Source: Escherichia phage C6. From it: a stretch of 64,000 nucleotides of DNA. The notes under the pieces were generated by a model. It worked only from the letters and a program-made list of their open reading frames with translations, was not told where the DNA came from and made no database searches. The stretch lies in sequence record MW679410.1. The stretch is one strand, 5' to 3'. Position 1 is the first letter of the stretch. Each line of letters starts with the position of its first letter. Below are positions 1 through 64,000 of this stretch, in pieces. Both the position numbers and the translations under genes were made by a program.

Positions 1-32
1 ACACTTAATATTGTACATAATATTTCCTTAGA

Positions 33-2243
33 TTAAGCCGCTTCCACGGCTTTCATGAATTTAACGATTTGAGCTACAGAAGCCTCGGTAATGGATGTTC
101 CACGACGATACATGTAGTCCGAAACTAAATGGTAATCAGATTCAAACTGTACAGTCATTTTATCATTGTTGCTTGAAGCATTATTGGTTAACGTATTAAA
201 CGTATTGTTACAAATTCTCTTGGTGATATTCAATTTATCATCAGTGATATATCCATGGAAATTCATATAACGGAATATATCATAGAAATTGCTCAGACGA
301 GTATATGTTTCAGACACCGGCTTATCACTGAAATATTTAGTCATAAAACCAAGCTCAGGGAACTTAGCAATGATTTCAAGATAATACCTTGCACGGGTAT
401 TACTGCCAATATAATCATCAATATCTACAGCATCTAATGCTTCGGCATAAGCTTCTAACGTGGTTTCCATCAAGCATTCGCACTGGCCTAACTTTTTAAT
501 CTTTTTGGCAATCTGAGGGCGAATGATATGGAATTCGGTAGCACCAATCAAATTAGCCATACGGCACATGGTAGTGGTATTGATGTCAAAGATACCATAA
601 GCTTCGTCCATTCCCATGATATCAGAACGGCTGCCAAACAGAACATAACCGGTAATTTCTTCTGCTTCAGCTGCGGTCAAATACATGGTCTCTGTTTGCC
701 AACGCCCATCTTTAATGAACCAACGATAAGCACTTGGTGTTTTAGGACGAGGTTCTGATGAACGGACAGTAACCGGAATCCATGGCTTAACAATTTTATT
801 CAGTTCAGAGACTTTATAAAAATGAATTGTATCACCTTTAAAAAGTTCTTTAACCTTTTCAAGCTGCTGCATTTGCAGCAAAGAATTAGGGTCGACGAAA
901 ATAAGGTCAGTTCCGTATTTAGGAATATTGTGCTCTTTAACAATTTTCTTGGCTGAAGCGCTGTTGTCCATTGCCAGCGCCCAGAGTCCTCGAACTAATG
1001 GCACACGACCCTTTTCATCATCATAAACAACATGGATTTCTTTCTTATTAATGCCTAATAAGCCGCTAAGTCCTGCTACTGAAGAAGTATTACCACTCGG
1101 CTTAATTCGTTTCAAACGCGGGTCCATACAAACTTCATAAACAACGCCTAAATTAAGAAGGTCGTTTTGAAGTGTATAACGCTGGTATAATTTCTCGTAT
1201 GTTAATTTTTCAGTTGTGAACTGTTTAGTAATGCCTCTTTTAGAAAGATAATCACGGGCACTATAACCAAGGTTAGAGAGGTCACGATAAACATGGCGCG
1301 GATTATCAGATTCAACCCATTCCCGTGTATCGTTTTTAAAGACTACCGCATCTAGTGCTTCAATACGGGTTGCAATATTTTCCATTGTACGTTTATCAAG
1401 AGACAGCACTTCACGAGATGGAGCGATATCTAACGAACCCATAGGGAACTTAATATAAACTACATCATGGCGAGTACGCATCCATGTGCCTTTATTATAA
1501 GCTGAATCTAATGGGTAGACGATGCCACCATAAACTGCATAAAGACCTGAACGTTCGAAATCGCCATAACCTGTATCGGTTACCGGGTAGTAGTCTTCGA
1601 ATTCAGGGAAATAATCAACTTCAGCACCGTCAACATCGCCAAGTCCAATGAAAGGCCGCATGATATAACGAACTTCAGTTTCGAACTTACGGAAGTCTTC
1701 TTCGTCCACAGGAACTGTTATTTCGATACCTGTTTTATCACCTGGCTGCATAGGTTCGACGAAAGTAGGTTTAATCTGCGGCCCATCACCGTCCATATAC
1801 GCTACATATCCACGAACTTCGCCATTGTGCCATGAGGTGATATTAAACGTTTCGGTATAACTGAACGGAGATTTTGAACCAAGGCCAAAGCCACCGATAA
1901 AATCGTTAGAAGCTGTTTTGGATGATGCGAAATAAGAGTTATACAAACCCGTTTCGTTTTCATCACCACGAATTTGGAAATCACTCATGCCCGGCCCGAA
2001 ATCACGGCATACGAAACGTGGGTCCAGTTTACCAGGAACCTGTACTTTCCAACGTTCTTTATTACCATTCAGAATATGGGCGTCAATCATATTAGTAATT
2101 AGTTCACGTACTACAGCACGTACTTTATTACTATAAAGGTCTGATGACAGAATTTTAAAGACCTTAGGCGATGCCTGGATAGTAAAGCCTGTGGACTTAG
2201 CACCATTACCAATGATTTGTTCTTTTTCGGTTTCGATAATCAT
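33..2243 (-). CDS. rIIA: rIIA protein (membrane-associated, GHKL-like ATPase N-terminus)
   Basis: 736-aa ORF; length and sequence match my recollection of T4 rIIA; first gene of the T4 map. Confidence 0.9.
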   Translation of the reverse strand: MIIETEKEQIIGNGAKSTGFTIQASPKVFKILSSDLYSNKVRAVVRELITNMIDAHILNGNKERWKVQVPGKLDPRFVCRDFGPGMSDFQIRGDENETGLYNSYFASSKTASNDFIGGFGLGSKSPFSYTETFNITSWHNGEVRGYVAYMDGDGPQIKPTFVEPMQPGDKTGIEITVPVDEEDFRKFETEVRYIMRPFIGLGDVDGAEVDYFPEFEDYYPVTDTGYGDFERSGLYAVYGGIVYPLDSAYNKGTWMRTRHDVVYIKFPMGSLDIAPSREVLSLDKRTMENIATRIEALDAVVFKNDTREWVESDNPRHVYRDLSNLGYSARDYLSKRGITKQFTTEKLTYEKLYQRYTLQNDLLNLGVVYEVCMDPRLKRIKPSGNTSSVAGLSGLLGINKKEIHVVYDDEKGRVPLVRGLWALAMDNSASAKKIVKEHNIPKYGTDLIFVDPNSLLQMQQLEKVKELFKGDTIHFYKVSELNKIVKPWIPVTVRSSEPRPKTPSAYRWFIKDGRWQTETMYLTAAEAEEITGYVLFGSRSDIMGMDEAYGIFDINTTTMCRMANLIGATEFHIIRPQIAKKIKKLGQCECLMETTLEAYAEALDAVDIDDYIGSNTRARYYLEIIAKFPELGFMTKYFSDKPVSETYTRLSNFYDIFRYMNFHGYITDDKLNITKRICNNTFNTLTNNASSNNDKMTVQFESDYHLVSDYMYRRGTSITEASVAQIVKFMKAVEAA

Positions 2244-2250
2244 ATTTTTC

Positions 2251-2454
2251 TCAATTCAGGTTACGTTTAAAAAGGTCTGCCACTTCAAGGAGCTCGTCCT
2301 TAGTAGCGATGTCGTTGAGTATTTTATATCTGATTTCTTTAAAGCGTTCTTTAAAATCCTCAGCCGCATTGATATCAAAAAATCGTTGGATTAACCGGAA
2401 TTCTTTATGGACGGCTTTATCGAACAAATCAATATTCACTTTAAAGTTTGTCAT
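2251..2454 (-). CDS. rIIA.1-like small protein
   Basis: 67-aa ORF immediately upstream of rIIA, same strand; synteny with T4 rIIA.1. Confidence 0.6.
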   Translation of the reverse strand: MTNFKVNIDLFDKAVHKEFRLIQRFFDINAAEDFKERFKEIRYKILNDIATKDELLEVADLFKRNLN

Positions 2455-2791
2455 TTTTAACTACCTCATGTTGAACATATTCTCTGGTAGAACCTAGTTC
2501 AGCCAGAATTCTTCTCATAGAACCCATTGTACTTTTGTGCTCTCTGTGGCGATACATTATCTCTAAAACCTTTTCCTGGACAACAGGAGAGAGCGCCTGG
2601 TTATCTTTAATCTTTAAGGCAATAGATTTTACAGCCTTAAGGTATTCAAGTCCCTTACCGCTTGTAGTCACTACTCCTTCATCTTTACAGTTACGAATAG
2701 CCGTTTCCATAAAGGATAAAGCCAGGTTGTCAGTATTCACTATACTGTTATCTTGCATAATCATATTCTCACCTCTAGATAATCCTATCAC
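2441..2791 (-). CDS. hypothetical protein, 116 aa, possible helix-turn-helix
   Basis: ORF between rIIA.1 and the topoisomerase gene; no equivalent at this position in T4 as I recall; C-terminal segment STMGSMRRILAELGSTREYV is HTH-like. Confidence 0.5.
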   Translation of the reverse strand: MIGLSRGENMIMQDNSIVNTDNLALSFMETAIRNCKDEGVVTTSGKGLEYLKAVKSIALKIKDNQALSPVVQEKVLEIMYRHREHKSTMGSMRRILAELGSTREYVQHEVVKNDKL

Positions 2792-2817
2792 AGTTTTGTT
2801 ATGTTGTAAACCCCGAA

Positions 2818-2835
2818 AAGGGCCTTGCGGCCCTT
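2818..2835 (-). other. RNA stem-loop (GNRA loop)
   Basis: Minus-strand AAGGGCC-GCAA-GGCCCUU between the small ORF and the 116-aa ORF. Confidence 0.4.
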
Positions 2836-2837
2836 AA

Positions 2838-2990
2838 TTATTCAATTTTGTAGACTTGTCCTCGAACTTGATAAAATTCGCCTTCCCAGGTTTCTACCAT
2901 AATGGTCACGTACTCTGCGAACAAAGGTCTCTTCTCAGCCCAGAGATATCCAAATTCACCGGTGGCTAGCGTTATCCAGTACTTTCTCAT
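2838..2990 (-). CDS. small hypothetical protein (50 aa)
   Basis: Hand-translated ORF MRKYWITLATGEF...VYKIE with AGGAG 6 nt upstream of ATG; fills the gap between gene 39 and the 116-aa ORF. Confidence 0.35.
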   Translation of the reverse strand: MRKYWITLATGEFGYLWAEKRPLFAEYVTIMVETWEGEFYQVRGQVYKIE

Positions 2991-3033
2991 AAAGTCTCCT
3001 AATTGTATGGCACTCATGTACCATACATATTTA

Positions 3034-4851
3034 TTACGACATCCAGGCCTTACGGAGTTGAGGGTCGTTTCCTAGGAGCATTTCGAACTGTTCTTTCCAA
3101 TCTTCAGGCAATTGAACTACATCAAATTTAGGGTCTTGAATCATTCGACGGTATTCGGCCTTCTCAAGAGAACCTAGTCCTTTGATATAACGAATAGAAT
3201 GTTTTGGTAGAGAGTCCTTAGCTTTGGTATAACTAGGAACATCATAGAACCATTCCTGTTCTTTACCGACCTGAGCAATAATCACTGGGGTTTTACAGAA
3301 TCGTACTCGGCCTTGTTCAAACAATTCAGGCCATTGACTAAAGAAGGCTAGCAATGATGGATAAATCGAACCAGTACCATCCACATCGGCATCAGTCATG
3401 ATAGCGATATTACGATAGTTAGTTTTCTCTGCAGGTTCACCAATAACCAGTCCAGTGATTGCACAGATATCAAATAGTTCCTTGTTCTTCATGATATCTG
3501 TTGCTGTCATTCCCCAGGTATTCATAACCTTACCACGTAATGGATACCCGCCTTGAAGGTCTTTATTACGAACTTCAATGAAAGGACCCATAGCGGAATC
3601 ACCTTCGGTTAGGAACAGGGTTGTATCAGCATCTTTGCCGTATAAGTTAGCTTTAATATGCTTATGGACCTTGGCTTTAGAAGCTTTCTTAGCGGCTTTA
3701 GTTTCAGCAGCCTTTTCAGCTGCTAATTTACGTGCTAAAGCAGCTTCAACGATAGGCATAATCAACCCTTCGTCTTTAAGAATATACTGTGAGATTTTCT
3801 TTGCATCAATTTGAATATGGTTACGAATTTCACCGAATGGTGACGTCAAACGTTCTTTAGTCTGGGAATCAAAACGCATATTACTCATATCGCGAATGAA
3901 CATCAGCATAGTTAAGCATTCTTTAACTCGTGCCTTACTTACTTCGATGCCTTTATATTTCTTCTTGATGCCTGGCAAGAGATGTTCGCAGATATCATCA
4001 AACACACATTCAACATGATGACCACCATTCTTAGTATGAATGTTATTTACATAAGTCAGTTGACGGAATCCATCTGGAGATGTAGTAAATGCCATTGAGA
4101 CATTATCGGTTTCTTGAATTACTACATCTTTACCAAATTGATTAGCATACTTTTTAAAGTTACCATCTACTTTTTTACCATTAAAAGTAAATTGGATACT
4201 AGGATAAATTACAGCTAGAGTTTTAAGACGATCTAGAGTAATATCCAGATAAATTTGTGACAGGCTATTTTCTTCGAAATGGCTAAAGTCTGGAGTGAAT
4301 ATAACCGAAGTACCCTTACCTTTAGATTTCTTAGTAGACCAACCTTTGTTTTCCATTCCATTAGAACAGTTGACAGTAATCTCATTCTCGCCATCAGAGG
4401 TGATGCCTGTAAACAAAACAGAGAAGATATTAGTTAAACTACTACCGACACCATTCATGCCGCCTGTCTTACGCTCTGCGTCATCTCCAAAGTTACCACC
4501 TGCCTTTGGGATAGTCCATGCAGCTACAGGACCTGGGATTTGTTCACCGTTTTGGTCGATGACCATTGCTTGTGGAATACCACGACCATTATCAGAAACT
4601 GAAACCTGGTTATTCTTAATTTGAACATCAATTTTATTTGCGAATTTAAAATTGGTACGAATAGCTTCATCGACAGAGTTATCAATGATTTCGTCAATTA
4701 ATTTAACCAGTCCAGGAACATAGTTTACCTGTGTAAAATTACCAAACAGGAATCGACCGTGAGCTTCATTAGCACTGGAGCCAATATACATCCCACTACG
4801 TTTTTTGATATGTTCAATGTCGGACAGTACTTTAATTTCATTCTTAATCAT
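3034..4851 (-). CDS. 39: DNA topoisomerase II large subunit, gp39 fused to gp60 region (GyrB-like ATPase plus Toprim)
   Basis: 605-aa ORF; N-terminus is GHKL ATPase; C-terminus carries the IAIMTDADVDGTGSIYPSLL...GLGSLEKAEY segment that in T4 belongs to gp60. Confidence 0.9.
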   Translation of the reverse strand: MIKNEIKVLSDIEHIKKRSGMYIGSSANEAHGRFLFGNFTQVNYVPGLVKLIDEIIDNSVDEAIRTNFKFANKIDVQIKNNQVSVSDNGRGIPQAMVIDQNGEQIPGPVAAWTIPKAGGNFGDDAERKTGGMNGVGSSLTNIFSVLFTGITSDGENEITVNCSNGMENKGWSTKKSKGKGTSVIFTPDFSHFEENSLSQIYLDITLDRLKTLAVIYPSIQFTFNGKKVDGNFKKYANQFGKDVVIQETDNVSMAFTTSPDGFRQLTYVNNIHTKNGGHHVECVFDDICEHLLPGIKKKYKGIEVSKARVKECLTMLMFIRDMSNMRFDSQTKERLTSPFGEIRNHIQIDAKKISQYILKDEGLIMPIVEAALARKLAAEKAAETKAAKKASKAKVHKHIKANLYGKDADTTLFLTEGDSAMGPFIEVRNKDLQGGYPLRGKVMNTWGMTATDIMKNKELFDICAITGLVIGEPAEKTNYRNIAIMTDADVDGTGSIYPSLLAFFSQWPELFEQGRVRFCKTPVIIAQVGKEQEWFYDVPSYTKAKDSLPKHSIRYIKGLGSLEKAEYRRMIQDPKFDVVQLPEDWKEQFEMLLGNDPQLRKAWMS

Positions 4852-4903
4852 GTTATTTCCTCATGTAGTAGGAGAATATTATCCCATTTCACTTAAAGCA
4901 TAA

Positions 4904-4919
4904 AAGGGCCGAAGCCCTT
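4904..4919 (-). other. RNA stem-loop with UUCG tetraloop
   Basis: Minus-strand AAGGGC-UUCG-GCCCUU immediately after the stop of the lipoprotein gene and upstream of gene 39. Confidence 0.45.
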
Positions 4920-5178
4920 AATCAAATCGAATGGTCGACTTTTTAAAGAATAATCCAGAACAAACAGTTCCTTCAACCCTTTTACCTGTTGGACCTACAG
5001 CAATAAAGCCCGTACGTTGGAAGTCATCTTCAGAACAGCCGAATAGGTTGTATCCTGTGATTTGGATTTGTTCGTAGCCATTTGCATCCAATACACGGGT
5101 AGCATTATCGGCATCAGTACAACCAACCAACGAAACTGCTAGTACAATAGCTGCAATAGAACGATTAATATATTTCAT
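4918..5178 (-). CDS. putative lipoprotein (86 aa)
   Basis: Signal peptide with lipobox AVSLVGC near N-terminus. Confidence 0.6.
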   Translation of the reverse strand: MKYINRSIAAIVLAVSLVGCTDADNATRVLDANGYEQIQITGYNLFGCSEDDFQRTGFIAVGPTGKRVEGTVCSGLFFKKSTIRFD

Positions 5179-5184
5179 AATTTC

Positions 5185-5361
5185 TCACTTAGTCAGCAGG
5201 TCGTAAAAACCGCCATTAACATGTTTAGGAGCCGAGACTAACCGAACAGCCAGCCGATGGCAATCAGGGCAAACGTCATTATCTCTTTCAGAGATTTTCT
5301 TGATTTTTTCGTATTCTTTCGAGCAGTCTTCAGATTGGCATTTATAATCATAAAGTGGCAT
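5185..5361 (-). CDS. small zinc-ribbon protein (58 aa)
   Basis: Hand-translated ORF MPLYDYKCQSEDCSKEYEK...CPDCHRLAV; two CxxC pairs; start overlaps stop of upstream gene region; fits gap exactly. Confidence 0.45.
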   Translation of the reverse strand: MPLYDYKCQSEDCSKEYEKIKKISERDNDVCPDCHRLAVRLVSAPKHVNGGFYDLLTK

Positions 5362-5362
5362 A

Positions 5363-5770
5363 TTATTCCTTAAAGTGTGCTTTCAACATCTGGTAAACGG
5401 TCCAGGCTTCAGAATTATTAGAGATAGTGATTTTAGTCAAAGGGAAATCACTCGGTTCGGACGGTTTATCACTATCATCGTAGTCATAATCACGGACTTC
5501 ATCCAATTCTTCGTCGCACTCAACTTCAACCATTTCGGTAAAAAATTTCCTCTCACTAGCGTATATAACCATATCTTTATTATCGCCGTAAACCAGGTCG
5601 AAGTTGGTTACACATCCATTTGAAATTTTAACCGGGGAAAAACCTTCACCTTCAATAATAACATCGGCTACAATATTATTGATACCTCTACGACGGAATT
5701 CAGCTTCTGCCGCATCATCTTTAAAATAGTACCATTTACCTTTTTCAAATTCAGGTTCCTGATTAAACAT
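5363..5770 (-). CDS. hypothetical protein (about 135 aa; goF-position gene)
   Basis: ORF track gives 5363..5863, but the internal ATG at 5770 (MFNQEPEF...) has GGAAGG SD and avoids overlapping the upstream ORF. Confidence 0.55.
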   Translation of the reverse strand: MFNQEPEFEKGKWYYFKDDAAEAEFRRRGINNIVADVIIEGEGFSPVKISNGCVTNFDLVYGDNKDMVIYASERKFFTEMVEVECDEELDEVRDYDYDDSDKPSEPSDFPLTKITISNNSEAWTVYQMLKAHFKE

Positions 5771-5981
5771 TGTAAGTTTCCTTCCAGAAGTCGGTGCCTT
5801 CAGCAGTGATTTCACGGAACACTGCATAGATAGGATTTTTATCGCCTTGATTTTCGTATACATAAACCGACGATAAATGAGAAAACGTATCAGAATGTTC
5901 CTTTTGGACCACGATTAAATCAGGGTTGAACAGAACATCTTCAAATTCTTCACGAGTCGAGTTCATAGTAACTTTAGCCAT
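5763..5981 (-). CDS. hypothetical protein (72 aa; cef-position gene)
   Basis: ORF in T4 cef position by synteny; no motif recognised. Confidence 0.5.
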   Translation of the reverse strand: MAKVTMNSTREEFEDVLFNPDLIVVQKEHSDTFSHLSSVYVYENQGDKNPIYAVFREITAEGTDFWKETYNV

Positions 5982-6055
5982 TTTATTTTCCTCTCATTTG
6001 TTGATAGGGTAATCTTATCACTACCCTACCATATTGTATACTGTTTTTTTAAACT

Positions 6056-6622
6056 TTATGAGCGATGAATATTGGCATACTCAACAATAAAGCTTTCAGG
6101 GACCACCTTAAAGGTTCCAAGGAATACGATGTTATAGAGTTTAACACCTTCTTCAACCCATTGGTCTGTGATATAACCGGACATGCTAGTGGTTTCATAA
6201 GTACCGAAAATTTCGTCATAGTATTCAAACGGCTTAGGGGAAACGAAAAAGACACCTTTACCCAATTCCCATTTAAAATCGACACCCACATGAGACTGGT
6301 CAATAGTTTCAACGTCTTGAGCTACTACGCCACGGATATCATTGCTTTCACATACATACCCATCATGGGATTCAACTTCTTCAACTACAGGAGCGATGTA
6401 CCCAGTGAATTCAGTTGATTCCAAGAATTTAGCACGCACATAAGCGAATTGGGTTTCAGTTTGACCATTTTTAGGAATGATGCGCACTTTTACTTCAGAA
6501 TTTTCTTCACTGACACCTTCTTTAAGTTGGATGCTAACAACTTCAACTAAACGGCCTGCAGCTTTTGAACGAGACTTTTTGGATACACGAACAATACCGC
6601 CGATATCGGAAATAGTAATCAT
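6056..6622 (-). CDS. hypothetical protein, paralog 1 of a tandem pair
   Basis: 188 aa; shares C-terminal block GYITDQWVEEGVKLYNIVFLGTFKVVPESF with the next ORF. Confidence 0.7.
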   Translation of the reverse strand: MITISDIGGIVRVSKKSRSKAAGRLVEVVSIQLKEGVSEENSEVKVRIIPKNGQTETQFAYVRAKFLESTEFTGYIAPVVEEVESHDGYVCESNDIRGVVAQDVETIDQSHVGVDFKWELGKGVFFVSPKPFEYYDEIFGTYETTSMSGYITDQWVEEGVKLYNIVFLGTFKVVPESFIVEYANIHRS

Positions 6623-6664
6623 AATTTTTCTCTCTTAGTTAAAAGTTTATTCTCCATGAGAGCC

Positions 6665-6693
6665 ATTATAACATGGCTCTCGATAAAGTAAAC
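6665..6693 (-). promoter_or_regulatory. T4-type early promoter
   Basis: Minus strand GTTTAC-N17-TATAAT; inverted repeat GAGAGCCAT/ATGGCTCTC spans the -10. Confidence 0.55.
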
Positions 6694-6695
6694 TA

Positions 6696-7244
6696 CTAAT
6701 TCAATACATTAACCACTGCACTACGAGGTACTACGCTAAAATCACCAGCATGTACAACGTTCAGCAGCTCAACACCGTCTTCAACCCACTGGTCTGTTAC
6801 CCATCCACAGATAGGATTATCAAAAGGACGACGGATAGACACAGCAACACACAGCAGGTCAGTAGGGTCTTGTTCTTCAACTTCTTGGAACAGGATGAAC
6901 TCTGCTTCATAAACCAAGATTTTCTCTATTTTGTTATTGTCTAAACGACGACCGTGGATGACGTAAGATTTGGCAAACCAGTCACTTTTGGTAAATTCTT
7001 CAACAATAAATTCGCCTTCGCCAAAAACATCAGTCAGAGTTTTATGGCCGGAAATCAAGGCATTAGTTTTAATTTCAGGTTCAACCAGTTTATAGGTTTT
7101 GCCGATTTTGATAGTCTGAGTAGTCATAGTGGTTTCCTTAATTTCCAGTGGTTTAACAGGGCATACATAAGTGCTTAAAACATCAAAATCAATCAGTTTA
7201 GCTGCCGGATTTGGAGTGTATTTAGGGTTGTAATTAAATTTCAT
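6696..7244 (-). CDS. hypothetical protein, paralog 2 of a tandem pair
   Basis: 182 aa; C-terminal GWVTDQWVEDGVELLNVVHAGDFSVVPRSAV matches paralog 1. Confidence 0.7.
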   Translation of the reverse strand: MKFNYNPKYTPNPAAKLIDFDVLSTYVCPVKPLEIKETTMTTQTIKIGKTYKLVEPEIKTNALISGHKTLTDVFGEGEFIVEEFTKSDWFAKSYVIHGRRLDNNKIEKILVYEAEFILFQEVEEQDPTDLLCVAVSIRRPFDNPICGWVTDQWVEDGVELLNVVHAGDFSVVPRSAVVNVLN

Positions 7245-7750
7245 ATTGTTCTCAATTCAATAAAATCTACGAGTTCAGCATGGGATTTGCGGAACATTAC
7301 TTGGCGGCCACCAATGACAACCTCATCTTCTGGTATTTCGTAAACAGCAAGATAGAATCCTTTAGAAGATAATTCAGCACGCTCTTCACGAGTAAACCAG
7401 CGCATCATATCATACTCGCTGGCAAAGGCAAAATGGTAGAGGTTAACAAACCAACCTGGAATGTAGTTATCTACACCTTTATAATCTTCATGTTCGAATT
7501 TGGTTTTAATTACCATATTAGAATTTTTAACCAACAATTCGTCTTGACTTGGTAGTGGAATATTTTTATTATTGGTATGATGGTGTCTAAAATTAGGTCT
7601 GTCGAAACCTACTTCCAATAACCAACCTTCACTCCATTCGTCAAATGAGCCTCTATACGGGGTTAATTGGCGGCATTGTTGACGAGTGATTGCGATAACA
7701 TCGCTGTTGTCTAGGATACTGAACGATGACTCCACTCGATAAATTTTCAT
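7241..7750 (-). CDS. hypothetical protein (169 aa)
   Basis: ORF preceded by early promoter cassette and GAGGAG SD. Confidence 0.7.
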   Translation of the reverse strand: MKIYRVESSFSILDNSDVIAITRQQCRQLTPYRGSFDEWSEGWLLEVGFDRPNFRHHHTNNKNIPLPSQDELLVKNSNMVIKTKFEHEDYKGVDNYIPGWFVNLYHFAFASEYDMMRWFTREERAELSSKGFYLAVYEIPEDEVVIGGRQVMFRKSHAELVDFIELRTI

Positions 7751-7777
7751 TTTGTTCTCCTCATGTTGATAGGGTAG

Positions 7778-7806
7778 ATAATATCATGTCATGAGGAGAA
7801 GTAAAC
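7778..7806 (-). promoter_or_regulatory. T4-type early promoter cassette
   Basis: Minus strand GTTTAC-N17-TATTAT plus CTATCAAC leader and GAGGAG SD. Confidence 0.6.
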
Positions 7807-7810
7807 ACTT

Positions 7811-8485
7811 TTATCGATTTTTTACACTTAACGGGTCAGGATTCTCAGGGACATCTTCCAGGCCCAAGGCGTATCGTTGGGCATATTTAAGCATCAAGAT
7901 ATCCTTAGCACAGTCATGGATGGAGTCATGAGCAACAAAGCCGTTCAATGTTCCGTTAGGCAGAGGACACATGCTCAATCCACGAGTCAATGAATATGCT
8001 TCAATAGCCGTACGGATGTCACGTTGGTTCCAGAATTTAACCGGTTCTAATTTGCTGGTATCGATTTCATTCTCAGGGACACCTTCAGAACGATAAGCAT
8101 CGCGAATAAGGTCGACTAAGATAGGAAAGTCAAATGACATTCCACGACACCACATCTGTGATTTCCATTGGTCCACTTCGTTTTTACGGCAGTATTCCAG
8201 GAAATTACCAAGGCCGATAGAAGTGCTCACATCAATTTCAGATGGCGCCAGGTTTTTACGTGCTTCAGGCCCTTGCTCTTTCCACCACTGTAACGTGCTT
8301 TTAGAAAACAGTCGTCTATCACGTTGAGAAGCGAGGTCAAATTTAATACGAAGGCCTCGTTGAGTAAGCTCTTCAAACGTTTCTACAACCTCTGGATTAG
8401 GGTCATAAGCAATTACCGCGAGGTCGATAACCGCCGCGTTTTGGGTAGTGGCAAAGGTTTCAAAGTCAATAATTATATCTTTCAT
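7811..8485 (-). CDS. dexA: exonuclease A (DnaQ-like 3'-5' exonuclease)
   Basis: 224 aa; N-terminal IIIDFETF acidic exonuclease motif; position between motB-region genes and dda as in T4. Confidence 0.8.
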   Translation of the reverse strand: MKDIIIDFETFATTQNAAVIDLAVIAYDPNPEVVETFEELTQRGLRIKFDLASQRDRRLFSKSTLQWWKEQGPEARKNLAPSEIDVSTSIGLGNFLEYCRKNEVDQWKSQMWCRGMSFDFPILVDLIRDAYRSEGVPENEIDTSKLEPVKFWNQRDIRTAIEAYSLTRGLSMCPLPNGTLNGFVAHDSIHDCAKDILMLKYAQRYALGLEDVPENPDPLSVKNR

Positions 8486-8772
8486 TTAACGTACCTCATA
8501 AGGTCACGGATTTGGCCGACGGTGTAGTCTTCAATATAAACCGAAGAGATATTGTCGTCCATCAGTTTTTGTACAGCAATAAAATCGTATTCAATCTCTT
8601 TAAGTGAATGCAAGACCTTATGAGCCTTGCCACGGATATTGGTATCGTCTTGGTTGACCTTAATAATATATTCTGTTTCAAATTTCAACTTATAGAATTG
8701 GTCTTTAGTTACTTTAATCATATTTTCCTCAAACGTAATAAGCATCGGTACGAGCACGAGTAATACTAACAT
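8482..8772 (-). CDS. hypothetical protein (96 aa)
   Basis: ORF between dexA and dda. Confidence 0.55.
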   Translation of the reverse strand: MLVLLVLVPMLITFEENMIKVTKDQFYKLKFETEYIIKVNQDDTNIRGKAHKVLHSLKEIEYDFIAVQKLMDDNISSVYIEDYTVGQIRDLMRYVK

Positions 8773-10060
8773 AAGCTAGCTGTGAAGCTAAACTCACATC
8801 AGCCATATGCATACACGGCGTATAGATGAAACTGTTCTGGACTGTGAGGCCCTGCGATTTATGAACGGTGCTCACAGGAAGAGCTCGAACCTTAGTAAAC
8901 ATTCTCTTAGCTTTCCAAAAATCAGCCCACTTAGGTTTCTTACCCGTTCCACGCATGGCTTTGTATTCAGTAGCAACCTTAGCCAAGAAATAATGGAACT
9001 TCTCAACTGAAGCCTCATCGATAACCTTTAAATGCTCTACATAGTACTCGTCGTCTTCATCGATAGATTCTACTTGCAGGTCCCAGTAATTAATCATTTG
9101 TCGAGTGCCTACATCCTTAGCAGACAAGAACAATGAGGTGTGGTTCACATCCAGAATACGAACCATTTGGCCGTTATTAAAAATGGTTTCGGAGAATTTC
9201 TTACCGTCGTATTCAAGTTCCTTCATAAAAGGCTCTTGCATTACCAGGATTTCGCCCTTGATATAAGGTGCATCGGTTTCATAAAGCTTTTTACGAATAA
9301 TGCTATTCAGCTTTTCAACCGATTTATTTGTATAAGCAAACATCCTATTCTCAAACAAGGCATCAGCGTCTTTTACGATGGAAAAATAATTCATCATAAA
9401 ATCTTTTAAAGCAGTTTGAGATTTAAAACCATGGACACCATGTCCTTCGAATACACAATCTCTAAACCAACCGCCATTACGGATTTCAGTAGCCACCTCA
9501 ATGATAGGAGCATTACTACGCATTACTTCAGTCAAATGCAATTGCTTGATTTTTGGATGAGTAAAGAATGGAGACAACTGCGGACTACCATCACTTCCAG
9601 GTTCCACTGGCTGTAGCTGAGCTCTGTCGCCAATCCCTAATACAGTACACCATGGTGGCACGGAAGATTCAATAATCTTAAACAGCTTACCGTCAATCAT
9701 CGAGCCTTCATCAACAACTAGCACATTACATTTGCTCAAGTCAGGAGCTTCGCGTTGTTCAAAGATGTCCTGGTCTTCGTATGTAGTAGGGTTAATCTTT
9801 AGAATTCTGTGGATTGTTGATGCTTCTTGACCTGCGAGTTTCGACAACACCTTTTTGGCCGCATGGGTAGGTGCAGTCAAAATAACTCCGAGTTCACCAT
9901 TCTTGACTAGATGGTCAAGAATAAATTTGGTAAGGGTTGTTTTACCCGTACCAGCAGGGCCGTTCAATGTAATCCATTCGCCCTTACGTCGTTTAATAGC
10001 TTCAATGATTTCTTTAAAAGCCGTCCTCTGGCCGATGTTCAAGTCTTCAAATGTAATCAT
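8729..10060 (-). CDS. dda: Dda DNA helicase (SF1B)
   Basis: 443 aa; Walker A GPAGTGKTT; near-colinear with T4 Dda as I recall it. Confidence 0.9.
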   Translation of the reverse strand: MITFEDLNIGQRTAFKEIIEAIKRRKGEWITLNGPAGTGKTTLTKFILDHLVKNGELGVILTAPTHAAKKVLSKLAGQEASTIHRILKINPTTYEDQDIFEQREAPDLSKCNVLVVDEGSMIDGKLFKIIESSVPPWCTVLGIGDRAQLQPVEPGSDGSPQLSPFFTHPKIKQLHLTEVMRSNAPIIEVATEIRNGGWFRDCVFEGHGVHGFKSQTALKDFMMNYFSIVKDADALFENRMFAYTNKSVEKLNSIIRKKLYETDAPYIKGEILVMQEPFMKELEYDGKKFSETIFNNGQMVRILDVNHTSLFLSAKDVGTRQMINYWDLQVESIDEDDEYYVEHLKVIDEASVEKFHYFLAKVATEYKAMRGTGKKPKWADFWKAKRMFTKVRALPVSTVHKSQGLTVQNSFIYTPCMHMADVSLASQLAYVSITRARTDAYYV

Positions 10061-10356
10061 GCCAATTTTACTCGCTTAACATATAAAGTGTCTAAAACTA
10101 ATTTAAGTTCTCGGGCTCGTTCTTCGGTAGGATATACTGTTTTAGTTTCCCACTTATCAAACCACCATTTTCTAGGTGTGCACACCGTTTCAAGGCGTCC
10201 AAGCCGAAGATATCTTTTTGTTGTCATTTCATAAACGGATAGAGCGGTGTCGGCTCCAATCTTTGTCGAATACAAAGTCACTTCACCGGCATCTTCTAAT
10301 GGAATTTCGTACCCATCTTTGTCCTTGTGAACTAATACGTATGCATAGTACATCAC
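10057..10356 (-). CDS. hypothetical protein (99 aa)
   Basis: ORF; dda.1-position. Confidence 0.55.
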   Translation of the reverse strand: MMYYAYVLVHKDKDGYEIPLEDAGEVTLYSTKIGADTALSVYEMTTKRYLRLGRLETVCTPRKWWFDKWETKTVYPTEERARELKLVLDTLYVKRVKLA

Positions 10357-10357
10357 G

Positions 10358-11092
10358 TTAACCTCTAATCAGTGAAAAAATTGAAGCATTCAGTGGAAGA
10401 CCTTTTTTCAACTTCATTTTGTCAATAAAAGAAAGGTGTTCTAAACGCTCCAGACCTTGGATAATTTTATCATACATATCGTAACGCGTTTCTGCTTCAG
10501 ACAATTTAAACTTGACGCGCCAATCAGGCCCACCAATTAAAGATTTAAGACCCTTTTCCATAGTACCGATTGAAGCGTTAGAACCGTGGATACGGGCCTT
10601 AACCGCGATGACAGAAGGGGTCTTATCAGTAGCTCCTGATTTAATAAGGTCCTTAAGACGTTTTTCACGCTTTTTAAGGCCTTTTTGGGTATCTTTAATA
10701 TTTTTAACGATTTTACGAATTTTGTAATAATTATCAGGGGTAACTTTAAAACTATTAGGCATTTTAGAACTACCTGAAATACGGACCGCTAAACGGGTCT
10801 GGGCGCGCTTCAATTCATCTAGAGACAAATCGGCACGTAAGCTGTTGTACTTAACTTTAACCGGGATTACATTACCTTCGATATAACCAATATCATTATT
10901 AAAACGTTCAAATGAAATCTTATCATTAACTGAATTCTCATCAAAGCGCTCGCCTGAATAAGCACACACTTTTTGTTCAAGAAGTCTACGAACATACTTA
11001 CTAGACAGATTGAAGTCCTTACCACGTTTATAAGCAGAAGCTTTGGTATGTTTGCGGCGGTTGTAAACCTTTAATTCAAATTCAGGGGTCAT
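10358..11092 (-). CDS. srd: hypothetical protein, Srd-position (possible anti-sigma decoy)
   Basis: 244 aa; size and position between dda and the mod genes match T4 srd; identity by synteny only. Confidence 0.45.
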   Translation of the reverse strand: MTPEFELKVYNRRKHTKASAYKRGKDFNLSSKYVRRLLEQKVCAYSGERFDENSVNDKISFERFNNDIGYIEGNVIPVKVKYNSLRADLSLDELKRAQTRLAVRISGSSKMPNSFKVTPDNYYKIRKIVKNIKDTQKGLKKREKRLKDLIKSGATDKTPSVIAVKARIHGSNASIGTMEKGLKSLIGGPDWRVKFKLSEAETRYDMYDKIIQGLERLEHLSFIDKMKLKKGLPLNASIFSLIRG

Positions 11093-11132
11093 GATATTTT
11101 TCTCATCTTACGGACGATTAGTTGATATGTCT

Positions 11133-11161
11133 ATAGTATCAAGTTACTCGATAAAGTAAAC
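11133..11161 (-). promoter_or_regulatory. T4-type early promoter cassette
   Basis: Minus strand GTTTAC-N17-TACTAT upstream of the srd-position gene. Confidence 0.55.
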
Positions 11162-11229
11162 ACTTTTTGCTTTAAATTTTCGACGGTATAATGAATCAAG
11201 GACTTTGCCTTTCAATTAAACCGGGTGGT

Positions 11230-11844
11230 TCAGTAAGAAAGAACGGAAAGATTCCAAATGGTGTAATTATTCCATTTAGGATTTCTCTCAATAGAGTCTA
11301 CGCGCAGCGTAGTTCCCGCAGGGAACATCATCTCATCTTCATCATTGATTAATTGTAAGTTTGCTATACGGGTAGATTCAGGAAATGCGCCTGGGAACTC
11401 TTCAGGGGGAGCAGCACATAACATTTTAAAGATTTCTTCCTGATAATTGTACACAAATGGCGCATCATTAATACAAAAGATATTAAATGTTCCATAGAAG
11501 TTATAAGATGCGAAATTCCTTGCCACGTTGAAGTCTTTAGAGAAGCTCATCACACGGTCGAATTCAATTACCGCACCTACACACATTGTGGACTCTAGAT
11601 ACTTCATAGTCTTTTTAGATATGCCGCGATAGAGCTTATCAGGCACTACAGAAGTCAGGTTCTTACGGATGATTTTGTTCAGAGTTTCCTGGATACAATC
11701 TGGTTTATTTTCCATGCACTGCCAGAGGGTACTCTGTTCTAAATCAGAATACACCTCATCAATTTCTATCTGAGTATTCTCACGGAAATCATCGCATTTG
11801 ACATTGTTGATAAATTCTGCTAATTTATGGCTCGGATATAACAT
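11230..11844 (-). CDS. modB: ADP-ribosyltransferase ModB-like
   Basis: 204 aa; R-S-E ART signature: LYRG, SFS, and EDEMMF glutamate motif. Confidence 0.7.
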   Translation of the reverse strand: MLYPSHKLAEFINNVKCDDFRENTQIEIDEVYSDLEQSTLWQCMENKPDCIQETLNKIIRKNLTSVVPDKLYRGISKKTMKYLESTMCVGAVIEFDRVMSFSKDFNVARNFASYNFYGTFNIFCINDAPFVYNYQEEIFKMLCAAPPEEFPGAFPESTRIANLQLINDEDEMMFPAGTTLRVDSIERNPKWNNYTIWNLSVLSY

Positions 11845-11898
11845 ATTATTCTCCTCAGTTGGTAGAAAGATAGTACCACAAGCTTCCTTGCCTGTAAA

Positions 11899-12468
11899 CT
11901 AAAAATCCAACATTTTTAAATGAATTGTTTTATACTCGATTTCGTACGGGTCTCTTTTGACGGTTTCGATTGCAACAATCTCAAATCGCGATTGGCTGGA
12001 GACCATGAACTCACATTCAGTTTCAACCATATCATAGAGGTCAATACGAGTTTCATCAATTTCAAGGTCGTCTACATTCCCTGCAAGAACAAGGTCGATA
12101 GCATGGTTGTAGTAGTCGAAAATGAACGGTGCATTCCTGAGACTTAAAATGGTTTTGGTTCCGTATTCCCATGCCCCTGCAAACTGACGAGCCTGAGAGT
12201 ATTGTGTACTAAAAGAAGTAACGCGACCAGGAGACCATTGACACCCAACAGAAAGAACTTCAAGTTGCTCAAGTTCTCTGGTGGTAATCCCACGATACAA
12301 CTCTACTGGAACCGCTGAAGTAACATGCTTGCGAACCAGTTTGTCGAGGTCGTAATGGAAGTTAGGGTCCTTTTTAGCATCCAGACATTTCTCTAACAAC
12401 GCTTGTTCAGATTTTGAGAATTTGGAATTGATTCGGTCTTGATAAAGACATTTTTGTTCGATGTTCAT
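11899..12468 (-). CDS. modA: ADP-ribosyltransferase ModA-like
   Basis: 189 aa; LYRG arginine motif, TSFST, ECEF glutamate motif; paralog of adjacent ORF. Confidence 0.7.
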   Translation of the reverse strand: MNIEQKCLYQDRINSKFSKSEQALLEKCLDAKKDPNFHYDLDKLVRKHVTSAVPVELYRGITTRELEQLEVLSVGCQWSPGRVTSFSTQYSQARQFAGAWEYGTKTILSLRNAPFIFDYYNHAIDLVLAGNVDDLEIDETRIDLYDMVETECEFMVSSQSRFEIVAIETVKRDPYEIEYKTIHLKMLDF

Positions 12469-12492
12469 ATGACCTCCAGTGATTTAGAGGTC

Positions 12493-12521
12493 ATTATAAC
12501 ATGAAGGGAGGAGGTGTAAAC
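12493..12521 (-). promoter_or_regulatory. T4-type early promoter
   Basis: Minus strand GTTTAC-N17-TATAAT upstream of the modA-like gene. Confidence 0.55.
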
Positions 12522-12775
12522 TACTTAAACACACCAAGTGGGACGCCAAACACTGCAATGTCAGCAGCCATGCCTAATGAGGATTGGGTATATGAAGTAT
12601 AAGAGCTTTTTGATTCATACGAGCTTTTTGTTTCTGGCTTCTCGGCTTCAATCTTAAGAGCTTTCGCCTGAATATTTTTTTGCTCGATTTCCTTACGAGC
12701 CTGTTTACGGTCGATATCCAACGCCGATGTAGGTATATTAGTCAGCCAATTCATTATTTTACCCAAGGAGCCCAA
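12521..12775 (-). CDS. hypothetical protein (84 aa), C-terminal hydrophobic helix
   Basis: ORF. Confidence 0.5.
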   Translation of the reverse strand: MGSLGKIMNWLTNIPTSALDIDRKQARKEIEQKNIQAKALKIEAEKPETKSSYESKSSYTSYTQSSLGMAADIAVFGVPLGVFK

Positions 12776-12942
12776 GGTGGAGGGTCTAAGTAATAAGAAG
12801 CAAGGTCACTAAGGACCTCTTTAGGCAACTTAAAACCGTGCTTCTGTATAATCATATCAAGTTCGTTGACAAGGTCAACAGGCGGCTCCTGAGTTGTTTC
12901 AGGCTCAGGGTCCGGAATGACAAACATATCAAATAAGTCCAT
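12754..12942 (-). CDS. hypothetical protein (62 aa)
   Basis: ORF. Confidence 0.5.
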   Translation of the reverse strand: MDLFDMFVIPDPEPETTQEPPVDLVNELDMIIQKHGFKLPKEVLSDLASYYLDPPPWAPWVK

Positions 12943-13433
12943 TAGTAACCACCGATAGGACCGTACTCGTACATACGAGCTCGCACCTTAGCATCACGAA
13001 TAGCGTCTTCAGTCATGGTAAAGCGCAATCCAATATCAAAGTGTTTCCAAATCTGACGTTCGACTTCAGTAAGGTCTTCGGTAGCTGAAATCAGATAAGT
13101 ACGACCTTTAAGACGTTCGTTGGACATTCTATCGGTATCTTTATAGAAAATGTCCATTGTTCCTTCAGTATAAGGGTCTGCCGGATAACGATAACCCTTG
13201 ATATGCAATGCTTCAGCCAGGCTAAAAGGACAACCTTCAGCAACATCAACATTTTTGTTATGATAAGCCTTCATCATAACATTTTCAGGAAGCTTAATAT
13301 CTTTTAATCGCGTTTCTAACTGGGTTATAGAATTCGTACCATTATCGACAAGGATAAGACACGCCGTAGCATCATAAGGACGCGTTTGTCCGGCAGAATC
13401 ACGAACAAAGAATTCTAGTTCATAAACTTTCAT
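12942..13433 (-). CDS. hypothetical protein (163 aa)
   Basis: ORF. Confidence 0.65.
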
Positions 13434-13587
13434 TATGATTTCCTCTTCTTAGTTTACCTACTAAAGGACCATCCGGAATTTTATTTTCTTGGATGTATTT
13501 CTCGTTTTCTTCCATCATTTTACTACCAATTTTAAGAAGCAAATCCAGTGCCTCTTTAGCATGTTTTTCAGCCTCTTCAGTAGTCAT
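13420..13587 (-). CDS. small hypothetical protein (55 aa)
   Basis: Hand-translated [20 protein letters not shown]...; ATGA overlap with upstream gene stop and overlaps downstream gene start; fills an otherwise empty 150-nt gap. Confidence 0.4.
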
Positions 13588-13784
13588 GATTTATCCCCAT
13601 AGATGTCACGCATAATTCTAAGAGCTTCGCGTTCTAATTTCTTTTCGCGTTCTTCACGGATACCTTTAAGAATCCATTCTTCGGAGTCACGTTTCATTTC
13701 TGCATTGGCTTGGTCTAACCACCCGTCATCAAGATAATCGCCAGGACGGTCTAGCCAATCTTTAAGCCATGATAAAGGTTTCAT
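13584..13784 (-). CDS. hypothetical protein (66 aa)
   Basis: ORF. Confidence 0.55.
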
Positions 13785-14101
13785 TAATCACACGAGCCGG
13801 ACGATGAGCCACAGCTTCCTGAGTCAGAATAAGACGAATCACCGGTCCATGAACTAACGGCAGCCGCAACCATAATAGGAGTGGTATCAATATGGCTTGT
13901 GCGACGAGCTTCTAGATGTTCTTTAAACTTTTTAGAATTCAAAGGAAGAGCGCCTGGCCCCACATTACCAGCTTTTTCAGGTTGACGGATAACTTCTTCC
14001 ATCATACCGTCGCCCACATAAACATATTCCTTCGGACCTGAGATAGGAACCACCCCTTCGCCGGGTTTGGTCTTGAAAAAATTCTTAAGCCAACGAATCA
14101 T
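13784..14101 (-). CDS. hypothetical protein (105 aa) with Ser/Gly/Cys-rich C-terminal tail
   Basis: ORF; C-terminus GDSSYSDSGSCGSSSGSCD. Confidence 0.55.
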   Translation of the reverse strand: MIRWLKNFFKTKPGEGVVPISGPKEYVYVGDGMMEEVIRQPEKAGNVGPGALPLNSKKFKEHLEARRTSHIDTTPIMVAAAVSSWTGDSSYSDSGSCGSSSGSCD

Positions 14102-14343
14102 AGGAAACCTCGTTTAAATTCAACTTTATCGATATCATCAGTCTCGTGACGGATTTCGGCATTAAATTCGATAGAACCGTCTTCATGCATCATAAATGAA
14201 TGGACAATAACTTCGGTATACCAAGGAGTATAAAAGTACTTTTTCAATACGTGGTTAGCGATAATTTCATCCAAAGTTTTATTAGGTTTAATCCAACGAT
14301 TTAACATAGTGTTCTCCTCTATAAGGTAAGACCATCTTAACAC
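14098..14343 (-). CDS. hypothetical protein (81 aa)
   Basis: ORF. Confidence 0.55.
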   Translation of the reverse strand: MLRWSYLIEENTMLNRWIKPNKTLDEIIANHVLKKYFYTPWYTEVIVHSFMMHEDGSIEFNAEIRHETDDIDKVEFKRGFL

Positions 14344-14377
14344 AACCTTCCTAGAAAGTAAACCCTTAAAACGAAAA

Positions 14378-14397
14378 AAGGAACCCGAAGGTTCCTT
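14378..14397 (-). terminator. stem-loop terminator downstream of soc
   Basis: Minus-strand hairpin AAGGAACC-UUCG-GGUUCCUU followed by a U-run. Confidence 0.65.
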
Positions 14398-14401
14398 ATA
14401 A

Positions 14402-14635
14402 TTAAACTACTGGGGTAGGCGTGAACATTGCTGCGTTCTTGGTCTTCCAGTCAGCAGCATCAGTCACTACGGTTGAGTAGGCCGCAACGGCTGAAGGGAA
14501 AGTCTGATAATGAGAGTCTGCAATACGGTGCTCGTTTGAATAAATCTCAAACGGGACCGAAACCTCAGTACCTTTAACTTCTTTGCCTTCACCGGCTGGA
14601 TGTGTAAAGGTTTTGATATTAACGAAACCACCCAT
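14402..14635 (-). CDS. soc: small outer capsid protein Soc
   Basis: 77 aa; GFVNIKTF...HYQTFPS..AAYSTV matches my recollection of T4 Soc; preceded by late promoter. Confidence 0.8.
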   Translation of the reverse strand: MGGFVNIKTFTHPAGEGKEVKGTEVSVPFEIYSNEHRIADSHYQTFPSAVAAYSTVVTDAADWKTKNAAMFTPTPVV

Positions 14636-14666
14636 AATTAACTCCTTTGTTGTTTAATTACAGGTG

Positions 14667-14674
14667 TATTTATA
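14667..14674 (-). promoter_or_regulatory. T4-type late promoter TATAAATA for soc
   Basis: Exact TATAAATA on the minus strand about 30 nt upstream of the soc ATG. Confidence 0.6.
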
Positions 14675-14676
14675 AC

Positions 14677-15198
14677 TTAATAACCTCGGTCTTGACGAGC
14701 AAAGTTCTCAGCATTTTTCAGGTAATACAACTTAAAGATTTCTTCAGCAGTCAGACCAAGACCTTGGAACATATTCAGAACAAAGTGCAGAATATCAATC
14801 ATCTCGAATTTAATTTCAAGCTGGTCTTCAGGAGAGAGTTCGTCAATACGACGGTTACGGAATTCACCGTGCTGAGCTTTCCAAGGCTTCCAGACGCTAG
14901 ATGCGGCTTTCTCACCATTACTCATGCCACCAAGAGAAGTCAACAGTTCACGGAATTCGTCATCAATATAATCTTTCTGGTTGCGAAGCCAATCGACAAC
15001 TTGACCTGCAGTAGCCAGTTCATCGGGGTTAGAGTTAAATTCAGATTTTTCAGTAGCCAAACGGACCTGTAATGATTTCTGCATATCAAGCATAACCTGC
15101 AGAGGGTCTTTATCTTCGTGAATCAAAGCATTAAAATAAGCTTCCTCAGCTTTATCAACACCAGCAATAAGTTGTGAGCATTCGTTAAAGTGTGCCAT
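14677..15198 (-). CDS. 56: dCTP pyrophosphatase gp56 (MazG-like)
   Basis: 173 aa; position and size match T4 gp56. Confidence 0.8.
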   Translation of the reverse strand: MAHFNECSQLIAGVDKAEEAYFNALIHEDKDPLQVMLDMQKSLQVRLATEKSEFNSNPDELATAGQVVDWLRNQKDYIDDEFRELLTSLGGMSNGEKAASSVWKPWKAQHGEFRNRRIDELSPEDQLEIKFEMIDILHFVLNMFQGLGLTAEEIFKLYYLKNAENFARQDRGY

Positions 15199-15290
15199 TA
15201 TATTTTTTTCCTTTTCAATTCATTAGTAAGTTAGATAATTATAAACTGTTAGATTAAAGCGAATAAATAATAATTTAACAGGAGGATAAC

Positions 15291-15491
15291 ATGGGCAGTA
15301 TTTTTTACCAAATCTGGAAATTGGCCGAAAAGAAAGACAAGAAAATGATGTTAGGTTTTCTTGCGCTAGACGTATTCCTTTGGAATCTTCTAGTAGTCCC
15401 TGTAGCCGCTAGCCAAGGGATAATTTTACCAGCGGTTACAATGGAACACGTGTTAAGCATAATTGGATTCTTTAGCGGAATCCACGCTTAA
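15291..15491 (+). CDS. small membrane protein (66 aa) on the opposite strand
   Basis: Plus-strand ORF with perfect AGGAGG SD 7 nt upstream of ATG; two hydrophobic helices; lies in a 290-nt gap between minus-strand genes 56 and 61. Confidence 0.5.
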   Translation: MGSIFYQIWKLAEKKDKKMMLGFLALDVFLWNLLVVPVAASQGIILPAVTMEHVLSIIGFFSGIHA

Positions 15492-16516
15492 ATTTTGGAA
15501 TATTTCGAAAGTCTCATTTTAGCCATTAGACCTTGGGCTATATTAGCTTTCATATATGCCAGTACATCATTTATATCAGCTTTATCTTTCATAATCATAT
15601 CATTTATATCTTTAGAAGGCCATGGAGCCTTGTCCCAGAATAGAACCCTTTCGCCAGCATCAACTAATCGTTGCATACGCTTAATTGTGTCAGGATGGCG
15701 GGGTTCATTGTCCATCACCCAGGCACGAGTTTCTTTACATGGAACCATAGCCAAGTCCAACGACCCGCCAGTAATTGCTATTGCATTCGGTACGAATAAT
15801 GAATCGATAGGACCTTCCATTACCCACACCAATTGACGTTCATCAACCGTATCCATTCCATATATTTTTGTAGCTTGGTCATGAGCTTTTATTGTAATAT
15901 ACTTTTGTGGAGCATCTTTACGTAAGGCTCGACCCTGAAAACTTTCAATTTGTTTATTCTTATTGAAAATTGGAATAACCAAACGAGGTTCAGGCATTTC
16001 TTTAGAATAGGTCCCTGGATTCACAGAGTTAACTAATGCAGGCCATTCTTTAGTAAACCATAGCCGATTCCATTTATTTTCAGGAATGCAACGCAACGTC
16101 ACATATTTGATAATAGGATGGTCCTTTGGCATTCTATCTAATCGTTCACAGAAATTAAGCTTTTCGATAATAGGCATCTTAGCTTTAATTTTTTCAGATA
16201 TCTCCACCTTAGGTGCAGCTTGTCTCCCGAACGATTGCTCTTTATGTTTCTCAAGAATATATTCACGATATAAATCAGGCTCGTATTCGTATAGATACTT
16301 CTTAATTCCTGCTGAATAATCACAGTTAAAACAGTGCAGCATTACGGAGCCGTCATTAGCAGGATAGGCCCAAAAACGAGCTTTGTTCTCATCTTTTAGG
16401 GAGTCACCGCATACACGACAACGGCAGTTTAATTTAAAATCACTACCGGTTACTTGTCTGAATTTAGGTTGGTAATTCAAGGCACGTACAGCAAATTCTC
16501 TATCGACATATGACAT
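15488..16516 (-). CDS. 61: DNA primase gp61
   Basis: 342 aa; N-terminal Cys4 zinc ribbon (CRCRVCGD...CFNCDY) then Toprim-like region; same length as T4 gp61. Confidence 0.9.
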   Translation of the reverse strand: MSYVDREFAVRALNYQPKFRQVTGSDFKLNCRCRVCGDSLKDENKARFWAYPANDGSVMLHCFNCDYSAGIKKYLYEYEPDLYREYILEKHKEQSFGRQAAPKVEISEKIKAKMPIIEKLNFCERLDRMPKDHPIIKYVTLRCIPENKWNRLWFTKEWPALVNSVNPGTYSKEMPEPRLVIPIFNKNKQIESFQGRALRKDAPQKYITIKAHDQATKIYGMDTVDERQLVWVMEGPIDSLFVPNAIAITGGSLDLAMVPCKETRAWVMDNEPRHPDTIKRMQRLVDAGERVLFWDKAPWPSKDINDMIMKDKADINDVLAYMKANIAQGLMAKMRLSKYSKI

Positions 16517-16554
16517 TATTTTTCCTTGGGCTCTAAATTAATAGAGCCATTATA

Positions 16555-16716
16555 TCATTCGTTTTCGGATTTTTCTTTACGCTTTTTAGATGGGATTTGT
16601 TCAGGCCCTTTGTTGACGACAGCGCCTGAGGTAGTTCCGGAGGCAATAGCAGTAGGATTACCACCTGCATCACCTGCGACCATATCTTCGTTCATAACTT
16701 CTTTAAAAGATTTCAT
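16555..16716 (-). CDS. small hypothetical protein (53 aa)
   Basis: Hand-translated ORF MKSFKEVMNEDMVAGDAGGNPT...; AGGAG SD; TATAAATA-like element just upstream. Confidence 0.4.
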   Translation of the reverse strand: MKSFKEVMNEDMVAGDAGGNPTAIASGTTSGAVVNKGPEQIPSKKRKEKSENE

Positions 16717-16732
16717 AGGCTCCTGGCCTTAT

Positions 16733-16924
16733 TTATATTACGAAAATAGCTTTATCACCATTTGCATCAGTGACTTCATAGGTATCTTCGTGGTAAAGTG
16801 GAATAATCCAAGTCACACCATCACCAGCAATAATATGGATAGCTTCTTGGTCTTTTGATACGATTTCATATTCTTCGAATAACTCGAATACAGAAATCTT
16901 AGAGCCCGTACACATTGCACTCAT
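16733..16924 (-). CDS. hypothetical protein (63 aa)
   Basis: ORF. Confidence 0.5.
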   Translation of the reverse strand: MSAMCTGSKISVFELFEEYEIVSKDQEAIHIIAGDGVTWIIPLYHEDTYEVTDANGDKAIFVI

Positions 16925-17120
16925 ATTGTTCCCTTCTTTTAATCAGTTGGCGATGGGCCTTTTTAAGTTTACGAAGCTGGCGTTTAGTTGGTCGTGCAAC
17001 ATAAGCTTGAGTAGTTACTCGTCCAAAAACACCGTACTTAGGCGAAGGAGAATCGATGAAGACTTCCCATTGACAAGAGTAGCTATACACGGCTTTAGAG
17101 AATTGAGTTAAGACAAACAT
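16899..17120 (-). CDS. small basic protein with PTKRQ motif (73 aa)
   Basis: ORF; shares W-E-[VL]...PTKRQ[IL]R block with ORF 17908..18147. Confidence 0.5.
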   Translation of the reverse strand: MFVLTQFSKAVYSYSCQWEVFIDSPSPKYGVFGRVTTQAYVARPTKRQLRKLKKAHRQLIKRREQYECNVYGL

Positions 17121-17121
17121 A

Positions 17122-17562
17122 TTAACCTCGATTCATAAAAGCATTAAAAATTTGGTCATCAATTGAATAAACCGGGGCTTCCAGAATTTTCAACAGACTA
17201 TTTTTGATGTACTTGCTAGGGATATCCATATTAATGCCGTCATTCAATTCATTGTCCGGGAGGATATCTTTAAATTCAAACCCATCAAACTCAACCTTGT
17301 CAGGAATACCTTCAGCGAAAAAATAAACCAATTGATGTATTGCATTACATGAAAATAATTTAGACTTGACTGCAATAAGTTCTTGCCAATGGTTTAATTC
17401 TCTGTTAAGGAGTTTATGAGCAAATATAATTCTATCATCACTATCAACAAGAAAATAACCTAGGTATTGGTGGTCGTCGCTCCAATACATCCTGTATGCT
17501 TGTGCATTTGGATTTTTACAACGAAGTTTTTTGATAACTAAAGTTCTGTTAATCTTATTCAC
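17122..17562 (-). CDS. hypothetical protein (146 aa)
   Basis: ORF. Confidence 0.65.
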   Translation of the reverse strand: MNKINRTLVIKKLRCKNPNAQAYRMYWSDDHQYLGYFLVDSDDRIIFAHKLLNRELNHWQELIAVKSKLFSCNAIHQLVYFFAEGIPDKVEFDGFEFKDILPDNELNDGINMDIPSKYIKNSLLKILEAPVYSIDDQIFNAFMNRG

Positions 17563-17848
17563 CTGTCACCTCTTTAACGATATTTTTGTTATCGAAATTG
17601 GCATCGCAATACAAAACATAGTTATATTGCATAACACCGCTTGAAGCTAATTGGTCTGACACTTCTTTAGCCATATCAGGGCGGTCGCGTTTAGTGATGT
17701 TCATGATATCAGCATAAATCTGATGTTCAACCGATTCTTGGTCTGCAGTCATAGACCATTCACAAAGGTCTTTATCCAATCCAGCCGTAACTGGAGCGGT
17801 GCCACATGATGCTACTGTAAGGATTGCTGCGATTAATAACTTTTTCAT
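17555..17848 (-). CDS. sp: spackle-like periplasmic protein (superinfection exclusion)
   Basis: Start moved to internal ATG giving MKKLLIAAILTVASCG signal peptide; about 97 aa; position in the 61.x block matches T4 sp. Confidence 0.55.
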   Translation of the reverse strand: MKKLLIAAILTVASCGTAPVTAGLDKDLCEWSMTADQESVEHQIYADIMNITKRDRPDMAKEVSDQLASSGVMQYNYVLYCDANFDNKNIVKEVTGE

Positions 17849-17876
17849 TTTTAACTCCTCGTTAGTTGATAGGTCT

Positions 17877-17906
17877 ATAGTATCACTACCATAGACCGTT
17901 GTAAAC
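17877..17906 (-). promoter_or_regulatory. T4-type early promoter cassette
   Basis: Minus strand GTTTAC, 18-nt spacer, TACTAT, then conserved CTATCAAC leader. Confidence 0.6.
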
Positions 17907-17907
17907 A

Positions 17908-18147
17908 CTATTTCAACGAATCTTCTAAATAAATTTTACGGAATTTACGTTTTGTCTGACGAATCTGACGCTTAGTAGGCTTCACAGGAAATTCGAAGAA
18001 CTCTACGTATTCTTGTTCGTAATCGTTGTGACCGACTGAAAGAACCAGTTCCCAGTTGCTTACAGTACGTTGGATAAACATATTATGCTTACCAAAAGAT
18101 TTGTTCCAAAAAGAACTGGGAGTTGGTTTCATTAATACAATATTCAT
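17908..18147 (-). CDS. small basic protein with PTKRQ motif (79 aa)
   Basis: ORF; paralog of 16899..17120. Confidence 0.55.
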   Translation of the reverse strand: MNIVLMKPTPSSFWNKSFGKHNMFIQRTVSNWELVLSVGHNDYEQEYVEFFEFPVKPTKRQIRQTKRKFRKIYLEDSLK

Positions 18148-18288
18148 TTATTCCTCGCCTTCATGTTTATGAGCAATTTCTTCGAATTCGCTGTCACAGT
18201 CTAAACAGGTTGCGTTATCCCAAGCATCAAATACCGCTTGGTCTTCACAGACTGAACAACCGCATACTACACATTCAAATTCTTCCAT
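18148..18288 (-). CDS. small Cys-rich protein (46 aa)
   Basis: Hand-translated MEEFECVVCGCSVCEDQ...CLDCDSEFEE; fits exactly between flanking ORFs. Confidence 0.4.
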   Translation of the reverse strand: MEEFECVVCGCSVCEDQAVFDAWDNATCLDCDSEFEEIAHKHEGEE

Positions 18289-18492
18289 TTAGATTTCCTC
18301 AATGCGAGCATCATATTCAAAAACTTTATTGTCATCAACAAAGGCTTTCACCAGCGCATTATTCACTTCTGCATACTGCACTGTAACCCATTCAATCATA
18401 TTTTGGTCACTAACATCCAGAACGGTTTCTTTGGTAAACATATTACCATTTTCAAACCAACCAATAAACACTACTTTCTCTAATTTAGGCAT
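18289..18492 (-). CDS. hypothetical protein (67 aa)
   Basis: ORF. Confidence 0.55.
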   Translation of the reverse strand: MPKLEKVVFIGWFENGNMFTKETVLDVSDQNMIEWVTVQYAEVNNALVKAFVDDNKVFEYDARIEEI

Positions 18493-18822
18493 TTAGATTT
18501 CCTCACAGAAGGCCCATTCAGCATGATAAACCGTAGCGCCTTTAGTATCATTTAAACAAACCACATCTACCGGAGCAATTACACGATAAAGTCGAGGTTC
18601 TCCTCCCACTGAACGAGCTGCTCGTCCAGCATAAATCTTAGCCAAACCGATATCTTCAGTAAAGAACACACGATTTAGGTTTTTCTTACGACCGGTTTCA
18701 GACAAAACTCCTGTATCCTCAGGAGGACAAAGCATATTACCGATATTAGCAACACTACAACTTCCGTGGTAATACACTTTATATTCTGCTTTACAATCGA
18801 TGGTTTTCATTTTGTTCTCCAA
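18493..18822 (-). CDS. hypothetical protein (109 aa)
   Basis: ORF preceded by early promoter cassette. Confidence 0.6.
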   Translation of the reverse strand: MENKMKTIDCKAEYKVYYHGSCSVANIGNMLCPPEDTGVLSETGRKKNLNRVFFTEDIGLAKIYAGRAARSVGGEPRLYRVIAPVDVVCLNDTKGATVYHAEWAFCEEI

Positions 18823-18834
18823 GTTGATAGGTCT

Positions 18835-18863
18835 ATAGTATCACGCCTACAGGAGATGTAAAC
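18835..18863 (-). promoter_or_regulatory. T4-type early promoter cassette
   Basis: Minus strand GTTTAC-N17-TACTAT plus CTATCAAC leader. Confidence 0.6.
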
Positions 18864-18877
18864 CCTTAAAAACAAAA

Positions 18878-18895
18878 AAGGAGCCGAGGCTCCTT
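18878..18895 (-). terminator. stem-loop terminator after gene 41
   Basis: Minus-strand hairpin AAGGAGCC-UCGG-CUCCUU followed by UUUUUUGUUUUU. Confidence 0.65.
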
Positions 18896-20333
18896 AAAAT
18901 TTGATAGATGCTGCTAAATCGTCCAAATCACTTCTATTAACACGCGTCTGTCGATTGACCTCGGCTTGACGATTCATCTCACCTGTAGCCTCACGAACAG
19001 TGTTCACTGGGCCTGGGTTGGAATCGTCTTCAACTTCGTACCAACGTTGATTTCCTTTCTTAACACCAATCTTAAATTTGTTGTAGTAGCTCTTATCACC
19101 ATAACGAGATTTAAGCTGCTTAACCATCTGCATACCCATCTGAGCAAACTCTTCTGTCTCGACCACACCTAACATGAAGTCTGCAGTATGTGCAATACCA
19201 AAGGATTCGGCAATATCAGCCATATCGATTTCGGCTGCAACGTTCGCACCACGAGTAGTCTGGGCCGCAGTCCACAACAGTAATTTCTTCTCTACTGCCA
19301 GTCCACGTAGTTCTTCGGCTACCATCTTAATCAATCCGTAACTGTTTTCAGAGAAAACTTTCGTACGAGACGATGCACAGATAGCCAAGTAGTCGACGAT
19401 AACGACCTGTGGGACAAAGTTTTGTTTGAGCTTATATTCGTTTAATAATGCACGGAAGGTATCGGCATTAGCACCACCGGTAGGATACTGTTTAATCTTT
19501 AAACGACCTAAGGTAGCAGTTGAACGCCATTTATCCATCTTAGCTTTATATTCAGGCCAAGAGACATGGCCATCATCGATATCGTCTAGTGATACATCCA
19601 GAAGGTTTGCATCGATACGCTTAGCACATACTTCCTCTGCCATCTCCATGGAGATATAAAGAACATCGTATCCGGATTGAAGGTAATCAGCAGCCAATGA
19701 ACACAGACCAAGAGACTTACCTACGTTTGTTCCTGCCAACAATACGTTTTCAGTACCAAACTCAGCACCACCTTTAGTAATCTTATTCAGAATATTAAGA
19801 CGGAACGGGACCTTACGTGCTTTATCGGAATAACTTTTGAATCGTTCTTCGTAGTCATCCATCCAGTCATGACCTAATTCAGAATCGAAACAAATCGATA
19901 ATGCATCACGCATGATATCTGGAATAGCACCAATACCTGGAAGTTTTCTATTTTGTTGCTCAACCGGAAGGTCGGCATTAGTTTGGATTTCAATGATTTT
20001 TGAAGTTGCATTATACATCGCTGCTTTCTGAACGTATTTCTCCGTCTCTTTAACCAACCATTCTTGGTCTTCAGGTCCAGCATTCAGTGAGCTTAAAAGC
20101 TCTTTAGCTCCTTGATGTTCGACTTCTGAAAGCGTGCTGTTATCTAATGCAATGCTCAATGCGTTCTTAGAAGGCACTGCATTATATTCATTGACGTGTT
20201 TTTTAATTTCTTTGAAAAGGGTCTTTGCAGGACCCTGGTCAAAATAAGAATCATTCATATAAGGCCAGACCTTAGTGAAATAATCACTATTGCCTAGCAG
20301 TTGAGCCAAAATAGTTTCTACCACTTCCACCAC
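18894..20333 (-). CDS. 41: replicative DNA helicase gp41 (DnaB-like)
   Basis: 479 aa; Walker A GTNVGKSLG; RecA-like C-terminal domain. Confidence 0.9.
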   Translation of the reverse strand: MVEVVETILAQLLGNSDYFTKVWPYMNDSYFDQGPAKTLFKEIKKHVNEYNAVPSKNALSIALDNSTLSEVEHQGAKELLSSLNAGPEDQEWLVKETEKYVQKAAMYNATSKIIEIQTNADLPVEQQNRKLPGIGAIPDIMRDALSICFDSELGHDWMDDYEERFKSYSDKARKVPFRLNILNKITKGGAEFGTENVLLAGTNVGKSLGLCSLAADYLQSGYDVLYISMEMAEEVCAKRIDANLLDVSLDDIDDGHVSWPEYKAKMDKWRSTATLGRLKIKQYPTGGANADTFRALLNEYKLKQNFVPQVVIVDYLAICASSRTKVFSENSYGLIKMVAEELRGLAVEKKLLLWTAAQTTRGANVAAEIDMADIAESFGIAHTADFMLGVVETEEFAQMGMQMVKQLKSRYGDKSYYNKFKIGVKKGNQRWYEVEDDSNPGPVNTVREATGEMNRQAEVNRQTRVNRSDLDDLAASIKF

Positions 20334-20647
20334 CTCTTAGATTTAATTTTATCCAGTTCTTCTTGTATTTGCATTGTAACACATTTTTCTACATGAAGCG
20401 CTAGCTCTTCTTTTCGGTCTTCGGAAGGTGTTCCGAAATCAACCGACACTTTTCCATCTTTCTCAATAACAATATTCATCACATAAACGATGTGAGCAGT
20501 GCCATCGGGTAAAGTAAGCATAATTTCCTGCTTAACAGAACCCATTGACTTACGGATTATATCTAATGATTTCTCATAATAACGAGGGTCACTAGGACCC
20601 TCTTCGGCATCTTTAACAAAATTATCTAAATCAGATAAATCAGTCAT
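20318..20647 (-). CDS. 40: gp40-position protein (109 aa)
   Basis: Between 41 and uvsX as in T4; identity by synteny only. Confidence 0.5.
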   Translation of the reverse strand: MTDLSDLDNFVKDAEEGPSDPRYYEKSLDIIRKSMGSVKQEIMLTLPDGTAHIVYVMNIVIEKDGKVSVDFGTPSEDRKEELALHVEKCVTMQIQEELDKIKSKRWWKW

Positions 20648-21821
20648 GGTCGCTCACAAAATTCATGTTTTCTAAATCGCTTTCGATGTCAGCAGCGCTT
20701 TGGGTATTTCCACCTAATTTAACAGCAACGTTCTTAGAGACACGAGAGTTAATAAGGTCGTTCACTGCATCGTCAACTTCTTTAATAGAATTAATTGCAC
20801 CAAGCTTATACTTATTCTCGATTGCTTCACGGAACGGAGCGTGTTTAAACAGCGGTCCCCAGAACTCAACACAATCGGTAGCTTTAGCACGCCATGCTTT
20901 TTCTTCTTGAACCATTTCACCCGTGGTTTCGTCAAGGAATGCACGATTATACCAACCAGCTTTAGGTTTCACTACAAAGCCGATATCAGTAGCCATTTCA
21001 AGCAATCCACTGAACGGGTCGATACCGCCTTCAAAGTTAACGGTGATAGGGAACGTTGACTTCTCTTTAACCGTACGAGATTTCTCAGCCTTCAGTGTGA
21101 AGTCATAACCGGTGAGCTCAGTACCATCTTTAACCTGGCGTTTAGAGATAAAGAATACGGTAGACGCAGAATAAAGAATACCAGTACCACCACCCATAAT
21201 CTCTTTAGGATACATTCCACCAATTTCCATAGCCGTGTGGTTAATTGCTACACAAGGGATATCTTTGATGGTCAGATAAGGTGTTACGATACGGAACAGA
21301 GATTTCAGTGACTTAGCACGAGTCATATCACCTACAACTTTCTCGTTCAAAGCATCTTCGGTTTCTTTCTTAGAAGCAGTGTTACCAATGGAGTCGATAA
21401 AGATAATAACCTTTTCGCCACGAGTAATTTCTTCTAACTGGTTAGTCATATCAACTTTAAGCTGTTCGACTGACTGGATTGGTGTATGAACCACACGTTC
21501 CAAATCAACACCCATCGAACGGAAATAAGATTCTGAAGCACCAAACTCAGAGTCATAGAACAAACAAATTGCGTCTGGATATTTCTTCATATATGCCGCA
21601 ACCATGGTAAGTCCAAACAACGTTTTAAAGTGTTTAGATGGAGCAGCAAAGATTGTCAAACCTGATTGTAAGCCTGCATTCAACGCACCACCTAATGCAA
21701 TATTCAGCATAGGGATACGAGTAGGAACTTCGTCACGACCATTAAACAATTTAGATTTGGTCAGGTCGGCAGTCATTTTAGAAGTAGAAGCTTTAATCAA
21801 ACGGGATTTTAAATCAGACAT
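20640..21821 (-). CDS. uvsX: UvsX recombinase (RecA/Rad51 family)
   Basis: 393 aa; RecA-fold ATPase; T4 UvsX length. Confidence 0.9.
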   Translation of the reverse strand: MSDLKSRLIKASTSKMTADLTKSKLFNGRDEVPTRIPMLNIALGGALNAGLQSGLTIFAAPSKHFKTLFGLTMVAAYMKKYPDAICLFYDSEFGASESYFRSMGVDLERVVHTPIQSVEQLKVDMTNQLEEITRGEKVIIFIDSIGNTASKKETEDALNEKVVGDMTRAKSLKSLFRIVTPYLTIKDIPCVAINHTAMEIGGMYPKEIMGGGTGILYSASTVFFISKRQVKDGTELTGYDFTLKAEKSRTVKEKSTFPITVNFEGGIDPFSGLLEMATDIGFVVKPKAGWYNRAFLDETTGEMVQEEKAWRAKATDCVEFWGPLFKHAPFREAIENKYKLGAINSIKEVDDAVNDLINSRVSKNVAVKLGGNTQSAADIESDLENMNFVSDHD

Positions 21822-21898
21822 TATATTTTTCCATAGGCATCATTATATTTTACTCACGTTTTAAGATAGGGTAATTATATCACTTCATATTTACAGCG

Positions 21899-22792
21899 TT
21901 AAAGGACCACGTCCTCATAACTTGGCATTTCGTGCTCAGAATGGATATGGGCACCGAAATAAATGAATTCAGCTAGACCAGGATGGAATACTAAATCAGG
22001 ATTCTCATGATAAATGATATGGGGTCTTGATTTCAGAATCTGATAATATTCAACCTTACTCGGTTTGAATTTAATAATCTCTACATCAGGGCGATAGTCT
22101 TCACGCTTAAATGAATCATTCGGATCGGTGATGTAAAGACGAGCACCTTCAGCCGCGGCTTGGTCTACAACTCTTTCGAATTGATAACATTTATCTGAGA
22201 TACGGAATGGATGGAAAATACCATCAATTTTAATAGGCGCTAGACCTTCAGAGTAACGCTCAATTACTGCCGGATTAATTACCTTTTGGTCTACAAAAAT
22301 CTTATCAGAGGATGCACCTCGTGACACCAGGACGTCTTTCTGGCATTGATTCAGGACTGTAGTATAAATCGAACGTTCAACTGAAGACACGTCGATATCA
22401 ATGAACTCATCAATATAATAACGAGGAACTTCAGGGTCCATTGTAATGTTAAAGTTGAATTGTACAGTCTGAGCACCATCATAACCTGTGATATCGGTTA
22501 CCAATCCTGAGCAGTCATAGTATTCGATTAACGAATCAACAACGAACTCATTTTCAGACCAAAAATGTTTACGAGTTTCATAAGCATTTTCTTTATACCA
22601 GAGTGGTACAAAATTCAGTTCAGGAAATAATTCAATGCATTCTTTGATATCGCTCGAATTTCTAGGATAAGCCAGATAATCACCTGGGCAAGCACGGTTT
22701 AAATGGAGTTGAAAATTGCCGTCCTTAAGGACGGCATATTCACCTGTTTCGTAACTACGCATACTGAAAATAGGAACGATAAACAAACTCAT
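21899..22792 (-). CDS. hypothetical protein (297 aa) occupying the T4 beta-glucosyltransferase locus; candidate DNA-modifying transferase
   Basis: ORF between uvsX and gene 42, where T4 has beta-gt; no similarity by eye to T4 beta-gt; function inferred from position only. Confidence 0.65.
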   Translation of the reverse strand: MSLFIVPIFSMRSYETGEYAVLKDGNFQLHLNRACPGDYLAYPRNSSDIKECIELFPELNFVPLWYKENAYETRKHFWSENEFVVDSLIEYYDCSGLVTDITGYDGAQTVQFNFNITMDPEVPRYYIDEFIDIDVSSVERSIYTTVLNQCQKDVLVSRGASSDKIFVDQKVINPAVIERYSEGLAPIKIDGIFHPFRISDKCYQFERVVDQAAAEGARLYITDPNDSFKREDYRPDVEIIKFKPSKVEYYQILKSRPHIIYHENPDLVFHPGLAEFIYFGAHIHSEHEMPSYEDVVL

Positions 22793-23487
22793 TTCAGGAA
22801 TCCTCGAACGTAGTCAAAATCACGTTCAAATACGTGTGCACTAACCATAGTATGGGAATACGTGCCCAGACCAACACCACACTGTTCAGCAATAAAGGCC
22901 ATCAGTTTACCCTGCAGATAGAAATCCAGCTGCATAACGATAGCACAGTTCTGTGAACGCATATGAGTGTGTGCATACAGACGTCCATCACGAATATAAT
23001 ATGTTACCGAATCGGTACATGGATATTCTAGGGATTCGTCAGAATCAAGGAGGGCTTGGTCTTGTTCTTGGAGAATTTGGAACACAACTCTTCGCGAGTT
23101 AGGCTTTTCTTTAAGCTCTTTAAGTAAGGCTGGGAGTTGGGCCACAATTCGAGGTCCATAGAAAGTGTTGAAGTTTGCAGGCAATACGTCACTTTTCGGC
23201 TTATCAATGAACTTAGCAACATTAGGATATTCCTTAAATGCTTCGGCGGCATCAGTACCACCAGAAATCATAAATTTCCAGAAAGATTCGGCATAATCAT
23301 AGTTGATACGATTAATGCGGGGATCGGTGAATTTGTAAGTGCTTGCATCCAGAACTTCAACTGAAGCCGAACCAATTTCATAACAACGACCGATACGAGA
23401 ATCAACTGCAAACTGTGGAGCTTCCAGGATTTCTTCGTTCATTTGCTTAAACGCGTTTTCAAAACTAACAGCGGTAATGTGTTTCAT
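22789..23487 (-). CDS. 42: dCMP hydroxymethylase-like enzyme (thymidylate synthase fold)
   Basis: 232 aa; TS-family motifs NSRRVVFQ, catalytic-Cys context YPCTDSV, MRSQN...QLD with Asp at the cytosine-specifying position; diverged from T4 gp42. Confidence 0.75.
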   Translation of the reverse strand: MKHITAVSFENAFKQMNEEILEAPQFAVDSRIGRCYEIGSASVEVLDASTYKFTDPRINRINYDYAESFWKFMISGGTDAAEAFKEYPNVAKFIDKPKSDVLPANFNTFYGPRIVAQLPALLKELKEKPNSRRVVFQILQEQDQALLDSDESLEYPCTDSVTYYIRDGRLYAHTHMRSQNCAIVMQLDFYLQGKLMAFIAEQCGVGLGTYSHTMVSAHVFERDFDYVRGFLK

Positions 23488-24020
23488 TTATTCACCTTAT
23501 TTTCAATATATTCATTCAGACGTTTTAATTCTACCATATCGACGTTAAGCAAGTTATTATGACCGTCATGGTTTAAAACTTTAAAAACATTTTTAAAACA
23601 GTCTTCATATTTCTGGATAGTTAGGTTGAACTCATCTTTGGTCAATTTAATAAGGTCATCTTCGAAGTCTTCATCCAATGGATTACGGGTTAAAATAACC
23701 TCAATAATATTGAATTCAGATTTAAACCCTTTCCAATCTTCCAATTCTACATAAGGGTCCATTTCACCGCGAAGGAATCCAGAGTAAACAATATTACTAG
23801 GATATCCACGGTCTAAGATGTAGACAAAATTAGGGTCTAAAAACTTATATAAGGTTTCGACTAAAGCCTTATCATTATCAGTCCCTATTGAAATGCACTT
23901 ACCATTAATCTTTTTAGGAAAATCAATAAGACGATATTTCTTATCAGACAAAAGTGATTCAATTAAAGTAGACTTCCCGGAATTATCCGGGCCGTCGATA
24001 ACAATGATTTTTGGTTTCAC
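23484..24020 (-). CDS. thymidylate-kinase-like dNMP kinase (P-loop)
   Basis: 178 aa; Walker A GPDNSGKST and DRGY motif resembling the TMK DRY motif. Confidence 0.65.
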   Translation of the reverse strand: MKPKIIVIDGPDNSGKSTLIESLLSDKKYRLIDFPKKINGKCISIGTDNDKALVETLYKFLDPNFVYILDRGYPSNIVYSGFLRGEMDPYVELEDWKGFKSEFNIIEVILTRNPLDEDFEDDLIKLTKDEFNLTIQKYEDCFKNVFKVLNHDGHNNLLNVDMVELKRLNEYIENKVNK

Positions 24021-24415
24021 GGATGATATGCCTTATAGGTTTCAAGAGTTCCTTCACGAACCATTTCTTTAAAGTGGTCAGGACGGATTGCTCGGTCATC
24101 GATGATAAAAGTATAACTCGGCTTATGTGTAAGCAGATTATGATATTTCAATCCAATCTTTTCAAGGTTCTTAACCAATGCAGGAACTACTTCAACCAAG
24201 ATTCGACCAGGTCCACATGAAGTCATGCCACGAGCAGTGAACAGCGTAATCTCATAACCTTCGTCATAAAGCTTATTAATCATGGACACCATTTCGGTGT
24301 CCGGTTTAAAGTTTTCGTAATCACGGTCATGGTTCCAAACCGTGATTGTATTATCGATGTCAAAACATAAATGGGGCTTATTTTCTACTCGATGCGACAT
24401 TAAATTTTCTTCCAT
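24017..24415 (-). CDS. small HAD-superfamily phosphatase
   Basis: 132 aa; motif I DIDNTIT (DxDxT). Confidence 0.65.
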   Translation of the reverse strand: MEENLMSHRVENKPHLCFDIDNTITVWNHDRDYENFKPDTEMVSMINKLYDEGYEITLFTARGMTSCGPGRILVEVVPALVKNLEKIGLKYHNLLTHKPSYTFIIDDRAIRPDHFKEMVREGTLETYKAYHP

Positions 24416-26073
24416 TGTTTGTGGAGTTCAGTAGAACCTGTAGGTTTATATTTTACACCAGTTTCTTGGTCAAGCAAAACCCACTTATCAGGACAACGAG
24501 TGATAATTTGGGCCGTGATAGGGTCACGAACTTCATCGACGAATTCACCTGTAATAAGCTTACGCTTGCGAGGATGCCGCTTCAGCAGCACACTCAGTTG
24601 ATATAAACCATTGTAATAAGCACCCAGAGCTTTCAGAGGGTTATTTTTAAAGTAACCTGCCAATGCCATCCAGATAACAGCAATCCAGAGCTTGTGCTTA
24701 AATGTACACATTGGAATATCATCTAAAGGCATAACCTTTTCAATATCAACGAATACACGAGTTCCGTTACGAGTTAAGCCACCCCATAGAGGGTCAGAGT
24801 TAAATTTGTCATACCCATCGATAGAATAAAGCACCTTAGCTTCATCATAAATCGCAGGGCCTTTAGAACTATTACCAAAATAACCACGTGGGTCGATGAT
24901 TTTAATATCACCTTCGTCCGACAACATAATATTACTGTAGTGCGGGTCACCGTGAATAAGTTGGTACGGTTCTTTATGTTCAGACAGAATTTCTAAGGCG
25001 TGGCGAAGAAGTTTTTCAGGGTCGCCTACCTTAAAGTCATTGACATGGGTAATACCCTGTGGAGCAAAGCCTTCAATCAATCCAGCAATAGAAGCATTAC
25101 GAATAAGGACCTTGTCCAATACTTCTTTCTTAACATCGGAATACCATTGCTCATCGGATGGATTATCGATAGTCCCACCGAATGAACGTAATGCACTAAT
25201 AACCTTATAAACCATGAGGACTTTAGTTTCTTTAGACATGAACCGATAGGCATCTGCCATAGTACGACCAAAGATACGTTCCATTTTAATGAATTCACCT
25301 GGAGCAAAGTCTACAATGCTCGGAACGAATTCAGAATCAATAGAATTATACCAATTGATTTCTTTAGATTGGATTTCTTTACCTAATTCGTTGGTAGGTA
25401 CTTTAATAGCCAGATTCTCAGTGAACTCTAATTTATTAAATTCACGGTTAATTTCGGATTCTTCATGGGCCTTAGCCAGTTTCAGTTTGTCACCGACATC
25501 AACTACAAAGTCTAGCTTACGTTCGGTCAAATGGACCATTGAATCCAGGTTGTCGGCAAGGTCTTCACCATAATTAGAGCGGTTGAAACCTGTCCAATTA
25601 GCCACCTGATACAAACCAACCACACCGCCACCGGTACCAATTTCACGCAGGTACGGTTCTTCAAATGTAAAACGACAGTCAGTCCCGTAGGTATAACAGT
25701 AGTCGTTATCCCACTCAACTTTATGACCCTCAGGAATGATGTCACACCAGTTAAACAGGACATTGTGCCCGATAATATCTTCAGCAATGCAATCAATAGC
25801 ATGAGCTGAACCATTGGCGACATCTACGTTACGAATAGTGAATTTAGGCTTATCACTATTAATCATGTTAATGGATTTAATGTAACCCTTAACGAGGTCA
25901 TTAAATTTGCTGTGAATAACCAGAATAATTTCATCTGATTGATTACTATACAAATCATACAAATGTTTTAATACAGTATGTTGTTTGTAGTTAACCAGTA
26001 CCTTCGGGATTTCGTTAGTAATTGGATACAACCGTGAGCCAAGACCCGCGCCTAAAATAACAACCTTTTTCAT
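24400..26073 (-). CDS. bifunctional sugar-1-phosphate nucleotidyltransferase (N-terminal) and APH/choline-kinase-like sugar kinase (C-terminal)
   Basis: Start moved to MKKVVILGAGLGSRLYPIT (GxGxR NTP-transferase motif; GAGGA SD); C-terminal HGDPHYSNIML...DIKIIDPRG is the catalytic loop of the APH/ChoK/MtnK kinase family. Confidence 0.8.
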   Translation of the reverse strand: MKKVVILGAGLGSRLYPITNEIPKVLVNYKQHTVLKHLYDLYSNQSDEIILVIHSKFNDLVKGYIKSINMINSDKPKFTIRNVDVANGSAHAIDCIAEDIIGHNVLFNWCDIIPEGHKVEWDNDYCYTYGTDCRFTFEEPYLREIGTGGGVVGLYQVANWTGFNRSNYGEDLADNLDSMVHLTERKLDFVVDVGDKLKLAKAHEESEINREFNKLEFTENLAIKVPTNELGKEIQSKEINWYNSIDSEFVPSIVDFAPGEFIKMERIFGRTMADAYRFMSKETKVLMVYKVISALRSFGGTIDNPSDEQWYSDVKKEVLDKVLIRNASIAGLIEGFAPQGITHVNDFKVGDPEKLLRHALEILSEHKEPYQLIHGDPHYSNIMLSDEGDIKIIDPRGYFGNSSKGPAIYDEAKVLYSIDGYDKFNSDPLWGGLTRNGTRVFVDIEKVMPLDDIPMCTFKHKLWIAVIWMALAGYFKNNPLKALGAYYNGLYQLSVLLKRHPRKRKLITGEFVDEVRDPITAQIITRCPDKWVLLDQETGVKYKPTGSTELHKQWKKI

Positions 26074-26133
26074 TATCTGTTCCTCAAGTGAATGTAGGTA
26101 CATTATACACTATTTTTAATAAATTGGTATTGC

Positions 26134-26634
26134 TTAAATCTTATCTTTACCGATTTCAATACACTGTTCTATTGCCGCCGGTACTTTGGTCTTGAGCTTA
26201 TTGATTTGTTTCTTATAATCACGGGCCTTATCAAAGCTTTCGGTTTCGAGCATTTCGTAATAACGAGCCTCATGGATGGAAATCTGTAGATTGATATGAT
26301 TTACGCACATCGCATACAGTTTCTGTTTTTTGTACAAATCGTCTTGACGCTTCATTTCTGCCTGGTGTTTGGCTAGTACCGCTTCACGCTTGGACTCTTG
26401 TTCACGTTGGAATTCAATTTCCCTTTGAGCATATTTTGCACAGTTATTACCGCATTGATTATTAGCTCGGGTATACACAAGTCCAGAACCTGCACGGAAT
26501 TTCATTTCGCCATCGAATTGTTTCTGTTCAGCTGCGATACGAGCTTTACCAACTTCATCAGCCGAAACTGCATCACCATATTGGACCGCGCAACCTGATA
26601 GGAGCATACTCATTGCGATAATTAACTTTTTCAT
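26134..26634 (-). CDS. putative lipoprotein (166 aa)
   Basis: Signal peptide with lipobox LLSGCA; coiled-coil-like remainder. Confidence 0.65.
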   Translation of the reverse strand: MKKLIIAMSMLLSGCAVQYGDAVSADEVGKARIAAEQKQFDGEMKFRAGSGLVYTRANNQCGNNCAKYAQREIEFQREQESKREAVLAKHQAEMKRQDDLYKKQKLYAMCVNHINLQISIHEARYYEMLETESFDKARDYKKQINKLKTKVPAAIEQCIEIGKDKI

Positions 26635-26641
26635 AATATCC

Positions 26642-26779
26642 TCAATTAAAACAGTTATACTTAATTTGTGCTATAAGAATAATCCATCCAATGATGAGTG
26701 TCGGAATCATTGGCGGAATTACCACTGCCCAATAAATGGTAAAGGCAGTCATTATAAGAAATAAAATAATTATTTTCAT
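26642..26779 (-). CDS. small membrane peptide (45 aa)
   Basis: Hand-translated MKIIILFLIMTAFTIYWAVVIPP...; ATGA overlap with imm stop. Confidence 0.4.
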   Translation of the reverse strand: MKIIILFLIMTAFTIYWAVVIPPMIPTLIIGWIILIAQIKYNCFN

Positions 26780-27012
26780 TGCTTAACAATAATGATTTGT
26801 GCGTTTGATTTACGTTCAGCGACGATGGCCCAGATTAAAGCCACTACCCAACCAATCATCGTCCAGCCTAACAGGAGATTAAGGAAGAAAATTCCTACAT
26901 TACTACGAGTGCCTCGCAGAAGAGCCAGAATCCATGGTAAAAAGTAACCGATGAACATAATAACCAGAGAACCGAATCCTAAAACACCAGCACTAACGAT
27001 TAAAGCTTCCAT
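26776..27012 (-). CDS. imm: superinfection immunity membrane protein Imm-like
   Basis: 78 aa; two TM helices; motif LLGWTMIGWVVALIWA; position just upstream of gene 43 as in T4. Confidence 0.65.
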   Translation of the reverse strand: MEALIVSAGVLGFGSLVIMFIGYFLPWILALLRGTRSNVGIFFLNLLLGWTMIGWVVALIWAIVAERKSNAQIIIVKQ

Positions 27013-27042
27013 TGTAATTTCCTCATGTAGTTGATAGGAAGG

Positions 27043-27072
27043 ATACTACCACGTTCCATGTGGTATGTAAAC
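27043..27072 (-). promoter_or_regulatory. T4-type early promoter cassette
   Basis: Minus strand GTTTAC-N18-TAGTAT plus CTATCAAC leader. Confidence 0.55.
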
Positions 27073-27074
27073 AC

Positions 27075-29786
27075 TTAAAAGTCGAACATGTCAAATAATG
27101 TTGCTTTTTTCTCGTAGTCGATTTTAGCGGACTCGGTAAAACCAGTCAGAGGCTTGATAAAGGTCTTTTGGAACAGTACGTTGTAGTCCATCCAACGGAG
27201 GACTTGGTCACGAATCTGAACCGGGAGTTCAATACCTGACGGCCATGCCATACAAGCTTCACCGAATGGGTTGCCTTCTTTAAGTGGCAGAACATACACC
27301 TTTTCACCATCAACGATACGAGGCATAGTCAAATCACCTGCAGAAGCACGCATGTAAGCTAAGCAACCTTTGATGTGGTATGGGCATTTAGAACCAGGGA
27401 ATCCGCCTTCATTATATTTCTCGATGTTGTTAGCACTGGATACTGCTGCAATGCTTACATAGTTTAGTTCGTTAAATTCCTTATTAAACTGTTTGAAATA
27501 TTCTTGCAAAGAAGCCTCGCCTTCCTGAAGCATACGACGGATACATTCCTTCAGAGCTTTCTGAACTGCTTTAGGTGTACTTGATTTCTGAGTTTCAAGG
27601 CCCATGATTTTCAAGTGTGGTTCGGCATAACGAGTACCTTCCATGTCCCAAACGTTCAGTGCATAACGTTTCTTGCCTGTCCAGAATCCGCCAAGACCTT
27701 TAGAACCAAGTGGAGGACCAGCAATAGCTTCTCGGTCCATGAACATCAAATGTTGTTTGTTGTTCATATACTCGCACATCTCACGGAAGCCTGCATCAAT
27801 AGCAGGTTCCATACGTTCGCGTGCAAATTTATCTAAGAAGTCGACCCAATGGTTAGTATCACGGAATTTATCTTCGCCTACTTTATTGATGATTGCATCT
27901 GCCTTAACATAAATGGAGTCAGTATCACCATAGAGCACGAACTTCTGATTTTCAGTCTTACACACGCTATTCAGATATTCGTTAACCTTACGTTCAATCC
28001 ATTGGAGGGCCATTTGACCAAACAGTGTGATTGCAGTTGCGTTCCTGAGGTCGTAGTAACGGAACCATACGTTACCAAGTGCACCATAAAGGGAGTTGAT
28101 AAGTAACTTACGGTTAATCTGAGCCGTGTTACCTGCAACTTCAGTGAGCTCGGCTTTCTTCAACATTTCTCTTAAAGAAGGTGCTGACAGTGTTTTAATC
28201 TTGGCTTTGATTTCGTCAGAGAAGTCAAAACGATAATCTATATCCAGTGGACTATCAACCGAGAGATTAGGATTTTCTAATGCTTCTTTAATTAACTCAC
28301 CATTACGTTGAGCTGCAAGCATGTAACCTTTATGTTCTTTACGTTGTAAGAACACCTTAGTGATTTCTGTCGGAATCACACCTTCACGGTCTTTATAGTA
28401 CATCATGCCGTTAGGAGAGCAACTGTAGGTATCGCTAGGACGCTGAGCAGTTCCGGCAATATATTCATGTATCGGTGCGTTAGCGAATGTCCCTGCGATG
28501 GTCTCTGGGCTTATATTCACTTGTCGAATGATACTCGGATACAGAGATGTAAGGTCGAAACTCATTACATATTTGTATGCGTTAGGAATAGGTTCCTTAA
28601 CGAAAGCGCCAGGATAAGGTTGGACCACGTGTGAACGAGCTTGTGGAATGACCTTGCCTTGTTCTTTAAGGCTATTAAAGATAATAGCGTCCCAAGTCTT
28701 AATTGGACTGAACACCGATTGAATCTGCATCTTAGCATAATAACCCATGTCCAAACTCAGAAGAATGAACTGGCGTTTCATATCAATCTGCACTACACGA
28801 TATACGTCGATAATGTTATAGGAAATATATCGTTGGTGGTTAGTCTCACGTAACTTGGAGATTGGACCATCATATTTCAACTTACCTACTTTCAATTCAT
28901 ATTCAGAAACATAATCCAGGGAATAAGAAGGCTGGTTGGTAAAGCTGAATTTTTTATACAGGTCAATATAATCTAGAACAGAGATACCGAACAAAGTAAT
29001 GATTTCACGAGCACCGTACATGTTCTCGATAACTTTAACACGAGTTTTACGATGTGGGCTTAATCGCTTAGCAGTGTTCTCACCGAACAGATTTTTCAGA
29101 CGGTTATAAACGTATGGTACGTCAAACGACTCAACGTTCCATCCAGTCAAAATCACAGGAGTTTTCTGTTGCCAGAAATTCAGATACTCAAGCATCATTT
29201 CTTCTTCAGAATTAAACGGAAGATAAACGATTTTGTCAATGATTTCTTGTGGAACTTCGTCACCACCTTCGTCTTGGAGTTTCTCAGCGATTTTAATCGA
29301 CCACTCTTCAACAGTACCATAAGGCGAAACTAAAAGGTCGAATACATAGAATTTATCGTCAATCGAGTCGTAGTGGGTAATAGCATCGATAGGGTGTTTA
29401 GCCTGAGCTGGTTCAGGGAATCCATCAGGAGATGTTACCTCGATGTCGAAGTTAGCAATACGAATCTTAGAAGAATCATATTTGATTTCTTTACGATAGG
29501 TATCGGACAAATAGGCTAATTTATAGTCGTCCATACCTAGGGCTTCGAGACCCATATCGTCCATACGTTTCATCCATTGGGATGCATCACGCATAGAATC
29601 GAATTCTTTCTTAACACAACCCTTACCATAGATATCAATGTATTTTACAGCTTGCTCTGGGTTAGCATGCATAAACATTGTAGGCTTGTAAGGAACTTCA
29701 CGACTACGTTCTTTGCCATTTTTATCGATGTAACGTTCGAGAATATTATCACCGATTTGTTCGACTGTCAAATAGAATTCTTGCAT
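27075..29786 (-). CDS. 43: DNA polymerase gp43 (family B)
   Basis: Start set at MQEFYLTVEQ (903 aa); exo and pol motifs (FDIEV, YGDTDS); near-identical in places to RB69 gp43 as I remember it. Confidence 0.95.
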   Translation of the reverse strand: MQEFYLTVEQIGDNILERYIDKNGKERSREVPYKPTMFMHANPEQAVKYIDIYGKGCVKKEFDSMRDASQWMKRMDDMGLEALGMDDYKLAYLSDTYRKEIKYDSSKIRIANFDIEVTSPDGFPEPAQAKHPIDAITHYDSIDDKFYVFDLLVSPYGTVEEWSIKIAEKLQDEGGDEVPQEIIDKIVYLPFNSEEEMMLEYLNFWQQKTPVILTGWNVESFDVPYVYNRLKNLFGENTAKRLSPHRKTRVKVIENMYGAREIITLFGISVLDYIDLYKKFSFTNQPSYSLDYVSEYELKVGKLKYDGPISKLRETNHQRYISYNIIDVYRVVQIDMKRQFILLSLDMGYYAKMQIQSVFSPIKTWDAIIFNSLKEQGKVIPQARSHVVQPYPGAFVKEPIPNAYKYVMSFDLTSLYPSIIRQVNISPETIAGTFANAPIHEYIAGTAQRPSDTYSCSPNGMMYYKDREGVIPTEITKVFLQRKEHKGYMLAAQRNGELIKEALENPNLSVDSPLDIDYRFDFSDEIKAKIKTLSAPSLREMLKKAELTEVAGNTAQINRKLLINSLYGALGNVWFRYYDLRNATAITLFGQMALQWIERKVNEYLNSVCKTENQKFVLYGDTDSIYVKADAIINKVGEDKFRDTNHWVDFLDKFARERMEPAIDAGFREMCEYMNNKQHLMFMDREAIAGPPLGSKGLGGFWTGKKRYALNVWDMEGTRYAEPHLKIMGLETQKSSTPKAVQKALKECIRRMLQEGEASLQEYFKQFNKEFNELNYVSIAAVSSANNIEKYNEGGFPGSKCPYHIKGCLAYMRASAGDLTMPRIVDGEKVYVLPLKEGNPFGEACMAWPSGIELPVQIRDQVLRWMDYNVLFQKTFIKPLTGFTESAKIDYEKKATLFDMFDF

Positions 29787-29845
29787 TTCATTTCCTTTAT
29801 AGACGAGTGATTGTCTTTTGTTTGTTGATGAATCATTATACTCCA

Positions 29846-29865
29846 AAAGGGACCGAAGTCCCTTT
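29846..29865 (-). other. RNA stem-loop with UUCG tetraloop between regA-distal ORF and gene 43
   Basis: Minus-strand AAAGGGAC-UUCG-GUCCCUUU; no strong U-run; terminator or stability/processing element. Confidence 0.4.
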
Positions 29866-29867
29866 GC

Positions 29868-30083
29868 TTAAATTTCTATTGTAAAACGTTTAATGGTTGG
29901 ATTGCCATATTCGTCTTTAGTTCTAATCATAGCCTGGAAGACTTGCTGACCTGGATGTAATAACTTATGGAGGTCCTTTTGAAATTCTATTTGGAGCTCT
30001 TCGGAAAGGTCAAAAACAGTTTGAGTTGGGGAAAGTCCGTATACCTCTTTAAGACGTTCACACATTTCAATTTCAAGAATCAT
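29868..30083 (-). CDS. hypothetical protein (71 aa)
   Basis: ORF track gives 29868..30185, but that overlaps regA; the internal ATG at 30083 gives a non-overlapping gene. Confidence 0.35.
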   Translation of the reverse strand: MILEIEMCERLKEVYGLSPTQTVFDLSEELQIEFQKDLHKLLHPGQQVFQAMIRTKDEYGNPTIKRFTIEI

Positions 30084-30084
30084 A

Positions 30085-30447
30085 TTAATTACCAATGGTG
30101 TACTTAGACAGTAGTTCCCAGTCATTTTTCTGCTTAAAGGAAATGACACGGAAGTTATTGGTGATTTCGAACAGTTCAGATTCATCTACAATATCAATCA
30201 GTCCCCACTCCTTAAGAAGCTGGGCAATCGAATCACGACGTTGGTAGTCTTCACCATCGATATCAACTTGGCGGCCATCCATACGCAACATCTCTTTAAA
30301 GTGGACGATATAATATAGCCCTTGCTTTTGCAGAATGTGGCAAGATTGATATAGTTTCTTTTCTTTATTATTAGCGATACCCATACGAGTTAGGGTCTCT
30401 TTTACTTTCAAGAAGTCTTCAGGTTGTTTCAGAGTAATTTCAATCAT
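30085..30447 (-). CDS. regA: translational repressor RegA
   Basis: 120 aa; MIEITLKQPEDFLKVKETLTRMGIANNK... closely matches T4 RegA. Confidence 0.9.
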   Translation of the reverse strand: MIEITLKQPEDFLKVKETLTRMGIANNKEKKLYQSCHILQKQGLYYIVHFKEMLRMDGRQVDIDGEDYQRRDSIAQLLKEWGLIDIVDESELFEITNNFRVISFKQKNDWELLSKYTIGN

Positions 30448-30453
30448 TTTAAT

Positions 30454-31026
30454 TTACCATTCCAATGCTTTCTTTTTCAAGTCTTTTTGTTCTTTAACAT
30501 TTTTGGTTACGGATTTCAGGAACTCGTCTGTAACCAACCCTTTCATCTTCTTAAGCATTGCCGGAAGATGGCCTTTAATTTTATAAGTCTCGAGATAACG
30601 ATAAGCGTCATCATTATTAATTGAATGGTATTTCATCAATAAACGAGTAATAAAAACTACACTAACTTCATCATCATGGGCCTTAGCCCATTTACCAAAT
30701 CTCTTACCCTTAGGAACCGCATGTAAAAGATAGTTGAAGTGACTTTGGTCATCAAGTTTCAAACAGTTAACCATTGCCGCCTGCATAATGCAATCTACAT
30801 GTTGGCTCAAACTATTATCGAGCCAAAATTGATTGTAGTTTTCCGACTGAGCCAAGTTACGTTGGTTCTTACCATATGTGATATCGTTCATAATGGCGAA
30901 CAATTCGTTTTCAGCCTTTTCTTTAAATGAATCGGCCAAGGCTTGAATAGCAGCATCGTTACGTTGTTTCCAAGCAACTTCATGTTCGTTCAGTTCAACG
31001 TCATCATCAAAAAGACTTATAGCCAT
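30454..31026 (-). CDS. 62: clamp loader small subunit gp62
   Basis: 190 aa; overlaps gene 44 stop; T4 synteny. Confidence 0.8.
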   Translation of the reverse strand: MAISLFDDDVELNEHEVAWKQRNDAAIQALADSFKEKAENELFAIMNDITYGKNQRNLAQSENYNQFWLDNSLSQHVDCIMQAAMVNCLKLDDQSHFNYLLHAVPKGKRFGKWAKAHDDEVSVVFITRLLMKYHSINNDDAYRYLETYKIKGHLPAMLKKMKGLVTDEFLKSVTKNVKEQKDLKKKALEW

Positions 31027-31976
31027 TGGAGCTCCAGAGCAAGTTGGATGAACAGATAAGTCATGTGAATTTCTGGGTTAGCCGCAATACCGTGGTATTG
31101 GTTATTTTCACCGACAATTTCGTACATTCTAACAATGCTTGGTCCAGGCAATTTACCATAGAGTTCGTTAGCCAGTGACATAATAAAGTTGGAATAGTCA
31201 TTGACATGGCGCGGAGCTAATGCACGGAGTTCTTTAAAGTTTTTATCTTTAAGTGCAGCCACTACTTCATCGATAGGCGAATTGGTATTCATTACAATAC
31301 TCAAAATGCCTGTATCGATTTTACCACCAGATGAGTAACGGTCCAGTTGGTTAACTGTTTTACGGAAGTCAGGAAAGTTTTGTTTAACTAAAGCAGCAAT
31401 AACTTTAAGGTCTTCGACTTCGATATTTTCGTTTTTACAGATTGCTACAGCACGATGAATCATTTCTTTCATCATAGATGTTTGGTCGGCCGGAGTGGCT
31501 TCACCAAATTTAATAACACGACAACGGGATTGAAGTGGGCCGATAATACCATCAATATTGTTTGCTGTAATAATTACAGAACAGTTTGAGGAATAGGCTT
31601 CTAAGAACGAACGAAGGTGACGTTGAGCTTCAGCAACACCTGCACGGTCGAATTCGTCGATAACAATTACCTTACGCTTACCTTCGATAGATTTGGAAGA
31701 TGCAAAACGAGTAAGTTCGTTACGAACGAAATCAATACGGCAGTCAGAACCGTTAACAAACAGCATGTCTGAATTTGTATCAGCACACAATGCTTTAGCT
31801 ACGGTAGTTTTGCCCGTGCCTGGTGAAGCAGAGACTAGGATAATGTTAGGGATTAGGCCCTTATTAACAATGGCTTGGAGGGTTTCTTTATCATGAGCAG
31901 GCAGAATACACTCAGATAAAGTACCTGGACGATATTTCTGTTCCCACATGAATTCATTATTATTTACTGTAAGCAT
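31017..31976 (-). CDS. 44: clamp loader large subunit gp44 (AAA+)
   Basis: 319 aa; Walker A SPGTGKTT; same length as T4 gp44. Confidence 0.9.
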   Translation of the reverse strand: MLTVNNNEFMWEQKYRPGTLSECILPAHDKETLQAIVNKGLIPNIILVSASPGTGKTTVAKALCADTNSDMLFVNGSDCRIDFVRNELTRFASSKSIEGKRKVIVIDEFDRAGVAEAQRHLRSFLEAYSSNCSVIITANNIDGIIGPLQSRCRVIKFGEATPADQTSMMKEMIHRAVAICKNENIEVEDLKVIAALVKQNFPDFRKTVNQLDRYSSGGKIDTGILSIVMNTNSPIDEVVAALKDKNFKELRALAPRHVNDYSNFIMSLANELYGKLPGPSIVRMYEIVGENNQYHGIAANPEIHMTYLFIQLALELQWL

Positions 31977-32014
31977 ATTAATTTCCTCAGGTTTGTTTTT
32001 ACATTATACTCCAA

Positions 32015-32031
32015 GGGAGGAGATTCCTCCC
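32015..32031 (-). other. stem-loop between genes 45 and 44
   Basis: GGGAGGAGAUUCCUCCC inverted repeat in the 45-44 intergenic region. Confidence 0.4.
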
Positions 32032-32037
32032 TATGCT

Positions 32038-32736
32038 TTAGAACGAGTGGCTTGAGCCTGCTTCCATAGCCAATACATAAGAAGCTTGTGAACCTTCAAA
32101 CTTGGCTGCGAAACGAGCATCTTGACCTTCACCACGAGCCCATAGCAATACATGGTAATCGGCTGGCATCATTTTCATATTGGTTTTGTTGATAATGAAT
32201 TTGAATTCAGGGCCATCATGGTCTGCAACCACTAAGGAATACAATGGACGCGCCAGGTCCTTATCATCAACTTGTTTGTAACCATTGATTACAATTTTAC
32301 CATTGTCTACAGTGATTGCAAATGTATCAATACTCAGTCCAGAGGACACACGCATCAACTGTTGGTAATCTTCAGCTTTAAGGTCAAAAATAACTTCAGC
32401 CACTGGGAACGGAATAGCTTTGCTTGGGAATGCAATTGTGCTTGGGTCGGCAATAGGCCACTTAATAGTTGAACGTTGGTCTTTAATAATTAAAGTGGTT
32501 TGGTCTTCACTTACCGAAACTTCAGCACTATCGGATACCAATGACAGAATACTTAAGAAGCCGTTCAAATCATAAATTGCGGCTTCGATATCAAAGGTGT
32601 CATTTACAGTAGCTTCACCATAACTTGCACCCGTTACTGAACGAGTTAGAATAGTGTTACCAGGTTTAAGCATGATACCTGGGTTAATACCGGAGAAGTT
32701 TTTCAGAATGTTCAGAGTTTCTTTAGAGAATTTCAT
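32038..32736 (-). CDS. 45: sliding clamp gp45
   Basis: 232 aa; near-colinear with T4 gp45. Confidence 0.9.
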   Translation of the reverse strand: MKFSKETLNILKNFSGINPGIMLKPGNTILTRSVTGASYGEATVNDTFDIEAAIYDLNGFLSILSLVSDSAEVSVSEDQTTLIIKDQRSTIKWPIADPSTIAFPSKAIPFPVAEVIFDLKAEDYQQLMRVSSGLSIDTFAITVDNGKIVINGYKQVDDKDLARPLYSLVVADHDGPEFKFIINKTNMKMMPADYHVLLWARGEGQDARFAAKFEGSQASYVLAMEAGSSHSF

Positions 32737-32761
32737 AATGTTTCCTTATCAAGTCAAATTA

Positions 32762-33217
32762 TTAAGCAATAACGATCATTTGTTTACGAATGGATTCAGG
32801 CAGAGATTCAATATACTCTGGAATCTGGGAAGCAACAATAGCACCAGCTTCAAGCAGTTGTTCGTCAAAATCTACGCAATAATCATCTTCGAGACGTTCA
32901 GAACCATCACGGTCGATAACCAGTTTAGCACCTGCGGCCAGTGAATCATTATAGTGGCGACGCATAATTTCTACCCACTTATCGGATACGTCGTTATCAA
33001 TGATACCGTAGAGCATGAACTTAGTTTCTTGTGGAAGAGACTGCAGACGACGTGCAGAGTCGGTATCAATATTCAGTACCCATGATTTACGGATACGGTT
33101 TTGGTTATGTGGGTTGGAATCGGTACGAATGGTTTTAACTTGGATATCTTTAACAGTAATAGCGTTAGCAAACATAATATTTTCTCTCATTTGGTTGGTA
33201 GATGTATTATAAATCAA
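32762..33217 (-). CDS. rpbA: RNA polymerase-binding protein RpbA-position gene
   Basis: 151-aa ORF (true start may be an internal Met); synteny between 45 and 46. Confidence 0.5.
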   Translation of the reverse strand: MIYNTSTNQMRENIMFANAITVKDIQVKTIRTDSNPHNQNRIRKSWVLNIDTDSARRLQSLPQETKFMLYGIIDNDVSDKWVEIMRRHYNDSLAAGAKLVIDRDGSERLEDDYCVDFDEQLLEAGAIVASQIPEYIESLPESIRKQMIVIA

Positions 33218-33235
33218 TATTTTAAAGCACTTAAT

Positions 33236-33427
33236 TTAATCAAAGTATTCATAAACGAACCAGGCAGGGTTCCTGTTCGACATGATTTTAACATACTCTG
33301 ACTTAAAAGCATTTCGGAGATAATCTTCAGTAACAAGATGTTCGTCACCGGAGAAGTTGTTAACTAAAACATACCGCTTTAGTTCAGGAACGGCCAACAA
33401 ATGCTGGCCTGTTATAAAATCACTCAT
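33236..33427 (-). CDS. hypothetical protein (63 aa; 45.2-position)
   Basis: ORF. Confidence 0.55.
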   Translation of the reverse strand: MSDFITGQHLLAVPELKRYVLVNNFSGDEHLVTEDYLRNAFKSEYVKIMSNRNPAWFVYEYFD

Positions 33428-35106
33428 TCCATCACCGTGAATCGTCCAACTTTCTTCATTTGAAGATGTTGGCCATAAGCTTGTGGGTCATGGTCTCGGT
33501 GAGAGATAATGAACACGTTCGTATCCTCAAGGCTATTCAAGATGGTTGCAATGGTCTTAACGCCTTCAGCGTCAGTAGCACTGTCAAATACCTCATCAAG
33601 AATTAACGTGCTGATATTAACACCTGATACCTTTGAAGCAATATCACGCCATGTAAAAAGTAGTGCGATATCAATACGTGCTTTCTCACCCTGTGAAAAT
33701 GAAGCATAACTAAAGTCTTCACGTCCACGTGATTTAATCGTCTCATTGAACTCTTCGTCCAGTGTAAAGACGTAGTCGGCTTCCATAATCTTCAAATAAG
33801 AATTTATCTGCTTATTAAAGATAGGAATGTATTTCTTAATAATGGAACCTTTAATACCGGTGTCCTTCAACATTTCTGTCAGAATTCCACGATGATATTT
33901 TTCCATTACTAAGGACGATTTGGTAGAGACGATTTTATCAAGCTCTGCTTGAAGCGTGGCAATCTCTTCGGCGTTACTTACGAACTCAGCAGCTGCTTGG
34001 TCGATTAATACTTTAACTTTTTTAGCTTTCTCTACAGCAGTAATGGCTTGTTGCTTATGAGTAGCTATCTGAGATTTAATAGCCAGCGCTTTATTACGTT
34101 GTTCGGTTACTTGGTCCTTAATGAGCTTGAGTTCTTGGTACTGCTCATTAATCTTATCCAAAGATTTTTGAAGCTCAAAGTTCTTATCCTTAATTTTAGT
34201 AAGGATATTTCCATGCTCTTCCAATCCTTGCATACATGTAGGACAACTACCGCCGGTTTCGTATAATTTCACGACCTTAGTAAAGGTTGCCATATCATTC
34301 TTGATTGCAAATCCTTTATTGCTCAGGTCACTCATAGAGTCGCTAGGGTCATCATCGACGATGACATTGAGTAATTCATCAGTCAGTTTTTCTATGTTGC
34401 CCTTCGCAGTCCTGGCTTCTTTAACGAGCTCATCGTACATTGTTTGTAGACGTGCTGCATTTTCACCAGATAATTTACGCTGACGTTCTTCATTGTCATT
34501 ATAAATTTTAATTTGCTGGGTAATAGAATCCTGTTTAACGTCGATTACTTGGATTTGGCTATTGGTCTCACGAATCAAAGATTTGTTCAACTTGTCCATA
34601 TCCGCTAATACAGAAACCTCTAAGAGGTCTTCCACAAGCTTTCGGCGCGCAGGGGTCGACAAACCCATGAAAGGGGTATACCCTGCTGTACCAAGTACGA
34701 CAATCTGTTTGAAACTGGTATATGACATTCCGATAAGCTGTTCAAATTCTGCTTGGAAGTCTTTACTGCTGGCAGATTCATCAAGACGTTCACCGCCACA
34801 AGAGATTTCAAAAATATTGGGTTTTTGCCCGCGCTTGATATAGTATTCTTTGCCATCATATTCCATCCACAGTTCGACCAAAAGGTCTTTCTTATTACTT
34901 GAGTTAATCAACTGCCCTTTCTTAACATCACGAAAAGGCTTACCGAACAGAGCAAATGTAACGGCTTCAAGGAACGTAGATTTCCCAGCGCCATTTTTAC
35001 CGGTGACTAAGGTCTTTTGGACCTTATCAAGTTGGATTGTAATAGATTGCTGACCTACCGACATAATATTTTTATACGTTACTTTCTTTAACTTAAACGT
35101 TTTCAT
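33424..35106 (-). CDS. 46: recombination endonuclease subunit gp46 (Rad50/SbcC-like ATPase)
   Basis: 560 aa; Walker A GKNGAGKST, long coiled coil, C-terminal signature/Walker B; same length as T4 gp46. Confidence 0.9.
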   Translation of the reverse strand: MKTFKLKKVTYKNIMSVGQQSITIQLDKVQKTLVTGKNGAGKSTFLEAVTFALFGKPFRDVKKGQLINSSNKKDLLVELWMEYDGKEYYIKRGQKPNIFEISCGGERLDESASSKDFQAEFEQLIGMSYTSFKQIVVLGTAGYTPFMGLSTPARRKLVEDLLEVSVLADMDKLNKSLIRETNSQIQVIDVKQDSITQQIKIYNDNEERQRKLSGENAARLQTMYDELVKEARTAKGNIEKLTDELLNVIVDDDPSDSMSDLSNKGFAIKNDMATFTKVVKLYETGGSCPTCMQGLEEHGNILTKIKDKNFELQKSLDKINEQYQELKLIKDQVTEQRNKALAIKSQIATHKQQAITAVEKAKKVKVLIDQAAAEFVSNAEEIATLQAELDKIVSTKSSLVMEKYHRGILTEMLKDTGIKGSIIKKYIPIFNKQINSYLKIMEADYVFTLDEEFNETIKSRGREDFSYASFSQGEKARIDIALLFTWRDIASKVSGVNISTLILDEVFDSATDAEGVKTIATILNSLEDTNVFIISHRDHDPQAYGQHLQMKKVGRFTVME

Positions 35107-35327
35107 GTATTGTTCTCACGAATTGTTTGTTCAGCATATTCTAGCATTTCTTCGGAAGAAGCAAACACGTCGTCAAGTTCCATGGCCCATGAAACACCTT
35201 CAGAATATTCAGAAGTGACATACATAGTTCCGGTATACCAAGAACCATCCACGTCCCATTCTACATTACCGAACCAGCCATCGCCAATATGAAAATCATG
35301 TTTATACATTTTCATCATTATAAGCAT
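35103..35327 (-). CDS. hypothetical protein (74 aa)
   Basis: ORF. Confidence 0.55.
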   Translation of the reverse strand: MLIMMKMYKHDFHIGDGWFGNVEWDVDGSWYTGTMYVTSEYSEGVSWAMELDDVFASSEEMLEYAEQTIRENNT

Positions 35328-35565
35328 CCTTGATGCATGATTCAGCCATATGAATTAATGTTTCTGGAGTATCATCTACCATTACATTAAAGCTAAATTC
35401 CACAGCCCAATCAGTAGCAACATAAACTTTAATAAGCTCGTTGGTATCGCGAGTGCTCACGGCTTCAAACCAGAACTTAATTGTATTAGGTTGTCCGTCG
35501 TCATCAATAACGATACAGTCGTGTTCTAGTTCAAGTCCTGATTTTTTGAATTCATCTAAAGTCAT
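35302..35565 (-). CDS. hypothetical protein (87 aa)
   Basis: ORF. Confidence 0.55.
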   Translation of the reverse strand: MTLDEFKKSGLELEHDCIVIDDDGQPNTIKFWFEAVSTRDTNELIKVYVATDWAVEFSFNVMVDDTPETLIHMAESCIKDAYNDENV

Positions 35566-36584
35566 CGTGTAACCTCATTATAAAGTTGTGCAGCCATAGT
35601 CTTAAGGGCTTTAACATCGTCTTCAGTGTGGCCATCAGGAAGGGCATCGATATAATCATACATCATATCCAAGAGGGACTTAACTTCATCTTCCTCTTCA
35701 GAATCATCGATATCAACACTGTTATCTACCTTAGACACGATACGTAAAGAATGGACCACCTTTTCAAGCTCTGATTCGAACTTAGTAAGACCGTCATCAA
35801 TTTTATCGACTATAACACGAACTGCGATATTTGTAAAATCTTTGTAATCGATAGTCGCGTTAGGATAATGAATCTTACGGTGCCAACAGGTTTCATTAAT
35901 GATGAAATCCATCTTATGAGTTTCTGTGTCGAAAATCCAGAATCCGCGAGGGTCGTTCTCGTCACCAGCAGTCAGGGTCCATGGCGTACCAATATACTTA
36001 ACGTTTGCTGCATCAGAAATAGTATGGAAGTGTCCAGACCATACCTGCTTATACTTCTTAAGGAAATCAGGTTCTAAACCATGAGATTTCATTCCTTTAT
36101 AGAAATAGAAACCATTTAATTCCCAGTGACCTATACAGAAATCTGCTGTGGTATTTTTGATATGCTCCATGATATCGGTAGTGTTTTCTTCACACATCCA
36201 TGGAATCAAATCAATTTCGGTGCCATCAAAATTAACCGTAGTAGGTTTCTCAATAACCTTGATATGGTCATATTTACCCAGAACTTCTGAAGCTGCGTTC
36301 GGAGTTAGGGTATTTTTGTAGTGCATATCATGGTTGCCAACGATAGTATACATGGTAATGCCGTTGGCTTTAAGCAAATCGGAGATTTCGCGAGCGAATT
36401 CCATGCACTTGTGGGTAATTGCTTTACGAACGTCAAAGATATCACCGTACTGAATCCAGACAGTAATGCCATTTGCTTTAGAATAATTAATAGCGTCTTG
36501 GATACCTTGACGTTGGATATTTTGTACCCATACATCATCGGCCTTAACTCCAAGGTGCCAGTCACCTGTGTTTAATATTTTCAT
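35562..36584 (-). CDS. 47: recombination nuclease subunit gp47 (Mre11/SbcD-like)
   Basis: Start set at MKILNTGDWHLG (phosphoesterase motif I); metallophosphatase motifs; about 340 aa. Confidence 0.9.
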   Translation of the reverse strand: MKILNTGDWHLGVKADDVWVQNIQRQGIQDAINYSKANGITVWIQYGDIFDVRKAITHKCMEFAREISDLLKANGITMYTIVGNHDMHYKNTLTPNAASEVLGKYDHIKVIEKPTTVNFDGTEIDLIPWMCEENTTDIMEHIKNTTADFCIGHWELNGFYFYKGMKSHGLEPDFLKKYKQVWSGHFHTISDAANVKYIGTPWTLTAGDENDPRGFWIFDTETHKMDFIINETCWHRKIHYPNATIDYKDFTNIAVRVIVDKIDDGLTKFESELEKVVHSLRIVSKVDNSVDIDDSEEEDEVKSLLDMMYDYIDALPDGHTEDDVKALKTMAAQLYNEVTR

Positions 36585-36724
36585 AAGCCAAGCGCCGTTA
36601 TCGCAGTGCAAAATAAAATTATTGAAATGAACCCGTCAGGAGTGGAAAAGAATCCTATCCAACAAGCTCGTGTGAATGTATAGAATGCCATGAATAGCAC
36701 GACATATCCTAAAAATAATTCCAT
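36581..36724 (-). CDS. small membrane protein (47 aa)
   Basis: Hand-translated MELFLGYVVLFMAFYTF...; GAGGAG SD; stop overlaps gene 47 start. Confidence 0.45.
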   Translation of the reverse strand: MELFLGYVVLFMAFYTFTRACWIGFFSTPDGFISIILFCTAITALGL

Positions 36725-36773
36725 ATGTTCTCCTCAGTTTAGACTATTGTACTCCGATATACCTAAAGCAAAA

Positions 36774-36793
36774 AAGGAGCCTAAGCTCCTTTA
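36774..36793 (-). terminator. stem-loop terminator
   Basis: Minus-strand AAAGGAGC-loop-GCUCCUUU followed by U-rich tract. Confidence 0.55.
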
Positions 36794-36954
36794 CCAACTA
36801 ATACACCGTACAGAGGTTCGTGATTAGACCTGAACTTGATAGGCTTATATGTAATAGTACCTTCATTTTCTGCTTTAATACGAGCGGCTTCAAATTTAAG
36901 CAACATCTCATTTTTGTCAGATTTAATCTTATCAAAATCCATCGAATTCGTCAT
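36781..36954 (-). CDS. small hypothetical protein (57 aa)
   Basis: Hand-translated MTNSMDFDKIKSDKNEMLLKFEAAR... Confidence 0.35.
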   Translation of the reverse strand: MTNSMDFDKIKSDKNEMLLKFEAARIKAENEGTITYKPIKFRSNHEPLYGVLVGKGA

Positions 36955-37043
36955 TCATACAACCTCTTAAACTTTTTCATATTCGTCATTCATAAGCTTA
37001 AAAATCAGGGTGTTCGTCTTTCATTAGCCACCTGTCCATGTTA

Positions 37044-37244
37044 TCATCGTTGCCACCATTTCTTAAGTTGGTGTGAATCCACCCAAACCTTGGCTACAGG
37101 CTCAATCTGAAAAATACCATCAGAATATTGACCCATCATTTTGTATTCGGTTTCGGACTGCTTAATACAGATATTACCGTATGAGCGAAGTCTAAAGGCG
37201 GCTCCAATAAGAAGCCGTTTAAAGGGTTTATTTACTAGAGCCAT
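37044..37244 (-). CDS. hypothetical protein (66 aa)
   Basis: ORF. Confidence 0.45.
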   Translation of the reverse strand: MALVNKPFKRLLIGAAFRLRSYGNICIKQSETEYKMMGQYSDGIFQIEPVAKVWVDSHQLKKWWQR

Positions 37245-37539
37245 TGACGATTTCCCAAATTTGTTTGCGGGTAGATTCCCACATCAATTGAACAAGTTCA
37301 TCAGTAACAGGTTGACGGTAAATACCACGTAATTTAATTAAAGCGTACTTATATGCTTCAAAGTTGTTTTCAAGTACAGCGCCTTGGGCATGGAGATTTA
37401 AACGACGGATTTCACGAGCATTCTTCTTAAGAATCTTAGCCGCTTGAGAATTAGCTTCTTTAATATTGTGCTCTTCTAAACGTTGCTGGGCTTCTTCAAT
37501 TTGCTCATCAGTCAATTGAGAAATGTCATGGCTTTGCAT
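37228..37539 (-). CDS. hypothetical protein (103 aa)
   Basis: ORF. Confidence 0.55.
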   Translation of the reverse strand: MQSHDISQLTDEQIEEAQQRLEEHNIKEANSQAAKILKKNAREIRRLNLHAQGAVLENNFEAYKYALIKLRGIYRQPVTDELVQLMWESTRKQIWEIVNGSSK

Positions 37540-37540
37540 A

Positions 37541-37771
37541 TTAATCCTTTGGAGTCAATTCAATAGTGAAGTAGAAATTAGCGTTCTCAACATGATAACG
37601 ATAATCTACGTTATTGTCAGGAGAAGTGAATTCAATATTCCTGACGTTAAGTGGGTCAATATCAATAGGAAGGCCTTTAACATCCCGTAATATCAATTTA
37701 ATAAAATAAGGGAGTGCTTCGAAGTCTTCCATTCCATCTAAAAGTGGAGTGATATTAATCTGATGTTCCAT
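37541..37771 (-). CDS. hypothetical protein (about 76 aa)
   Basis: ORF; start ambiguous, trimmed to limit overlap with gene 55. Confidence 0.45.
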
Positions 37772-38312
37772 ATAAAAAATCCAGTTCGCCAACTTTAGGT
37801 TCGGCACTCTTATCAGACCCTGGTGCTTTAGTTAAAGAGGTTTCATACTGAGTCATTTTGTCGTAGATATCTTGGATAAAGGTTTCATCTGCAATACCTA
37901 CCATGTCGTCATCATTACTGTCATAGACGTTATGGACGAAGTAGCTATATTTCTTTGCCATTTCTTTACGTTCTTTTTTGATACGCTGAACGAAGGCATT
38001 AAAACAAGCCATAGTGATATATGCATGTGGGTTGTCGTATTTTGTTTCGTCGAAGTTGTGAAGACCTTTAATCGAAGCTTCGATTCCGTCAGCAATCATT
38101 TCTTGCTTCCAAGATTGGGTATATCCTGAGAAGTTGAAACGTTTACTTAGTCCTTCAGCAATGAGCATAATAGCCAAGCCAATAACGTCGTTCTGGCGAA
38201 CTATTTTATTAGGATCGGTATTTTCTCTGAGCTCTGTTTTCCATTGGGTAATAGCTTTCAGAAGCTCCTTATTATTTACATAGTTATTTTTAGTCAGTTT
38301 AATTTCGGTCAT
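37755..38312 (-). CDS. 55: late-transcription sigma factor gp55
   Basis: 185 aa; NYVNNKELL...[36 protein letters not shown] matches T4 gp55. Confidence 0.9.
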
Positions 38313-38378
38313 TGTTACCTCAGATAACTCAAATCATAGGTCTATTATATCATAGTATTTGAAGACCCTTTTAAAGCA

Positions 38379-38642
38379 TCAACGGAGTAAGCAATAAGCC
38401 TGAAATACTGTTTCAAGGATTTTTTTGAACTCTTCAAAGGAAGGAGCTCCTTCAAACCCTTGGCTTTGAATGTAAAGACAGAATTGTTGGTAAAGGACCA
38501 AATATTCTGATTGGTTATATTTGGAAATATGAGACTTCCATACTTCGGAAGTCTCTCCACAAATAAACTCAACATTCATATAGCTATCTATTAAGAAAAT
38601 CCCTAGTCCTTCGTAGGCGAGGGTAGTGGATACAGGGGTCAT
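38379..38642 (-). CDS. hypothetical protein (87 aa)
   Basis: ORF. Confidence 0.5.
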   Translation of the reverse strand: MTPVSTTLAYEGLGIFLIDSYMNVEFICGETSEVWKSHISKYNQSEYLVLYQQFCLYIQSQGFEGAPSFEEFKKILETVFQAYCLLR

Positions 38643-38905
38643 TGTAGGAATCGAGCTCCTTCCAGTGCATCATCAAGATTATCAAACTCATCGACGTAAT
38701 CAACACCGCCAACTTCGTCCTTCGCATACAACCAATACTGGTGGAATTCGTATTCAATAATAAAGTGGTCGCCCTCAATCTGGAGAACCCCATCGCCATT
38801 AAATTGAACTGCATAACCGGTAAAGCGGACATCATTCAGGAGTTCTTCTTTCATAGCAATCATTTCCAAGTTTTTATCGTAATTAGAGAGTTTTATTTTA
38901 ATCAT
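38639..38905 (-). CDS. hypothetical acidic protein (88 aa)
   Basis: ORF. Confidence 0.5.
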   Translation of the reverse strand: MIKIKLSNYDKNLEMIAMKEELLNDVRFTGYAVQFNGDGVLQIEGDHFIIEYEFHQYWLYAKDEVGGVDYVDEFDNLDDALEGARFLQ

Positions 38906-39146
38906 TTAAATAATCCTCAAATTCATTTAATGTCATGCCTTCGTCCCAAGCTGTTTTAGGATTAGGCATTTTCATATAAGTGGTCTCAGAGCTTATAGGA
39001 AATATCCTGAAATCACGACGGATTACACTTAGCCTCTTAGCCGCTTTTATAACAGTTTCAATATTATCCATCATGGGTGTACGTTGGAAACCGGCTAAAG
39101 CTTTAAGGACGATTATAACCGATACACCTTCAGGCAAATTACTCAT
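38898..39146 (-). CDS. hypothetical protein (82 aa)
   Basis: ORF. Confidence 0.5.
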   Translation of the reverse strand: MSNLPEGVSVIIVLKALAGFQRTPMMDNIETVIKAAKRLSVIRRDFRIFPISSETTYMKMPNPKTAWDEGMTLNEFEDYLND

Positions 39147-39529
39147 TTTGCCGCCTTAACAATTTTAAGGTCGACGAATTTTTTCTTACGTTGGTTTTTC
39201 ATACGACGGATAGTTTTATCCGAGATTTCACCAGGGGCCCAAGCTTTAGATTCTACACCAAAGGCAGCGACATCGAATTCATCAAGGATATATTGAACCA
39301 GGATTTCACGAATACCGTTCTTACCAATTTTCTGGTCTTTAGAGTGCATGATTGGTAACAGTTCAGCAACCCATTGGTCAAGAACCTGAGGAGTTACAAA
39401 ACCGGTTTTCATCAGTTCGTTTACTTTATCGAAAGCGAAAGAGTTCAGTACGTTTTTAATAGCTTGTGACATAATAATTTCCTCAGTTTTAAAGTTATAA
39501 TCCGTAGGACCATTATACTCTGGTCCCAA
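39143..39529 (-). CDS. hypothetical protein (128 aa)
   Basis: ORF. Confidence 0.55.
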   Translation of the reverse strand: MGPEYNGPTDYNFKTEEIIMSQAIKNVLNSFAFDKVNELMKTGFVTPQVLDQWVAELLPIMHSKDQKIGKNGIREILVQYILDEFDVAAFGVESKAWAPGEISDKTIRRMKNQRKKKFVDLKIVKAAK

Positions 39530-39540
39530 GAGTTTGTAAA

Positions 39541-39789
39541 CTATTTTTGTGCTTTAGCACCTTTCCAACCTTCATACATCATTGCGGCGGAAATTAACAA
39601 AGCACCCGAGCAACTTGAATATTTGTGATTCCAAAACCAGTTTAGAAAAACTTCGTCATCAATACCTTGGGCCATCATATTTTCAAAGAACTGACGACGG
39701 GCTTCAGCAATACGTTGTGATAATTTAGATTCAGGATTCATTTTAAATTTTCCAATTGCCATTTTCATCAATGAATTCAATCCAGTCAT
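39541..39789 (-). CDS. hypothetical protein (start ambiguous, 66-82 aa)
   Basis: ORF. Confidence 0.45.
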   Translation of the reverse strand: MTGLNSLMKMAIGKFKMNPESKLSQRIAEARRQFFENMMAQGIDDEVFLNWFWNHKYSSCSGALLISAAMMYEGWKGAKAQK

Positions 39790-39881
39790 TTACTGACCAC
39801 TTGGTTGTATCGCCTTTTGGAGCCACATTTAAAGTATATAACCCTTGCTTAAAAAGCATTCGTTTGATATTCATATTTTCC

Positions 39882-40175
39882 TCAGCTGTAACGATAACAT
39901 TCGTTTGATTTACGTTTTGCAACTTGATGAGAAGTATTGTAATCAGGTTCATCGTCGTTGTAAACATCTTTTTTCAGCTTTCTCACTTCTTTACGAAGCT
40001 GGCGATTCATTTCATTCTTAACTTCAGAATCAACACCGCGCATACGTTTCCACTTGTCAGAACGGAAGATATTTTCTTCAACCAAATCCTGACTTACGCC
40101 GTCCGGTGCTTTACGACGTCCGGAATAATAAAAATCTTTTACAGACAATTCTTTACGACGGATAGTTTTACCCAT
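39882..40175 (-). CDS. hypothetical basic protein (97 aa)
   Basis: ORF; Lys/Arg-rich. Confidence 0.5.
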   Translation of the reverse strand: MGKTIRRKELSVKDFYYSGRRKAPDGVSQDLVEENIFRSDKWKRMRGVDSEVKNEMNRQLRKEVRKLKKDVYNDDEPDYNTSHQVAKRKSNECYRYS

Positions 40176-40177
40176 AG

Positions 40178-40432
40178 TTACCTCAGCAGTTTGTATCCAA
40201 TAAGATTTTTAATGTATTGGACATCTTTGACATCCAAATCTAACTTAATATCTTTCAGGCGTTCGGCCAGAGTAAGAAATGTTACACGTTTCCAATTCTT
40301 AACAGGACAGCAATAAGTTTTAGGGCCGTTAGCGATTTCAATATTCTTATCAGTGATGGTGATAAAAATCAAACGTTCATCATCAAGATTAAGGGTGGCG
40401 ACATTTTTCATTGAGTGTAATTTCAGGCTCAT
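40178..40432 (-). CDS. hypothetical protein (84 aa)
   Basis: ORF. Confidence 0.5.
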   Translation of the reverse strand: MSLKLHSMKNVATLNLDDERLIFITITDKNIEIANGPKTYCCPVKNWKRVTFLTLAERLKDIKLDLDVKDVQYIKNLIGYKLLR

Positions 40433-40611
40433 GATTTAATTTCCTTTGCTACTGAACAAAATAAAGAACGGTCGCACACCATCAATGGGGCATCAGGGTG
40501 AGTCAAAGGTTGATACCATACATCAAGATTTGTTACCTTTGTTACTTGAACAGGGTAGCCATTTACTGAATAATACTGGTCGACTTTAATTTCTTTATCT
40601 TGGATAGTCAT
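40429..40611 (-). CDS. hypothetical protein (60 aa)
   Basis: ORF preceded by early promoter cassette. Confidence 0.5.
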   Translation of the reverse strand: MTIQDKEIKVDQYYSVNGYPVQVTKVTNLDVWYQPLTHPDAPLMVCDRSLFCSVAKEIKS

Positions 40612-40640
40612 AATGTTCTCCTCATGTGTTGATAGGATAG

Positions 40641-40669
40641 ACTATAACACGTGAGGAGAGGAAGTAAAC
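40641..40669 (-). promoter_or_regulatory. T4-type early promoter cassette
   Basis: Minus strand GTTTAC-N17-TATAGT plus CTATCAAC leader and GAGGAG SD. Confidence 0.6.
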
Positions 40670-40670
40670 A

Positions 40671-40988
40671 CTAATCTTCAATTAAATCTTGGTCATAGCC
40701 AAGTTCAATCAAAAGTGATTTGAAGGCAGGAATATTTTCTATTTTCTTATTATCGACAAAGATGACAGGATAGCGTATCGCTAAGCTCTTGAAGCCTGCA
40801 CGTTTGGCCAATGATACTATAAGAGGCTTGTCATATACTGCGCCTGACGGCGTCTGGTTAATCACAGGATAGAAAGTATGTGGGATAGAAAGGGAATTTA
40901 GGAGCGATAGAACTGCAATGCACCCTGGACAGCGCATGACTGTCTCAGGGATACCGTAAATCTCAATTTTAGTTAACTTTTGGTCCAC
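40671..40988 (-). CDS. glutaredoxin/thioredoxin-fold protein (NrdH-like?)
   Basis: 105 aa; CPGC redox motif after a beta-strand (IEIYGIPETVMRCPGC). Confidence 0.5.
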   Translation of the reverse strand: MDQKLTKIEIYGIPETVMRCPGCIAVLSLLNSLSIPHTFYPVINQTPSGAVYDKPLIVSLAKRAGFKSLAIRYPVIFVDNKKIENIPAFKSLLIELGYDQDLIED

Positions 40989-41265
40989 AGGAAATAACTC
41001 CTTGGTAGTCCCAGGTTTTTAGAACTTCGTCCTCATTAGTTCCATACGGGACGTAAATCTGAATAAGAAAACCAGTGTCATCGAAAGAGAAATAAACAGT
41101 CGGTTTAATACCATGAATCTCTGACAGGGCATAGATGTCCTTGAGGTCTTCTTCCTTACCGACAAAGAATTCCGGGTTCAGGTCACAGTCATGGAAGTAC
41201 CAATCATCACCGAATTTGTCCCATGCGGTCCAATTGGTAGCTACATATTCTTCAAAACGTTTCAT
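40969..41265 (-). CDS. hypothetical protein (98 aa)
   Basis: ORF. Confidence 0.55.
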   Translation of the reverse strand: MKRFEEYVATNWTAWDKFGDDWYFHDCDLNPEFFVGKEEDLKDIYALSEIHGIKPTVYFSFDDTGFLIQIYVPYGTNEDEVLKTWDYQGVISCGPKVN

Positions 41266-41477
41266 TCTTTCACCTTCATCATTTTGGAAATAACACCATG
41301 AACAGACTGGATTCGTTTTTCGAACTCGGACCCTTCAAGACCTTTTTCAGTACTCAGGGCGCCGATAATAACAAACAGTAATCCAAACGGGATGACCAGG
41401 ATTAAAAGGCATACGATAAACAGGGCAAATGTAATATTGGCCAGGATATCAGAAACAGCATTACGAAATTTGTTCAT
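41262..41477 (-). CDS. small membrane protein (about 71 aa)
   Basis: ORF; start probably MNKFRNAV; one TM helix. Confidence 0.5.
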   Translation of the reverse strand: MNKFRNAVSDILANITFALFIVCLLILVIPFGLLFVIIGALSTEKGLEGSEFEKRIQSVHGVISKMMKVKE

Positions 41478-41602
41478 TAAAGAACCCACATGTTAGTTAC
41501 AACAAATAACCATTGAGCAGGATACTCAACACCCATAATACGAACCGCATCGTTAAGAGATTCGGCTAAAGCATAAAATGTGTAGCCATAAAAATTAATC
41601 AT
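41477..41602 (-). CDS. small hypothetical protein (41 aa)
   Basis: Hand-translated MINFYGYTFYALAESLNDAV...; ATGA overlap with gene 49 stop. Confidence 0.35.
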   Translation of the reverse strand: MINFYGYTFYALAESLNDAVRIMGVEYPAQWLFVVTNMWVL

Positions 41603-42072
41603 TTAAGCGATTTCCTCAGTTGTTTTTTGAATGAATCCACCATTTGTTTCTTAGTGGCAGATTCATTATAAGTCATTCCGTGTGAAAGCATTTCAGCAAT
41701 CATTTCTTCCTTACCTAACCTGCTGAACTCTTTGGTTTTATCAGGAACGAAATTAGGATGAATATTGTTTTCAGTATAATCAGCTTTCAGATAGACCAGC
41801 AAATTCTCTAACCATTCGAGGTAGTCAACGTTTTGACCTTTAAGACCAGAACGGTTGAACTTATGCTTCATTTGTCCTTCTGCTGCATTGCACAGGTTAC
41901 ATAGTAAACCACGAACCTTACCGGCTTTTGGCCCGTTTAACTCGTGGTCGTGGTCAAGGTGGTTACTTTGAACATCAGGGTTTAATTCACGTTTACAAAT
42001 CAAACACTTACCACATTGTGCATCATAAAGTTTTTGTTTTTCTTCTTTGTATAATTTGCCGGTCAACAACAT
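41599..42072 (-). CDS. 49: endonuclease VII gp49 (Holliday-junction resolvase)
   Basis: 157 aa; MLLTGKLYKEEKQK...CLIC...HLDHDHELNGPKAGKVRGLLCNLCNAAEG nearly identical to T4 gp49. Confidence 0.9.
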   Translation of the reverse strand: MLLTGKLYKEEKQKLYDAQCGKCLICKRELNPDVQSNHLDHDHELNGPKAGKVRGLLCNLCNAAEGQMKHKFNRSGLKGQNVDYLEWLENLLVYLKADYTENNIHPNFVPDKTKEFSRLGKEEMIAEMLSHGMTYNESATKKQMVDSFKKQLRKSLK

Positions 42073-42201
42073 AATAAACCCTTACCATTATTAGATAAGG
42101 GTATTTATTAATATCCTAATAGTTTAGCAGTGCAACTTAGCACTAACAACAATCCGAATAAAACAACTCCGACCCAAAATACCGTAATAAGGGCATCCAT
42201 A

Positions 42202-42378
42202 TCAGACCCCATAGAACGAACGATGCAAACGTTTAAATTGACGAATCATCTTTTTAGTAGGACGGGTATATAATCCTATACAGGTGGCCATAAACTGGTC
42301 GGTAGGGCTTCCTTTGATAAGAAGTTTCCAGACCTTATCACCATTCAACTTTTCGGTATAGACTAATTTGGTTTTCAT
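42202..42378 (-). CDS. small hypothetical protein (58 aa)
   Basis: Hand-translated MKTKLVYTEKLNGDKVWKLL... Confidence 0.35.
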   Translation of the reverse strand: MKTKLVYTEKLNGDKVWKLLIKGSPTDQFMATCIGLYTRPTKKMIRQFKRLHRSFYGV

Positions 42379-42551
42379 CAGAACGCCTTATCAGCAAAGC
42401 GAAGTTGAGCTTCAAGCCAATGGATATAGTCGGCTGCAGCTTTAATCAAATCGGATTCTAGGTCAGGTAAAGAACCCGAATCCGACAACTCGTAAAGCGA
42501 ATGTTCAATCAGACGGCCTTTGTGAAGGCCAATTTCAATTTTGGTACTCAT
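42378..42551 (-). CDS. small hypothetical protein (57 aa)
   Basis: Hand-translated MSTKIEIGLHKGRLIEHSLYEL...; TGATG overlap with next ORF. Confidence 0.35.
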   Translation of the reverse strand: MSTKIEIGLHKGRLIEHSLYELSDSGSLPDLESDLIKAAADYIHWLEAQLRFADKAF

Positions 42552-42667
42552 ATCCAAACTCCATATCGATTAAATCATTGTTTGAAGGTTCATTATACTC
42601 TATTTCGGAATCGTTGTAAACCGGTTCCTCTGGCTCGGTAGTTTCCCACCGAGCGACATACCATGGC

Positions 42668-42976
42668 TTAACGGTCACACCACCAACTCGATACTTCAAA
42701 ATCAGGTTCACCGTCTTCCCAATACCAAGGGCCAATTGGGTGCCAATCGCCATGTTCATCTTCTTCAAATTCTTCAGATTCAAGCCCAACGTATTGCCAT
42801 TGGACTTCATAAGCAGTGCCACCAATTACAACGGTGTTCTCACCATACGGGTGAGCTACAACAAAGTCAATACCTTCTGCTTTAGCCAACCAAACCATAT
42901 ATTCGTATAGCTTATATTCCAGGTCATCTTCGGTGCCATCACCTAGAAAAATGGTTTGTTCGTTTAATTCAATCAT
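42668..42976 (-). CDS. hypothetical acidic Trp-rich protein (102 aa)
   Basis: ORF; a second acidic ORF (42535..42825) overlaps it in another frame. Confidence 0.5.
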   Translation of the reverse strand: MIELNEQTIFLGDGTEDDLEYKLYEYMVWLAKAEGIDFVVAHPYGENTVVIGGTAYEVQWQYVGLESEEFEEDEHGDWHPIGPWYWEDGEPDFEVSSWWCDR

Positions 42977-43149
42977 AATTCCACCATAAATTCAAATAGC
43001 TGGTCACGTACACAAGTATCAGTCCAACCCCATTCGGTGGCTTCTTCTTTTAACCAATCCGGGAGATTTGCCAATACGGTTTCTTTACTAGGCGCAGGAG
43101 TATCAAACTCTCTTGCGCAGGTTCCATAAGCTATATCAAATTCAGTCAT
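42973..43149 (-). CDS. hypothetical protein (58 aa)
   Basis: ORF; start taken at MTEFDIAYG. Confidence 0.45.
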   Translation of the reverse strand: MTEFDIAYGTCAREFDTPAPSKETVLANLPDWLKEEATEWGWTDTCVRDQLFEFMVEL

Positions 43150-43313
43150 TTGAAGTTCCAGAATGAAGCACCAACCAGAAATAAAGGCCAACAAATCATA
43201 GACGTCAGCCACCAACAAAAGTCACCTGCACCGAAATCATCTAATTTAGCTAGGGTCTTAGCATAACCAATACCGATGATAAGATACAAAATACCCAACA
43301 ATAATTCAATCAT
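43146..43313 (-). CDS. small membrane protein (55 aa)
   Basis: Hand-translated MIELLLGILYLIIGIGYAK...; ATGA overlaps at both ends. Confidence 0.4.
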   Translation of the reverse strand: MIELLLGILYLIIGIGYAKTLAKLDDFGAGDFCWWLTSMICWPLFLVGASFWNFK

Positions 43314-43573
43314 TTGAAATACGCTCGCAGTTGGTCAAAGCCACCAATAGAAGTTCCGTCTGGAGCAAATACCTGAGGCATAGTCAAACCCACCTGAGAT
43401 TCGCGACCAAGAGCAGCCAAGAGTTCAGCAATCTTCTCGTCATCAAATACACCTTTTTCCGGCATTACGTTAATGAATTCGTAAGGTTGTTTCTTAACAT
43501 CAAGCAGACGTTTGGCATTATCACAGAAAACACAACGGTGAATATTTGAATCGTAACCATAAACTTTAAACAT
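43310..43573 (-). CDS. nrdC: thioredoxin NrdC
   Basis: 87 aa; MFKVYGYDSNIHRCVFCDNAKRLL... closely matches T4 NrdC. Confidence 0.85.
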   Translation of the reverse strand: MFKVYGYDSNIHRCVFCDNAKRLLDVKKQPYEFINVMPEKGVFDDEKIAELLAALGRESQVGLTMPQVFAPDGTSIGGFDQLRAYFK

Positions 43574-43574
43574 T

Positions 43575-43811
43575 TTAAATTCCTAATATTTGTTTGAATG
43601 CTTCAGAACGGTCAAGTTCTGTTCCATATTTTTCCATGTGCTCATATTTTAAATCATACACATCAGATAGTATATTATTATACGAGCGAGTTAAAGCAGA
43701 TTTTAAAACTGAATAACTATCCGGGAATTTACCATGCTCTTTATAATAAGCTAGAGTAAGTTCGCGGACTGCCTTATCGGCAGCCTCTACATATTCTTTA
43801 CGCTTTGCCAT
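43575..43811 (-). CDS. hypothetical protein (about 78 aa)
   Basis: ORF; start taken at MAKRKEYVE. Confidence 0.5.
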
Positions 43812-44139
43812 TTTCGTCTCGCTCAAATTTATGTTTACAATGGCGACATTTGTAACGAAGATTACTAGTCTGCCAATGGACCAATTGAACCTGTTCTGTG
43901 CCGCACTTAGGACAGTTAGGAACATTCTTAGAAGCTTGTTCTCGTCGTGCGACCATAGCCATTACAGCGTCCCAATTAACGACATCACCATAATCATCAC
44001 AGCCATGAATTTTACCAACCAATTCAGCTTCAACATCCGCGGCTTTAATAAATTTTAAAAGACCTTTATTAAGTCCCGCTGCGGGGGCCCATTCTGGAAA
44101 TGCAGTTTCTGCAATATCTTCAGCTAAACGTTGTTTCAT
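43798..44139 (-). CDS. zinc-ribbon protein (113 aa)
   Basis: C-terminal CPKCG...CRHCKH. Confidence 0.55.
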
Positions 44140-45146
44140 TTCAGCAGCTCCAGAGCCTGTTCAAGACGGTCTAAACGATTGGTAGACTCTTCCCAAAGTT
44201 TCTTGGCAGCGGTATATTGCCCGGTCAGTTTTTTGTTGATAGCCAGGGCATCTTTATACGCTTTTTCTAAGGCAACGATTTCCGGTAACTTGGATTTAGT
44301 AATTGGTGTAGGGGCCATGATAGGGCTGTTCAAGTCGTTAATCAAGTCTTCTAATGTAGCAGGCTCTTTATCAGTATTCACAATTTCCTCACATTTTTCT
44401 TGGTAAATTTCAGCGTCAGTTTTTGGAACAGGGCATTTGATTTCGCGAACTGTTACTAAAGCTTCATATCCTTTCCAGCCTAAGTGGTGTTTGATTTCTT
44501 GAATCTCATATTTCTCTACTGTATCCATCAAAGCTAAAGCCTGTTCTACCATATTCAGGGTATTGTAGGAAATATCTTGGTATTTCGAAACTTCAACTTC
44601 ATCTTTAGGTTTCCAACTAGGCGACCAAATAATAGAAATAAGTACCTTCCCTTTATAGTTGTTTGTTTTAATCATGCCATTAGCCATAGGGTGGATAGTA
44701 CGGCAATCACCCTTTACAAAGGTTTTGGTTGCTGCTTTTAGAATTAATGCAGAGTTAGCCTTAAATTCGCCAGCCCAACGTTGTGGAAATAGGCCCTTAG
44801 GGTCGGTACCTTTAATTTTGACATACCCTTTTAAAACATCACCAAACCATTGGTAGCTAACAACGTGGCTAGAACCTGGATATTTCTCTTTGCCAAACTC
44901 TGAAAGGATGTCCTTATTGACCAGACGCGAAAGCAGTCGAGAACTTTTAAATGTATCTACGATATCAGTAATAAACAAACGACCCGCAATCTTTTCGATT
45001 TCATCTTTGAAACAACCAGATAGTGCTCCATCAATTTGGTCTACCCATTTATTGATATTAGAAACTATTACCACATATGGGGTTAATGGAGGGGTGTTGG
45101 CAGTGATATACGTAGTAAAGGCATTAATGTATTCAGTACGAGTCAT
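44136..45146 (-). CDS. hypothetical protein (336 aa), C-terminal coiled coil
   Basis: ORF. Confidence 0.7.
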   Translation of the reverse strand: MTRTEYINAFTTYITANTPPLTPYVVIVSNINKWVDQIDGALSGCFKDEIEKIAGRLFITDIVDTFKSSRLLSRLVNKDILSEFGKEKYPGSSHVVSYQWFGDVLKGYVKIKGTDPKGLFPQRWAGEFKANSALILKAATKTFVKGDCRTIHPMANGMIKTNNYKGKVLISIIWSPSWKPKDEVEVSKYQDISYNTLNMVEQALALMDTVEKYEIQEIKHHLGWKGYEALVTVREIKCPVPKTDAEIYQEKCEEIVNTDKEPATLEDLINDLNSPIMAPTPITKSKLPEIVALEKAYKDALAINKKLTGQYTAAKKLWEESTNRLDRLEQALELLK

Positions 45147-45172
45147 GATATTCTCCTCAAGTTGATAGAAAG

Positions 45173-45202
45173 ATTATACTCCATCCATCCTTGGATGTAA
45201 AC
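45173..45202 (-). promoter_or_regulatory. T4-type early promoter cassette
   Basis: Minus strand GTTTAC-N18-TATAAT plus CTATCAAC leader and GAGGAG SD. Confidence 0.6.
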
Positions 45203-45203
45203 A

Positions 45204-46109
45204 TTATTTTAGAGCTAATACTGCCGCGCGGAGCTTGTCACGCTGGAGTTCCATGTTCTTGATGCGAATCAATACGTCTTGGATACTCTTTTTCTCATCT
45301 TCGATCTGACCGTTTAAACGGTGGATTGATTCCTGGATGTAGTCCTCATGATACTTCTCGATAGGTTTCATCGTAGGGTTAGTAACCACCATAGAATTAT
45401 CAGGTGCAATTTTCCAATGATATGGTTTGGAATTGAATGGACTCGGCACAGCCGTGGTTTTGAATTTGTCATAGGCTGCATACTGGCCTACACTGTCACA
45501 TGATACTGTAGAAGTAGAGATAGAGATACGTCGTTCCATTTGTGGTTCCTTTTGTTGGGATTGATAAGGGGCATAAGACAAAAGGTATTCGCGAGTTAGT
45601 TTAATATTAAAATAAACTGCATCAGCCCGACCAGAACAATCAGCGTATTCATCGGTTGTAACTTTATATGATTCCACAGCCTTAATACGAGTCATTGCTT
45701 CTCTGAATAAGGTTTCAAATGCTTCACGAAGGGCTTTATTACCTTTTGAGGTAGGACGGAAACGAACTTGAATACCGTCTGCCAAAATATTAATGACCAG
45801 GTTACGAGCCGTAAAATTAATATTCTTGATATTAACAGGAACCGTAGAAATGCGCCCTGCTGTAGCCAAGAGGTCTTTGATATTAGCTCGCAATGTTGCA
45901 CCGAACAGGTGGGCCGGGCAACGGCAATAATCGTTCAAAGAAGAGATATAAGTTCCTTTACGGCCTACGCCATAAGTATAATTACCATTACAAATATGGC
46001 CAAAGTCAGCTAGGCGGTCAATAGCGATACGACGTGTGGTATCAAAATCATATCGGGAATATTCTTTACGTGTTTTAATGTTCATATTAAAGTCCAAATA
46101 ATTTTTCAT
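45204..46109 (-). CDS. hypothetical protein (301 aa)
   Basis: ORF. Confidence 0.7.
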   Translation of the reverse strand: MKNYLDFNMNIKTRKEYSRYDFDTTRRIAIDRLADFGHICNGNYTYGVGRKGTYISSLNDYCRCPAHLFGATLRANIKDLLATAGRISTVPVNIKNINFTARNLVINILADGIQVRFRPTSKGNKALREAFETLFREAMTRIKAVESYKVTTDEYADCSGRADAVYFNIKLTREYLLSYAPYQSQQKEPQMERRISISTSTVSCDSVGQYAAYDKFKTTAVPSPFNSKPYHWKIAPDNSMVVTNPTMKPIEKYHEDYIQESIHRLNGQIEDEKKSIQDVLIRIKNMELQRDKLRAAVLALK

Positions 46110-46290
46110 AGAATTTAGCGATTGGCCAGGTTATAATAAAAACTATCCCAAACATAACAAGAACTGGCCAGATAAAGGTGGCAAACACTGCTTCACCACC
46201 TGAGTTAATTTCCATATGATTACGACCAATAAGGACAGTAATGAATCCTATCACAAGGTATCCAAAAATAAAACTGATAATTATAGCCAT
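46087..46290 (-). CDS. small membrane protein (67 aa)
   Basis: Two TM helices. Confidence 0.5.
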   Translation of the reverse strand: MAIIISFIFGYLVIGFITVLIGRNHMEINSGGEAVFATFIWPVLVMFGIVFIITWPIAKFYEKLFGL

Positions 46291-46291
46291 A

Positions 46292-47137
46292 TTAATCCTT
46301 AAGAAGATTTAGGATATCGATATATTTTTGACGTTCAGCCTTAGCTTTAGCATTCAGACCAGAGAGTCGGAAAATCTCATCATCTTGTTGTTGGATTGTA
46401 ACATTCAAGCAAGTAAGCAAATTGCTAAAATACTCGATTTGAGATTGATGCTTCTCATTGCTGCGCACTGGCACAGGTTCCATTTTAGGAGCTTGTTCTG
46501 AATGACTTTTAACTTCATTACCTGGCTTAACAAGTTTAATACGCCAGCCTGTACTGGTATTAACATTATCGAAGGTAAGAATACCGCTACGTTCGAGTTC
46601 GGACAAAGCCAATCGAAGATGGAATTTCCAGTTGTCATATTGACAACCACTAAAAGTTGAAGTAAGATACTCGTTTTCGTTACCCGGTTGGTTGACAATA
46701 TTAAAGATAATCCAATCGCCTGAACCATTAGTCTTAAATGGCATTTGCTTATCTTTACCTAAAGCCAGACGAGCACCCAGTGCTAGTAAACGACGTTGGT
46801 TAGTACGAAGGTCTTTAACAACTTCATCAAATGACATCGCCGGGATTAAACGACCATAGAGGTCGTAGCCTTTGTTATAATTTCTAAGAATAATTCTGGC
46901 GTTAGCACGAGTCAACATACCGGCCCTGTGAAGAGATTTCATGACTCGGTCTTCTAACGTAAACAAACCTTTAGTCTTGTCAAAGATTTTAGTGAATTCA
47001 TCTACAGAAATACAAACTTCAAACTTTTCCCACATCATGGCCAAAACCTTTTCAACCACTTCTTTATTCAGTGGAATACGACCAAATTTAATAACCTTTT
47101 TAACTTCAGAACGAATTTGATTAATTGCCTGTGACAT
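46292..47137 (-). CDS. hypothetical protein (281 aa)
   Basis: ORF. Confidence 0.7.
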   Translation of the reverse strand: MSQAINQIRSEVKKVIKFGRIPLNKEVVEKVLAMMWEKFEVCISVDEFTKIFDKTKGLFTLEDRVMKSLHRAGMLTRANARIILRNYNKGYDLYGRLIPAMSFDEVVKDLRTNQRRLLALGARLALGKDKQMPFKTNGSGDWIIFNIVNQPGNENEYLTSTFSGCQYDNWKFHLRLALSELERSGILTFDNVNTSTGWRIKLVKPGNEVKSHSEQAPKMEPVPVRSNEKHQSQIEYFSNLLTCLNVTIQQQDDEIFRLSGLNAKAKAERQKYIDILNLLKD

Positions 47138-47200
47138 AATAATTTCCTCAGTAAGTAATTAAGAACCTAGAACCATTATACCATCCTTGGTATAAAGCGT

Positions 47201-47725
47201 TTATGCGAGAACCGTCTTTAAACGCTCTTCAAATTTCTGAAGCAGAGCTTGGCGTTCAGCTCGTTGTGATTTGTACTGCTCGATACGACCTGAAGTGAGG
47301 GCGTACTGTTCATTTACTGATTCCCGCATGAATTCAGGAATCTCTTTACAAGCTTTGATTTCGTCAAACTTATCAATAACCGCTTGTTCCTCGGCAATCA
47401 GATTATCGAAATAAGCGATATCAGATTTAACGTTTGCCAGGTCGGATTCGGTAGGCATTAAACGTTTGTTACGTTCAGCTTGATAAGCTTGATTGTTTTC
47501 ACGACTCCAGTAAAGAATACGTTTTTTGTTGGTGTTTTTATAGAGCTCTACAATACCAACTGAATCGATGATAGCAATCCAGTTCCAACGGCTTTTGTAA
47601 ATCTCTCCTCCGGCAACGGTAATCTCATTACCACAAGCAACGTCGTTAAAGAACTTGCTTTGTTTTTCAGATTTGAAATTACCATTATTAAAATTAATCA
47701 GTGAAAAAATATCTTTAGCGTTCAT
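47201..47725 (-). CDS. hypothetical protein (174 aa)
   Basis: ORF preceded by early promoter cassette. Confidence 0.65.
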   Translation of the reverse strand: MNAKDIFSLINFNNGNFKSEKQSKFFNDVACGNEITVAGGEIYKSRWNWIAIIDSVGIVELYKNTNKKRILYWSRENNQAYQAERNKRLMPTESDLANVKSDIAYFDNLIAEEQAVIDKFDEIKACKEIPEFMRESVNEQYALTSGRIEQYKSQRAERQALLQKFEERLKTVLA

Positions 47726-47751
47726 GATAACCTCCAGTAGTTGATAGGTCT

Positions 47752-47780
47752 ATAGTATCATTTCTGCCGGAGATGTAAAC
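47752..47780 (-). promoter_or_regulatory. T4-type early promoter cassette
   Basis: Minus strand GTTTAC-N17-TACTAT plus CTATCAAC leader. Confidence 0.6.
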
Positions 47781-47782
47781 AA

Positions 47783-48124
47783 CTAATAGAAACTTTTTTC
47801 ACCGGCTTGTCCACTAAACCAAGCGGACTGGGTGTTCTCTTTCCGTCGGTGTTCAATACGAATGCGATATTCATTCCTGATGGCGCAGAGTTCACCTCGG
47901 AAGTCGCCTGCCAACTGTACCTGCTTGCGGTCTAGATTTATTAAGGCTTGGGTCTTCGCTGCCAAGAGCAGTCTCCTGTAGTCTCCTTCTTCACAATCAG
48001 TTTTATAAACTTTATTAGTATATCCGTCGATAAGTTCTTTATCATAGTCCTCGACAGATTGTTTCATAGCTTTGGAAAAAGTCTGACCTGCATTAAAAAG
48101 ATTGTAAATAAATTGTTCGAACAT
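47783..48124 (-). CDS. hypothetical protein (113 aa)
   Basis: ORF. Confidence 0.55.
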   Translation of the reverse strand: MFEQFIYNLFNAGQTFSKAMKQSVEDYDKELIDGYTNKVYKTDCEEGDYRRLLLAAKTQALINLDRKQVQLAGDFRGELCAIRNEYRIRIEHRRKENTQSAWFSGQAGEKSFY

Positions 48125-48134
48125 AATTTCACCT

Positions 48135-49115
48135 TTATTTCAGAAGGGTAACTTCAGCGATTTCGTTCCAGTCATTTTTATCGGTGGCAATGAAGTCCGC
48201 CAGATAAAGAGCTGTACGTAATGATACGTTACGAAGACGAGATACATTAGCCTTCATCCATGCTAAAGCTTGATAAGTCTCAGCATCAGTCAGACCTCGA
48301 TTTTGCATCATATCAGTGGACAGGATAACGTCTTCAACACGAACCATAATCTCTTCGTTAGAGTGAACTCCGAGGTCTAAGTAAACTGAACGAGATACTA
48401 AAGCCTGGAGGTGTGGAGCAAGTTTAGTTCCACGCTCTAATTCACGGTCGATATCAACGTTGGTGATGAACACGATGGTGCCTTCGTATTCGAATTCTTT
48501 ATCGATGTTTTTGTCATCGAGATAAGAACTTGAAGTGCTCCAGCACACCTTACGTTTTTCACCGGTATCCAATGCTGCTTTTAACAGGTTCAGGATATCC
48601 ATATCAGAGAATACATCAACATCATCGATAAGAAGAACACTATTAGGGCCGCGGTTATTCCAAAGCTGCTCGTAAAGACCGATTCCACTAATCTTTCCGT
48701 TGATTGATTTATATTCGATAGTTTCATTTTCGTGGGCATTCTGTAATGCTTTATCCAAAGAATACGTTTTACCAATACCTGCGGCACCAGAGATGATAAG
48801 GGAACGAATTTTACCATCGATGATTCCGTTAGTCATCATGTTCATTACTTTAAAACGTTTGTTGATGCGATGTTTCATTTCTTCAGAGGATTCAGTAACA
48901 ACTGCAGGAGCTTCAGCACCTTCCATTTCAACGTCACATTTGAACACCCATACACCACGTTCAACACCATCAATCTGTACGAATACCTTGCCATCACCGA
49001 GGTGAGCTTCGGATTCATGAATTTTATTAGGGAACCAGGTTTTACCTGAACTCATGAACGTACCAGAGATTTCATTACCGCGATAGATACCTTTGTTGAT
49101 TTTGATAGTTAACAT
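48135..49115 (-). CDS. AAA-type P-loop ATPase
   Basis: Start set at MLTIKINKG with GGAG SD; Walker A GAAGIGKT; Walker B-like LLIDDVD. Confidence 0.7.
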   Translation of the reverse strand: MLTIKINKGIYRGNEISGTFMSSGKTWFPNKIHESEAHLGDGKVFVQIDGVERGVWVFKCDVEMEGAEAPAVVTESSEEMKHRINKRFKVMNMMTNGIIDGKIRSLIISGAAGIGKTYSLDKALQNAHENETIEYKSINGKISGIGLYEQLWNNRGPNSVLLIDDVDVFSDMDILNLLKAALDTGEKRKVCWSTSSSYLDDKNIDKEFEYEGTIVFITNVDIDRELERGTKLAPHLQALVSRSVYLDLGVHSNEEIMVRVEDVILSTDMMQNRGLTDAETYQALAWMKANVSRLRNVSLRTALYLADFIATDKNDWNEIAEVTLLK

Positions 49116-49152
49116 TATATTCTCCATTTCACTCAGTAGATTTGATAGGTCC

Positions 49153-49181
49153 ATAATAACATGCTCTACGAGGTTGTAAAC
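49153..49181 (-). promoter_or_regulatory. T4-type early promoter cassette
   Basis: Minus strand GTTTAC-N17-TATTAT; divergent from the plus-strand late promoter. Confidence 0.55.
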
Positions 49182-49187
49182 TACTTT

Positions 49188-49195
49188 TATAAATA
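49188..49195 (+). promoter_or_regulatory. T4-type late promoter TATAAATA
   Basis: Exact TATAAATA on the plus strand 22 nt upstream of the ATG at 49218, followed by AAGGAG SD. Confidence 0.6.
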
Positions 49196-49217
49196 TTTTA
49201 TTTAAAGGAGAAGGTTT

Positions 49218-49973
49218 ATGATTATATCAGCAAAAACCATCGATGAATTGAACGAGAAGGTCCAGTTAGCATTAGACGATAACTGGCATCTTTTTGGTTC
49301 AACGGTAGTCCTTCCTAATACTGTAACTGATAACAGCGAACGATTCTTTCAAACGATGTCAAAATCAGTTACCCAGATTCCAGGACCTCCTGGACAAAAA
49401 GGTGATAAAGGTGACCCCGGAAATCCTGGCGACCCGGGAGTTCAAGGTGAACCAGGAAAGTCTTCATACCAATTATGGATTGATGAAGGTAATAGTGGAA
49501 CAGTAGATGATTTTTTGACTGCAATAGCAGGAAAGAGAAGAAAATCAGAAGTGTTTTGGAGTGGTATAAACGTTCTATTAACTAATGGTGCGACTTCAAA
49601 CATAATTAGTATTTTAAAGGGGATTCCGCCGACAGCAGGGACTCTATCTCCGTTTTTTAGAACTGCTGATGATAAGATGTGGCCATATAACCAAGACAGA
49701 AGCCTAATGTTTAAACTCAACCTTATTGGTAATTTTACAGGAGTCTCGCAAGCTCGAAGTATAACATTAAATTTCGTTGGAACCAACGGAAACACCTATA
49801 CACAGAACCGTCCAGAAAATGCTACAGATATTTTGTCTTTTACGACGTTCTTTAGCATTGATAAAGATGGGGCAATGGCAACCAATGGTACAGCTATAAC
49901 TGTTACGCCAAATGGCGGCAACTTTACAATAACCTCTGCATTGTTAGTAGCTGAACAAACAGTGACTTCATAA
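49218..49973 (+). CDS. collagen-repeat protein (251 aa), probable late/virion-associated
   Basis: Plus-strand ORF; nine Gly-X-Y triplets (GPPGQKGDKGDPGNPGDPGVQGEPGKS); Asn/Thr/Gly-rich beta-type C-terminal domain; own late promoter and terminator. Confidence 0.75.
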   Translation: MIISAKTIDELNEKVQLALDDNWHLFGSTVVLPNTVTDNSERFFQTMSKSVTQIPGPPGQKGDKGDPGNPGDPGVQGEPGKSSYQLWIDEGNSGTVDDFLTAIAGKRRKSEVFWSGINVLLTNGATSNIISILKGIPPTAGTLSPFFRTADDKMWPYNQDRSLMFKLNLIGNFTGVSQARSITLNFVGTNGNTYTQNRPENATDILSFTTFFSIDKDGAMATNGTAITVTPNGGNFTITSALLVAEQTVTS

Positions 49974-49980
49974 ACAAAAA

Positions 49981-49998
49981 AAGGGCCATATGGCCCTT
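49981..49998. terminator. bidirectional stem-loop terminator
   Basis: AAGGGCC-AUAU-GGCCCUU palindrome; U-run on the minus-strand side, A-run on the plus side; sits between convergent genes. Confidence 0.6.
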
Positions 49999-50236
49999 AG
50001 ATTGCACTCCAAAAATTATGGAATCTTATAGTATTGATAGCCCAGTTAACAAACCTGCGAGTTTGTTTGGGAGTTGGTTTACATACATATTTGACATTGA
50101 CTCGGCGTCCGGTTTCTTTACAGACGGCTTCAAGATACCAACGTCGAGTTTTATGAGGTCTTCCATACGATAGAAAGACGTTAATTTCTTCTTTAGCGGT
50201 AATAAGCGTTGTGGTTGTCAAGGTACACCTCTTCAA
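49997..50236 (-). CDS. hypothetical basic protein (79 aa)
   Basis: ORF. Confidence 0.5.
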   Translation of the reverse strand: MKRCTLTTTTLITAKEEINVFLSYGRPHKTRRWYLEAVCKETGRRVNVKYVCKPTPKQTRRFVNWAINTIRFHNFWSAI

Positions 50237-51203
50237 CGAACTTGTCCCAGAACTTCATATCTACCTTATCAGGCATACCATTCTTAGCGGCCCAGATAGC
50301 ATTAGTTTCGACTTCATCAACGATAGCTTCAAGTTCGGCCTGTACATCTTTAAAAGCATGAAGCCCTTGTTTGATTTCAAGGATAAACGGTGCTGTACGT
50401 AAAGGATATTGGAGGTCGCCTGTTTGATAGATTTCCTTCAACTGATAACCAGCACGATAAGCGTGGCTCAGAGCTTTCCAGTCAATACCTTCATTAGCTT
50501 CAGCTTTACGAGCACGTTCACCGTATTCCGCATCGAGCTTATTCAGAGATTGCTTGAGCTCGATTAATGACAGAGTGGTTTGGTATTTACGTCCGAGAAC
50601 AGTATAGAACGTTTGAGGTCCGGTTTTCTCATGGTTATGGAATACCCATTCACAGAACTCATTTTCAGGGAGTCGATGTTTGATATCTTCTACCTTAGTG
50701 CGACGTTGCTTAGTCGAACCGTCTTCTTGATAATCGACCCACTGTTCAGGAATCTGGTTAACAATAGCCAGTACACCACGCAGAGCAGCCAGTCGAGAAC
50801 CCTTAACGCCATATTTAGAAGCTTGCTTACGGACGTACCCTAAATAGGCTTTCATGTTGGTTGTATAGAACAGAGAACGGTTGCCTTGGATAAATTTCCA
50901 TACATCAGGTAAATCAGATTTAACCACCATTTCAGGTGGAGTGTGAATCATATCCAGAGCAACGGTTTCGCCTTCAGCCGCTAGTTTAAAGAAATATTTC
51001 AGACTGTAAAGCTCGTGGTCAACATCATCTTTAGTGTTTTTGGAAGCGGTGTTATTCGTATTCAGGTTGGTATGGTTCATAGCCGTACCTAACAGAATAT
51101 CACGCGGATGTGGAACAAAGATTTCTTTAAAATCGACATCAGATTCCGGAGTACTTGTTCCGTAAAGATGGCTACCGAAGTAGCCTTTCATAACTGTTCT
51201 CAT
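50193..51203 (-). CDS. polymerase-beta-superfamily nucleotidyltransferase (336 aa)
   Basis: N-terminal GSHLYGTSTPESDVDF matches the G[SG]x(9-13)DxD minimal NTase motif. Confidence 0.65.
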   Translation of the reverse strand: MRTVMKGYFGSHLYGTSTPESDVDFKEIFVPHPRDILLGTAMNHTNLNTNNTASKNTKDDVDHELYSLKYFFKLAAEGETVALDMIHTPPEMVVKSDLPDVWKFIQGNRSLFYTTNMKAYLGYVRKQASKYGVKGSRLAALRGVLAIVNQIPEQWVDYQEDGSTKQRRTKVEDIKHRLPENEFCEWVFHNHEKTGPQTFYTVLGRKYQTTLSLIELKQSLNKLDAEYGERARKAEANEGIDWKALSHAYRAGYQLKEIYQTGDLQYPLRTAPFILEIKQGLHAFKDVQAELEAIVDEVETNAIWAAKNGMPDKVDMKFWDKFVEEVYLDNHNAYYR

Positions 51204-51652
51204 TCTTTGTCCTCGAAGTGGATTACCGGACAGACCTTAGATTTACGAGCTTTGATATATTGAATAACGATATTTTCTTTAATTTCCTTTCCTTCACGTT
51301 TAGCTTTAATTAGTTGCCATTCCTTTTCTTCTTTACGTAAATCATACCAGGCCCATAAACTCATTATACAATACACAATACCAACGGCTACCGCTAGAAT
51401 AAGAGCCAGTGTAACCAGTCCTAAAATAAAACCCAAACCCAAACCAACAGGAGTACTCAATACAAAGAACTGCTCCAATATACCGGCACCTGCAACAGTT
51501 AAGCCGAAAATAGTACTACCTGCAAGCACAGAACACATAAAGAACACCCAAACCATTTTCCAGAAGTATGCGCATAATGAGCGCGGACGTGAATAACTGG
51601 CATAAAAACGGTCATGTAGTTTAACGTGCCAAGAGTTTGTATTGATAATCAT
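51200..51652 (-). CDS. membrane protein (150 aa)
   Basis: Three predicted TM helices; stop overlaps NTase start. Confidence 0.6.
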   Translation of the reverse strand: MIINTNSWHVKLHDRFYASYSRPRSLCAYFWKMVWVFFMCSVLAGSTIFGLTVAGAGILEQFFVLSTPVGLGLGFILGLVTLALILAVAVGIVYCIMSLWAWYDLRKEEKEWQLIKAKREGKEIKENIVIQYIKARKSKVCPVIHFEDKE

Positions 51653-51662
51653 AATATTTTCC

Positions 51663-52223
51663 TTAAGAGTTCATAGTTGGGATAACAGAGTTCAGATAAG
51701 AGACTAAAACTTTTAGCTCGTCCTTAGTAAATACCACTTCATTTTCACCGTCGTGTCTTTGGGTCAAGGATAGCAAATCACGACCCTGATGTTGATACAC
51801 GGTTAATTCAGTATCGTAATCCAGTTCTTCTTCATCACCTTCAAAGGTTTCACTAGAACGAATCACAGCATCTTGGCCTGGGACTTTCCATTCAACTTCT
51901 GGATGGCATTCTTCCTGGAACAGTTTAAAAATACATTTAAAGAAATTAGCAGAATCACTAATGCTTAGACATTCCCCATCCGTTTCCAAATTAAACCCGT
52001 TGTCATGGTTATAAATCTGGGCCCACATATCATCGTTAATATTAAATACACCTCTAAAACTACCCTTAAGATATTCATGTTTGTCCAAAACCTTTAAATC
52101 GTAAAGTGGTTTGATATCTTGGATAGTCAGTACGATTTTATCGTCTTCTTGTGAAAGCACAATTGCATTATCAACTACTTCAGCGGTCAGGTCACCAAAC
52201 AGCCCAGATGTTTCAATAATCAT
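51663..52223 (-). CDS. hypothetical acidic protein (186 aa)
   Basis: ORF. Confidence 0.65.
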   Translation of the reverse strand: MIIETSGLFGDLTAEVVDNAIVLSQEDDKIVLTIQDIKPLYDLKVLDKHEYLKGSFRGVFNINDDMWAQIYNHDNGFNLETDGECLSISDSANFFKCIFKLFQEECHPEVEWKVPGQDAVIRSSETFEGDEEELDYDTELTVYQHQGRDLLSLTQRHDGENEVVFTKDELKVLVSYLNSVIPTMNS

Positions 52224-52233
52224 TTTCTGTTCC

Positions 52234-52416
52234 TCATTTCACATTTTGTTTAATAAAATTTAACAACTCTTTAAGAGCTTCATCTTCTTCTTTAGAAAGC
52301 CTGCTGCATTCACTAGCTGGGTAATCATTGCAAAACGCAGTTTCAAATCTAGCAACTGTACCTGCATAGGCCTCGATAAGCTCTTCAAGCTTTAAATGCT
52401 TTTCTTCGGTTTTCAT
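52234..52416 (-). CDS. hypothetical protein (60 aa)
   Basis: ORF. Confidence 0.45.
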   Translation of the reverse strand: MKTEEKHLKLEELIEAYAGTVARFETAFCNDYPASECSRLSKEEDEALKELLNFIKQNVK

Positions 52417-52419
52417 AAA

Positions 52420-52692
52420 TCACCGGTTATGTTTTAAAATACTATAAAGCTCTTCGACCTGGCTCGCATTCAGACAAATCATATCATTTTCTTGTTGGAG
52501 CGTAATTCCACCTTTTTCTTCCCAATCTTTAACAAAGATGTCATCGTCAGATTCTTCAACATCTGCCAAGAGGACAATAATACCATCTTCAGAATTACCA
52601 CTCGGATCATATAACATTACAGTTTCCTCGCTAACCATGAAAAGAATAAACCAATTAAAACGGGCCCTACAACCATTGTTAACCAAGCCCAA
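52420..52692 (-). CDS. hypothetical protein (90 aa)
   Basis: ORF. Confidence 0.5.
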   Translation of the reverse strand: MGLVNNGCRARFNWFILFMVSEETVMLYDPSGNSEDGIIVLLADVEESDDDIFVKDWEEKGGITLQQENDMICLNASQVEELYSILKHNR

Positions 52693-52737
52693 GGTTCAAG
52701 ATAGTAAATCATCTTCATGCTCCTGTGCCATCGGCCA

Positions 52738-52920
52738 TTATGCTTTCAACTCATTAAGATACTCAACCAAGGCCGCTTTAGAGTTAGCCAAATCTCGTTT
52801 ACACTGCTCTATTCCGGAATATGAATAGCCTTCGCAATGTTCTACTGCAATATCATAAGAATCCCGTTCAATAGCAGTGGCTAGTTTAAGGATTTGTTCA
52901 ATCTGTTCAGTAGTTAACAT
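52738..52920 (-). CDS. hypothetical protein (60 aa)
   Basis: ORF. Confidence 0.45.
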   Translation of the reverse strand: MLTTEQIEQILKLATAIERDSYDIAVEHCEGYSYSGIEQCKRDLANSKAALVEYLNELKA

Positions 52921-52924
52921 AATA

Positions 52925-53161
52925 TCACCAGTATTTGTTGATGGTAGAAATTAATTCTTGGACCTGGGCTGTATTCAGTTTACACCCACAACCCTTTAAT
53001 GTGTCTTTAAGGAGCCACGGTTCCTTGAGCTCGTCCTTTTCCAGACGAATTCTGTATCCTCGATAATCGGCAAAGATACTTCGGTCGTCGAATATCTTAA
53101 TCTCAAGGATACGACCGTTGATTTCATATTCTAATGAAACCGTAGTACTTGCAAGTTTCAT
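52925..53161 (-). CDS. hypothetical protein (78 aa)
   Basis: ORF preceded by early promoter cassette. Confidence 0.5.
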   Translation of the reverse strand: MKLASTTVSLEYEINGRILEIKIFDDRSIFADYRGYRIRLEKDELKEPWLLKDTLKGCGCKLNTAQVQELISTINKYW

Positions 53162-53188
53162 ACTGTTTTCCTCATTAGTTGATAGGTC

Positions 53189-53217
53189 TATAGTATCATG
53201 TTCCTAGAGGATGTAAA
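53189..53217 (-). promoter_or_regulatory. T4-type early promoter cassette
   Basis: Minus strand GTTTAC-N17-TACTAT plus CTATCAAC leader. Confidence 0.6.
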
Positions 53218-53232
53218 CACTAAAAATGAAAA

Positions 53233-53256
53233 AAGGTCCCACCGAAGTGAGACCTT
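53233..53256 (-). terminator. stem-loop terminator
   Basis: Minus-strand AAGGUC...UUCG...GACCUU hairpin followed by UUUUUUCAUUUUU. Confidence 0.6.
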
Positions 53257-53259
53257 TGA

Positions 53260-53643
53260 TTATTCTAACGTCAGCAAATACTTAGTCTGGTAAAAGACGC
53301 CAGTGATATCGTCCAAAGTCGACTGGATGGCCTTAGGAAGGGTGTCATAGATTTTATCAGATGCTTTAAGAAGCTCGTCAAGAAAATCTACCGGGTCCTT
53401 AGGCAAGTCTGAAGCAGACGGTAATGATGCTTTATATTCTTTGCCACTGAATCCAAGATATTGCTCACTAAATTGGTCCAGAGGTCCTTGAACTTCTACA
53501 TAATAGAAGTCATACGCTTTGTGTCTTGCATAGCTTTTGGTTTCTAAATGGGCTGACTTAAAATAGGCTAAAGAAACCAGTAGCCAACCAATATAAGAAT
53601 CCACTTCAGACCCTCGACCGGGTACGAAATCATTGAACTTCAT
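53260..53643 (-). CDS. hypothetical protein (127 aa)
   Basis: ORF. Confidence 0.55.
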   Translation of the reverse strand: MKFNDFVPGRGSEVDSYIGWLLVSLAYFKSAHLETKSYARHKAYDFYYVEVQGPLDQFSEQYLGFSGKEYKASLPSASDLPKDPVDFLDELLKASDKIYDTLPKAIQSTLDDITGVFYQTKYLLTLE

Positions 53644-53923
53644 CTTCCACCTTCATTAGTTTTACATAACGCTCTCCGATGGCGCGACCTTCAATTGAGC
53701 ATGCTTCTATAGTCCGACAACTTGAATTCTTCCAGGAAGCCGTAACATAGGCCCAATAGTCTTCGGAGGCCTTTACGCTAGGTCTACTCATTTGCGCATA
53801 AACAGGCATCGCACTACTAGCAAACGCGTCCATCAATTTATCATTGGTATCATTTGCTAGTGAAACTGAAGGGCCTAAACATCCCGCCATAAGGATACAA
53901 GCCGCTGTACGGAAAATATCCAT
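53630..53923 (-). CDS. rI: RI-like lysis-inhibition antiholin (signal-anchored periplasmic protein)
   Basis: 97 aa, N-terminal signal/anchor; same length as T4 RI and in the same position two genes upstream of tk. Confidence 0.5.
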   Translation of the reverse strand: MDIFRTAACILMAGCLGPSVSLANDTNDKLMDAFASSAMPVYAQMSRPSVKASEDYWAYVTASWKNSSCRTIEACSIEGRAIGERYVKLMKVEDEVQ

Positions 53924-54015
53924 ACAAATGTCCTTTGTTGTTTTATACTATTTGCCTTTCGGCCTTAACCGATAGCGATTACCAAAAGCTAAAGCTCTAC
54001 GGTTAGTATTATTAT

Positions 54016-54294
54016 TTATAGCTTTTTAAGCTTACGACAATAAGAATAGAACACGTCGTTAAAATTATATTCAACCCAATTCCTCTGTATAGGCGAGGTA
54101 ATGGAAAGCATATAATGCGCTTTAATTAAATCCATCCCATTTTTATTAGGACACTCTTTATTATTAGCATTATACGTCGCTGCTACAACCTCTATCTCTC
54201 TTTTGTAAGCCACACCATCCATGATAGGCAAAAGAACAATATAAGAAATAGCCACAGCGAACGCTAGAATTAAAATCTTTGAATTTAGGTCCAT
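54016..54294 (-). CDS. membrane protein (92 aa)
   Basis: N-terminal TM helix. Confidence 0.5.
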   Translation of the reverse strand: MDLNSKILILAFAVAISYIVLLPIMDGVAYKREIEVVAATYNANNKECPNKNGMDLIKAHYMLSITSPIQRNWVEYNFNDVFYSYCRKLKKL

Positions 54295-54301
54295 AGTACC
54301 C

Positions 54302-54874
54302 TCAACTCGTTATTTCTATCCAGTGCTTCCTGCACAATGACACGTAAGAATCGTTGCCACCTATAGAAACTTGGGCTCCGTCCTTAATTGCGATACCATC
54401 TTGGATACGAGCCGTCATAGTAGCTTTACGGCCGCAATGGCACACACCTTTGTACTCAACGAGTTTATCTGCTGTAGCGAGTAATTCAGCAGAGCCAGGA
54501 AACAGTTTACCCTGAAAATCAGTTCTTAGTCCATAGCACATAACCGGAACATTATAATTGTCTACTATCTTTGCCAGTTGTTTTATCTGTACAGGTTCTA
54601 AGAATTGCGCTTCATCCACAAACACACAGTGGATATCTTTTTGAGATTCAGCCCAACGATAGAACTCGTATAGGTCCATATTCGGAGTCACTGCATTAGC
54701 CTCTTGGCTAATCCCTATACGAGACGAAATGCTATGGCTTGATTCTCTATTGTCTATCGCAGGCTTTAAAAGAAGTACGCCCATACCACGTTCTTTGTAG
54801 TTATGAGCGGCTGTTAGCAATGAAGCAGTCTTTCCAGAATTCATTGCAGCATAGTGAAAATAAAGTTGGGCCAT
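54302..54874 (-). CDS. tk: thymidine kinase
   Basis: 190 aa; Walker A MNSGKTASLL; C-terminal zinc cluster CHCGRKA...CRKH. Confidence 0.9.
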   Translation of the reverse strand: MAQLYFHYAAMNSGKTASLLTAAHNYKERGMGVLLLKPAIDNRESSHSISSRIGISQEANAVTPNMDLYEFYRWAESQKDIHCVFVDEAQFLEPVQIKQLAKIVDNYNVPVMCYGLRTDFQGKLFPGSAELLATADKLVEYKGVCHCGRKATMTARIQDGIAIKDGAQVSIGGNDSYVSLCRKHWIEITS

Positions 54875-54883
54875 ATTACCTTC

Positions 54884-55090
54884 TTAAAGACTATTTACAT
54901 AAGCTATTAATTCATTTTCTTTCTCATCAAATCGATTGGCAAATTCTTCCTGATGTTCGGGAGATAGCGGGCCGTATTCATCATAAAAGGCGTTTGCTTC
55001 TGTATGCTCGTCCAAAAGCTCATGGATAAGCTCAAACAATTTATCTTTCTGTTCTTTACTCAGACTCATAACCATTGCACCTTTAAGCAA
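54884..55090 (-). CDS. hypothetical acidic protein (68 aa)
   Basis: ORF. Confidence 0.5.
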   Translation of the reverse strand: MLKGAMVMSLSKEQKDKLFELIHELLDEHTEANAFYDEYGPLSPEHQEEFANRFDEKENELIAYVNSL

Positions 55091-55278
55091 TATTCTTCTA
55101 CATGCTGTTTACGTTTATTTTTATCTATAAAAGTATATTCAACATATTCACCGATATACCATTTATCGGTGTTGTGTTGACTTTTTATAGGGCATTTAGT
55201 TACTCGGGTTTCGGTCCAGTGTCGAATAATTTCCGCTTTGTTTTTAGGGTCAAACGGATGCGGGTAATGGGCTTTCAT
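55066..55278 (-). CDS. hypothetical protein (70 aa)
   Basis: ORF. Confidence 0.5.
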   Translation of the reverse strand: MKAHYPHPFDPKNKAEIIRHWTETRVTKCPIKSQHNTDKWYIGEYVEYTFIDKNKRKQHVEEYCLKVQWL

Positions 55279-55717
55279 AATCTACCACCACTAAATTAAT
55301 ATCAGGAGTAAACAAATTAATCAATTGATAAACCTTGTCCCAATCACCACCAGCAATACCACAACCAATGCGAGGAATATAAATTCTTGGTTTAAACAAA
55401 AGACCTTTTGCGGTACGGTTTAATTCTATCATACAGTTTACTAAAGCACCATAATCAAGATTAGGGCCTGGTTCATATTGGGTATATAAATTATAGCAAA
55501 TTTGGCCGTTATTACCTGTGGCTTGAGTAAACGTGCCAAGTTTTTCCAAATTGCCTAAATAAGTGGTTTTATCGATAGCGAGAATAGGTGGATAAGCCTT
55601 AGCCAATTGTCCGGCTACACCTGAACCCATTGTGTGGAAACAGTTACACCCGTGTGCAACATTATTACCTTGAAGAAATAGGGCGACGATATCGCCCTTA
55701 ATATAATCAATAATCAT
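55250..55717 (-). CDS. macro-domain protein (ADP-ribose binding/hydrolase)
   Basis: 155 aa; GNNVAHGCNCFHTMGSGVAGQL resembles the N-A-A-N...G-G-G-V macro motif; second glycine-rich loop IGCGIAGG. Confidence 0.6.
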   Translation of the reverse strand: MIIDYIKGDIVALFLQGNNVAHGCNCFHTMGSGVAGQLAKAYPPILAIDKTTYLGNLEKLGTFTQATGNNGQICYNLYTQYEPGPNLDYGALVNCMIELNRTAKGLLFKPRIYIPRIGCGIAGGDWDKVYQLINLFTPDINLVVVDYESPLPASV

Positions 55718-56070
55718 TTAGAGTTTAATCCTCGATTGTAAGAATCAACGAGTCTGTCTACCATAGACGCGCACATTTCTTTGTACTTTTTATCAGATGG
55801 AATACATTCAGTAACGTTTAGACGTTGCTCGTATCTTTTAGAAAGAGTTTTCTCTTTCATTCTGCGATGCTCTACGTCGTTCTGTCCATCTTTAAAAGCA
55901 GCTGTGATTTTTGAACTGAATTCGATAACGCATTCAGTATTACTTGGATGACAATAATCTTTTGCTGTACGGGTAGCATACTCAACAATTGAATTATTGC
56001 TATCATCAACTTGTGACGCTAATACTCCCGGAGCGATCAACATAAGCGCTATAGTCATCTGTTTAATCAT
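55714..56070 (-). CDS. secreted protein (118 aa; vs-position)
   Basis: N-terminal signal peptide MIKQMTIALMLIAPGVLAS. Confidence 0.5.
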   Translation of the reverse strand: MIKQMTIALMLIAPGVLASQVDDSNNSIVEYATRTAKDYCHPSNTECVIEFSSKITAAFKDGQNDVEHRRMKEKTLSKRYEQRLNVTECIPSDKKYKEMCASMVDRLVDSYNRGLNSK

Positions 56071-56610
56071 TTAATATACCGCCTCAAACATCTTTTTAGA
56101 TTTTAGGTAATTGGCCTTTTCTAGAACTTCAGAAGCATATTTACTGCCTGCTTTGACGTTCCAGCCCGCATTATAAGAAGCAATCGCTTTTCTCAGGTCA
56201 CCTTTGTGAACATCAATCCAATAAGACAGTTCAATGTAGGCCCAAGAGGCACTGTTCTGTCGTTTTTGGACCATACGAATTATTTCTTTGTCAGACATCT
56301 TCCAACCTACCTGTTGAACACGACTTCTTAACGTAGGCAAGTAATTTTGGAACATGCCATAAGCATGGTGCTTATCTTTATTTAAACCTTGATTAATTCC
56401 GGCGGATGATTCCTGCCATAGTAATCCGGCCATGATATATCCTAATCCTTTTTGATTAGGGTTTTCTTTGAACTTTCCCGACTTTTGGTATTGTTCACCG
56501 AAAGCATACGCATAATGTAAATTATCGAGTTGTTCATTACTGAAAGTAGGCTCTACGCTATGGGCAGACATACTAACTGTCAATAGTAAAGTGGCTAATA
56601 CTTTTTTCAT
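56071..56610 (-). CDS. secreted lytic-transglycosylase-like protein
   Basis: 179 aa; signal peptide; SLT-like catalytic segment LWQESS...HAYGMFQ. Confidence 0.5.
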   Translation of the reverse strand: MKKVLATLLLTVSMSAHSVEPTFSNEQLDNLHYAYAFGEQYQKSGKFKENPNQKGLGYIMAGLLWQESSAGINQGLNKDKHHAYGMFQNYLPTLRSRVQQVGWKMSDKEIIRMVQKRQNSASWAYIELSYWIDVHKGDLRKAIASYNAGWNVKAGSKYASEVLEKANYLKSKKMFEAVY

Positions 56611-56622
56611 GAGACCTCATTA

Positions 56623-57081
56623 TTAAAGATAGATTACTTTAGTGCTTGTTTTACCTTCTAAACGTTTAGAGTTAACAAATGCCATACGGCATTTAAGGGA
56701 ATATCCTTTATCAGGATGTTTACGGTCTACTGTCATACCTAGCCATAAGGTTTTATCGGTAATTTCGAGACGCAATGGACGATACACTTTACCAGGGACA
56801 ATTTCAGATTCTACATCAGGCAGAGGTTCCTGGATTAAGAATTCATGGATTTCTTTAACATGGTTATGGAGTTGCTTGAATAAAGCAAAAACGTATTTTT
56901 CGTCGATTTCACGTTGGATAGCACGGTCCAACAAATGATTAGAGTACTTAATAAAGAAGGCTGGGACTCCGCTCTTAATGGCGGCTTTTTTGATGGACGC
57001 ATTCAGTTCACGGAATTCGGTTTCGAACTGACGACGTAATTTGTTGCGGCGGATGAATACTTCTGAATTAATTTCTGACAT
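56623..57081 (-). CDS. regB: endoribonuclease RegB
   Basis: 152 aa; EVFIRRNKLRRQFE...HLLDRAIQREIDE matches T4 RegB. Confidence 0.8.
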   Translation of the reverse strand: MSEINSEVFIRRNKLRRQFETEFRELNASIKKAAIKSGVPAFFIKYSNHLLDRAIQREIDEKYVFALFKQLHNHVKEIHEFLIQEPLPDVESEIVPGKVYRPLRLEITDKTLWLGMTVDRKHPDKGYSLKCRMAFVNSKRLEGKTSTKVIYL

Positions 57082-57109
57082 TTTGTAATCTCCTGTAGTT
57101 GATAGGTTT

Positions 57110-57138
57110 ATAGTATCATGTCTACAGGAGATGTAAAC
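57110..57138 (-). promoter_or_regulatory. T4-type early promoter cassette
   Basis: Minus strand GTTTAC-N17-TACTAT plus CTATCAAC leader. Confidence 0.6.
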
Positions 57139-57142
57139 TGCT

Positions 57143-57394
57143 TTATTCTTGGAATGGGGTAAGTTTTCCAGCAGCTGAACAAATTTCTACCAGTACAGGG
57201 TAAAACTCTTTCACTTGTTCAAGGCGTTGGGCGGCATACTGTACTTCGCCTTCTTCGAGACAAGCCAATTGGTCGTCAAGCAAGTATTTGTGGTAACCAG
57301 TACAGGCTTCACCGACGATACGCTGGAAATCTTGTAAACTTTCAATTTTCATCAGTATTTTTCCTCGGGTTGGAAAACGGAACGGCACGCCCAC
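57143..57394 (-). CDS. hypothetical protein (83 aa)
   Basis: ORF. Confidence 0.5.
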   Translation of the reverse strand: MGVPFRFPTRGKILMKIESLQDFQRIVGEACTGYHKYLLDDQLACLEEGEVQYAAQRLEQVKEFYPVLVEICSAAGKLTPFQE

Positions 57395-57630
57395 ATGCTT
57401 GCTTCTTTCAAGCGTTCGATTGCTGTACGAATCTGGGCTAGGCGTTCATGGGTGAGGTTAAATTCTTCATCACTCATTTTATCAACACCCGAGCATGTAA
57501 AGGCTTCAACATATTCTTCTTCCAAGGCTTTAAAGATTAACCCCAATCGAACTTCAGCATCTTTAATCGCATTCACTTTACTGATTTTGTCGTCGGTATG
57601 CGGTTTGTAACCCTTGATATCTTCAATCAT
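57352..57630 (-). CDS. hypothetical protein (92 aa)
   Basis: ORF. Confidence 0.5.
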   Translation of the reverse strand: MIEDIKGYKPHTDDKISKVNAIKDAEVRLGLIFKALEEEYVEAFTCSGVDKMSDEEFNLTHERLAQIRTAIERLKEASMWACRSVFQPEEKY

Positions 57631-57845
57631 TTCACTTCCTCATCAGATGCAGTATCATATTCTACCAAACGAAGCCCATCATATCCACCACTAACAGAGA
57701 TATATGTGCTCGGATAAACGGTTTCTTTACCATTCCATTGTCCACCATCCCAGCATTCCAAAAAGCCTTGTTCGCCCTGTTCGTGGAACCAGTCAACAAA
57801 CATCTTCAGAGCTTCATCAGAGCCTTCAATTGTCAATTTAGACAT
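57627..57845 (-). CDS. hypothetical protein (72 aa)
   Basis: ORF. Confidence 0.5.
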   Translation of the reverse strand: MSKLTIEGSDEALKMFVDWFHEQGEQGFLECWDGGQWNGKETVYPSTYISVSGGYDGLRLVEYDTASDEEVK

Positions 57846-58182
57846 ATTTCTTCCAGTCAGAAATCATATGAATCTCTTGGTCATAAGTTAAGAGACTGCG
57901 AGTAATAATACCCTTACAAGGCCCTGAGATGAACTCGAGAGTGAAGTAAGGAACCTGTTTCATTAATCGGATACTTGGGGCATGACATCTAAAACGAGAG
58001 CCCTTAAAGGGCCCTGTCATGAACACGTATTCTAGTGGGTAAAAATAAGCATATTCAAAATTCGCGGTAAGGTCCTCTCTTCGAACCTTACGTGAGAAAT
58101 AACAGAACTCAAAAAGTTCTTCATCAGTCATCATTGCATTCCTATCACAAAGAACAGAGGCAAAGGTTTGTCGCCTTGGCAC
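57838..58182 (-). CDS. hypothetical protein (start ambiguous, about 98-114 aa)
   Basis: ORF. Confidence 0.5.
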   Translation of the reverse strand: MPRRQTFASVLCDRNAMMTDEELFEFCYFSRKVRREDLTANFEYAYFYPLEYVFMTGPFKGSRFRCHAPSIRLMKQVPYFTLEFISGPCKGIITRSLLTYDQEIHMISDWKKYV

Positions 58183-58658
58183 ATAAATTTATTAATCATT
58201 ACCTGATAAGCTTCATAGAACTTATCCATTGCCGGAAGGCGCATCGGCTCTTCGATAATAATCAATAATCGAGTAACAGATAGTCCACGATACTTATGGA
58301 AATGGTCTTCATCAAGGAAACTGCGCACAGTATCATAGACAATAAAACCAGGACCTTCGACTTGGAGATGTGGTTGTGCCTTAGAAACCTGTTTTATTAC
58401 ATTACAAATTTCCCGCGAGCGATGCGAAGAACTTGACATAACAATCACATCATTACCTTTGGAAACCCAATCAGCTGCGAACTGAGCAAGGGCACTTGTT
58501 TTACCTGTTTGGCGTCCGCCATCAAGTCGAAGAGTACCAAACTCTTGCATTCTTGAAGCAGGTTCGTACCAGGTATATTGGTCTGAGTCTAAACGTTCAA
58601 TGGCGCGTTCAGCGAAGGCGTGCATTAAGGTTAGATAAATGGGAGTTAAAAATTTCAT
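58131..58658 (-). CDS. small P-loop NTPase (175 aa)
   Basis: Walker A GGRQTGKTSA; Walker B-like IIIEEP. Confidence 0.6.
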   Translation of the reverse strand: MKFLTPIYLTLMHAFAERAIERLDSDQYTWYEPASRMQEFGTLRLDGGRQTGKTSALAQFAADWVSKGNDVIVMSSSSHRSREICNVIKQVSKAQPHLQVEGPGFIVYDTVRSFLDEDHFHKYRGLSVTRLLIIIEEPMRLPAMDKFYEAYQVMINKFMCQGDKPLPLFFVIGMQ

Positions 58659-58819
58659 AGTAGTCTCTTAGTGGTGGGGCCATTCCTTGGCACATTAAGT
58701 CATCCATGTATCCGTATGTAAACCCTTTACCGCACTTGGGCTCGACCTTATTACAGGTAGGGAAAGGCCCATCACTCAGAGGACACGACGTTCATGAGGA
58801 GAGGGTCGGCTTGCCTTTA

Positions 58820-59119
58820 TTAGAAAGAACCAGAACCTTTAATTGTGTTCTGACGACCTTTATTTTCTAATTCAGAGTGGTCGATTTCATATGCTTGTGC
58901 TACGCCAAAGGCCTTTTTAACTTTAGCTAAAGAACCTTTAGATGTAACAATATTAAAAGTATTACCTTTGGTAAAATCAACCAAATCCACTTGTACACCC
59001 TGTTTACCGAGGCTTGCTACAATAGCATCAACATATTCTTGGTCTAAATTGCCTTGAACTCCAATTTGAAATGCTTTAGGAGCTTTGGCTTCTGTAATAA
59101 ATTCTTGATAAGTTTTCAT
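58820..59119 (-). CDS. internal protein (IPII-like) with capsid-targeting sequence
   Basis: 99 aa; N-terminus MKTYQEFITEA is the T4 internal-protein CTS. Confidence 0.7.
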   Translation of the reverse strand: MKTYQEFITEAKAPKAFQIGVQGNLDQEYVDAIVASLGKQGVQVDLVDFTKGNTFNIVTSKGSLAKVKKAFGVAQAYEIDHSELENKGRQNTIKGSGSF

Positions 59120-59162
59120 TGTTATTCCTTAAGTTGATAGAAGTATTCTATCACGGATTTAA

Positions 59163-59579
59163 TTAAGCGTAAATAGCCTTGCCATAATGTTTGTACCAGG
59201 TAGGACGCTGTGCAATTTTTTCGTCCAAACGGGCCTGAGATATAGCAATAGAAGCTTCGTGTGGAGTATAGTCACCACGGAATTCCTGAGGAATATCACT
59301 AATGTCCTGGACCGTAGTATCCTTGATATTAAAACCACGTTTTAAACATTCCGCTATAAGCTCGATTTGACGTTTACGTAAAAATTCAAGCTTATCATAA
59401 AAGAAAGTAACATGGCCGGTACCAAGGATAAAAGTAGAGCTAATTTTAAAATCACGAACACGTTTACCATTAGCAACATGCTTACGAACTGCACCGAAAA
59501 CACGTGGTAATTCGCGATATTCAGCCATTAAGTGTTGGTCGGCCAATTCAGATACTAAGGTAAGGTTAATACGAGTCAT
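59163..59579 (-). CDS. denV: endonuclease V (pyrimidine-dimer DNA glycosylase)
   Basis: Start set at [34 protein letters not shown], which matches T4 DenV. Confidence 0.85.
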
Positions 59580-59639
59580 TTTAGTGTTCTCCATGTTTGT
59601 GTGAGAACACTATATCACAGCTATTGTAAAAGTAAACTG

Positions 59640-59942
59640 TTATTTACCTTTAATTGCTTTAGCTGCTTCGGTAGCCGCTTGCTGAAGGTCATCCATAGAC
59701 ATACCAAACTTAGAAGCAAAGTTATCAATTTTCTTTTCGACAGAATTCAAAGGCTTGGCCTGTTTACCTTCATTAGCGCCCGGGAGAGCGAGAATACGCT
59801 CTTTCTCAATATAAAGGCTTACAAGTTTCTTACGGTCTTTATCTGGCAAATCATGAAATGAATGGGCCTTTTTATTTACGGCGGCTTCTAATTTACCTGC
59901 AGTTACGCGGGCTTCAGTGATAAATTCTTGATAGGTTTTCAT
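59640..59942 (-). CDS. internal protein with capsid-targeting sequence
   Basis: 100 aa; N-terminus MKTYQEFITEA. Confidence 0.7.
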   Translation of the reverse strand: MKTYQEFITEARVTAGKLEAAVNKKAHSFHDLPDKDRKKLVSLYIEKERILALPGANEGKQAKPLNSVEKKIDNFASKFGMSMDDLQQAATEAAKAIKGK

Positions 59943-59983
59943 ATGTTTCCTTTAAAGGTAAATAGGTCTAAGTATTCGCTTTA

Positions 59984-60580
59984 TTAATTACCACGGGCCG
60001 CATTAGCAACGGCGTAAGCGTACTGGATATTAGCGTCTTTAAACGTACCTTTAGAGGTATCTAGTTCTGCCTTAAAGCCAGCTTTAGTCATAACATCAGC
60101 GAATTCTTTACGGAAAGCCATTGTATCAAGACCTTTCCATGTTGATTTGTGCTTGGCAAATTCAAGACCAGCGAAGTTGACAGCCTTAGCCAATTTATTA
60201 TCAATAGCCCATTTACCTGCTTTAGGTACAAATACCGGGCCTTTCTGTTTAGAGAACAGTTTTAAATTCCAGCGACGAAGGTCACCGTCGGCTTTAATAA
60301 AAGCTGCGTCCAAGTTACTAGCAACAACATCTTGGATATGGCCAAATTTAAGTCCATCAGCTTCAATATTTAGGTCGTTACGCCAGCGAAGTCCTTCCCA
60401 GGCGAAAGCTTTAAAGTCGGAAGCCTTTGTAGCTAAATACCGTTCAATAGGAGCTGTTTTAGCGTCAAAACCGTTTCCTGGGTTGTCAACGCCGTTTCCT
60501 CGGTAAGTCCACTCATCTTTATTAATGCCTTGGACCTTTCCTACAGAAGCTTCGGCGATAAATTCTTTATACGTTTTCAT
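59984..60580 (-). CDS. internal protein (IPIII-like) with capsid-targeting sequence
   Basis: 198 aa; N-terminus MKTYKEFIAEA; close to T4 IPIII length. Confidence 0.7.
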   Translation of the reverse strand: MKTYKEFIAEASVGKVQGINKDEWTYRGNGVDNPGNGFDAKTAPIERYLATKASDFKAFAWEGLRWRNDLNIEADGLKFGHIQDVVASNLDAAFIKADGDLRRWNLKLFSKQKGPVFVPKAGKWAIDNKLAKAVNFAGLEFAKHKSTWKGLDTMAFRKEFADVMTKAGFKAELDTSKGTFKDANIQYAYAVANAARGN

Positions 60581-60633
60581 ACGGGTTCCTTAAAGGTAAA
60601 TATTTTAATTGGTATGTTCAAGTAACTGTAGAT

Positions 60634-60662
60634 ATACTATCACAATTCTAGGAGATGTAAAC
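60634..60662 (-). promoter_or_regulatory. T4-type early promoter
   Basis: Minus strand GTTTAC-N17-TAGTAT upstream of an internal-protein gene. Confidence 0.5.
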
Positions 60663-61061
60663 TTATTTGTAGGTTTTCATCCAATTCTTGAACAAAGCCG
60701 CGACGTCTTTCTCTTTAACGTTCAGTTTAACGTCCAACATTTTACCACCCGCTGCTCTCGTTTGGCGAATCTTAGCAGTACCGGTTTCACCATTCCACTC
60801 AACATAATACTGTCCAGTGTTCATTGCAATACCGTCACCGTAGTCTTCATTTTTAGAAGTGGTGAAGGCCAGCTTCATAGTCTTAGAGACGCGAGCCTGC
60901 ATGCCTGTCTGCAGAGCGTTACGAACTCGAATAACCTGAGGAGTGGCCTGGGTCAGGTTCTCATTCAGTTCTTCAGTGAACTCTTCAGATTCAAACATAT
61001 CCAAAAGTTCTTTAGATGCAGGAATTACATTCTCTGCGATAAATTCATTATAAGTTTTCAT
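60663..61061 (-). CDS. internal protein with capsid-targeting sequence
   Basis: 132 aa; N-terminus [11 protein letters not shown]. Confidence 0.7.
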
Positions 61062-61542
61062 ATGCTTTCCAAGTACCTGTTTTAAATGTAGAAATCACGC
61101 GCTTAGCACGATTAGGAGTTTGTCTATACCAACGAGATTGGGCCAGGTTAACTGCCGCATCGTCCCAACGTTTCTGTTGGAGCATACGTAAAGAGTTAGT
61201 GAACCCGGCTACACCTGCTTCACCCATCTGGAAGACCATGTTAATTAAAGCACAACGACGAACTTCGTCCAGCACATCATAAACAGGTTTCAATTTAGGA
61301 TTACGCAGAATAGCTCTACGAGCATTTTCAACCGATCGGTTAAAGAGTTGCTCAGCTTCAGCCATAGTAATACGGCCATTACAAACCCGGCCCATAAGCT
61401 TATCAAGTTCAGCGCGAGCAACATCTTTAGATGGGTTCTTGGTAACCAACTGACCAATCCCAATAGTCCAATAACCTTCGGTGTCTTTATAAAGATTTAA
61501 ATCAAGACCTTCGTCTTGACGTAACATATCAAAAATATCCAT
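61048..61542 (-). CDS. e: lysozyme (endolysin, T4 e family)
   Basis: 164 aa; [32 protein letters not shown]... matches T4 lysozyme. Confidence 0.9.
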
Positions 61543-61572
61543 AATACCTCCTGAGTATAGGAGGTATTTATA

Positions 61573-62022
61573 TCAAAAGAGCGAATCTAAAACCTTAAAC
61601 ATCGACGGGCCCATGACATATTCCCATTGTGGACGTTTAATCAAAGCGAATGCATCGAATTCAGGAATCGTGCGACCGTCAGGGAATGTATGGTAAGCTG
61701 TACATTTGCAATCCTTGAACTGCTCGTGTTCCACAGGCACAGTATATAAGAACAGGTGTAGATTCTTATTGCTTGAATATTTGAACTCACCTAGGTCTTT
61801 CAGGAACGCAGGGTCGTATGCTGTGAATCCAATCTCTTCTTCGGTTTCACGCATCGCCGCTTGAATAGGCTCTTCGCCTGGTTCTACATGACCTTTAGGG
61901 ATGTCCCATTTATGACGCATATTCTCTGGATTACGAGAGCCTGTTACACGGCCCATGACCAGTTCTTTATCAACGGTCATGAATAAAATACCTGCCGATA
62001 ATTCTTTCGCTTTCTTACTCAT
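61573..62022 (-). CDS. nudE: Nudix hydrolase NudE
   Basis: Nudix box GHVEPGEEPIQAAMRETEEEIGF; start placed at an internal Met to avoid overlap with the upstream ORF. Confidence 0.75.
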   Translation of the reverse strand: MSKKAKELSAGILFMTVDKELVMGRVTGSRNPENMRHKWDIPKGHVEPGEEPIQAAMRETEEEIGFTAYDPAFLKDLGEFKYSSNKNLHLFLYTVPVEHEQFKDCKCTAYHTFPDGRTIPEFDAFALIKRPQWEYVMGPSMFKVLDSLF

Positions 62023-62260
62023 CGTCTCGTTCCCATGATTGTTTAAAAATATCTCGTATAATAATTTCAACACACGTTTCTGTTGACGGACTTTCACTAT
62101 CAGATATTTGGACCATATAATCAGAAATAGGTCGGAACATATCCAAGTCGCTTTCTAAATCTTCTTTGATTTTCTCTTCTGATGTTCCGGTGTCATAGGA
62201 ATACAGATAAGAATCACATGACTCGGATTTAATATAAATTGCAATACTCATTTGCGGCAT
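62015..62260 (-). CDS. hypothetical acidic protein (81 aa)
   Basis: ORF. Confidence 0.5.
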   Translation of the reverse strand: MPQMSIAIYIKSESCDSYLYSYDTGTSEEKIKEDLESDLDMFRPISDYMVQISDSESPSTETCVEIIIRDIFKQSWERDDE

Positions 62261-62835
62261 TCCTCAATAAAGGAGTTCAATGTATTTTTCTTGGTGTTAT
62301 CATCATATACCTTTTTAACTTTAGAAATACGAAAAGGTACTTCGATAACCGAGGTCCATAAAAATGATGCAATAAGACCCGAGATAGCTGCAGACATCGC
62401 TGAAGCAAATACACAAATAGGCAGGTCATTATCTGTTGTCAGGAAAAACCAAAGGAGTGGAAAAAATAATATTCCCATCCAAACATAGAACCTAGAACTC
62501 ACTAATTTGTCATATTCGTCACTCCATGCACGAAAGCCGTATTTTTTGCTATAACAAATCAATGGGTCAGGTGTCTGTTCTTTGAGCGGTTCTGGTTGCC
62601 AACCGTTTACAATATAGCCCATTTTATATTCCTCAATTAAAAGCCGTTTCATTTCAGCAGTACAACCTGACCAATCTATCGTACTAGCTGGAATTCCTTC
62701 ATCACCATCATCAATATTTCGCCAGGACTTTTTAATAATCATATGCTCACCACTTGGGATAATAATTCCGGCATTTTCCGACCGACGGATGAAGTTTGTA
62801 TCAATGCCCATACACCCGGGTTCATAAAGGGCCAT
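62248..62835 (-). CDS. membrane protein (195 aa)
   Basis: Two TM helices in the C-terminal half. Confidence 0.6.
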   Translation of the reverse strand: MALYEPGCMGIDTNFIRRSENAGIIIPSGEHMIIKKSWRNIDDGDEGIPASTIDWSGCTAEMKRLLIEEYKMGYIVNGWQPEPLKEQTPDPLICYSKKYGFRAWSDEYDKLVSSRFYVWMGILFFPLLWFFLTTDNDLPICVFASAMSAAISGLIASFLWTSVIEVPFRISKVKKVYDDNTKKNTLNSFIEECRK

Positions 62836-63524
62836 TACCAGCCCTCCATAGGGAATTCCAGATATACTTGAGCATTAACACGGATTTCATTAGTAATCTT
62901 TTTAACACGGTCGGTATTACGAGACACACGACCAAACCAGCGCCAACCGTTACTTACTGCACGAGAACCCGTATGCCATGTCTGCCAATCAAACTGGAGC
63001 AACGTGCGGTCAGGAGCATCCCACTTGGTTAATTCATTAGACTCAATTTTTTCCAGAACTTCTTTATGCCACTGACGATAGATAAGTTCGCCTTCAGGAA
63101 TCTGGCTAAATTGCGCAGTTCCGGTTGCAAAATGGGTAGGACACACATCAGCGTTAACAAGACCAAGAATATGTTCAGAATGGTAACGAGGATTATCATA
63201 ATCAGGCTGCCCTGCGGTAATAAAGTGTTGACCGACCGGAATATCCGGGCGTGGTACATCATCATGGTGGAAGCCTGGAATTGCAGGGTACCAGCCGGGC
63301 ATTAACATGTGTACACGGGAATCAAATACAATATCAGGGCCACATTGCCAATCTTCAGGCAGGTTTTCAATAAAGCTACGAGTAATAGGACCGCCGTGTT
63401 TATGAGCAAAATAAGCATCGCAATTAAAGAACATAGGCTCATTTTTAATCATATCATTACTGATATCTTGAGCAAAATTACCTACTATAGAAGCTTTAGA
63501 ATTAAAAGTTTTTGGGCCATTCAT
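62835..63524 (-). CDS. hypothetical protein (229 aa)
   Basis: ORF; His/Asp-rich segment PGFHHDDVP. Confidence 0.65.
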   Translation of the reverse strand: MNGPKTFNSKASIVGNFAQDISNDMIKNEPMFFNCDAYFAHKHGGPITRSFIENLPEDWQCGPDIVFDSRVHMLMPGWYPAIPGFHHDDVPRPDIPVGQHFITAGQPDYDNPRYHSEHILGLVNADVCPTHFATGTAQFSQIPEGELIYRQWHKEVLEKIESNELTKWDAPDRTLLQFDWQTWHTGSRAVSNGWRWFGRVSRNTDRVKKITNEIRVNAQVYLEFPMEGW

Positions 63525-63538
63525 AATATTTTCCTCAC

Positions 63539-63751
63539 TTACTTTTTGTTGAAAAAGTACATTTTACCTTTAGGGGATAAGGATACACGAAGTGCGTTAC
63601 CAATACCAACTGAACATTTAACCAGGTCAGCAGATTTCAATTCACCAAATGCTTGACGAAGGTCACCGTCACGAGTGTTAACCATCAGGCATTTAGCACC
63701 AGCTGCACGAACTTCGTTTAACATGTTGATTGCTTGGTTAGAAAGTTTCAT
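63539..63751 (-). CDS. hypothetical protein (about 70 aa)
   Basis: Start set at MKLSNQAINML, downstream of the promoter cassette that lies inside the longer ORF-track call. Confidence 0.55.
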   Translation of the reverse strand: MKLSNQAINMLNEVRAAGAKCLMVNTRDGDLRQAFGELKSADLVKCSVGIGNALRVSLSPKGKMYFFNKK

Positions 63752-63788
63752 TTTATTCTCCGTTTCACTCTGTTGTTTTGATAGGTCT

Positions 63789-63817
63789 ATAGTATCATGC
63801 CTATAGACCTTGTAAAC
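63789..63817 (-). promoter_or_regulatory. T4-type early promoter cassette
   Basis: Minus strand GTTTAC-N17-TACTAT with flanking inverted repeat AGGTCTATAG/CTATAGACCT. Confidence 0.6.
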
Positions 63818-63826
63818 AATTTTATG

Positions 63827-64000
63827 CAATTATTTTTCGAAAGGACGAATTAAATGATGATTATCTTGGAAACGCTTGATGTAGTCGTTTTCACCTAAAG
63901 TCTTGTACATATTAACCACAGCTTGGTAGTTTTCCCAGGCATACTCGCGGAACCAACCTGAAGTGATTGAGGTACACACTTTCTCAAGGGCCATATAGAA
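63827..64000 (-). CDS. partial CDS (C-terminal part; start lies beyond the window)
   Basis: Open minus-strand frame running to the window edge, ending ...HHLIRPFEK stop. Confidence 0.4.

Follow-up and report, generated by a model that had tools for sequence, protein, structure and literature searches.

The five-gene block that lies between uvsX and imm/gene 43 in Escherichia phage C6 is very probably a Dhakavirus form of the arabinosyl-5-hydroxycytosine pathway of phages. The pathway was published in 2025-2026, with Dhakaviruses named as carriers; He et al. (Nat Chem Biol 2026) and Mahler et al. (Cell Host Microbe 2025) reportedly describe the same pathway. The sequence-only reading, which did not know the assignment of these enzymes to such chemistry to be established, has thus been overtaken. 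Our source for the pathway is Lee et al. (NAR 2026; PMC13326640), in which Dhakaviruses are among the genera listed with the syntenic cluster.

The window, the whole 64,000-nucleotide stretch analysed, is Dhakavirus DNA with ~96% nucleotide identity to AnYang, IME08 and Bp7. The block occupies 21899-26103 on the minus strand, and the genes considered here are:

14677-15198, minus strand: gp56 dCTPase/dUTPase, outside the five-gene block, 94% identical over 173 aa to RB69 gp56 (RB69p028)
18894-20333: gp41
20318-20647: gp40
20640-21821: uvsX
21899-22792, minus strand: GT-B-fold protein, 297 aa
22789-23487, minus strand: TS homologue, 232 aa
23484-24020, minus strand: TMK-fold P-loop kinase, 178 aa, GTG start
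24017-24415, minus strand: HAD protein, 132 aa
24400-26103, minus strand: NTase+APH fusion, 567 aa from the first ATG
26134-26634: lipoprotein-like open reading frame, 166 aa, between the module and imm
26645-26752: small open reading frame, between the module and imm
26776-27012: imm (Pfam Imm_superinfect, 5e-18)
27075-29846: gp43

The two reading frames between the module and imm had gone unmentioned in the earlier reading. In the T4 record the equivalent slot holds segA, beta-gt and gene 42, in the order uvsX-segA-b-gt-42-imm-imm.1-43. The reading frame listing and this record bear out the earlier claim that five genes replace the T4 beta-gt/42 arrangement; likewise, tblastn with T4 alpha-gt and beta-gt detected no homologue in the window, as had been stated. 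The five genes are not chance reading frames: full-length homologues of each protein occur in phages of many genera, at E-values from 1e-30 to 1e-200. Successive genes overlap by 4, 4, 4 and 16 nt, suggesting that they form one translationally coupled operon.

All five proteins have one-to-one orthologues in RB69 (gp45, gp46:47, gp48, gp51 and gp52:53) and in the HY126 cluster, and the module of RB69 likewise has uvsX on one side and gene 43 on the other. The NTase, kinase, HAD and P-loop proteins retain their catalytic motifs. Profile and structure searches uphold the family and fold guesses made from the letters alone (TS, TMK-like, HAD, NTase plus APH, and a GT-like 297-aa protein), and the orthology of all five to RB69 proteins shows that the link to RB69-type arabinosylation was well drawn.

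We examined the 232-aa TS homologue for the nature of the modified base. It matches Pfam Thymidylat_synt (4.8e-14) and PDB 9iqu, 9iqc and 9ir2 (E about 1e-125), which share an accession series with an entry titled 'phage HY126 glycosyltransferase'. Identity is 87% to the phage EI protein, 79% to RB69 gp48, 79% to the HY126 enzyme and 25% to T4 gp42; motifs are YPC (155-157), RSQN (177-180) and QLD (186-188). RB69 gp48 and the HY126 enzyme make 5-hydroxy-dCMP and were shown to form 5hodC that incorporates 18O2, with FMN bound to the enzyme (PMC13326640). Their signature is Cys146, L143E and N177D plus the diagnostic D169N, validated on nine further D169N homologues (PMC13326640). Aligned in ThyA numbering, the C6 protein keeps C146 and carries L143->E, N177->D and D169->N. 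Because the D169N signature is present here, whereas T4 gp42 retains Asp169 in the same alignment, we assign the 232-aa protein as a putative flavin/O2 dCMP C5 hydroxylase and not a dCMP hydroxymethylase.

The sequence-only reading had instead taken this protein for a diverged dCMP hydroxymethylase in a T4-like module that places another sugar on hydroxymethylcytosine (arabinosyl-hmC). Membership of the TS superfamily fits that reading, as do N177D and the acidic residue at 143 that the protein has in common with T4 gp42, and a 2018 paper reported arabinosyl-hmC in RB69 (PMC6024577). Several records label orthologues of the 232-aa protein 'dCMP hydroxymethylase', in agreement with it. However, the RB69 assignment has since been explicitly corrected (PMC13326640; PMC13390438), D169N is not found in T4 gp42, and identity is 79% to 5hodC-forming enzymes versus 25% to gp42. 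Hydroxymethylcytosine as the base is therefore extremely improbable.

The remaining conserved enzymes point to synthesis of a sugar nucleotide. The fusion exceeds the Pfam gathering scores for NTP_transferase (2.4e-08, residues 13-110) and APH (1e-05, residues 356-427), and carries the motifs GAGLGSRLYPITNEIPK (18-34), HGDPHYSN (384-391) and IIDPRG (402-407). It is 80% identical to the protein of Klebsiella phage EI, 43% to HY126 AfhE over the full length and 41-44% to RB69 gp52+gp53. Since the ATG at 26073 is preceded by a GAGGA Shine-Dalgarno sequence and alignments to RB69, HY126 and PHROG alike start at residue 11, the true product is probably the 557-aa protein beginning there, the length given earlier. 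AfhE, as PMC13326640 relays He et al., is an arabinose-5-P 1-kinase and UDP-arabinose pyrophosphorylase. The C6 fusion is its bifunctional orthologue, with an N-terminal sugar-1-phosphate nucleotidyltransferase predicted to act as UDP-arabinofuranose pyrophosphorylase and a C-terminal APH/choline-kinase-like kinase predicted to act as arabinose-5-P 1-kinase.

Likewise, the HAD protein matches PDB 9iqw (134 aa; E 3.9e-55), whose accession falls in the series that includes the 'phage HY126 glycosyltransferase' entry, and 1xpj (E 2.7e-12). It is 86% identical to the phage EI protein, 64% to HY126 AfhF and 63% to RB69 gp51, and its motifs are DIDNT (19-23), TAR (60-62) and FIIDD (103-107). It is the AfhF orthologue, predicted to be an arabinofuranose-1,5-bisphosphate 5-phosphatase; AfhF is a 5-phosphatase in the account of He et al. 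relayed by PMC13326640. The gene may instead begin at the ATG at 24400, which would give 127 aa; there, start codon and upstream TAA overlap in the sequence TAATG. The RefSeq/PHROG label 'phosphoheptose isomerase' on this protein is a misnomer. In the published route, the 1-kinase turns arabinose-5-P into the 1,5-bisphosphate, the HAD 5-phosphatase yields arabinose-1-P, and UDP-arabinofuranose follows. The earlier proposal of a kinase acting on a free or dephosphorylated sugar departs from this order, which starts from arabinose-5-P and has the phosphatase follow the 1-kinase.

Homologues of RB69 gp3, gp50 and gp55 were not found by tblastn (E<=1) in the window or in the genome of Dhakavirus AnYang, which served as proxy for the parts of phage C6 beyond the window. 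The module thus appears reduced, without an arabinose-5-phosphate isomerase, a U32-like gene or a second transferase. It had been described as self-contained, which holds in that it is a self-standing hypermodification module, but not for the missing isomerase or for the gp1 dNMP kinase, which lies outside the window.

The missing isomerase bears on the identity of the sugar: the Dhakavirus/Marfavirus branch might load, for example, ribose-5-P or xylulose/xylose derivatives, placing a non-arabinose pentose on 5hoC. The SIS isomerase, absent from the window and AnYang, is present in 276 phage records, and the fusion, only 43% identical to AfhE, groups apart, together with the proteins of Klebsiella (80%) and Providencia (72%) phages. 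Furthermore, the Thanatos paper describes a xylose-nucleotide activity in vitro (PMC12838424). Yet the Thanatos 15.7-kb locus inspected also lacks an isomerase, as does the C6 module, and Thanatos DNA is mono-arabinosylated according to Lee et al. (PMC13326640). Conservation relative to the arabinose systems is also high in the HAD enzyme (64%) and transferase (66%). Enterobacterial hosts, moreover, make arabinose-5-P constitutively via KdsD/GutQ for Kdo synthesis, which likewise speaks against a different sugar, and we hold that reading to be very unlikely. A literature search for chemical analysis of Dhakavirus DNA found none. That the sugar is arabinose we infer and do not put more strongly, because the fusion is just 43% identical to AfhE and the phage is without the isomerase that commits the Mosigviruses to arabinose.

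The 297-aa protein is a GT-B-fold orthologue of RB69 gp46:47, DLP3 gp79 and Thanatos TH1_063, and we propose that it is the first (base-proximal) arabinosyltransferase. Pfam recognises neither RB69 gp3 nor this protein. It could alternatively be a nucleotide-sugar enzyme (pyrophosphorylase/epimerase-like), with arabinose transferred to DNA by something else: TH1_063, 51% identical, reportedly acts in vitro as a UDP-xylose pyrophosphorylase (PMC12838424), UDP-GlcNAc 2-epimerases, likewise of GT-B fold, are among the top Foldseek matches, and single transferases showed no activity on 5hoC-DNA in Lee et al. (PMC13326640). We judge this very unlikely and retain the transferase assignment. The 178-aa protein, whose orthologues are RB69 gp45 and DLP3 gp78, has a TMK fold with an intact P-loop motif and most likely acts on a 5-substituted dCMP (5-hydroxy-dCMP).

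Transferase number tracks arabinose number (Thanatos 1, RB69 2, DLP3 3), Thanatos DNA being mono-arabinosylated and RB69 and DLP3, with more transferases, having di- and tri-arabinosyl forms (PMC13326640). The one detectable transferase leads us to predict mono-arabinosyl-5-hydroxycytosine in C6 DNA, and from the reduced gene set we predict the same state together with dependence on host arabinose-5-phosphate. A second transferase lacking detectable sequence similarity may be present in phage C6.

In the T4 paradigm gp56 supplies dCMP and removes dCTP, and by that paradigm C6 gp56 would convert dCTP to dCMP. RB69p028 is the pathway dCTPase in Table 1 of PMC13326640. The TS homologue, with flavin and O2, would then convert dCMP to 5-hydroxy-dCMP, the activity known from its 79%-identical orthologues. 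The gp1 dNMP kinase, whose part in this is shown in RB69, perhaps together with the 178-aa kinase, would raise this to the triphosphate, which gp43 would incorporate in place of C. In parallel, the C-terminal kinase domain of the fusion would phosphorylate arabinose-5-phosphate at C1; as the phage has no isomerase, this substrate probably comes from host KdsD/GutQ. The HAD enzyme would strip the 5-phosphate and the N-terminal nucleotidyltransferase would form UDP-arabinofuranose, as suggested by the HY126 AfhE/AfhF activities, 43%/64% identity and conserved motifs. Finally, fold and synteny suggest that the 297-aa enzyme moves arabinofuranose onto the 5-OH.

The RB69 gp45-gp55/HY126 Afh cluster (Mosigvirus) has the gp55 isomerase, U32-like gp50 and gp49, all missing from the C6 module, and the second RB69 transferase is gp3, encoded in the interval from rIIA to gene 39. 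The TMK-like gene adjoins uvsX in RB69/HY126, whereas in C6 it lies between the HAD and TS genes; unlike those clusters, the C6 module is adjoined by imm and the 166-aa lipoprotein-like gene. RB69 DNA is mono- plus di-arabinosylated, whereas only the mono form is predicted for C6. The closest relative outside Dhakavirus is the cluster of Klebsiella phage EI (Marfavirus), with the same order (fusion, HAD, TMK-like, TS, GT), identities of 68-87% and no isomerase adjoining the polymerase gene. EI has a U32-like gene between TMK-like and TS, which the Dhakavirus module lost or never had. Shewanella phage Thanatos (TH1_060-TH1_065; PMC12838424) has the five families of the C6 module with one GT-B gene, at 41-71% identity and in another order, and also a U32-like gene that C6 lacks. 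The Thanatos authors call the sugar a (deoxy)pentose and ascribe a pyrophosphorylase activity to the protein of GT fold (PMC12838424), whereas the mono-arabinosylation reported by Lee et al. is the state predicted for C6.

The logic resembles that of T4 glucosyl-hydroxymethylcytosine, which has the genomic slot and gp56 in common with C6: a TS-superfamily enzyme alters dCMP before replication and a GT-B enzyme that depends on a nucleotide sugar decorates the new hydroxyl. In T4, however, hydroxymethylation is folate-dependent and the donor is host UDP-glucose, whereas C6 is predicted to use flavin/O2 hydroxylation, with the ether directly on C5, and phage-made UDP-arabinofuranose. Rhizobium phage RL38J1 (Pootjesviridae), of a family unrelated to that of phage C6, has hexosylated 5-hydroxycytosine and likewise a D169N-type 5hodCMP synthase, a TMK-like kinase and GT-B transferases (PMC13326640, Table 1); its sugars are galactose and glucose, and it has a UDP-galactopyranose mutase in contrast to the kinase/phosphatase/NTase route of C6.

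The five ORFs that the sequence-only reading placed at 21899-26103 and took for a DNA base-hypermodification module were confirmed at these coordinates by an ORF listing. Local BLAST of the window proteins against the loci of the Mosigviruses RB69 and HY126 gives all five a one-to-one counterpart. The reading as a module was right in outline, as was its suggested link to RB69-type arabinosylation, and the folds of the five proteins are as guessed. The genes of the module and its flanks are as follows.

Genes of the module and its flanks
20640-21821, uvsX, one flank of the module
21899-22792, minus strand, GT-B protein, 297 aa
22789-23487, minus strand, thymidylate synthase (TS) homologue, 232 aa
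23484-24020, minus strand, TMK-fold kinase, 178 aa, GTG start
24017-24415, minus strand, HAD protein, 132 aa
24400-26103, minus strand, nucleotidyltransferase-kinase fusion, 567 aa from the first ATG
26776-27012, imm, the other flank, past a 166-aa ORF and a small ORF
27075-29846, gene 43, beyond imm

Neighbouring module genes overlap by 16, 4, 4 and 4 nt, consistent with an operon under translational coupling. A scan of 21700-27200 for sigma-70 promoters and terminators returned nothing better than shuffled sequence. In line with the earlier comparison with T4, the T4 record shows segA, b-gt, 42, imm and imm.1 in this slot. Every alignment of the fusion with its homologues opens at residue 11 of the 567-aa frame, and a GAGGA Shine-Dalgarno sequence lies upstream of the ATG at 26073. 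Thus this ATG is most likely the start, in agreement with the 557 aa first given for the protein. For the HAD gene a possible start is 24400, within a TAATG that overlaps the upstream stop.

Two minus-strand ORFs separate the module from imm. The 166-aa ORF (26134-26634) begins with MKKLIIAMSMLLSGC, a lipobox-containing lipoprotein signal; its PHROG match is 1754, whose function label is unknown, and among the loci inspected it occurs in Dhakaviruses only. Given its position adjoining imm, it could be a candidate superinfection-exclusion lipoprotein. The small ORF (26645-26752) has a homologue in RB69 ORF054, at 58% over 36 aa; the RB69 record describes ORF054 as 'similar to T4 42-imm intercistronic region', and the small ORF is a conserved remnant marking the former gene 42-imm junction.

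Counterparts of the module proteins in RB69 and HY126 (local BLAST, identity)
297 aa: RB69 gp47 and gp46, 64-69%; HY126 299-aa protein, 66% over the full length
232 aa: RB69 gp48 and the HY126 enzyme, 79% over 231 aa
178 aa: RB69 gp45, 37%
132 aa: RB69 gp51, 63%; HY126 AfhF, 64%
567 aa: RB69 gp53 and gp52, 41-44%; HY126 AfhE, 43% over the full length

A PDB sequence search further matched the TS homologue to 9iqu, 9iqc and 9ir2 (E ~1e-125) and the HAD protein to 9iqw (E 3.9e-55), all from the same accession series as an entry titled 'phage HY126 glycosyltransferase'. We examined which genus the phage belongs to. Megablast recovers the module from 51 full-length phage records, with identities of 95-97%; among them are AnYang, IME08, Bp7, MX01, QL01 and WG01. 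AnYang is classified as a Dhakavirus, and gp43 of the window is 99.4% identical to that of AnYang, against 83.6% for RB69 and 61% for T4. These gp43 values reject an RB69-like (Mosigvirus) genome, and together with the module matches and the AnYang classification they indicate that the phage is a Dhakavirus, a relative of RB69 from another genus.

The DNA of RB69 and of Acinetobacter phage DLP3 carries arabinofuranose ether-bonded straight to cytosine C5, that is, on 5-hydroxycytosine (5hoC), correcting the 2018 proposal of arabinosyl-hmC (Lee et al. NAR 2026, PMC13326640). Independently, 5-ara-dC and 5-ara-ara-dC were reported in a Mosigvirus, and the hmC assignment was called an error (PMC13390438). 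The precursor, 5-hydroxy-dCMP (5hodCMP), is made by a TS homologue, RB69 gp48, which binds flavin and uses O2, as shown by 18O2 labelling; the signature of such synthases adds a diagnostic D169N to C146, N177D and L143D/E (PMC13326640). Dhakaviruses are among eleven further groups said there to carry a syntenic cluster (PMC13326640). The pathway is thus already described and its Dhakavirus carriers already named, and the present finding is an ordinary one by mid-2026 standards. The literature searched yielded no published data on Dhakavirus DNA chemistry.

The base was where the sequence-only reading most needed correction, as it had expected hmC made by a diverged dCMP hydroxymethylase. We aligned the 232-aa protein with its two counterparts (RB69 gp48 and the HY126 enzyme), E. 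coli ThyA and T4 gp42. Numbered as in E. coli ThyA, the window protein keeps Cys146 (EYPC; YPC at 155-157) and carries L143E, N177D (QLD, 186-188) and D169N (RSQN, 177-180), so that the full 5hodCMP synthase signature is present, whereas T4 gp42 reads RSND and keeps Asp169. At 79% identity over 231 aa the protein is close to enzymes with demonstrated 5hodCMP synthase activity; it shares only 25% identity over 159 residues with T4 gp42, and PDB entries of the 1b5e type match it at only E ~5e-06. Asn at 169 and the low gp42 identity speak against a T4-type dCMP hydroxymethylase. Together these results place the TS homologue with the published 5hodCMP synthases and not with gp42-type hydroxymethylases, and the base is predicted to be 5hoC rather than hmC.

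The sugar donor can be accounted for by the fusion and the HAD protein. For the donor route PMC13326640 credits He et al. (Nat Chem Biol 2026) as well as Mahler et al. (Cell Host Microbe 2025). As relayed there, the bifunctional AfhE combines arabinose-5-P kinase with UDP-arabinose pyrophosphorylase activity, the Mg-dependent phosphatase AfhF turns arabinofuranose-1,5-bisphosphate into the 1-phosphate, and a ribulose-5-P to arabinose-5-P isomerase feeds the route. In Pfam the fusion scores above the gathering threshold for NTP_transferase as well as APH, and it carries the GxGxGSRLxPxT...PK nucleotidyltransferase signature and the HGDxxxxN and IIDPRG kinase motifs, preserving the AfhE architecture with its catalytic motifs intact. 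Likewise, the 132-aa protein, which has no Pfam match, is a small HAD phosphatase of the AfhF type, with the DxDxT nucleophile as DIDNT (residues 19-23), TAR and FIIDD. By orthology, the kinase domain of the fusion would convert arabinose-5-P to the 1,5-bisphosphate, the HAD enzyme would take this to arabinose-1-P, and the nucleotidyltransferase domain would then form UDP-arabinofuranose. The earlier suggestion of a donor made from a free or dephosphorylated sugar had the order wrong; in the published route the phosphatase acts after the kinase. Across the phage collection, 367 records have a fusion homologue and 276 have the isomerase, and the window fusion groups with those of Klebsiella (80%) and Providencia (72%) phages.

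The module was also held to be a self-contained route. The five-gene module stands, but its self-sufficiency was overstated, as neither the window nor AnYang has an arabinose-5-P isomerase. For RB69 gp55 (the SIS isomerase), gp50, gp49 and gp3, tblastn returned nothing from the 64-kb window at E<=0.1 or from the AnYang genome at E<=1; the AnYang search covered all but one kilobase, whose window counterpart was itself searched. The isomerase (RB69 gp55 / DLP3 gp83) is also absent from the inspected loci of Klebsiella Marfavirus EI and Shewanella phage Thanatos, which makes it look like an accessory gene and not a defining one. In E. coli, KdsD and GutQ can supply arabinose-5-P, and we predict that these host enzymes provide it here.

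Klebsiella phage EI has the same gene order as the window, with no isomerase next to its polymerase gene, but unlike the window it keeps a U32-like gene. Its RB69 counterpart, gp50 (8493-9662 of locus L002), belongs to the Peptidase_U32 family (Pfam 7.4e-11) and was labelled 'sugar or heterocycle reductase' (PMC13326640). The gene is 79-86% identical among RB69, EI and Thanatos, exceeding the RB69 orthologues of the other module genes. U32-family proteins such as TrhP, RlhA and UbiU/V carry out O2-independent hydroxylation of C5 of pyrimidines and of quinones; the U32-like protein might thus offer an anaerobic route to 5hoC.

A counterpart of the additional arabinosyltransferase (RB69 gp3; DLP3 gp76/77) was sought as well, and neither the window nor AnYang has a homologue of gp3. 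The rIIA-gene 39 interval, where gp3 lies in RB69, holds only a DUF7367 ORF in the window, and among the larger window ORFs lacking an assignment, Pfam and PHROGs, libraries that also miss RB69 gp3, revealed no second transferase or other sugar enzyme. This transferase is an accessory feature, Thanatos also having a single one. Transferase number tracks the number of arabinoses, with one in Thanatos, two in RB69 and three in DLP3 (PMC13326640). As only one was found here, we predict that the phage DNA carries mono-arabinosyl-5hoC. Taken together, the single transferase and the lack of both an isomerase and a U32-like gene predict this base, dependence on host arabinose-5-P and oxygen-dependent hydroxylation.

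The single transferase is proposed to be the 297-aa protein, an orthologue of RB69 gp46:47 and DLP3 gp79 and the predicted first arabinosyltransferase. Its gene is one intact ORF, unlike the split RB69 gp46/gp47, a split attributed to sequencing error (PMC13326640). Pfam and the PDB sequence search gave no match for the protein, and fold prediction was therefore used, indicating GT-B; tblastn detected no relative of T4 alpha-gt or beta-gt in the window.

The TMK-fold kinase that travels with the cluster (RB69 gp45 / DLP3 gp78) is present in every locus inspected. The 178-aa protein has the P-loop and TMK fold, with DRG rather than DRY/H/F, and no Pfam Thymidylate_kin match. Since this lineage has td and gp1 genes of its own, dTMP is unlikely as its main substrate. 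The gp1 dNMP kinase is present in RB69 and AnYang, and that of RB69 already phosphorylates 5hodCMP. Conceivably, though we consider it improbable, the GT-B enzyme adds the first arabinose to free 5hodCMP, the TMK-fold kinase serves to phosphorylate the bulky arabinosyl-5hodCMP, and the dNTP already bears its sugar when the polymerase incorporates it; the five-gene Dhakavirus module with its single transferase would then represent this pre-replicative route in its minimal form.

The value of this stretch is mainly corrective, as public records name the module genes inconsistently and in part wrongly. For the HAD phosphatase they give 'phosphoheptose isomerase', for the hydroxylase either 'thymidylate synthase' or 'dCMP hydroxymethylase', and in some records at least one module gene carries the name 'RNA polymerase binding protein' or 'AAA domain-containing protein'; 'thymidylate kinase' and 'hypothetical' also occur. 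In AnYang the annotated kinase gene spans just 279 nt, yet tblastn recovers the intact full-length frame, pointing to a start-site annotation issue and not a pseudogene. The pathway sets which host defences the phage evades or triggers (type II and type IV restriction, GmrSD/BrxU, CRISPR and DNA glycosylases), which is of practical use given that coliphage therapy cocktails employ Dhakaviruses. The module is also the smallest natural gene set for reconstituting the pathway.

Elsewhere in the window, a 339-aa minus-strand ORF (48135-49154) has weak AAA/STAND-NTPase and HTH_37 matches, all under Pfam cut-offs; its neighbours match DUF7235 and T4 y05I-like families, and it is unrelated to the module. 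The gp56 dCTPase (14677-15198) is 94% identical to RB69 gp56 and only 76% to AnYang gp56, while the flanks of gene 56 share 94-98% nucleotide identity with AnYang. A SegF homing endonuclease lies beside gene 56 in AnYang and is absent from the window (region 14100-14680). T4 SegF and gene 56 are a known case of homing-endonuclease-linked allele exchange, and the gene 56 mismatch looks like another.

Follow-up and report, generated by a model that had tools for sequence, protein, structure and literature searches.

A small GT-B glycosyltransferase in the beta-glucosyltransferase slot of Escherichia phage C6 is a candidate first arabinosyltransferase for 5-hydroxycytosine

In phage T4, the interval between uvsX and gene 42 holds segA and b-gt, and the question raised by Escherichia phage C6 is what occupies the corresponding interval in its genome. 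The window, that is, the whole stretch of DNA that was analysed, is 64,000 nt long (MW679410.1). Between uvsX and a thymidylate-synthase homologue it contains, over both strands, only one ORF of at least 50 aa, which we refer to as GT1 (Table 1). Given the gene content of the T4 interval, the positional equivalence of GT1 and b-gt holds, and an earlier note, which had placed a lone ORF of 297 aa in the T4 beta-gt slot, was confirmed in its coordinates, strand and length. GT1 is a real gene and not a chance ORF: homologues are present in 350 phage records (23-99% identity) and in 117 clusters of a large protein collection, phrog_3891 matches residues 1-296 (E 2e-158), and the AlphaFold model has a mean pLDDT of 94.9. 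The start codon is preceded at 8-9 nt by the Shine-Dalgarno sequence GAGGA and overlaps the stop of the upstream synthase gene as ATGA. Promoter and terminator scans gave counts not above those of shuffled sequence, and so no conclusion is drawn on regulation.

Table 1. Coordinates of GT1 and of the genes discussed with it in the window.
Feature	Coordinates	Strand	Remarks
gp56-type dCTPase/dUTPase, accessory	14677..15198	-	Pfam dUTPase_2 and PRA-PH matches
uvsX	20640..21821		
GT1 (297-aa ORF)	21899..22792	-	ATG start; compact GT-B glycosyltransferase (predicted fold)
Thymidylate-synthase homologue, 5-hydroxy-dCMP synthase (flavin-dependent)	22789..23487	-	makes the acceptor base
dTMP-kinase-like P-loop kinase (RB69 ORF045c family)	23484..24020	-	phrog_761; weak Thymidylate_kin/cmk matches
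HAD phosphatase (AfhF-like)	24017..24415	-	PDB 9iqw E 3.9e-55; TIGR01689 E 1.6e-14
Bifunctional sugar-1-phosphate nucleotidyltransferase and APH-type kinase (AfhE-like)	24400..26103	-	567 aa; phrog_4098

The fold of GT1 came to light by structure prediction only. No family was matched in Pfam (E up to 1) or NCBIfam, and sequence searches of the PDB returned nothing with the single protein and nothing, hence no glycosyltransferase, with a profile of 48 homologues. GT1 has no detectable sequence similarity to T4 beta- or alpha-glucosyltransferase and is without homology to their families, GT63 and GT72; tblastn with T4 b-gt and a-gt produced no significant match to the window or to the remainder of the Dhakavirus AnYang genome, as expected from the earlier note, which had found the protein unlike T4 beta-gt. 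In the model, however, a cleft separates two Rossmann-like beta/alpha/beta domains, and the whole resembles GT-B enzymes. All 50 matches listed by Foldseek against the PDB are GT-B enzymes, either glycosyltransferases or UDP-sugar 2-epimerases, and in BFVD the members of the family come first, followed mostly by group-1 glycosyltransferases. The structural check that had been proposed for this ORF therefore returned a transferase-type fold, and the model makes GT1 a small glycosyltransferase of GT-B fold whose structural type is retaining and GT4-like.

The likeness to GT4 is structural only, since the sequence families concerned (CAZy GT4; Pfam Glycos_transf_1, PF00534, PF13439 and related) are not matched. 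In contrast to GT4-type enzymes (sucrose-phosphate synthase 6kih, BshA, MshA, PimA and WaaG), with which it shares 8-11% identity, GT1 is smaller, lacks a Glycos_transf_1 or Glyco_trans_4 match and has a nucleobase as its predicted acceptor. Alignment by eye places E275 in the helix that follows an invariant H270-P271-G272, but the nearest acidic residues upstream are E263/D266 and not one at -8; the canonical GT4 EX7E spacing is not evident in the sequence, which counts against the reading favoured below. Conservation points to R12, R197, K246, H270 and E275 as putative active-site residues.

GT1 is the last of five genes that run in the same direction, the stop of each overlapping the start of the next, in the order AfhE-like, AfhF-like, dTMP-kinase-like, synthase and GT1, and the numbers of phage records carrying GT1 (350), the kinase (343) and the AfhE-like gene (367) are near-identical. 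The adjoining synthase had been taken for a hydroxymethylase, with hmC as the acceptor, but this identification did not survive: the protein matches PDB 9iqu/9iqc/9ir2 at E of about 1.5e-125 and T4 dCMP hydroxymethylase at 5e-6, and in an alignment with E. coli ThyA and T4 gp42 it carries RSQN (D169N), L143E and N177D. These E-values and the D169N signature rule out a dCMP hydroxymethylase. Its identity to the HY126 enzyme of solved structure is about 80%, and to RB69 ORF048c 79%, and both the activity and the D169N signature have been reported for the RB69 and HY126 synthases (PMC13326640). Because the neighbour is a 5-hydroxy-dCMP synthase, the acceptor would be 5-hydroxycytosine and not hmC.

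The remaining genes of the block were identified by similarity. The kinase, 37% identical to RB69 ORF045c, has the same breakdown of hosts as GT1 and is its conserved partner, adjoining it in distant contigs and in Rhizobium phage RL38J1. The AfhF-like protein is 63% identical to RB69 ORF051c and matches a capsule biosynthesis phosphatase family (TIGR01689); its best structure, 9iqw, is taken as the HY126 enzyme because the accession lies in the run 9iqu-9iqz around an entry named 'phage HY126 glycosyltransferase'. It is predicted to convert arabinofuranose-1,5-bisphosphate to arabinofuranose-1-phosphate. The AfhE-like protein, 41-44% identical to RB69 ORF052c/053c, has an N-terminal NTP_transferase domain (residues 13-110) and a C-terminal APH domain (356-427) in Pfam, may truly start at an internal ATG at about 26073, and is predicted to make UDP-arabinofuranose. 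Functions have been reported for AfhE and AfhF, including pyrophosphorylase activity for HY126 AfhE (PMC13326640). A D169N 5-hydroxy-dCMP synthase is thus found together with an AfhE-like and AfhF-like pair that is 41-63% identical to RB69 proteins. Outside the block, the gp56-type enzyme would, by analogy with established T4 biology, supply dCMP and remove dCTP.

GT1 aligns over its full length with RB69 gp46:47 (ORF046c+047c; 64-69% identity), with its HY126 homologue (XAN60474; 66%) and with Thanatos TH1_063 (51%); it adjoins a D169N synthase and is linked to the kinase gene, and by homology it is the Dhakavirus orthologue of the RB69 gp46:47 / DLP3 gp79 / Thanatos TH1_063 family (phrog_3891). 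A 2026 NAR paper put RB69 gp46:47 forward as the enzyme that adds the first arabinose in an arabinosyl-5-hydroxycytosine pathway, likewise named DLP3 gp79 a putative first arabinosyltransferase, and listed Dhakaviruses among the phages with a syntenic cluster (PMC13326640). According to the same work, the base-proximal sugar of RB69 is alpha-D-Araf and Thanatos, which has a single glycosyltransferase of the GT1 family, is mono-arabinosylated (PMC13326640). The guess of a transferase was therefore right in kind, but it is no longer new. In the literature searched, which did not extend to He et al. (2026) or Mahler et al. (2025), the function of the RB69 gp46:47 family is still put forward as a hypothesis, and we found no report of sugar transfer by any of its members and none on the chemistry of Dhakavirus DNA.

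What is new here is the reach of the family and its fusions. Gp215 of RL38J1 ('galactosyltransferase 1', Pootjesviridae) is remotely homologous to GT1 (hhalign 99.3%, E 4e-20), shares the motifs SMRSYETG, DGN, NAxExR, FPFR(I/L)SD and TDPN with it, and lies between an upstream D169N synthase and a downstream dTMP-kinase-like gene. It differs in belonging to another phage family and in its length of 343 aa, and its identity to GT1 is about 26% where the two align; the DNA of RL38J1 carries hexoses on 5-hydroxycytosine, with galactose as the base-proximal sugar. Contigs of jumbo phages retain the order ThyA homologue, GT1, kinase at 35-40% identity, and the linkage of synthase, GT1 and kinase recurs in RB69, HY126, Thanatos, contigs L006 and L007, and RL38J1. 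In metagenomes, GT1 is fused to the dTMP-kinase-like domain in 9 cluster representatives, in both domain orders, and one of these fusions belongs to a genuine cluster whose neighbouring genes are a SIS isomerase, an AfhE-like and a U32-like one. Other members have an N-terminal extension of the KdsC/YrbI-type HAD phosphatases; a profile of the AfhF-type HAD phosphatase gave no match to these extensions.

The Dhakavirus cluster is without an arabinose-5-phosphate isomerase, a U32-like gene and a second transferase, and the position of its kinase gene relative to the synthase is the opposite of that in the RB69-type cluster. The second transferase, RB69 ORF003c or the HY126 glycosyltransferase (PDB 9iqz), is a protein of 366 aa proposed to add the second arabinose; it is not detectably related to the GT1 family profile (hhalign probability 0.3%) and probably corresponds to the 'Aat' type of Mahler et al. 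None of these three genes was found by tblastn (E up to 10) in the window and about 105 kb of AnYang, a close Dhakavirus, and the 212 records with ORF003c homologues include no Dhakavirus. The one large hypothetical protein of AnYang (340 aa) proved to be DUF7275/DUF7277 and not a glycosyltransferase. GT1 is accordingly the only glycosyltransferase detectable in Dhakavirus, and the module is a reduced variant of the RB69/HY126-type arabinosyl-5-hydroxycytosine cluster. It is this combination of a GT-B fold, an overlapping block of NDP-sugar genes and the lack of any other detectable transferase that makes GT1 the transferase candidate, as the earlier note had supposed from position.

We consider it probable, at roughly three in four, that GT1 is the first, base-proximal arabinosyltransferase acting on 5-hydroxycytosine in Dhakavirus. 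In the proposed pathway, the synthase would convert dCMP to 5-hydroxy-dCMP, and the AfhE-like kinase/uridylyltransferase and AfhF-like phosphatase would convert D-arabinose-5-phosphate to UDP-D-arabinofuranose. The arabinose-5-phosphate would presumably be supplied by KdsD/GutQ of the host, since the phage is without an isomerase of its own. GT1 would then move arabinofuranose onto the 5-hydroxyl of 5-hydroxycytosine in an alpha-O-glycosidic (ether) linkage. Because GT1 is the only detectable glycosyltransferase and both isomerase and second transferase are missing, mono-arabinosylated DNA is predicted, with a single arabinose on every cytosine, which would shield it from restriction and CRISPR nucleases. 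T4 beta-glucosyltransferase, the positional analogue, and the alpha enzyme differ from GT1 in that GT1 is 50-100 residues shorter, would use a pentofuranose and not glucose, and has a predicted acceptor hydroxyl on the ring (5-OH) and not a hydroxymethyl; its action on DNA is putative. The fold, orthology, gene linkage, identities of the neighbours and absence of a second transferase were shown by the analysis; we infer which sugar is donated, which anomer results and whether DNA or the mononucleotide is the acceptor. The identity of the sugar is extrapolated, and the AfhE-like protein being only 41-44% identical to that of RB69, with the isomerase and U32-like gene absent, counts against it. 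The in vitro results for the DLP3 and Thanatos orthologues, given below, and the failure to match any glycosyltransferase family in Pfam, NCBIfam or the PDB by sequence weigh against the assignment as well.

The acceptor is where a different order of steps has most to recommend it. GT1 may arabinosylate free 5-hydroxy-dCMP before replication, whereupon the dTMP-kinase-like partner would phosphorylate the product and the polymerase incorporate it, so that only later sugars, in the phages that add them, would be attached at the DNA level. We regard this as somewhat unlikely. The pairing of GT1 with the kinase extends from Straboviridae to Pootjesviridae and includes the fusions in both orders, one of which lies among the isomerase, AfhE-like and U32-like genes; fusion, however, reflects functional coupling and not the order of steps. 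In the standard scheme the T4-type dNMP kinase already phosphorylates 5hodCMP, and nothing is left for an extra kinase to do. The E. coli glycosylases Nth and Nei accept unglycosylated 5-hydroxycytosine in DNA as a substrate, which also speaks for modification before incorporation, and the nearest folds, sucrose-phosphate synthase and MshA, use phosphorylated small molecules. With a pI of 4.78 and a net charge of -20, GT1 is an acidic protein in a family whose median pI is 5.2, and T4 beta-glucosyltransferase is not acidic (pI 9.05), but the T4 alpha enzyme is mildly acidic too (pI 6.1), and charge is therefore weak evidence. Purified DLP3 gp79 alone did not arabinosylate 5hoC DNA with UDP-Araf or UDP-Arap (published, data not shown), and its authors cannot distinguish mononucleotide from DNA as the acceptor, although an inactive protein or a missing partner may explain the result. 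If true, this order would amount to a pre-replicative route to glycosylated DNA, the first of its kind, and would explain both the second nucleotide kinase in all these phages and the failure to reconstitute the first transferase on DNA.

Other readings change the sugar or the reaction. That GT1 is a first transferase on 5-hydroxycytosine using a sugar other than D-arabinofuranose is unlikely: the distance of the AfhE-like protein from that of RB69, the missing isomerase and U32-like gene, the hexose used by the RL38J1 member and the fusion of some members to KdsC-type phosphatases favour it, but RB69 has close counterparts of both GT1 (67%) and the phosphatase (63%). The E. coli host makes arabinose-5-phosphate for Kdo synthesis, and in Thanatos, reported to carry a pentose, no isomerase was seen within 30 kb around the cluster. 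A role as UDP-pentose pyrophosphorylase, activating the sugar and not transferring it, was reported for TH1_063, which in vitro formed UDP-xylose from UTP and xylose-1-phosphate (PMC12838424). The control in that assay contained no enzyme, which we take to leave room for carry-over of a host uridylyltransferase; GT1 itself has no NTP_transferase match in Pfam or NCBIfam and a GT-B and not a nucleotidyltransferase fold, the adjacent AfhE-like protein already has a genuine NTP_transferase domain of the kind whose HY126 counterpart is the reported pyrophosphorylase, and Dhakavirus and Thanatos would be left without any transferase, all of which makes this role very improbable. That GT1 is an NDP-sugar 2-epimerase, or some other GT-B enzyme of the sugar pathway that does not transfer sugars, is less probable again: the best PDB matches of the model by E-value are non-hydrolysing UDP-GlcNAc 2-epimerases, but with TM-scores of only about 0.5, and the genome would once more lack a transferase. 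The product name RNA polymerase binding protein, which RefSeq/GenBank gives to the IME341 orthologue and in a few records of phages of Klebsiella and Morganella, deserves almost no credence; there is no similarity to T4 RpbA, the GT-B fold and gene context contradict it, and it looks like an annotation transfer error.

First arabinosyltransferase on 5-hydroxycytosine therefore remains our preferred assignment for GT1, and database names such as "RNA polymerase binding protein", "thymidylate synthase/dCMP hydroxymethylase" and "phosphoheptose isomerase" are misleading and need correction. Arabinosylated 5-hydroxycytosine is a newly recognised hypermodification of phage DNA that blocks type II restriction, the Brig1 glycosylase and type I CRISPR-Cas, and in the literature searched the joining of sugar to base is the sole step not reconstituted. 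With one transferase in a minimal, overlapping block of five genes, Dhakaviruses are the simplest natural system in which to test it, and their read-out is free of a confusing second or third sugar. The reach into hexosylated Rhizobium phages suggests that the GT1 family is defined by its acceptor base, with the sugar variable, and the fusions of GT1 to a nucleotide kinase raise the testable question of whether glycosylation takes place before or after replication.

The 297-aa open reading frame in the T4 beta-glucosyltransferase slot, hereafter GT1, is present on the minus strand as the earlier note described it, with an ATG start that shares ATGA with the TGA of the preceding gene and a GAGGA ribosome-binding site 5' of the start. 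No other ORF of 50 aa or more lies between uvsX (20640-21821) and the thymidylate-synthase homologue and, since the T4 counterpart interval carries segA and b-gt, the positional argument is correct; the claimed dissimilarity to T4 beta-gt also held, tblastn with T4 b-gt and a-gt giving no significant match within the window. The Dhakavirus coliphages AnYang, IME341, IME08, Bp7, MX01, WG01 and QL01 match the 5.6-kb region at 95-97% identity, and their records name the GT1 orthologue "hypothetical protein" or, in error, "RNA polymerase binding protein". A promoter-like site (21874-21902, minus strand; TTAACG, 17-nt spacer, TG of an extended -10, TATAAT) begins at the GT1 stop codon, just upstream of uvsX; such sites are no more frequent across the region than in shuffled sequence, so this one may be a chance occurrence.

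No family was found for GT1 in Pfam or NCBIfam and no PDB match by sequence, whether with the single protein or a 48-sequence profile; its sole family match was phrog_3891, of unknown function (E 2e-158). The family is small: a profile search of 1.84 billion representative proteins gave 247 clusters, and tblastn gave homologues in 350 phage records. An AlphaFold model built from a diverse alignment (mean pLDDT 94.9, pTM 0.89) has two Rossmann-like halves, and the structure-based search that the earlier note had proposed, Foldseek against PDB and BFVD, agrees with it. Conserved in the alignment are M11-R12-S13 after the first strand, D24-G25-N26, N69-A70-x-x-T73-R74, F193-x-P195-F196-R197-x-S199-D200, T222-D223-P224-N225, K246 and H270-P271-G272, followed by E275, whose conservation was read by eye and is absent from the computed list of conserved columns. 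Judging by GT4 enzymes and T4 alpha-GT, the candidate residues for contact with the diphosphate and ribose of UDP are R197/K246 and E275.

GT1 is one of five co-oriented genes in which stops overlap starts.

Genes of the GT1 module in the window
Feature	Position	Strand	Relationship
GT1	21899..22792	-	predicted transferase of the module
Thymidylate-synthase homologue, 5-hydroxy-dCMP synthase	22789..23487	-	PDB 9iqu/9iqc/9ir2, E about 1.5e-125; D169N
dTMP-kinase-like P-loop kinase	23484..24020	-	37% identity to RB69 ORF045c
HAD phosphatase, AfhF-like	24017..24415	-	63% identity to RB69 gp51; PDB 9iqw, E 3.9e-55
AfhE-like, N-terminal sugar-1-phosphate nucleotidyltransferase and C-terminal APH-type kinase	24400..26103	-	41-44% identity to RB69 gp52:53

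The thymidylate-synthase homologue, previously taken for a hydroxymethylase, is instead a 5-hydroxy-dCMP synthase, because its match to the tabulated PDB entries (by their accession run, taken to be the solved HY126 enzyme) compares with an E value of just 5e-6 for T4 dCMP hydroxymethylase, and because it has the diagnostic D169N (RSQN), L143E and N177D, D169 being retained in T4 gp42. It is ~80% identical to the solved HY126/RB69 synthase versus 25% to T4 gp42. The acceptor hydroxyl therefore lies directly on C5, and the acceptor base is 5-hydroxycytosine, made by this hydroxylating homologue, and not hmC. Public records still call the gene thymidylate synthase or dCMP hydroxymethylase. In two jumbo-phage contigs Flavodoxin_2 genes (NAD(P)H-dependent flavin reductase-like; L006:6426-6932, L007:1-523) lie near the thymidylate-synthase homologue, which fits the flavin-dependent hydroxylation reported for such synthases; no gene of this type was found within the window's cluster. 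PDB 9iqw is taken to be HY126 AfhF, and the RefSeq name of the Dhakavirus phosphatase orthologue, 'phosphoheptose isomerase', looks wrong. HY126 AfhE, counterpart of RB69 gp52:53, is reported to phosphorylate arabinose-5-phosphate and synthesize UDP-arabinose (PMC13326640).

With RB69 ORF046c plus ORF047c, a single gene split through sequencing error, GT1 shares 64-69% identity; the figures are 66% for the HY126 homologue, 51% for TH1_063 of Shewanella phage Thanatos and ~49% for homologues in Acinetobacter phages. In RB69 and DLP3 DNA, Lee et al. (NAR 2026) demonstrated arabinofuranose chains ether-linked to 5-hydroxycytosine, the RB69 structure being beta-D-Araf-(1,3)-alpha-D-Araf-O-5-dC, showed that RB69 gp48, a thymidylate-synthase homologue, is a flavin-dependent 5-hydroxy-dCMP synthase, and listed Dhakaviruses among groups with the syntenic cluster; Thanatos, with a single transferase of the GT1 family, is mono-arabinosylated according to them (PMC13326640).

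The partners of GT1 are conserved, with nearly equal phyletic distributions (GT1 350, dTMP-kinase-like 343, AfhE-like 367 records) and matching organism counts, and are retained in divergent metagenomic phage contigs with GT1 at 33-40% identity. The order is thymidylate-synthase homologue, GT1, kinase in L006 and isomerase, AfhE-like, synthase, one intervening 200-aa ORF, GT1, kinase in L007. In L008 (9049-11220), the most distant context, the gene next after GT1 is U32-like, with 51% identity to RB69 ORF050c; beyond it come a gene that matches Exostosin/GT47 faintly and then DNA polymerase III alpha, and no thymidylate-synthase homologue was found within 8 kb. The kinase gene accompanies GT1 in all lineages examined (the window, L003:3048-3596, L005:26359-26919, L006:9025-9576, L007:9125-9682, L017:11792-12427), and the literature accessible to search assigns it no role. 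Among the 150 best GT1 cluster representatives that the profile search listed, extra domains occur in 18: a dTMP-kinase-like domain in nine, all metagenomic (eight C-terminal, one N-terminal), one such fusion neighbouring isomerase, AfhE-like and U32-like genes, and an N-terminal KdsC/YrbI-type HAD sugar phosphatase in six (metagenomic proteins P0131, P0145, P0151, P0168, P0169, P0188; TIGR01670, E 1e-12 to 7e-6), which hints that some relatives are tied to a different sugar-phosphate pathway, perhaps ulosonic acid. The fusions link GT1 to both the sugar branch and the nucleotide kinase.

Rhizobium phage RL38J1 belongs to another family, Pootjesviridae, and its DNA carries galactose/glucose chains on 5-hydroxycytosine (PMC13326640). 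It has the synthase, GT1, kinase trio in the same order as L006. Of its proteins, gp215 is genuinely homologous to GT1 (hhalign 99.3%, E 4e-20; local HMM E 7e-29), gp214 fits the kinase profile (E 1e-7) and gp216 has D169N; the GT1 family therefore follows the acceptor base from one phage family, and one sugar, to another.

No homologue of RB69 ORF003c (a second arabinosyltransferase), T4 a-gt or T4 b-gt was found in the window or the remaining ~105 kb of the close relative AnYang, so GT1 is the only detectable Dhakavirus transferase; RB69 arabinose-5-phosphate isomerase and U32-like ORF050c likewise had no homologue there. ORF003c homologues (212 phage records) are confined to Mosigvirus-type coliphages, Acinetobacter phages and one Tegunavirus. 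Dhakavirus DNA is predicted to contain mono-arabinosylated 5-hydroxycytosine, the arabinose-5-phosphate being presumably host-derived; in E. coli it is made by KdsD and GutQ. In RB69, rIIA.1 and the topoisomerase gene flank ORF003c; the window (2243-3034) holds just a 116-aa ORF (2441-2791) there. At the site of the RB69 isomerase, between the AfhE-like gene and imm, it has a 166-aa ORF (26134-26634, minus strand; phrog_1754, function unknown) with a lipoprotein-like N-terminus, MKKLIIAMSMLLSGC. AnYang also carries, outside the window (L010:21159-27419), three tandem genes for Alt-like RNA polymerase ADP-ribosyltransferases of ~700 aa each.

The best-supported reading, to which we give a probability of about 0.75, is that GT1 is a UDP-D-arabinofuranose:5-hydroxycytosine transferase, the form of the acceptor being left open. 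The AfhE/AfhF-like branch would supply UDP-D-arabinofuranose, and GT1 would move the arabinofuranose onto the 5-hydroxyl with retention of configuration, giving an alpha linkage as beside the base in RB69. The idea of a sugar transferase fed by neighbouring NDP-sugar genes was right in kind, while its acceptor was not, and work of 2025-2026 had already described the family and its Dhakavirus cluster; GT1 is a new addition to a known family whose biochemistry remains putative.

That the acceptor is the mononucleotide 5-hydroxy-dCMP and not DNA is a tentative alternative with the odds against it: a nucleotide kinase is conserved with, and sometimes fused to, GT1, T4-type dNMP kinase already handles 5hodCMP, GT1 is acidic (pI 4.78, net charge -20) and Lee et al. 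detected no activity for any single DLP3 transferase on 5hoC-containing DNA, but all precedent favours DNA, as in the T4 paradigm, and later arabinoses are added at the DNA level; those authors could not distinguish the two sites for the first arabinosylation (PMC13326640). Use of a different sugar by the Dhakavirus GT1 is unlikely. The Thanatos paper recognised the GT fold of TH1_063 and reported UDP-xylose pyrophosphorylase activity in vitro (PMC12838424), but such a function is very unlikely for GT1, being at odds with its fold and with the proper nucleotidyltransferase in the adjacent gene. The Foldseek ranking hinted at an epimerase-like role, which is highly improbable, and the chance that the database name "RNA polymerase binding protein" is apt is practically nil, GT1 having no similarity to T4 RpbA.

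The minimal single-transferase cluster of Dhakavirus is of interest as a test system, and the GT1-kinase fusions raise the question of pre-replicative glycosylation.

Follow-up and report, generated by a model that had tools for sequence, protein, structure and literature searches.

The window, by which we mean the whole 64-kb stretch of DNA analyzed, is 95–97% identical at the nucleotide level to Dhakaviruses and, judged by its sequence, is that of a Dhakavirus, a T4 relative of the JS98/IME08 type. It contains an overlapping chain of five genes that encode, in order, an AfhE-like protein, an AfhF-like phosphatase, a kinase, a thymidylate synthase (TS)-fold protein predicted to be a hydroxylase and an arabinosyltransferase (Table 1), all of which have homologs within RB69 gp45–gp53. 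The Afh genes were reportedly named by He et al. in Nat Chem Biol in 2026.

Table 1. Predicted genes and gene overlaps of the cluster, with the gene 56 homolog (positions in the window)
Feature	Position	Strand	Remarks
Gene 56 dCTPase homolog	14680..15204	minus	tblastn with IME08 gp56, 98% identity
Predicted DNA arabinosyltransferase 1 (RB69 gp46:47 ortholog)	21899..22792	minus	297 aa
Predicted TS-fold dCMP 5-hydroxylase (5hodCMP synthase; RB69 gp48/HY126 AfhB ortholog)	22789..23487	minus	232 aa
ATGA overlap, kinase stop and hydroxylase start	23484..23487	minus	read from sequence
TMPK-fold P-loop kinase (RB69 gp45/DLP3 gp78 "nucleotide kinase" ortholog)	23484..24020	minus	178 aa, GTG start
GTGA overlap, phosphatase stop and kinase GTG start	24017..24020	minus	read from sequence
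HAD-type phosphatase (RB69 gp51/HY126 AfhF-like)	24017..24415	minus	63% identity to RB69 gp51
Bifunctional sugar-1-P nucleotidyltransferase and APH-type kinase (RB69 gp52:53/HY126 AfhE-like)	24400..26103	minus	Pfam and RB69 homology

The AfhE-like and phosphatase genes meet at a TAATG junction, the start of the arabinosyltransferase gene overlaps the hydroxylase stop as ATGA, and an AAGGTG is found 5 nt 5' of the hydroxylase ATG. The ATGA overlap of the kinase and hydroxylase genes is predicted to be a site of translational coupling, which would keep the two proteins co-expressed. Scans of 21.7–26.9 kb for promoters and terminators returned counts equal to the shuffled expectation. The true start of the phosphatase is probably the ATG at 24400 and that of the AfhE-like protein probably M11, at 26073; the PHROG 4098 alignment to the latter protein begins at residue 11. 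An earlier note on this DNA had singled out the TS-fold gene and an adjoining P-loop, thymidylate kinase-like gene. Both open reading frames are present where it had placed them, and the motifs YPCTDSV, SRR and MQLD that it had quoted are real. Its placing of the kinase downstream has to be reversed, because both genes lie on the minus strand: the kinase is immediately 5' of the TS-fold gene.

The TS fold of the latter protein is recognized by Pfam Thymidylat_synt far above chance (E = 4.8e-14). With E. coli ThyA as the numbering reference (264/264 residues identical to PDB 1AOB), its catalytic Cys157 lies within YPCTDSV, its SRR is S131-R132-R133, which matches ThyA R126/R127, and the equivalents of ThyA Arg166/Ser167 are retained. 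MQLD ends in D188, which is aligned with ThyA N177 and T4 gp42 D179; the alignment against both proteins thus gives Asp and not Asn at the specificity position, as the earlier note had read it, and dCMP is therefore the expected substrate. The protein departs from ThyA in this Asp and in its scores against the NCBIfam TS equivalogs (41–63 bits vs. cut-offs of 108–427). Asp177 and the catalytic Cys are, however, common to gp42-type enzymes and hydroxylases and do not discriminate between them.

What distinguishes the two types is the former folate site. The protein has the signature E154/C157/N180/D188, equivalent to ThyA L143E/C146/D169N/N177D in the alignment, where N180 is part of "MRSQN" and is aligned with ThyA D169, and it also carries the changes W80A and G173V. 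In the alignment, D169 is invariant among hmC- and TS-type enzymes, mostly together with W/Y80 and G173; one of the hmC-type homologs has H at both 80 and 173. Where gp42-type enzymes have Asp169, an aromatic residue at 80 and Gly173, this protein thus has N, A and V, and at E143/C146/N169/D177 as well as A80 and V173 it is identical to RB69 gp48. It shares 79% identity with RB69 gp48 over the full length (E = 1e-144) and likewise 79% with HY126 AfhB. It matches PDB entries 9IQU/9IQC of HY126 AfhB (E = 1.5e-125), a protein 98.7% identical in sequence to gp48. The entries bear the titles "phage HY126 dCMP hydroxylase-AfhB with substrate dCMP" and "Monooxygenase dependent on riboflavin with dCMP and FAD"; these titles were retrieved through the sequence component of Foldseek, queried with a single-sequence AF2 model that is unusable as a structure (pLDDT 45). 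RB69 gp48 and DLP3 gp80 make 5hodC, with incorporation of 18O2 and a bound flavin, and D169N is diagnostic of dCMP hydroxylases, of which Dhakaviruses are named as carriers (Lee et al., NAR 2026, PMC13326640).

The earlier note had taken the protein for a probable dCMP hydroxymethylase clearly diverged from T4 gp42. The divergence is borne out, with 25% identity and the catalytic Cys kept. A functional equivalent of gp42, with hydroxymethylcytosine in the phage DNA, would fit the position of the gene in the gene-42 slot between DNA polymerase/imm and uvsX, the conservation of Cys146, Arg166/Ser167, R126/R127 and Asp177, the annotation as dCMP hydroxymethylase in many public records and the description in 2018 of RB69 DNA as arabinosyl-hmC (PMC6024577). 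The 2018 assignment has since been corrected, the sugar being ether-linked to 5-hydroxycytosine whose oxygen comes from O2 (PMC13326640), and the crystal structures are titled as those of a dCMP hydroxylase or flavin-dependent monooxygenase. Given the 79% identity to proven hydroxylases, against 25% to T4 gp42, and the changes D169N, W80A and G173V, the product is expected to be 5-hydroxy-dCMP and not hydroxymethyl-dCMP, and we regard a hydroxymethylase as extremely improbable. On its sequence, the protein is predicted to be a flavin/O2-dependent dCMP 5-hydroxylase, an activity demonstrated in its homologs. T4 gp42 has the fold, genomic slot, substrate-specifying Asp and catalytic Cys in common with the hydroxylase, but gp42 uses CH2-THF to form a 5-CH2OH product, whereas the hydroxylase would use flavin and O2 to form 5-OH.

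The surrounding genes are consistent with this assignment. As with RB69 gp48, HY126 AfhB and DLP3 gp80, AfhE/AfhF-like and arabinosyltransferase genes are found together with the hydroxylase gene between gene 43 and uvsX. The AfhE-like protein has an NTP_transferase domain (residues 13–110) and an APH domain (residues 356–427) by Pfam and is 41–44% identical to RB69 gp52 and gp53; by homology it is predicted to make UDP-arabinofuranose. The HAD-type phosphatase matches the NCBIfam capsule-biosynthesis phosphatase and HAD-IIIA families at scores under the curated cut-offs and is, by homology, a putative arabinose-1,5-bisphosphate 5-phosphatase; the function of AfhF is cited in PMC13326640. The arabinosyltransferase is 69% identical to RB69 gp47 and 64% to gp46 and has a remote similarity to RL38J1 gp215 (24.5% identity, E = 4e-9), which is the first glycosyltransferase of the RL38J1 cluster. 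There are also differences from RB69. The Dhakavirus kinase gene is directly 5' of the hydroxylase gene with a 4-nt overlap, whereas the RB69-type order is hydroxylase-transferase-kinase, and, unlike RB69, the Dhakavirus genome lacks a phage arabinose-5-P isomerase, the gp50 U32-peptidase-like protein and a second arabinosyltransferase.

We therefore consider it very likely that the locus is the nucleotide-level core, in its Dhakavirus form, of the cluster by which T4-like phages are known to arabinosylate 5-hydroxycytosine. This type of gene cluster has already been described, and it is one for arabinosyl-5-hydroxycytosine DNA in place of cytosine. Based on the characterized homologs, we propose the following pathway. 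The gene 56 homolog may supply dCMP and remove dCTP as the upstream step, by analogy with T4 gp56 and the dCTPase in Table 1 of PMC13326640. The Cys of the hydroxylase would activate C6 of dCMP, and flavin and O2, not methylene-tetrahydrofolate, would install the C5 hydroxyl, giving 5-hydroxy-dCMP. The latter would be phosphorylated to the diphosphate and then, through the host NDP kinase, to the triphosphate, which would be incorporated instead of dCTP, the gene-56 dCTPase removing its competitor. The AfhE-like and AfhF-like enzymes would convert arabinose-5-phosphate to UDP-arabinofuranose, as expected from their homology to HY126 AfhE and AfhF, and the 297-aa transferase, like RB69 gp46:47, would link arabinose to the 5-OH in DNA. 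No report on the DNA composition of Dhakaviruses was found in the accessible literature.

The kinase has the P-loop GPDNSGKS and the DR motif LDRGY, matches PHROG 761 "thymidylate kinase" (E = 7e-40), is under purifying selection and is modeled with a TMPK fold, so that the fold is found together with a P-loop and a DR(Y/H/F) NMP-site motif. Its family profile matches SPbeta YorR (1.3e-6) and yeast TMPK (2.4e-4). The kinase itself scores 15.3 bits against PF02223 (threshold 27), which two distant family members, L021 and L025, exceed with 27.8 and 29.1 bits. Compared with thymidylate kinases (vaccinia A48R, 2V54; S. aureus, 4DWJ; yeast, 3TMK) and SPbeta YorR (2AXP/3KB2), to which identity is 13–17%, the phage kinase is about 30 residues shorter, and its family has an invariant GPDNxGK[ST]T P-loop instead of the eukaryote-type GxDRxGK. 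The predicted NMP-binding loop (residues 37–45) is of low confidence or disordered in the model, and around TMPK Phe72/Arg76 the HMM alignment to the Candida enzyme differs from that to vaccinia TMPK. The kinase is 37% identical to RB69 gp45 (E = 1e-34), a member of the same type of cluster, and its gene lies in the hydroxylase cluster on the strand of the hydroxylase gene. A more remote relationship links it to RL38J1 gp214 (hhalign probability 78%, E = 1.8e-5), which has the same TS-glycosyltransferase-kinase position; within its cluster, the Dhakavirus kinase is placed differently from RB69 gp45, DLP3 gp78 and RL38J1 gp214. A word-indexed protein search returned only nine relatives.

Across genomes, the kinase accompanies TS-fold genes. 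In IMG/VR, 45 of the 47 full-length N169-type TS homologs have it no more than 6 kb away on the same strand, and the two loci without it are cut by contig ends. Among cultured phages, the counts of kinase and hydroxylase per genus are nearly 1:1, and hundreds of T4-like phages have the arrangement in common, contrary to the earlier note's view that a kinase at this locus is unusual. The kinase is also found directly 5' of hmC-type TS homologs, and one natural kinase-TS fusion protein (P0065) exists. T4's own gene-42 region is without it.

These observations bear on a possible role as a plain dTMP kinase, or a dNMP kinase of broad range, that would raise the supply of nucleotides without being specifically tied to the modified base. 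Such a role would accord with thymidylate kinases being its closest structural matches, with its P-loop and DR motif and with "thymidylate kinase" being its name in public annotation and PHROG. Its score against the dTMP-kinase equivalog TIGR00041 is nevertheless far under the cut-off (19.4 vs. 83.25 bits), gp1 and thymidine kinase are already provided by the phage and Tmk by the host, a fusion to TS is known, and the kinase tracks dCMP-modifying TS homologs almost one-to-one and is missing from the 42 region of T4. A modified-dCMP substrate is favored over dTMP by this genomic association, and a general supply role seems quite improbable.

A post-replicative role on DNA, comparable to that of the 5-hydroxymethyluracil DNA kinases, which phosphorylate the hydroxyl of the base, or a substrate other than a nucleotide, for instance a sugar phosphate, is unlikely too. 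Phage hypermodification clusters do encode P-loop DNA kinases that are similar in size and act on bases, and these are paired with HhH glycosylase-like transferases (PMC8989533). The kinase gene also follows a DNA glycosyltransferase gene in most genomes, and some remote relatives of the kinase carry a fused DNA-glycosylase domain, either HhH-GPD or UDG-like. No kinase-HhH-GPD fusion was found in viral contigs; three are in metagenome loci, the sole long one of which ends at a contig end and shows a replication module only. Against a DNA substrate, the NMP-site motif of the TMPK type, DR...S..VY, is retained in the kinase family, glycosylation of a free 5-OH needs no phosphorylation, and M6 gp54, a proven 5-HMUDK, shares with the family only the P-loop (no HMM match at E ≤ 10; 30 P-loop columns by hhalign). 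T4 gp1 likewise shows no homology to the kinase beyond the P-loop (BLAST E = 0.45; 24 hhalign columns at a probability of 9%), and a kinship of the kinase with either gp1 or the 5-HMUDKs was rejected, as the similarity is confined to the P-loop. For arabinose, the kinase step has already been ascribed to AfhE (PMC13326640), and the kinase is retained where an epimerase/dehydratase pathway replaces the arabinose genes, which argues against a sugar substrate.

There is an even, perhaps slightly better, chance that the kinase is a minimal TMPK-fold NMP kinase for the C5-modified dCMP that the neighboring TS-fold enzyme makes, working in parallel with the gp1-type dNMP kinase; its substrate is most likely 5-hydroxy-dCMP. 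The kinase would then have the same job as T4 gp1, phosphorylating modified dCMP. In the 64-kb window, no gp1 homolog was found by tblastn. In IME08, a 96%-identical Dhakavirus, a homolog of T4 gene 1 (51% identity) is found at 72.1–72.9 kb, outside the part of the genome that the window covers, and because IME08 keeps this gene we regard the kinase as an extra one. This upholds the earlier note's suggestion of a kinase that comes on top of gp1 and points to a non-canonical nucleotide. Its further suggestion of a modified nucleotide on which the general dNMP kinase performs poorly is unsupported: the RB69 gp1 homolog, gp159, turns 5hodCMP into 5hodCDP in vitro, and co-expression of gp159 and gp48 in E. 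coli puts 5hodC into DNA (Lee et al., PMC13326640). Since gp48 and gp159 suffice, the extra kinase is not strictly required there. For RB69 gp45, DLP3 gp78 and RL38J1 gp214-type kinases, no published activity was found in the accessible literature, to which He et al. 2026 and Mahler et al. 2025 did not belong.

More tentatively, the kinase might not be redundant with gp1 at all. It might be a dedicated enzyme, the ancestral kinase of a core of three base-modification genes (for a TS-fold dCMP modifier, the first DNA glycosyltransferase and the kinase) that is mobile between phage families. It might then be specific for C5-modified dCMP (here 5-hydroxy-dCMP) and reject dCMP or, more unexpectedly, have the modified base within DNA as its substrate, a role that the relatives fused to HhH-GPD domains bring to mind. 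We consider this possible but on balance doubtful.

The hydroxylase illustrates how a residue-level reading can mislead: the cytosine-specifying Asp is present, yet D169N marks the switch from folate-dependent hydroxymethylation to flavin-dependent hydroxylation. Flavin-dependent dCMP hydroxylation was recognized only in 2025–26, and public records mislabel the Dhakavirus cluster, its products being called "thymidylate synthase," "dCMP hydroxymethylase," "phosphoheptose isomerase" and "RNA polymerase binding protein." Coliphages of the JS98/IME08 type are predicted to carry arabinosyl-5-hydroxycytosine DNA, which is probably mono-arabinosylated, a point of interest for phage therapy and for work on defense.

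An ORF scan placed every long ORF at 20.3-27 kb of the window on the minus strand, where five genes form a chain with an overlap at each junction (in order TAATG, GTGA, ATGA and ATGA), the first made by the phosphatase ATG at 24400 and the stop of the preceding gene. The longest-ORF starts of the 567-aa and 132-aa genes are probably too far upstream (26073-26103 and 24400-24415, respectively), because the later starts listed in the table are suggested by the PHROG alignment and by comparison with the orthologs of RB69. The TS-fold and kinase genes that the earlier note had recognized at 22789-24020 are real and have the boundaries that it gave, and their direct coupling is borne out by the ATGA overlap, which couples their translation. 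The P-loop kinase gene, which was placed downstream in that note, actually precedes the TS-fold gene. Between imm and the modification cluster, a 166-aa ORF kept in Dhakaviruses matches PHROG 1754 (function unknown), and its N-terminus, MKKLIIAMSMLLSGC, resembles a lipoprotein signal that includes a lipobox.

Features of the modification locus and associated genes in the window
Feature	Coordinates	Strand	Remark
Gene-56 dCTPase homolog	14680-15204		
uvsX	21821-20640	minus	short gap after 297-aa ORF
297-aa ORF	22792-21899	minus	
232-aa TS-fold ORF	23487-22789	minus	
178-aa kinase ORF	24020-23484	minus	GTG start
132-aa ORF	24415-24017	minus	likely start ATG at 24400
567-aa ORF	26103-24400	minus	likely start M11 at 26073
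166-aa ORF	26134-26634	minus	PHROG 1754

The 232-aa protein matches Pfam Thymidylat_synt (E = 4.8e-14) and scores far under all NCBIfam thymidylate-synthase equivalog cut-offs. By BLASTP it is 79% identical to RB69 gp48 (E = 1e-144) and only 25% identical to T4 gp42, the dCMP hydroxymethylase (E = 8e-11). Its best PDB sequence matches are 9IQU and 9IQC/9IR2 (E = 1.5e-125), entitled "phage HY126 dCMP hydroxylase-AfhB with substrate dCMP" and "Monooxygenase dependent on riboflavin with dCMP and FAD," and the top-match sequence is 98.7% identical to RB69 gp48. RB69 gp48 and DLP3 gp80 carry flavin and convert dCMP to 5-hydroxy-dCMP (5hodCMP) with 18O2 as the oxygen source, Asn at ThyA position 169 is diagnostic, and all nine further D169N homologs made 5hodC (Lee et al., NAR 2026, PMC13326640). 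When the 232-aa protein was aligned with T4 gp42, RB69 gp48 and E. coli ThyA (identical to PDB 1AOB), its E154, C157, N180 and D188 corresponded to L143E, C146, D169N and N177D in ThyA numbering, with W80A and G173V in addition; RB69 gp48 is identical to it at all six positions. The earlier alignment of MQLD with T4 RND was correct, since the specificity position is Asp (D188, N177D). Of the proposed dCMP hydroxymethylase activity, the substrate dCMP therefore stands; judged from the D169N signature and the similarity to gp48/AfhB, the product should be 5-hydroxy-dCMP instead of hydroxymethyl-dCMP.

The neighboring genes encode homologs of other RB69 proteins. The 567-aa protein combines an N-terminal NTP_transferase domain with an APH-type kinase domain at its C-terminus and shares 41-44% identity with RB69 gp53 and gp52; the 132-aa protein shares 63% with the HAD phosphatase RB69 gp51. 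In the account of He et al. given in PMC13326640, the HY126 counterpart of the former, AfhE, acts on arabinose-5-P, which it phosphorylates before forming UDP-arabinofuranose, while that of the latter, AfhF, takes off the 5-phosphate. For the 297-aa protein, identity to RB69 gp46:47, which is the predicted first DNA arabinosyltransferase, is 64-69%. Public records label the arabinosyltransferase of the cluster (21899-26103) "RNA polymerase binding protein," the HAD phosphatase "phosphoheptose isomerase" and the hydroxylase "thymidylate synthase" or "dCMP hydroxymethylase."

Over its 4.4 kb, the locus shares 95-97% identity with those of Dhakaviruses AnYang, IME08, IME341, MX01, Bp7 and JS98 relatives, a group named among the cluster-carrying genera (Lee et al., NAR 2026, PMC13326640). 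On the IME08 genome, the window covers about 1-63 kb, and it has a T4-type layout of DNA polymerase, imm, the gene 42 slot, uvsX, 40 and 41. Whole-genome tblastn found none of RB69 gp55 (arabinose-5-P isomerase), U32-peptidase-like gp50, gp49 or the second arabinosyltransferase (gp3) in the window or in complete IME08 (comparison loci L032, L033, L005, L034 and L035). Compared with the RB69/HY126 cluster, that of Dhakaviruses is thus a reduced, minimal version. E. coli possesses the arabinose-5-P isomerases KdsD and GutQ. These absences predict that Dhakavirus DNA would carry mono-arabinosyl-5-hydroxycytosine and that the phages would rely on KdsD and GutQ of the host for arabinose-5-P.

The 178-aa kinase shares 37% identity with RB69 gp45 (E = 1e-34). 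The latter is listed only as a "nucleotide kinase" (PMC13326640), but a 2021 survey had already recognized it as homologous to thymidylate kinases and presumed that it takes part in the modification (PMC8056088). The family is small: an exhaustive search of 1.84 billion representatives returned 477 proteins with E <= 1e-3, of which 20 reach E <= 1e-30. An AF2 model from eight relatives has a pLDDT of 85, and the family profile matches PDB sequences of YorR (1.3e-6) and yeast TMPK (2.4e-4) at the P-loop, FP[KE] and DR...S..Y motifs. The 178-aa kinase itself falls under the Pfam and NCBIfam TMPK thresholds, which more distant members exceed; that it is a plain dTMP kinase is quite improbable. 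It shows no relationship past the P-loop to gp1, the T4 deoxynucleoside monophosphate kinase, or to the 5-hmU DNA kinase M6 gp54. IME08 has a gene-1 homolog (51% identical) at 72.1-72.9 kb, so the kinase is indeed extra to gp1, as the earlier note had held. Its dN/dS (0.056 within the genus, about 0.1 between genera) indicates a functional gene, somewhat less constrained than its neighbors (0.013-0.08).

When searched from the kinase, a TS-fold gene adjoins it in 23 of 25 viral-contig loci. When searched from the hydroxylase in IMG/VR, all 47 full-length homologs have E143/N169/D177; in 45 of these loci the kinase lies no more than 6 kb away on the same strand, and the other two are cut by contig ends. 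In cultured phages, kinase and hydroxylase counts match almost 1:1 when compared by genus (Escherichia 176/176, Acinetobacter 57/57, Shigella 15/15). The common order is hydroxylase-transferase-kinase, with direct kinase-to-hydroxylase overlap only in Dhakavirus. The same order recurs in Rhizobium phage RL38J1 (1834-6269), with a TS (gp216), a first glycosyltransferase (gp215, homologous to the 297-aa protein at 24.5% identity) and a TMPK-like kinase (gp214), a remote relative of the 178-aa kinase (hhalign E = 1.8e-5). The kinase is also kept in loci without AfhE, AfhF or arabinosyltransferase homologs, where NAD-dependent sugar epimerase/dehydratases occur instead. Six such IMG/VR loci (L071-L074, L079 and L084) encode, in this order, a hydroxylase-type TS (E143/N169/D177), a 430-450-aa protein with no Pfam match, a TMPK-like kinase and one or two of these epimerase/dehydratases; they may build a different sugar on the same 5-hydroxycytosine core. 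In eight others (L021-L028), kinase homologs (28-36% identity) lie immediately upstream of hmC-type TS homologs with mostly D143 and invariably D169/D177; in L025, L026 and L028 the TS homolog shares about 50% identity with T4 gp42, and L023 and L024 additionally encode a T4 beta-glucosyltransferase homolog. The kinase-TS pair therefore extends past 5-hydroxycytosine phages, and in one protein, P0065, the kinase is fused in frame to a TS-like domain with D143/D169/D177. The kinase thus goes with the base-modifying enzyme and not with the sugar pathway, which supports a nucleotide-level role on modified dCMP.

The case for such a role is weakened by the finding that the RB69 gp1 homolog (gp159) phosphorylates 5hodCMP, gp48 and gp159 being sufficient in E. 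coli (PMC13326640), and by a dNMP-kinase-annotated gene of RL38J1 (gp219) 1.4 kb upstream, with a hydrolase and an HNH endonuclease between it and the TS gene. Alternatively, the kinase might act at the DNA level or on another substrate. Among remote fusions of 314-357 aa, about eight carry an HhH-GPD-like domain and one a UDG-like domain (fusion proteins, P0065 included: P0041, P0042, P0044, P0048, P0053, P0058, P0060, P0061, P0074 and P0065), recalling the pairing of a base-directed DNA kinase with an HhH transferase in thymidine hypermodification. The HhH-GPD fusions have no similarity to M6 aGPT-Pplase by BLAST. We consider a DNA-level or other substrate unlikely. We slightly favor a 5hodCMP kinase. 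As a whole, the locus belongs to the arabinosyl-5-hydroxycytosine system that Lee et al., He et al. and Mahler et al. described in 2025-26, and it falls wholly within this known kind.
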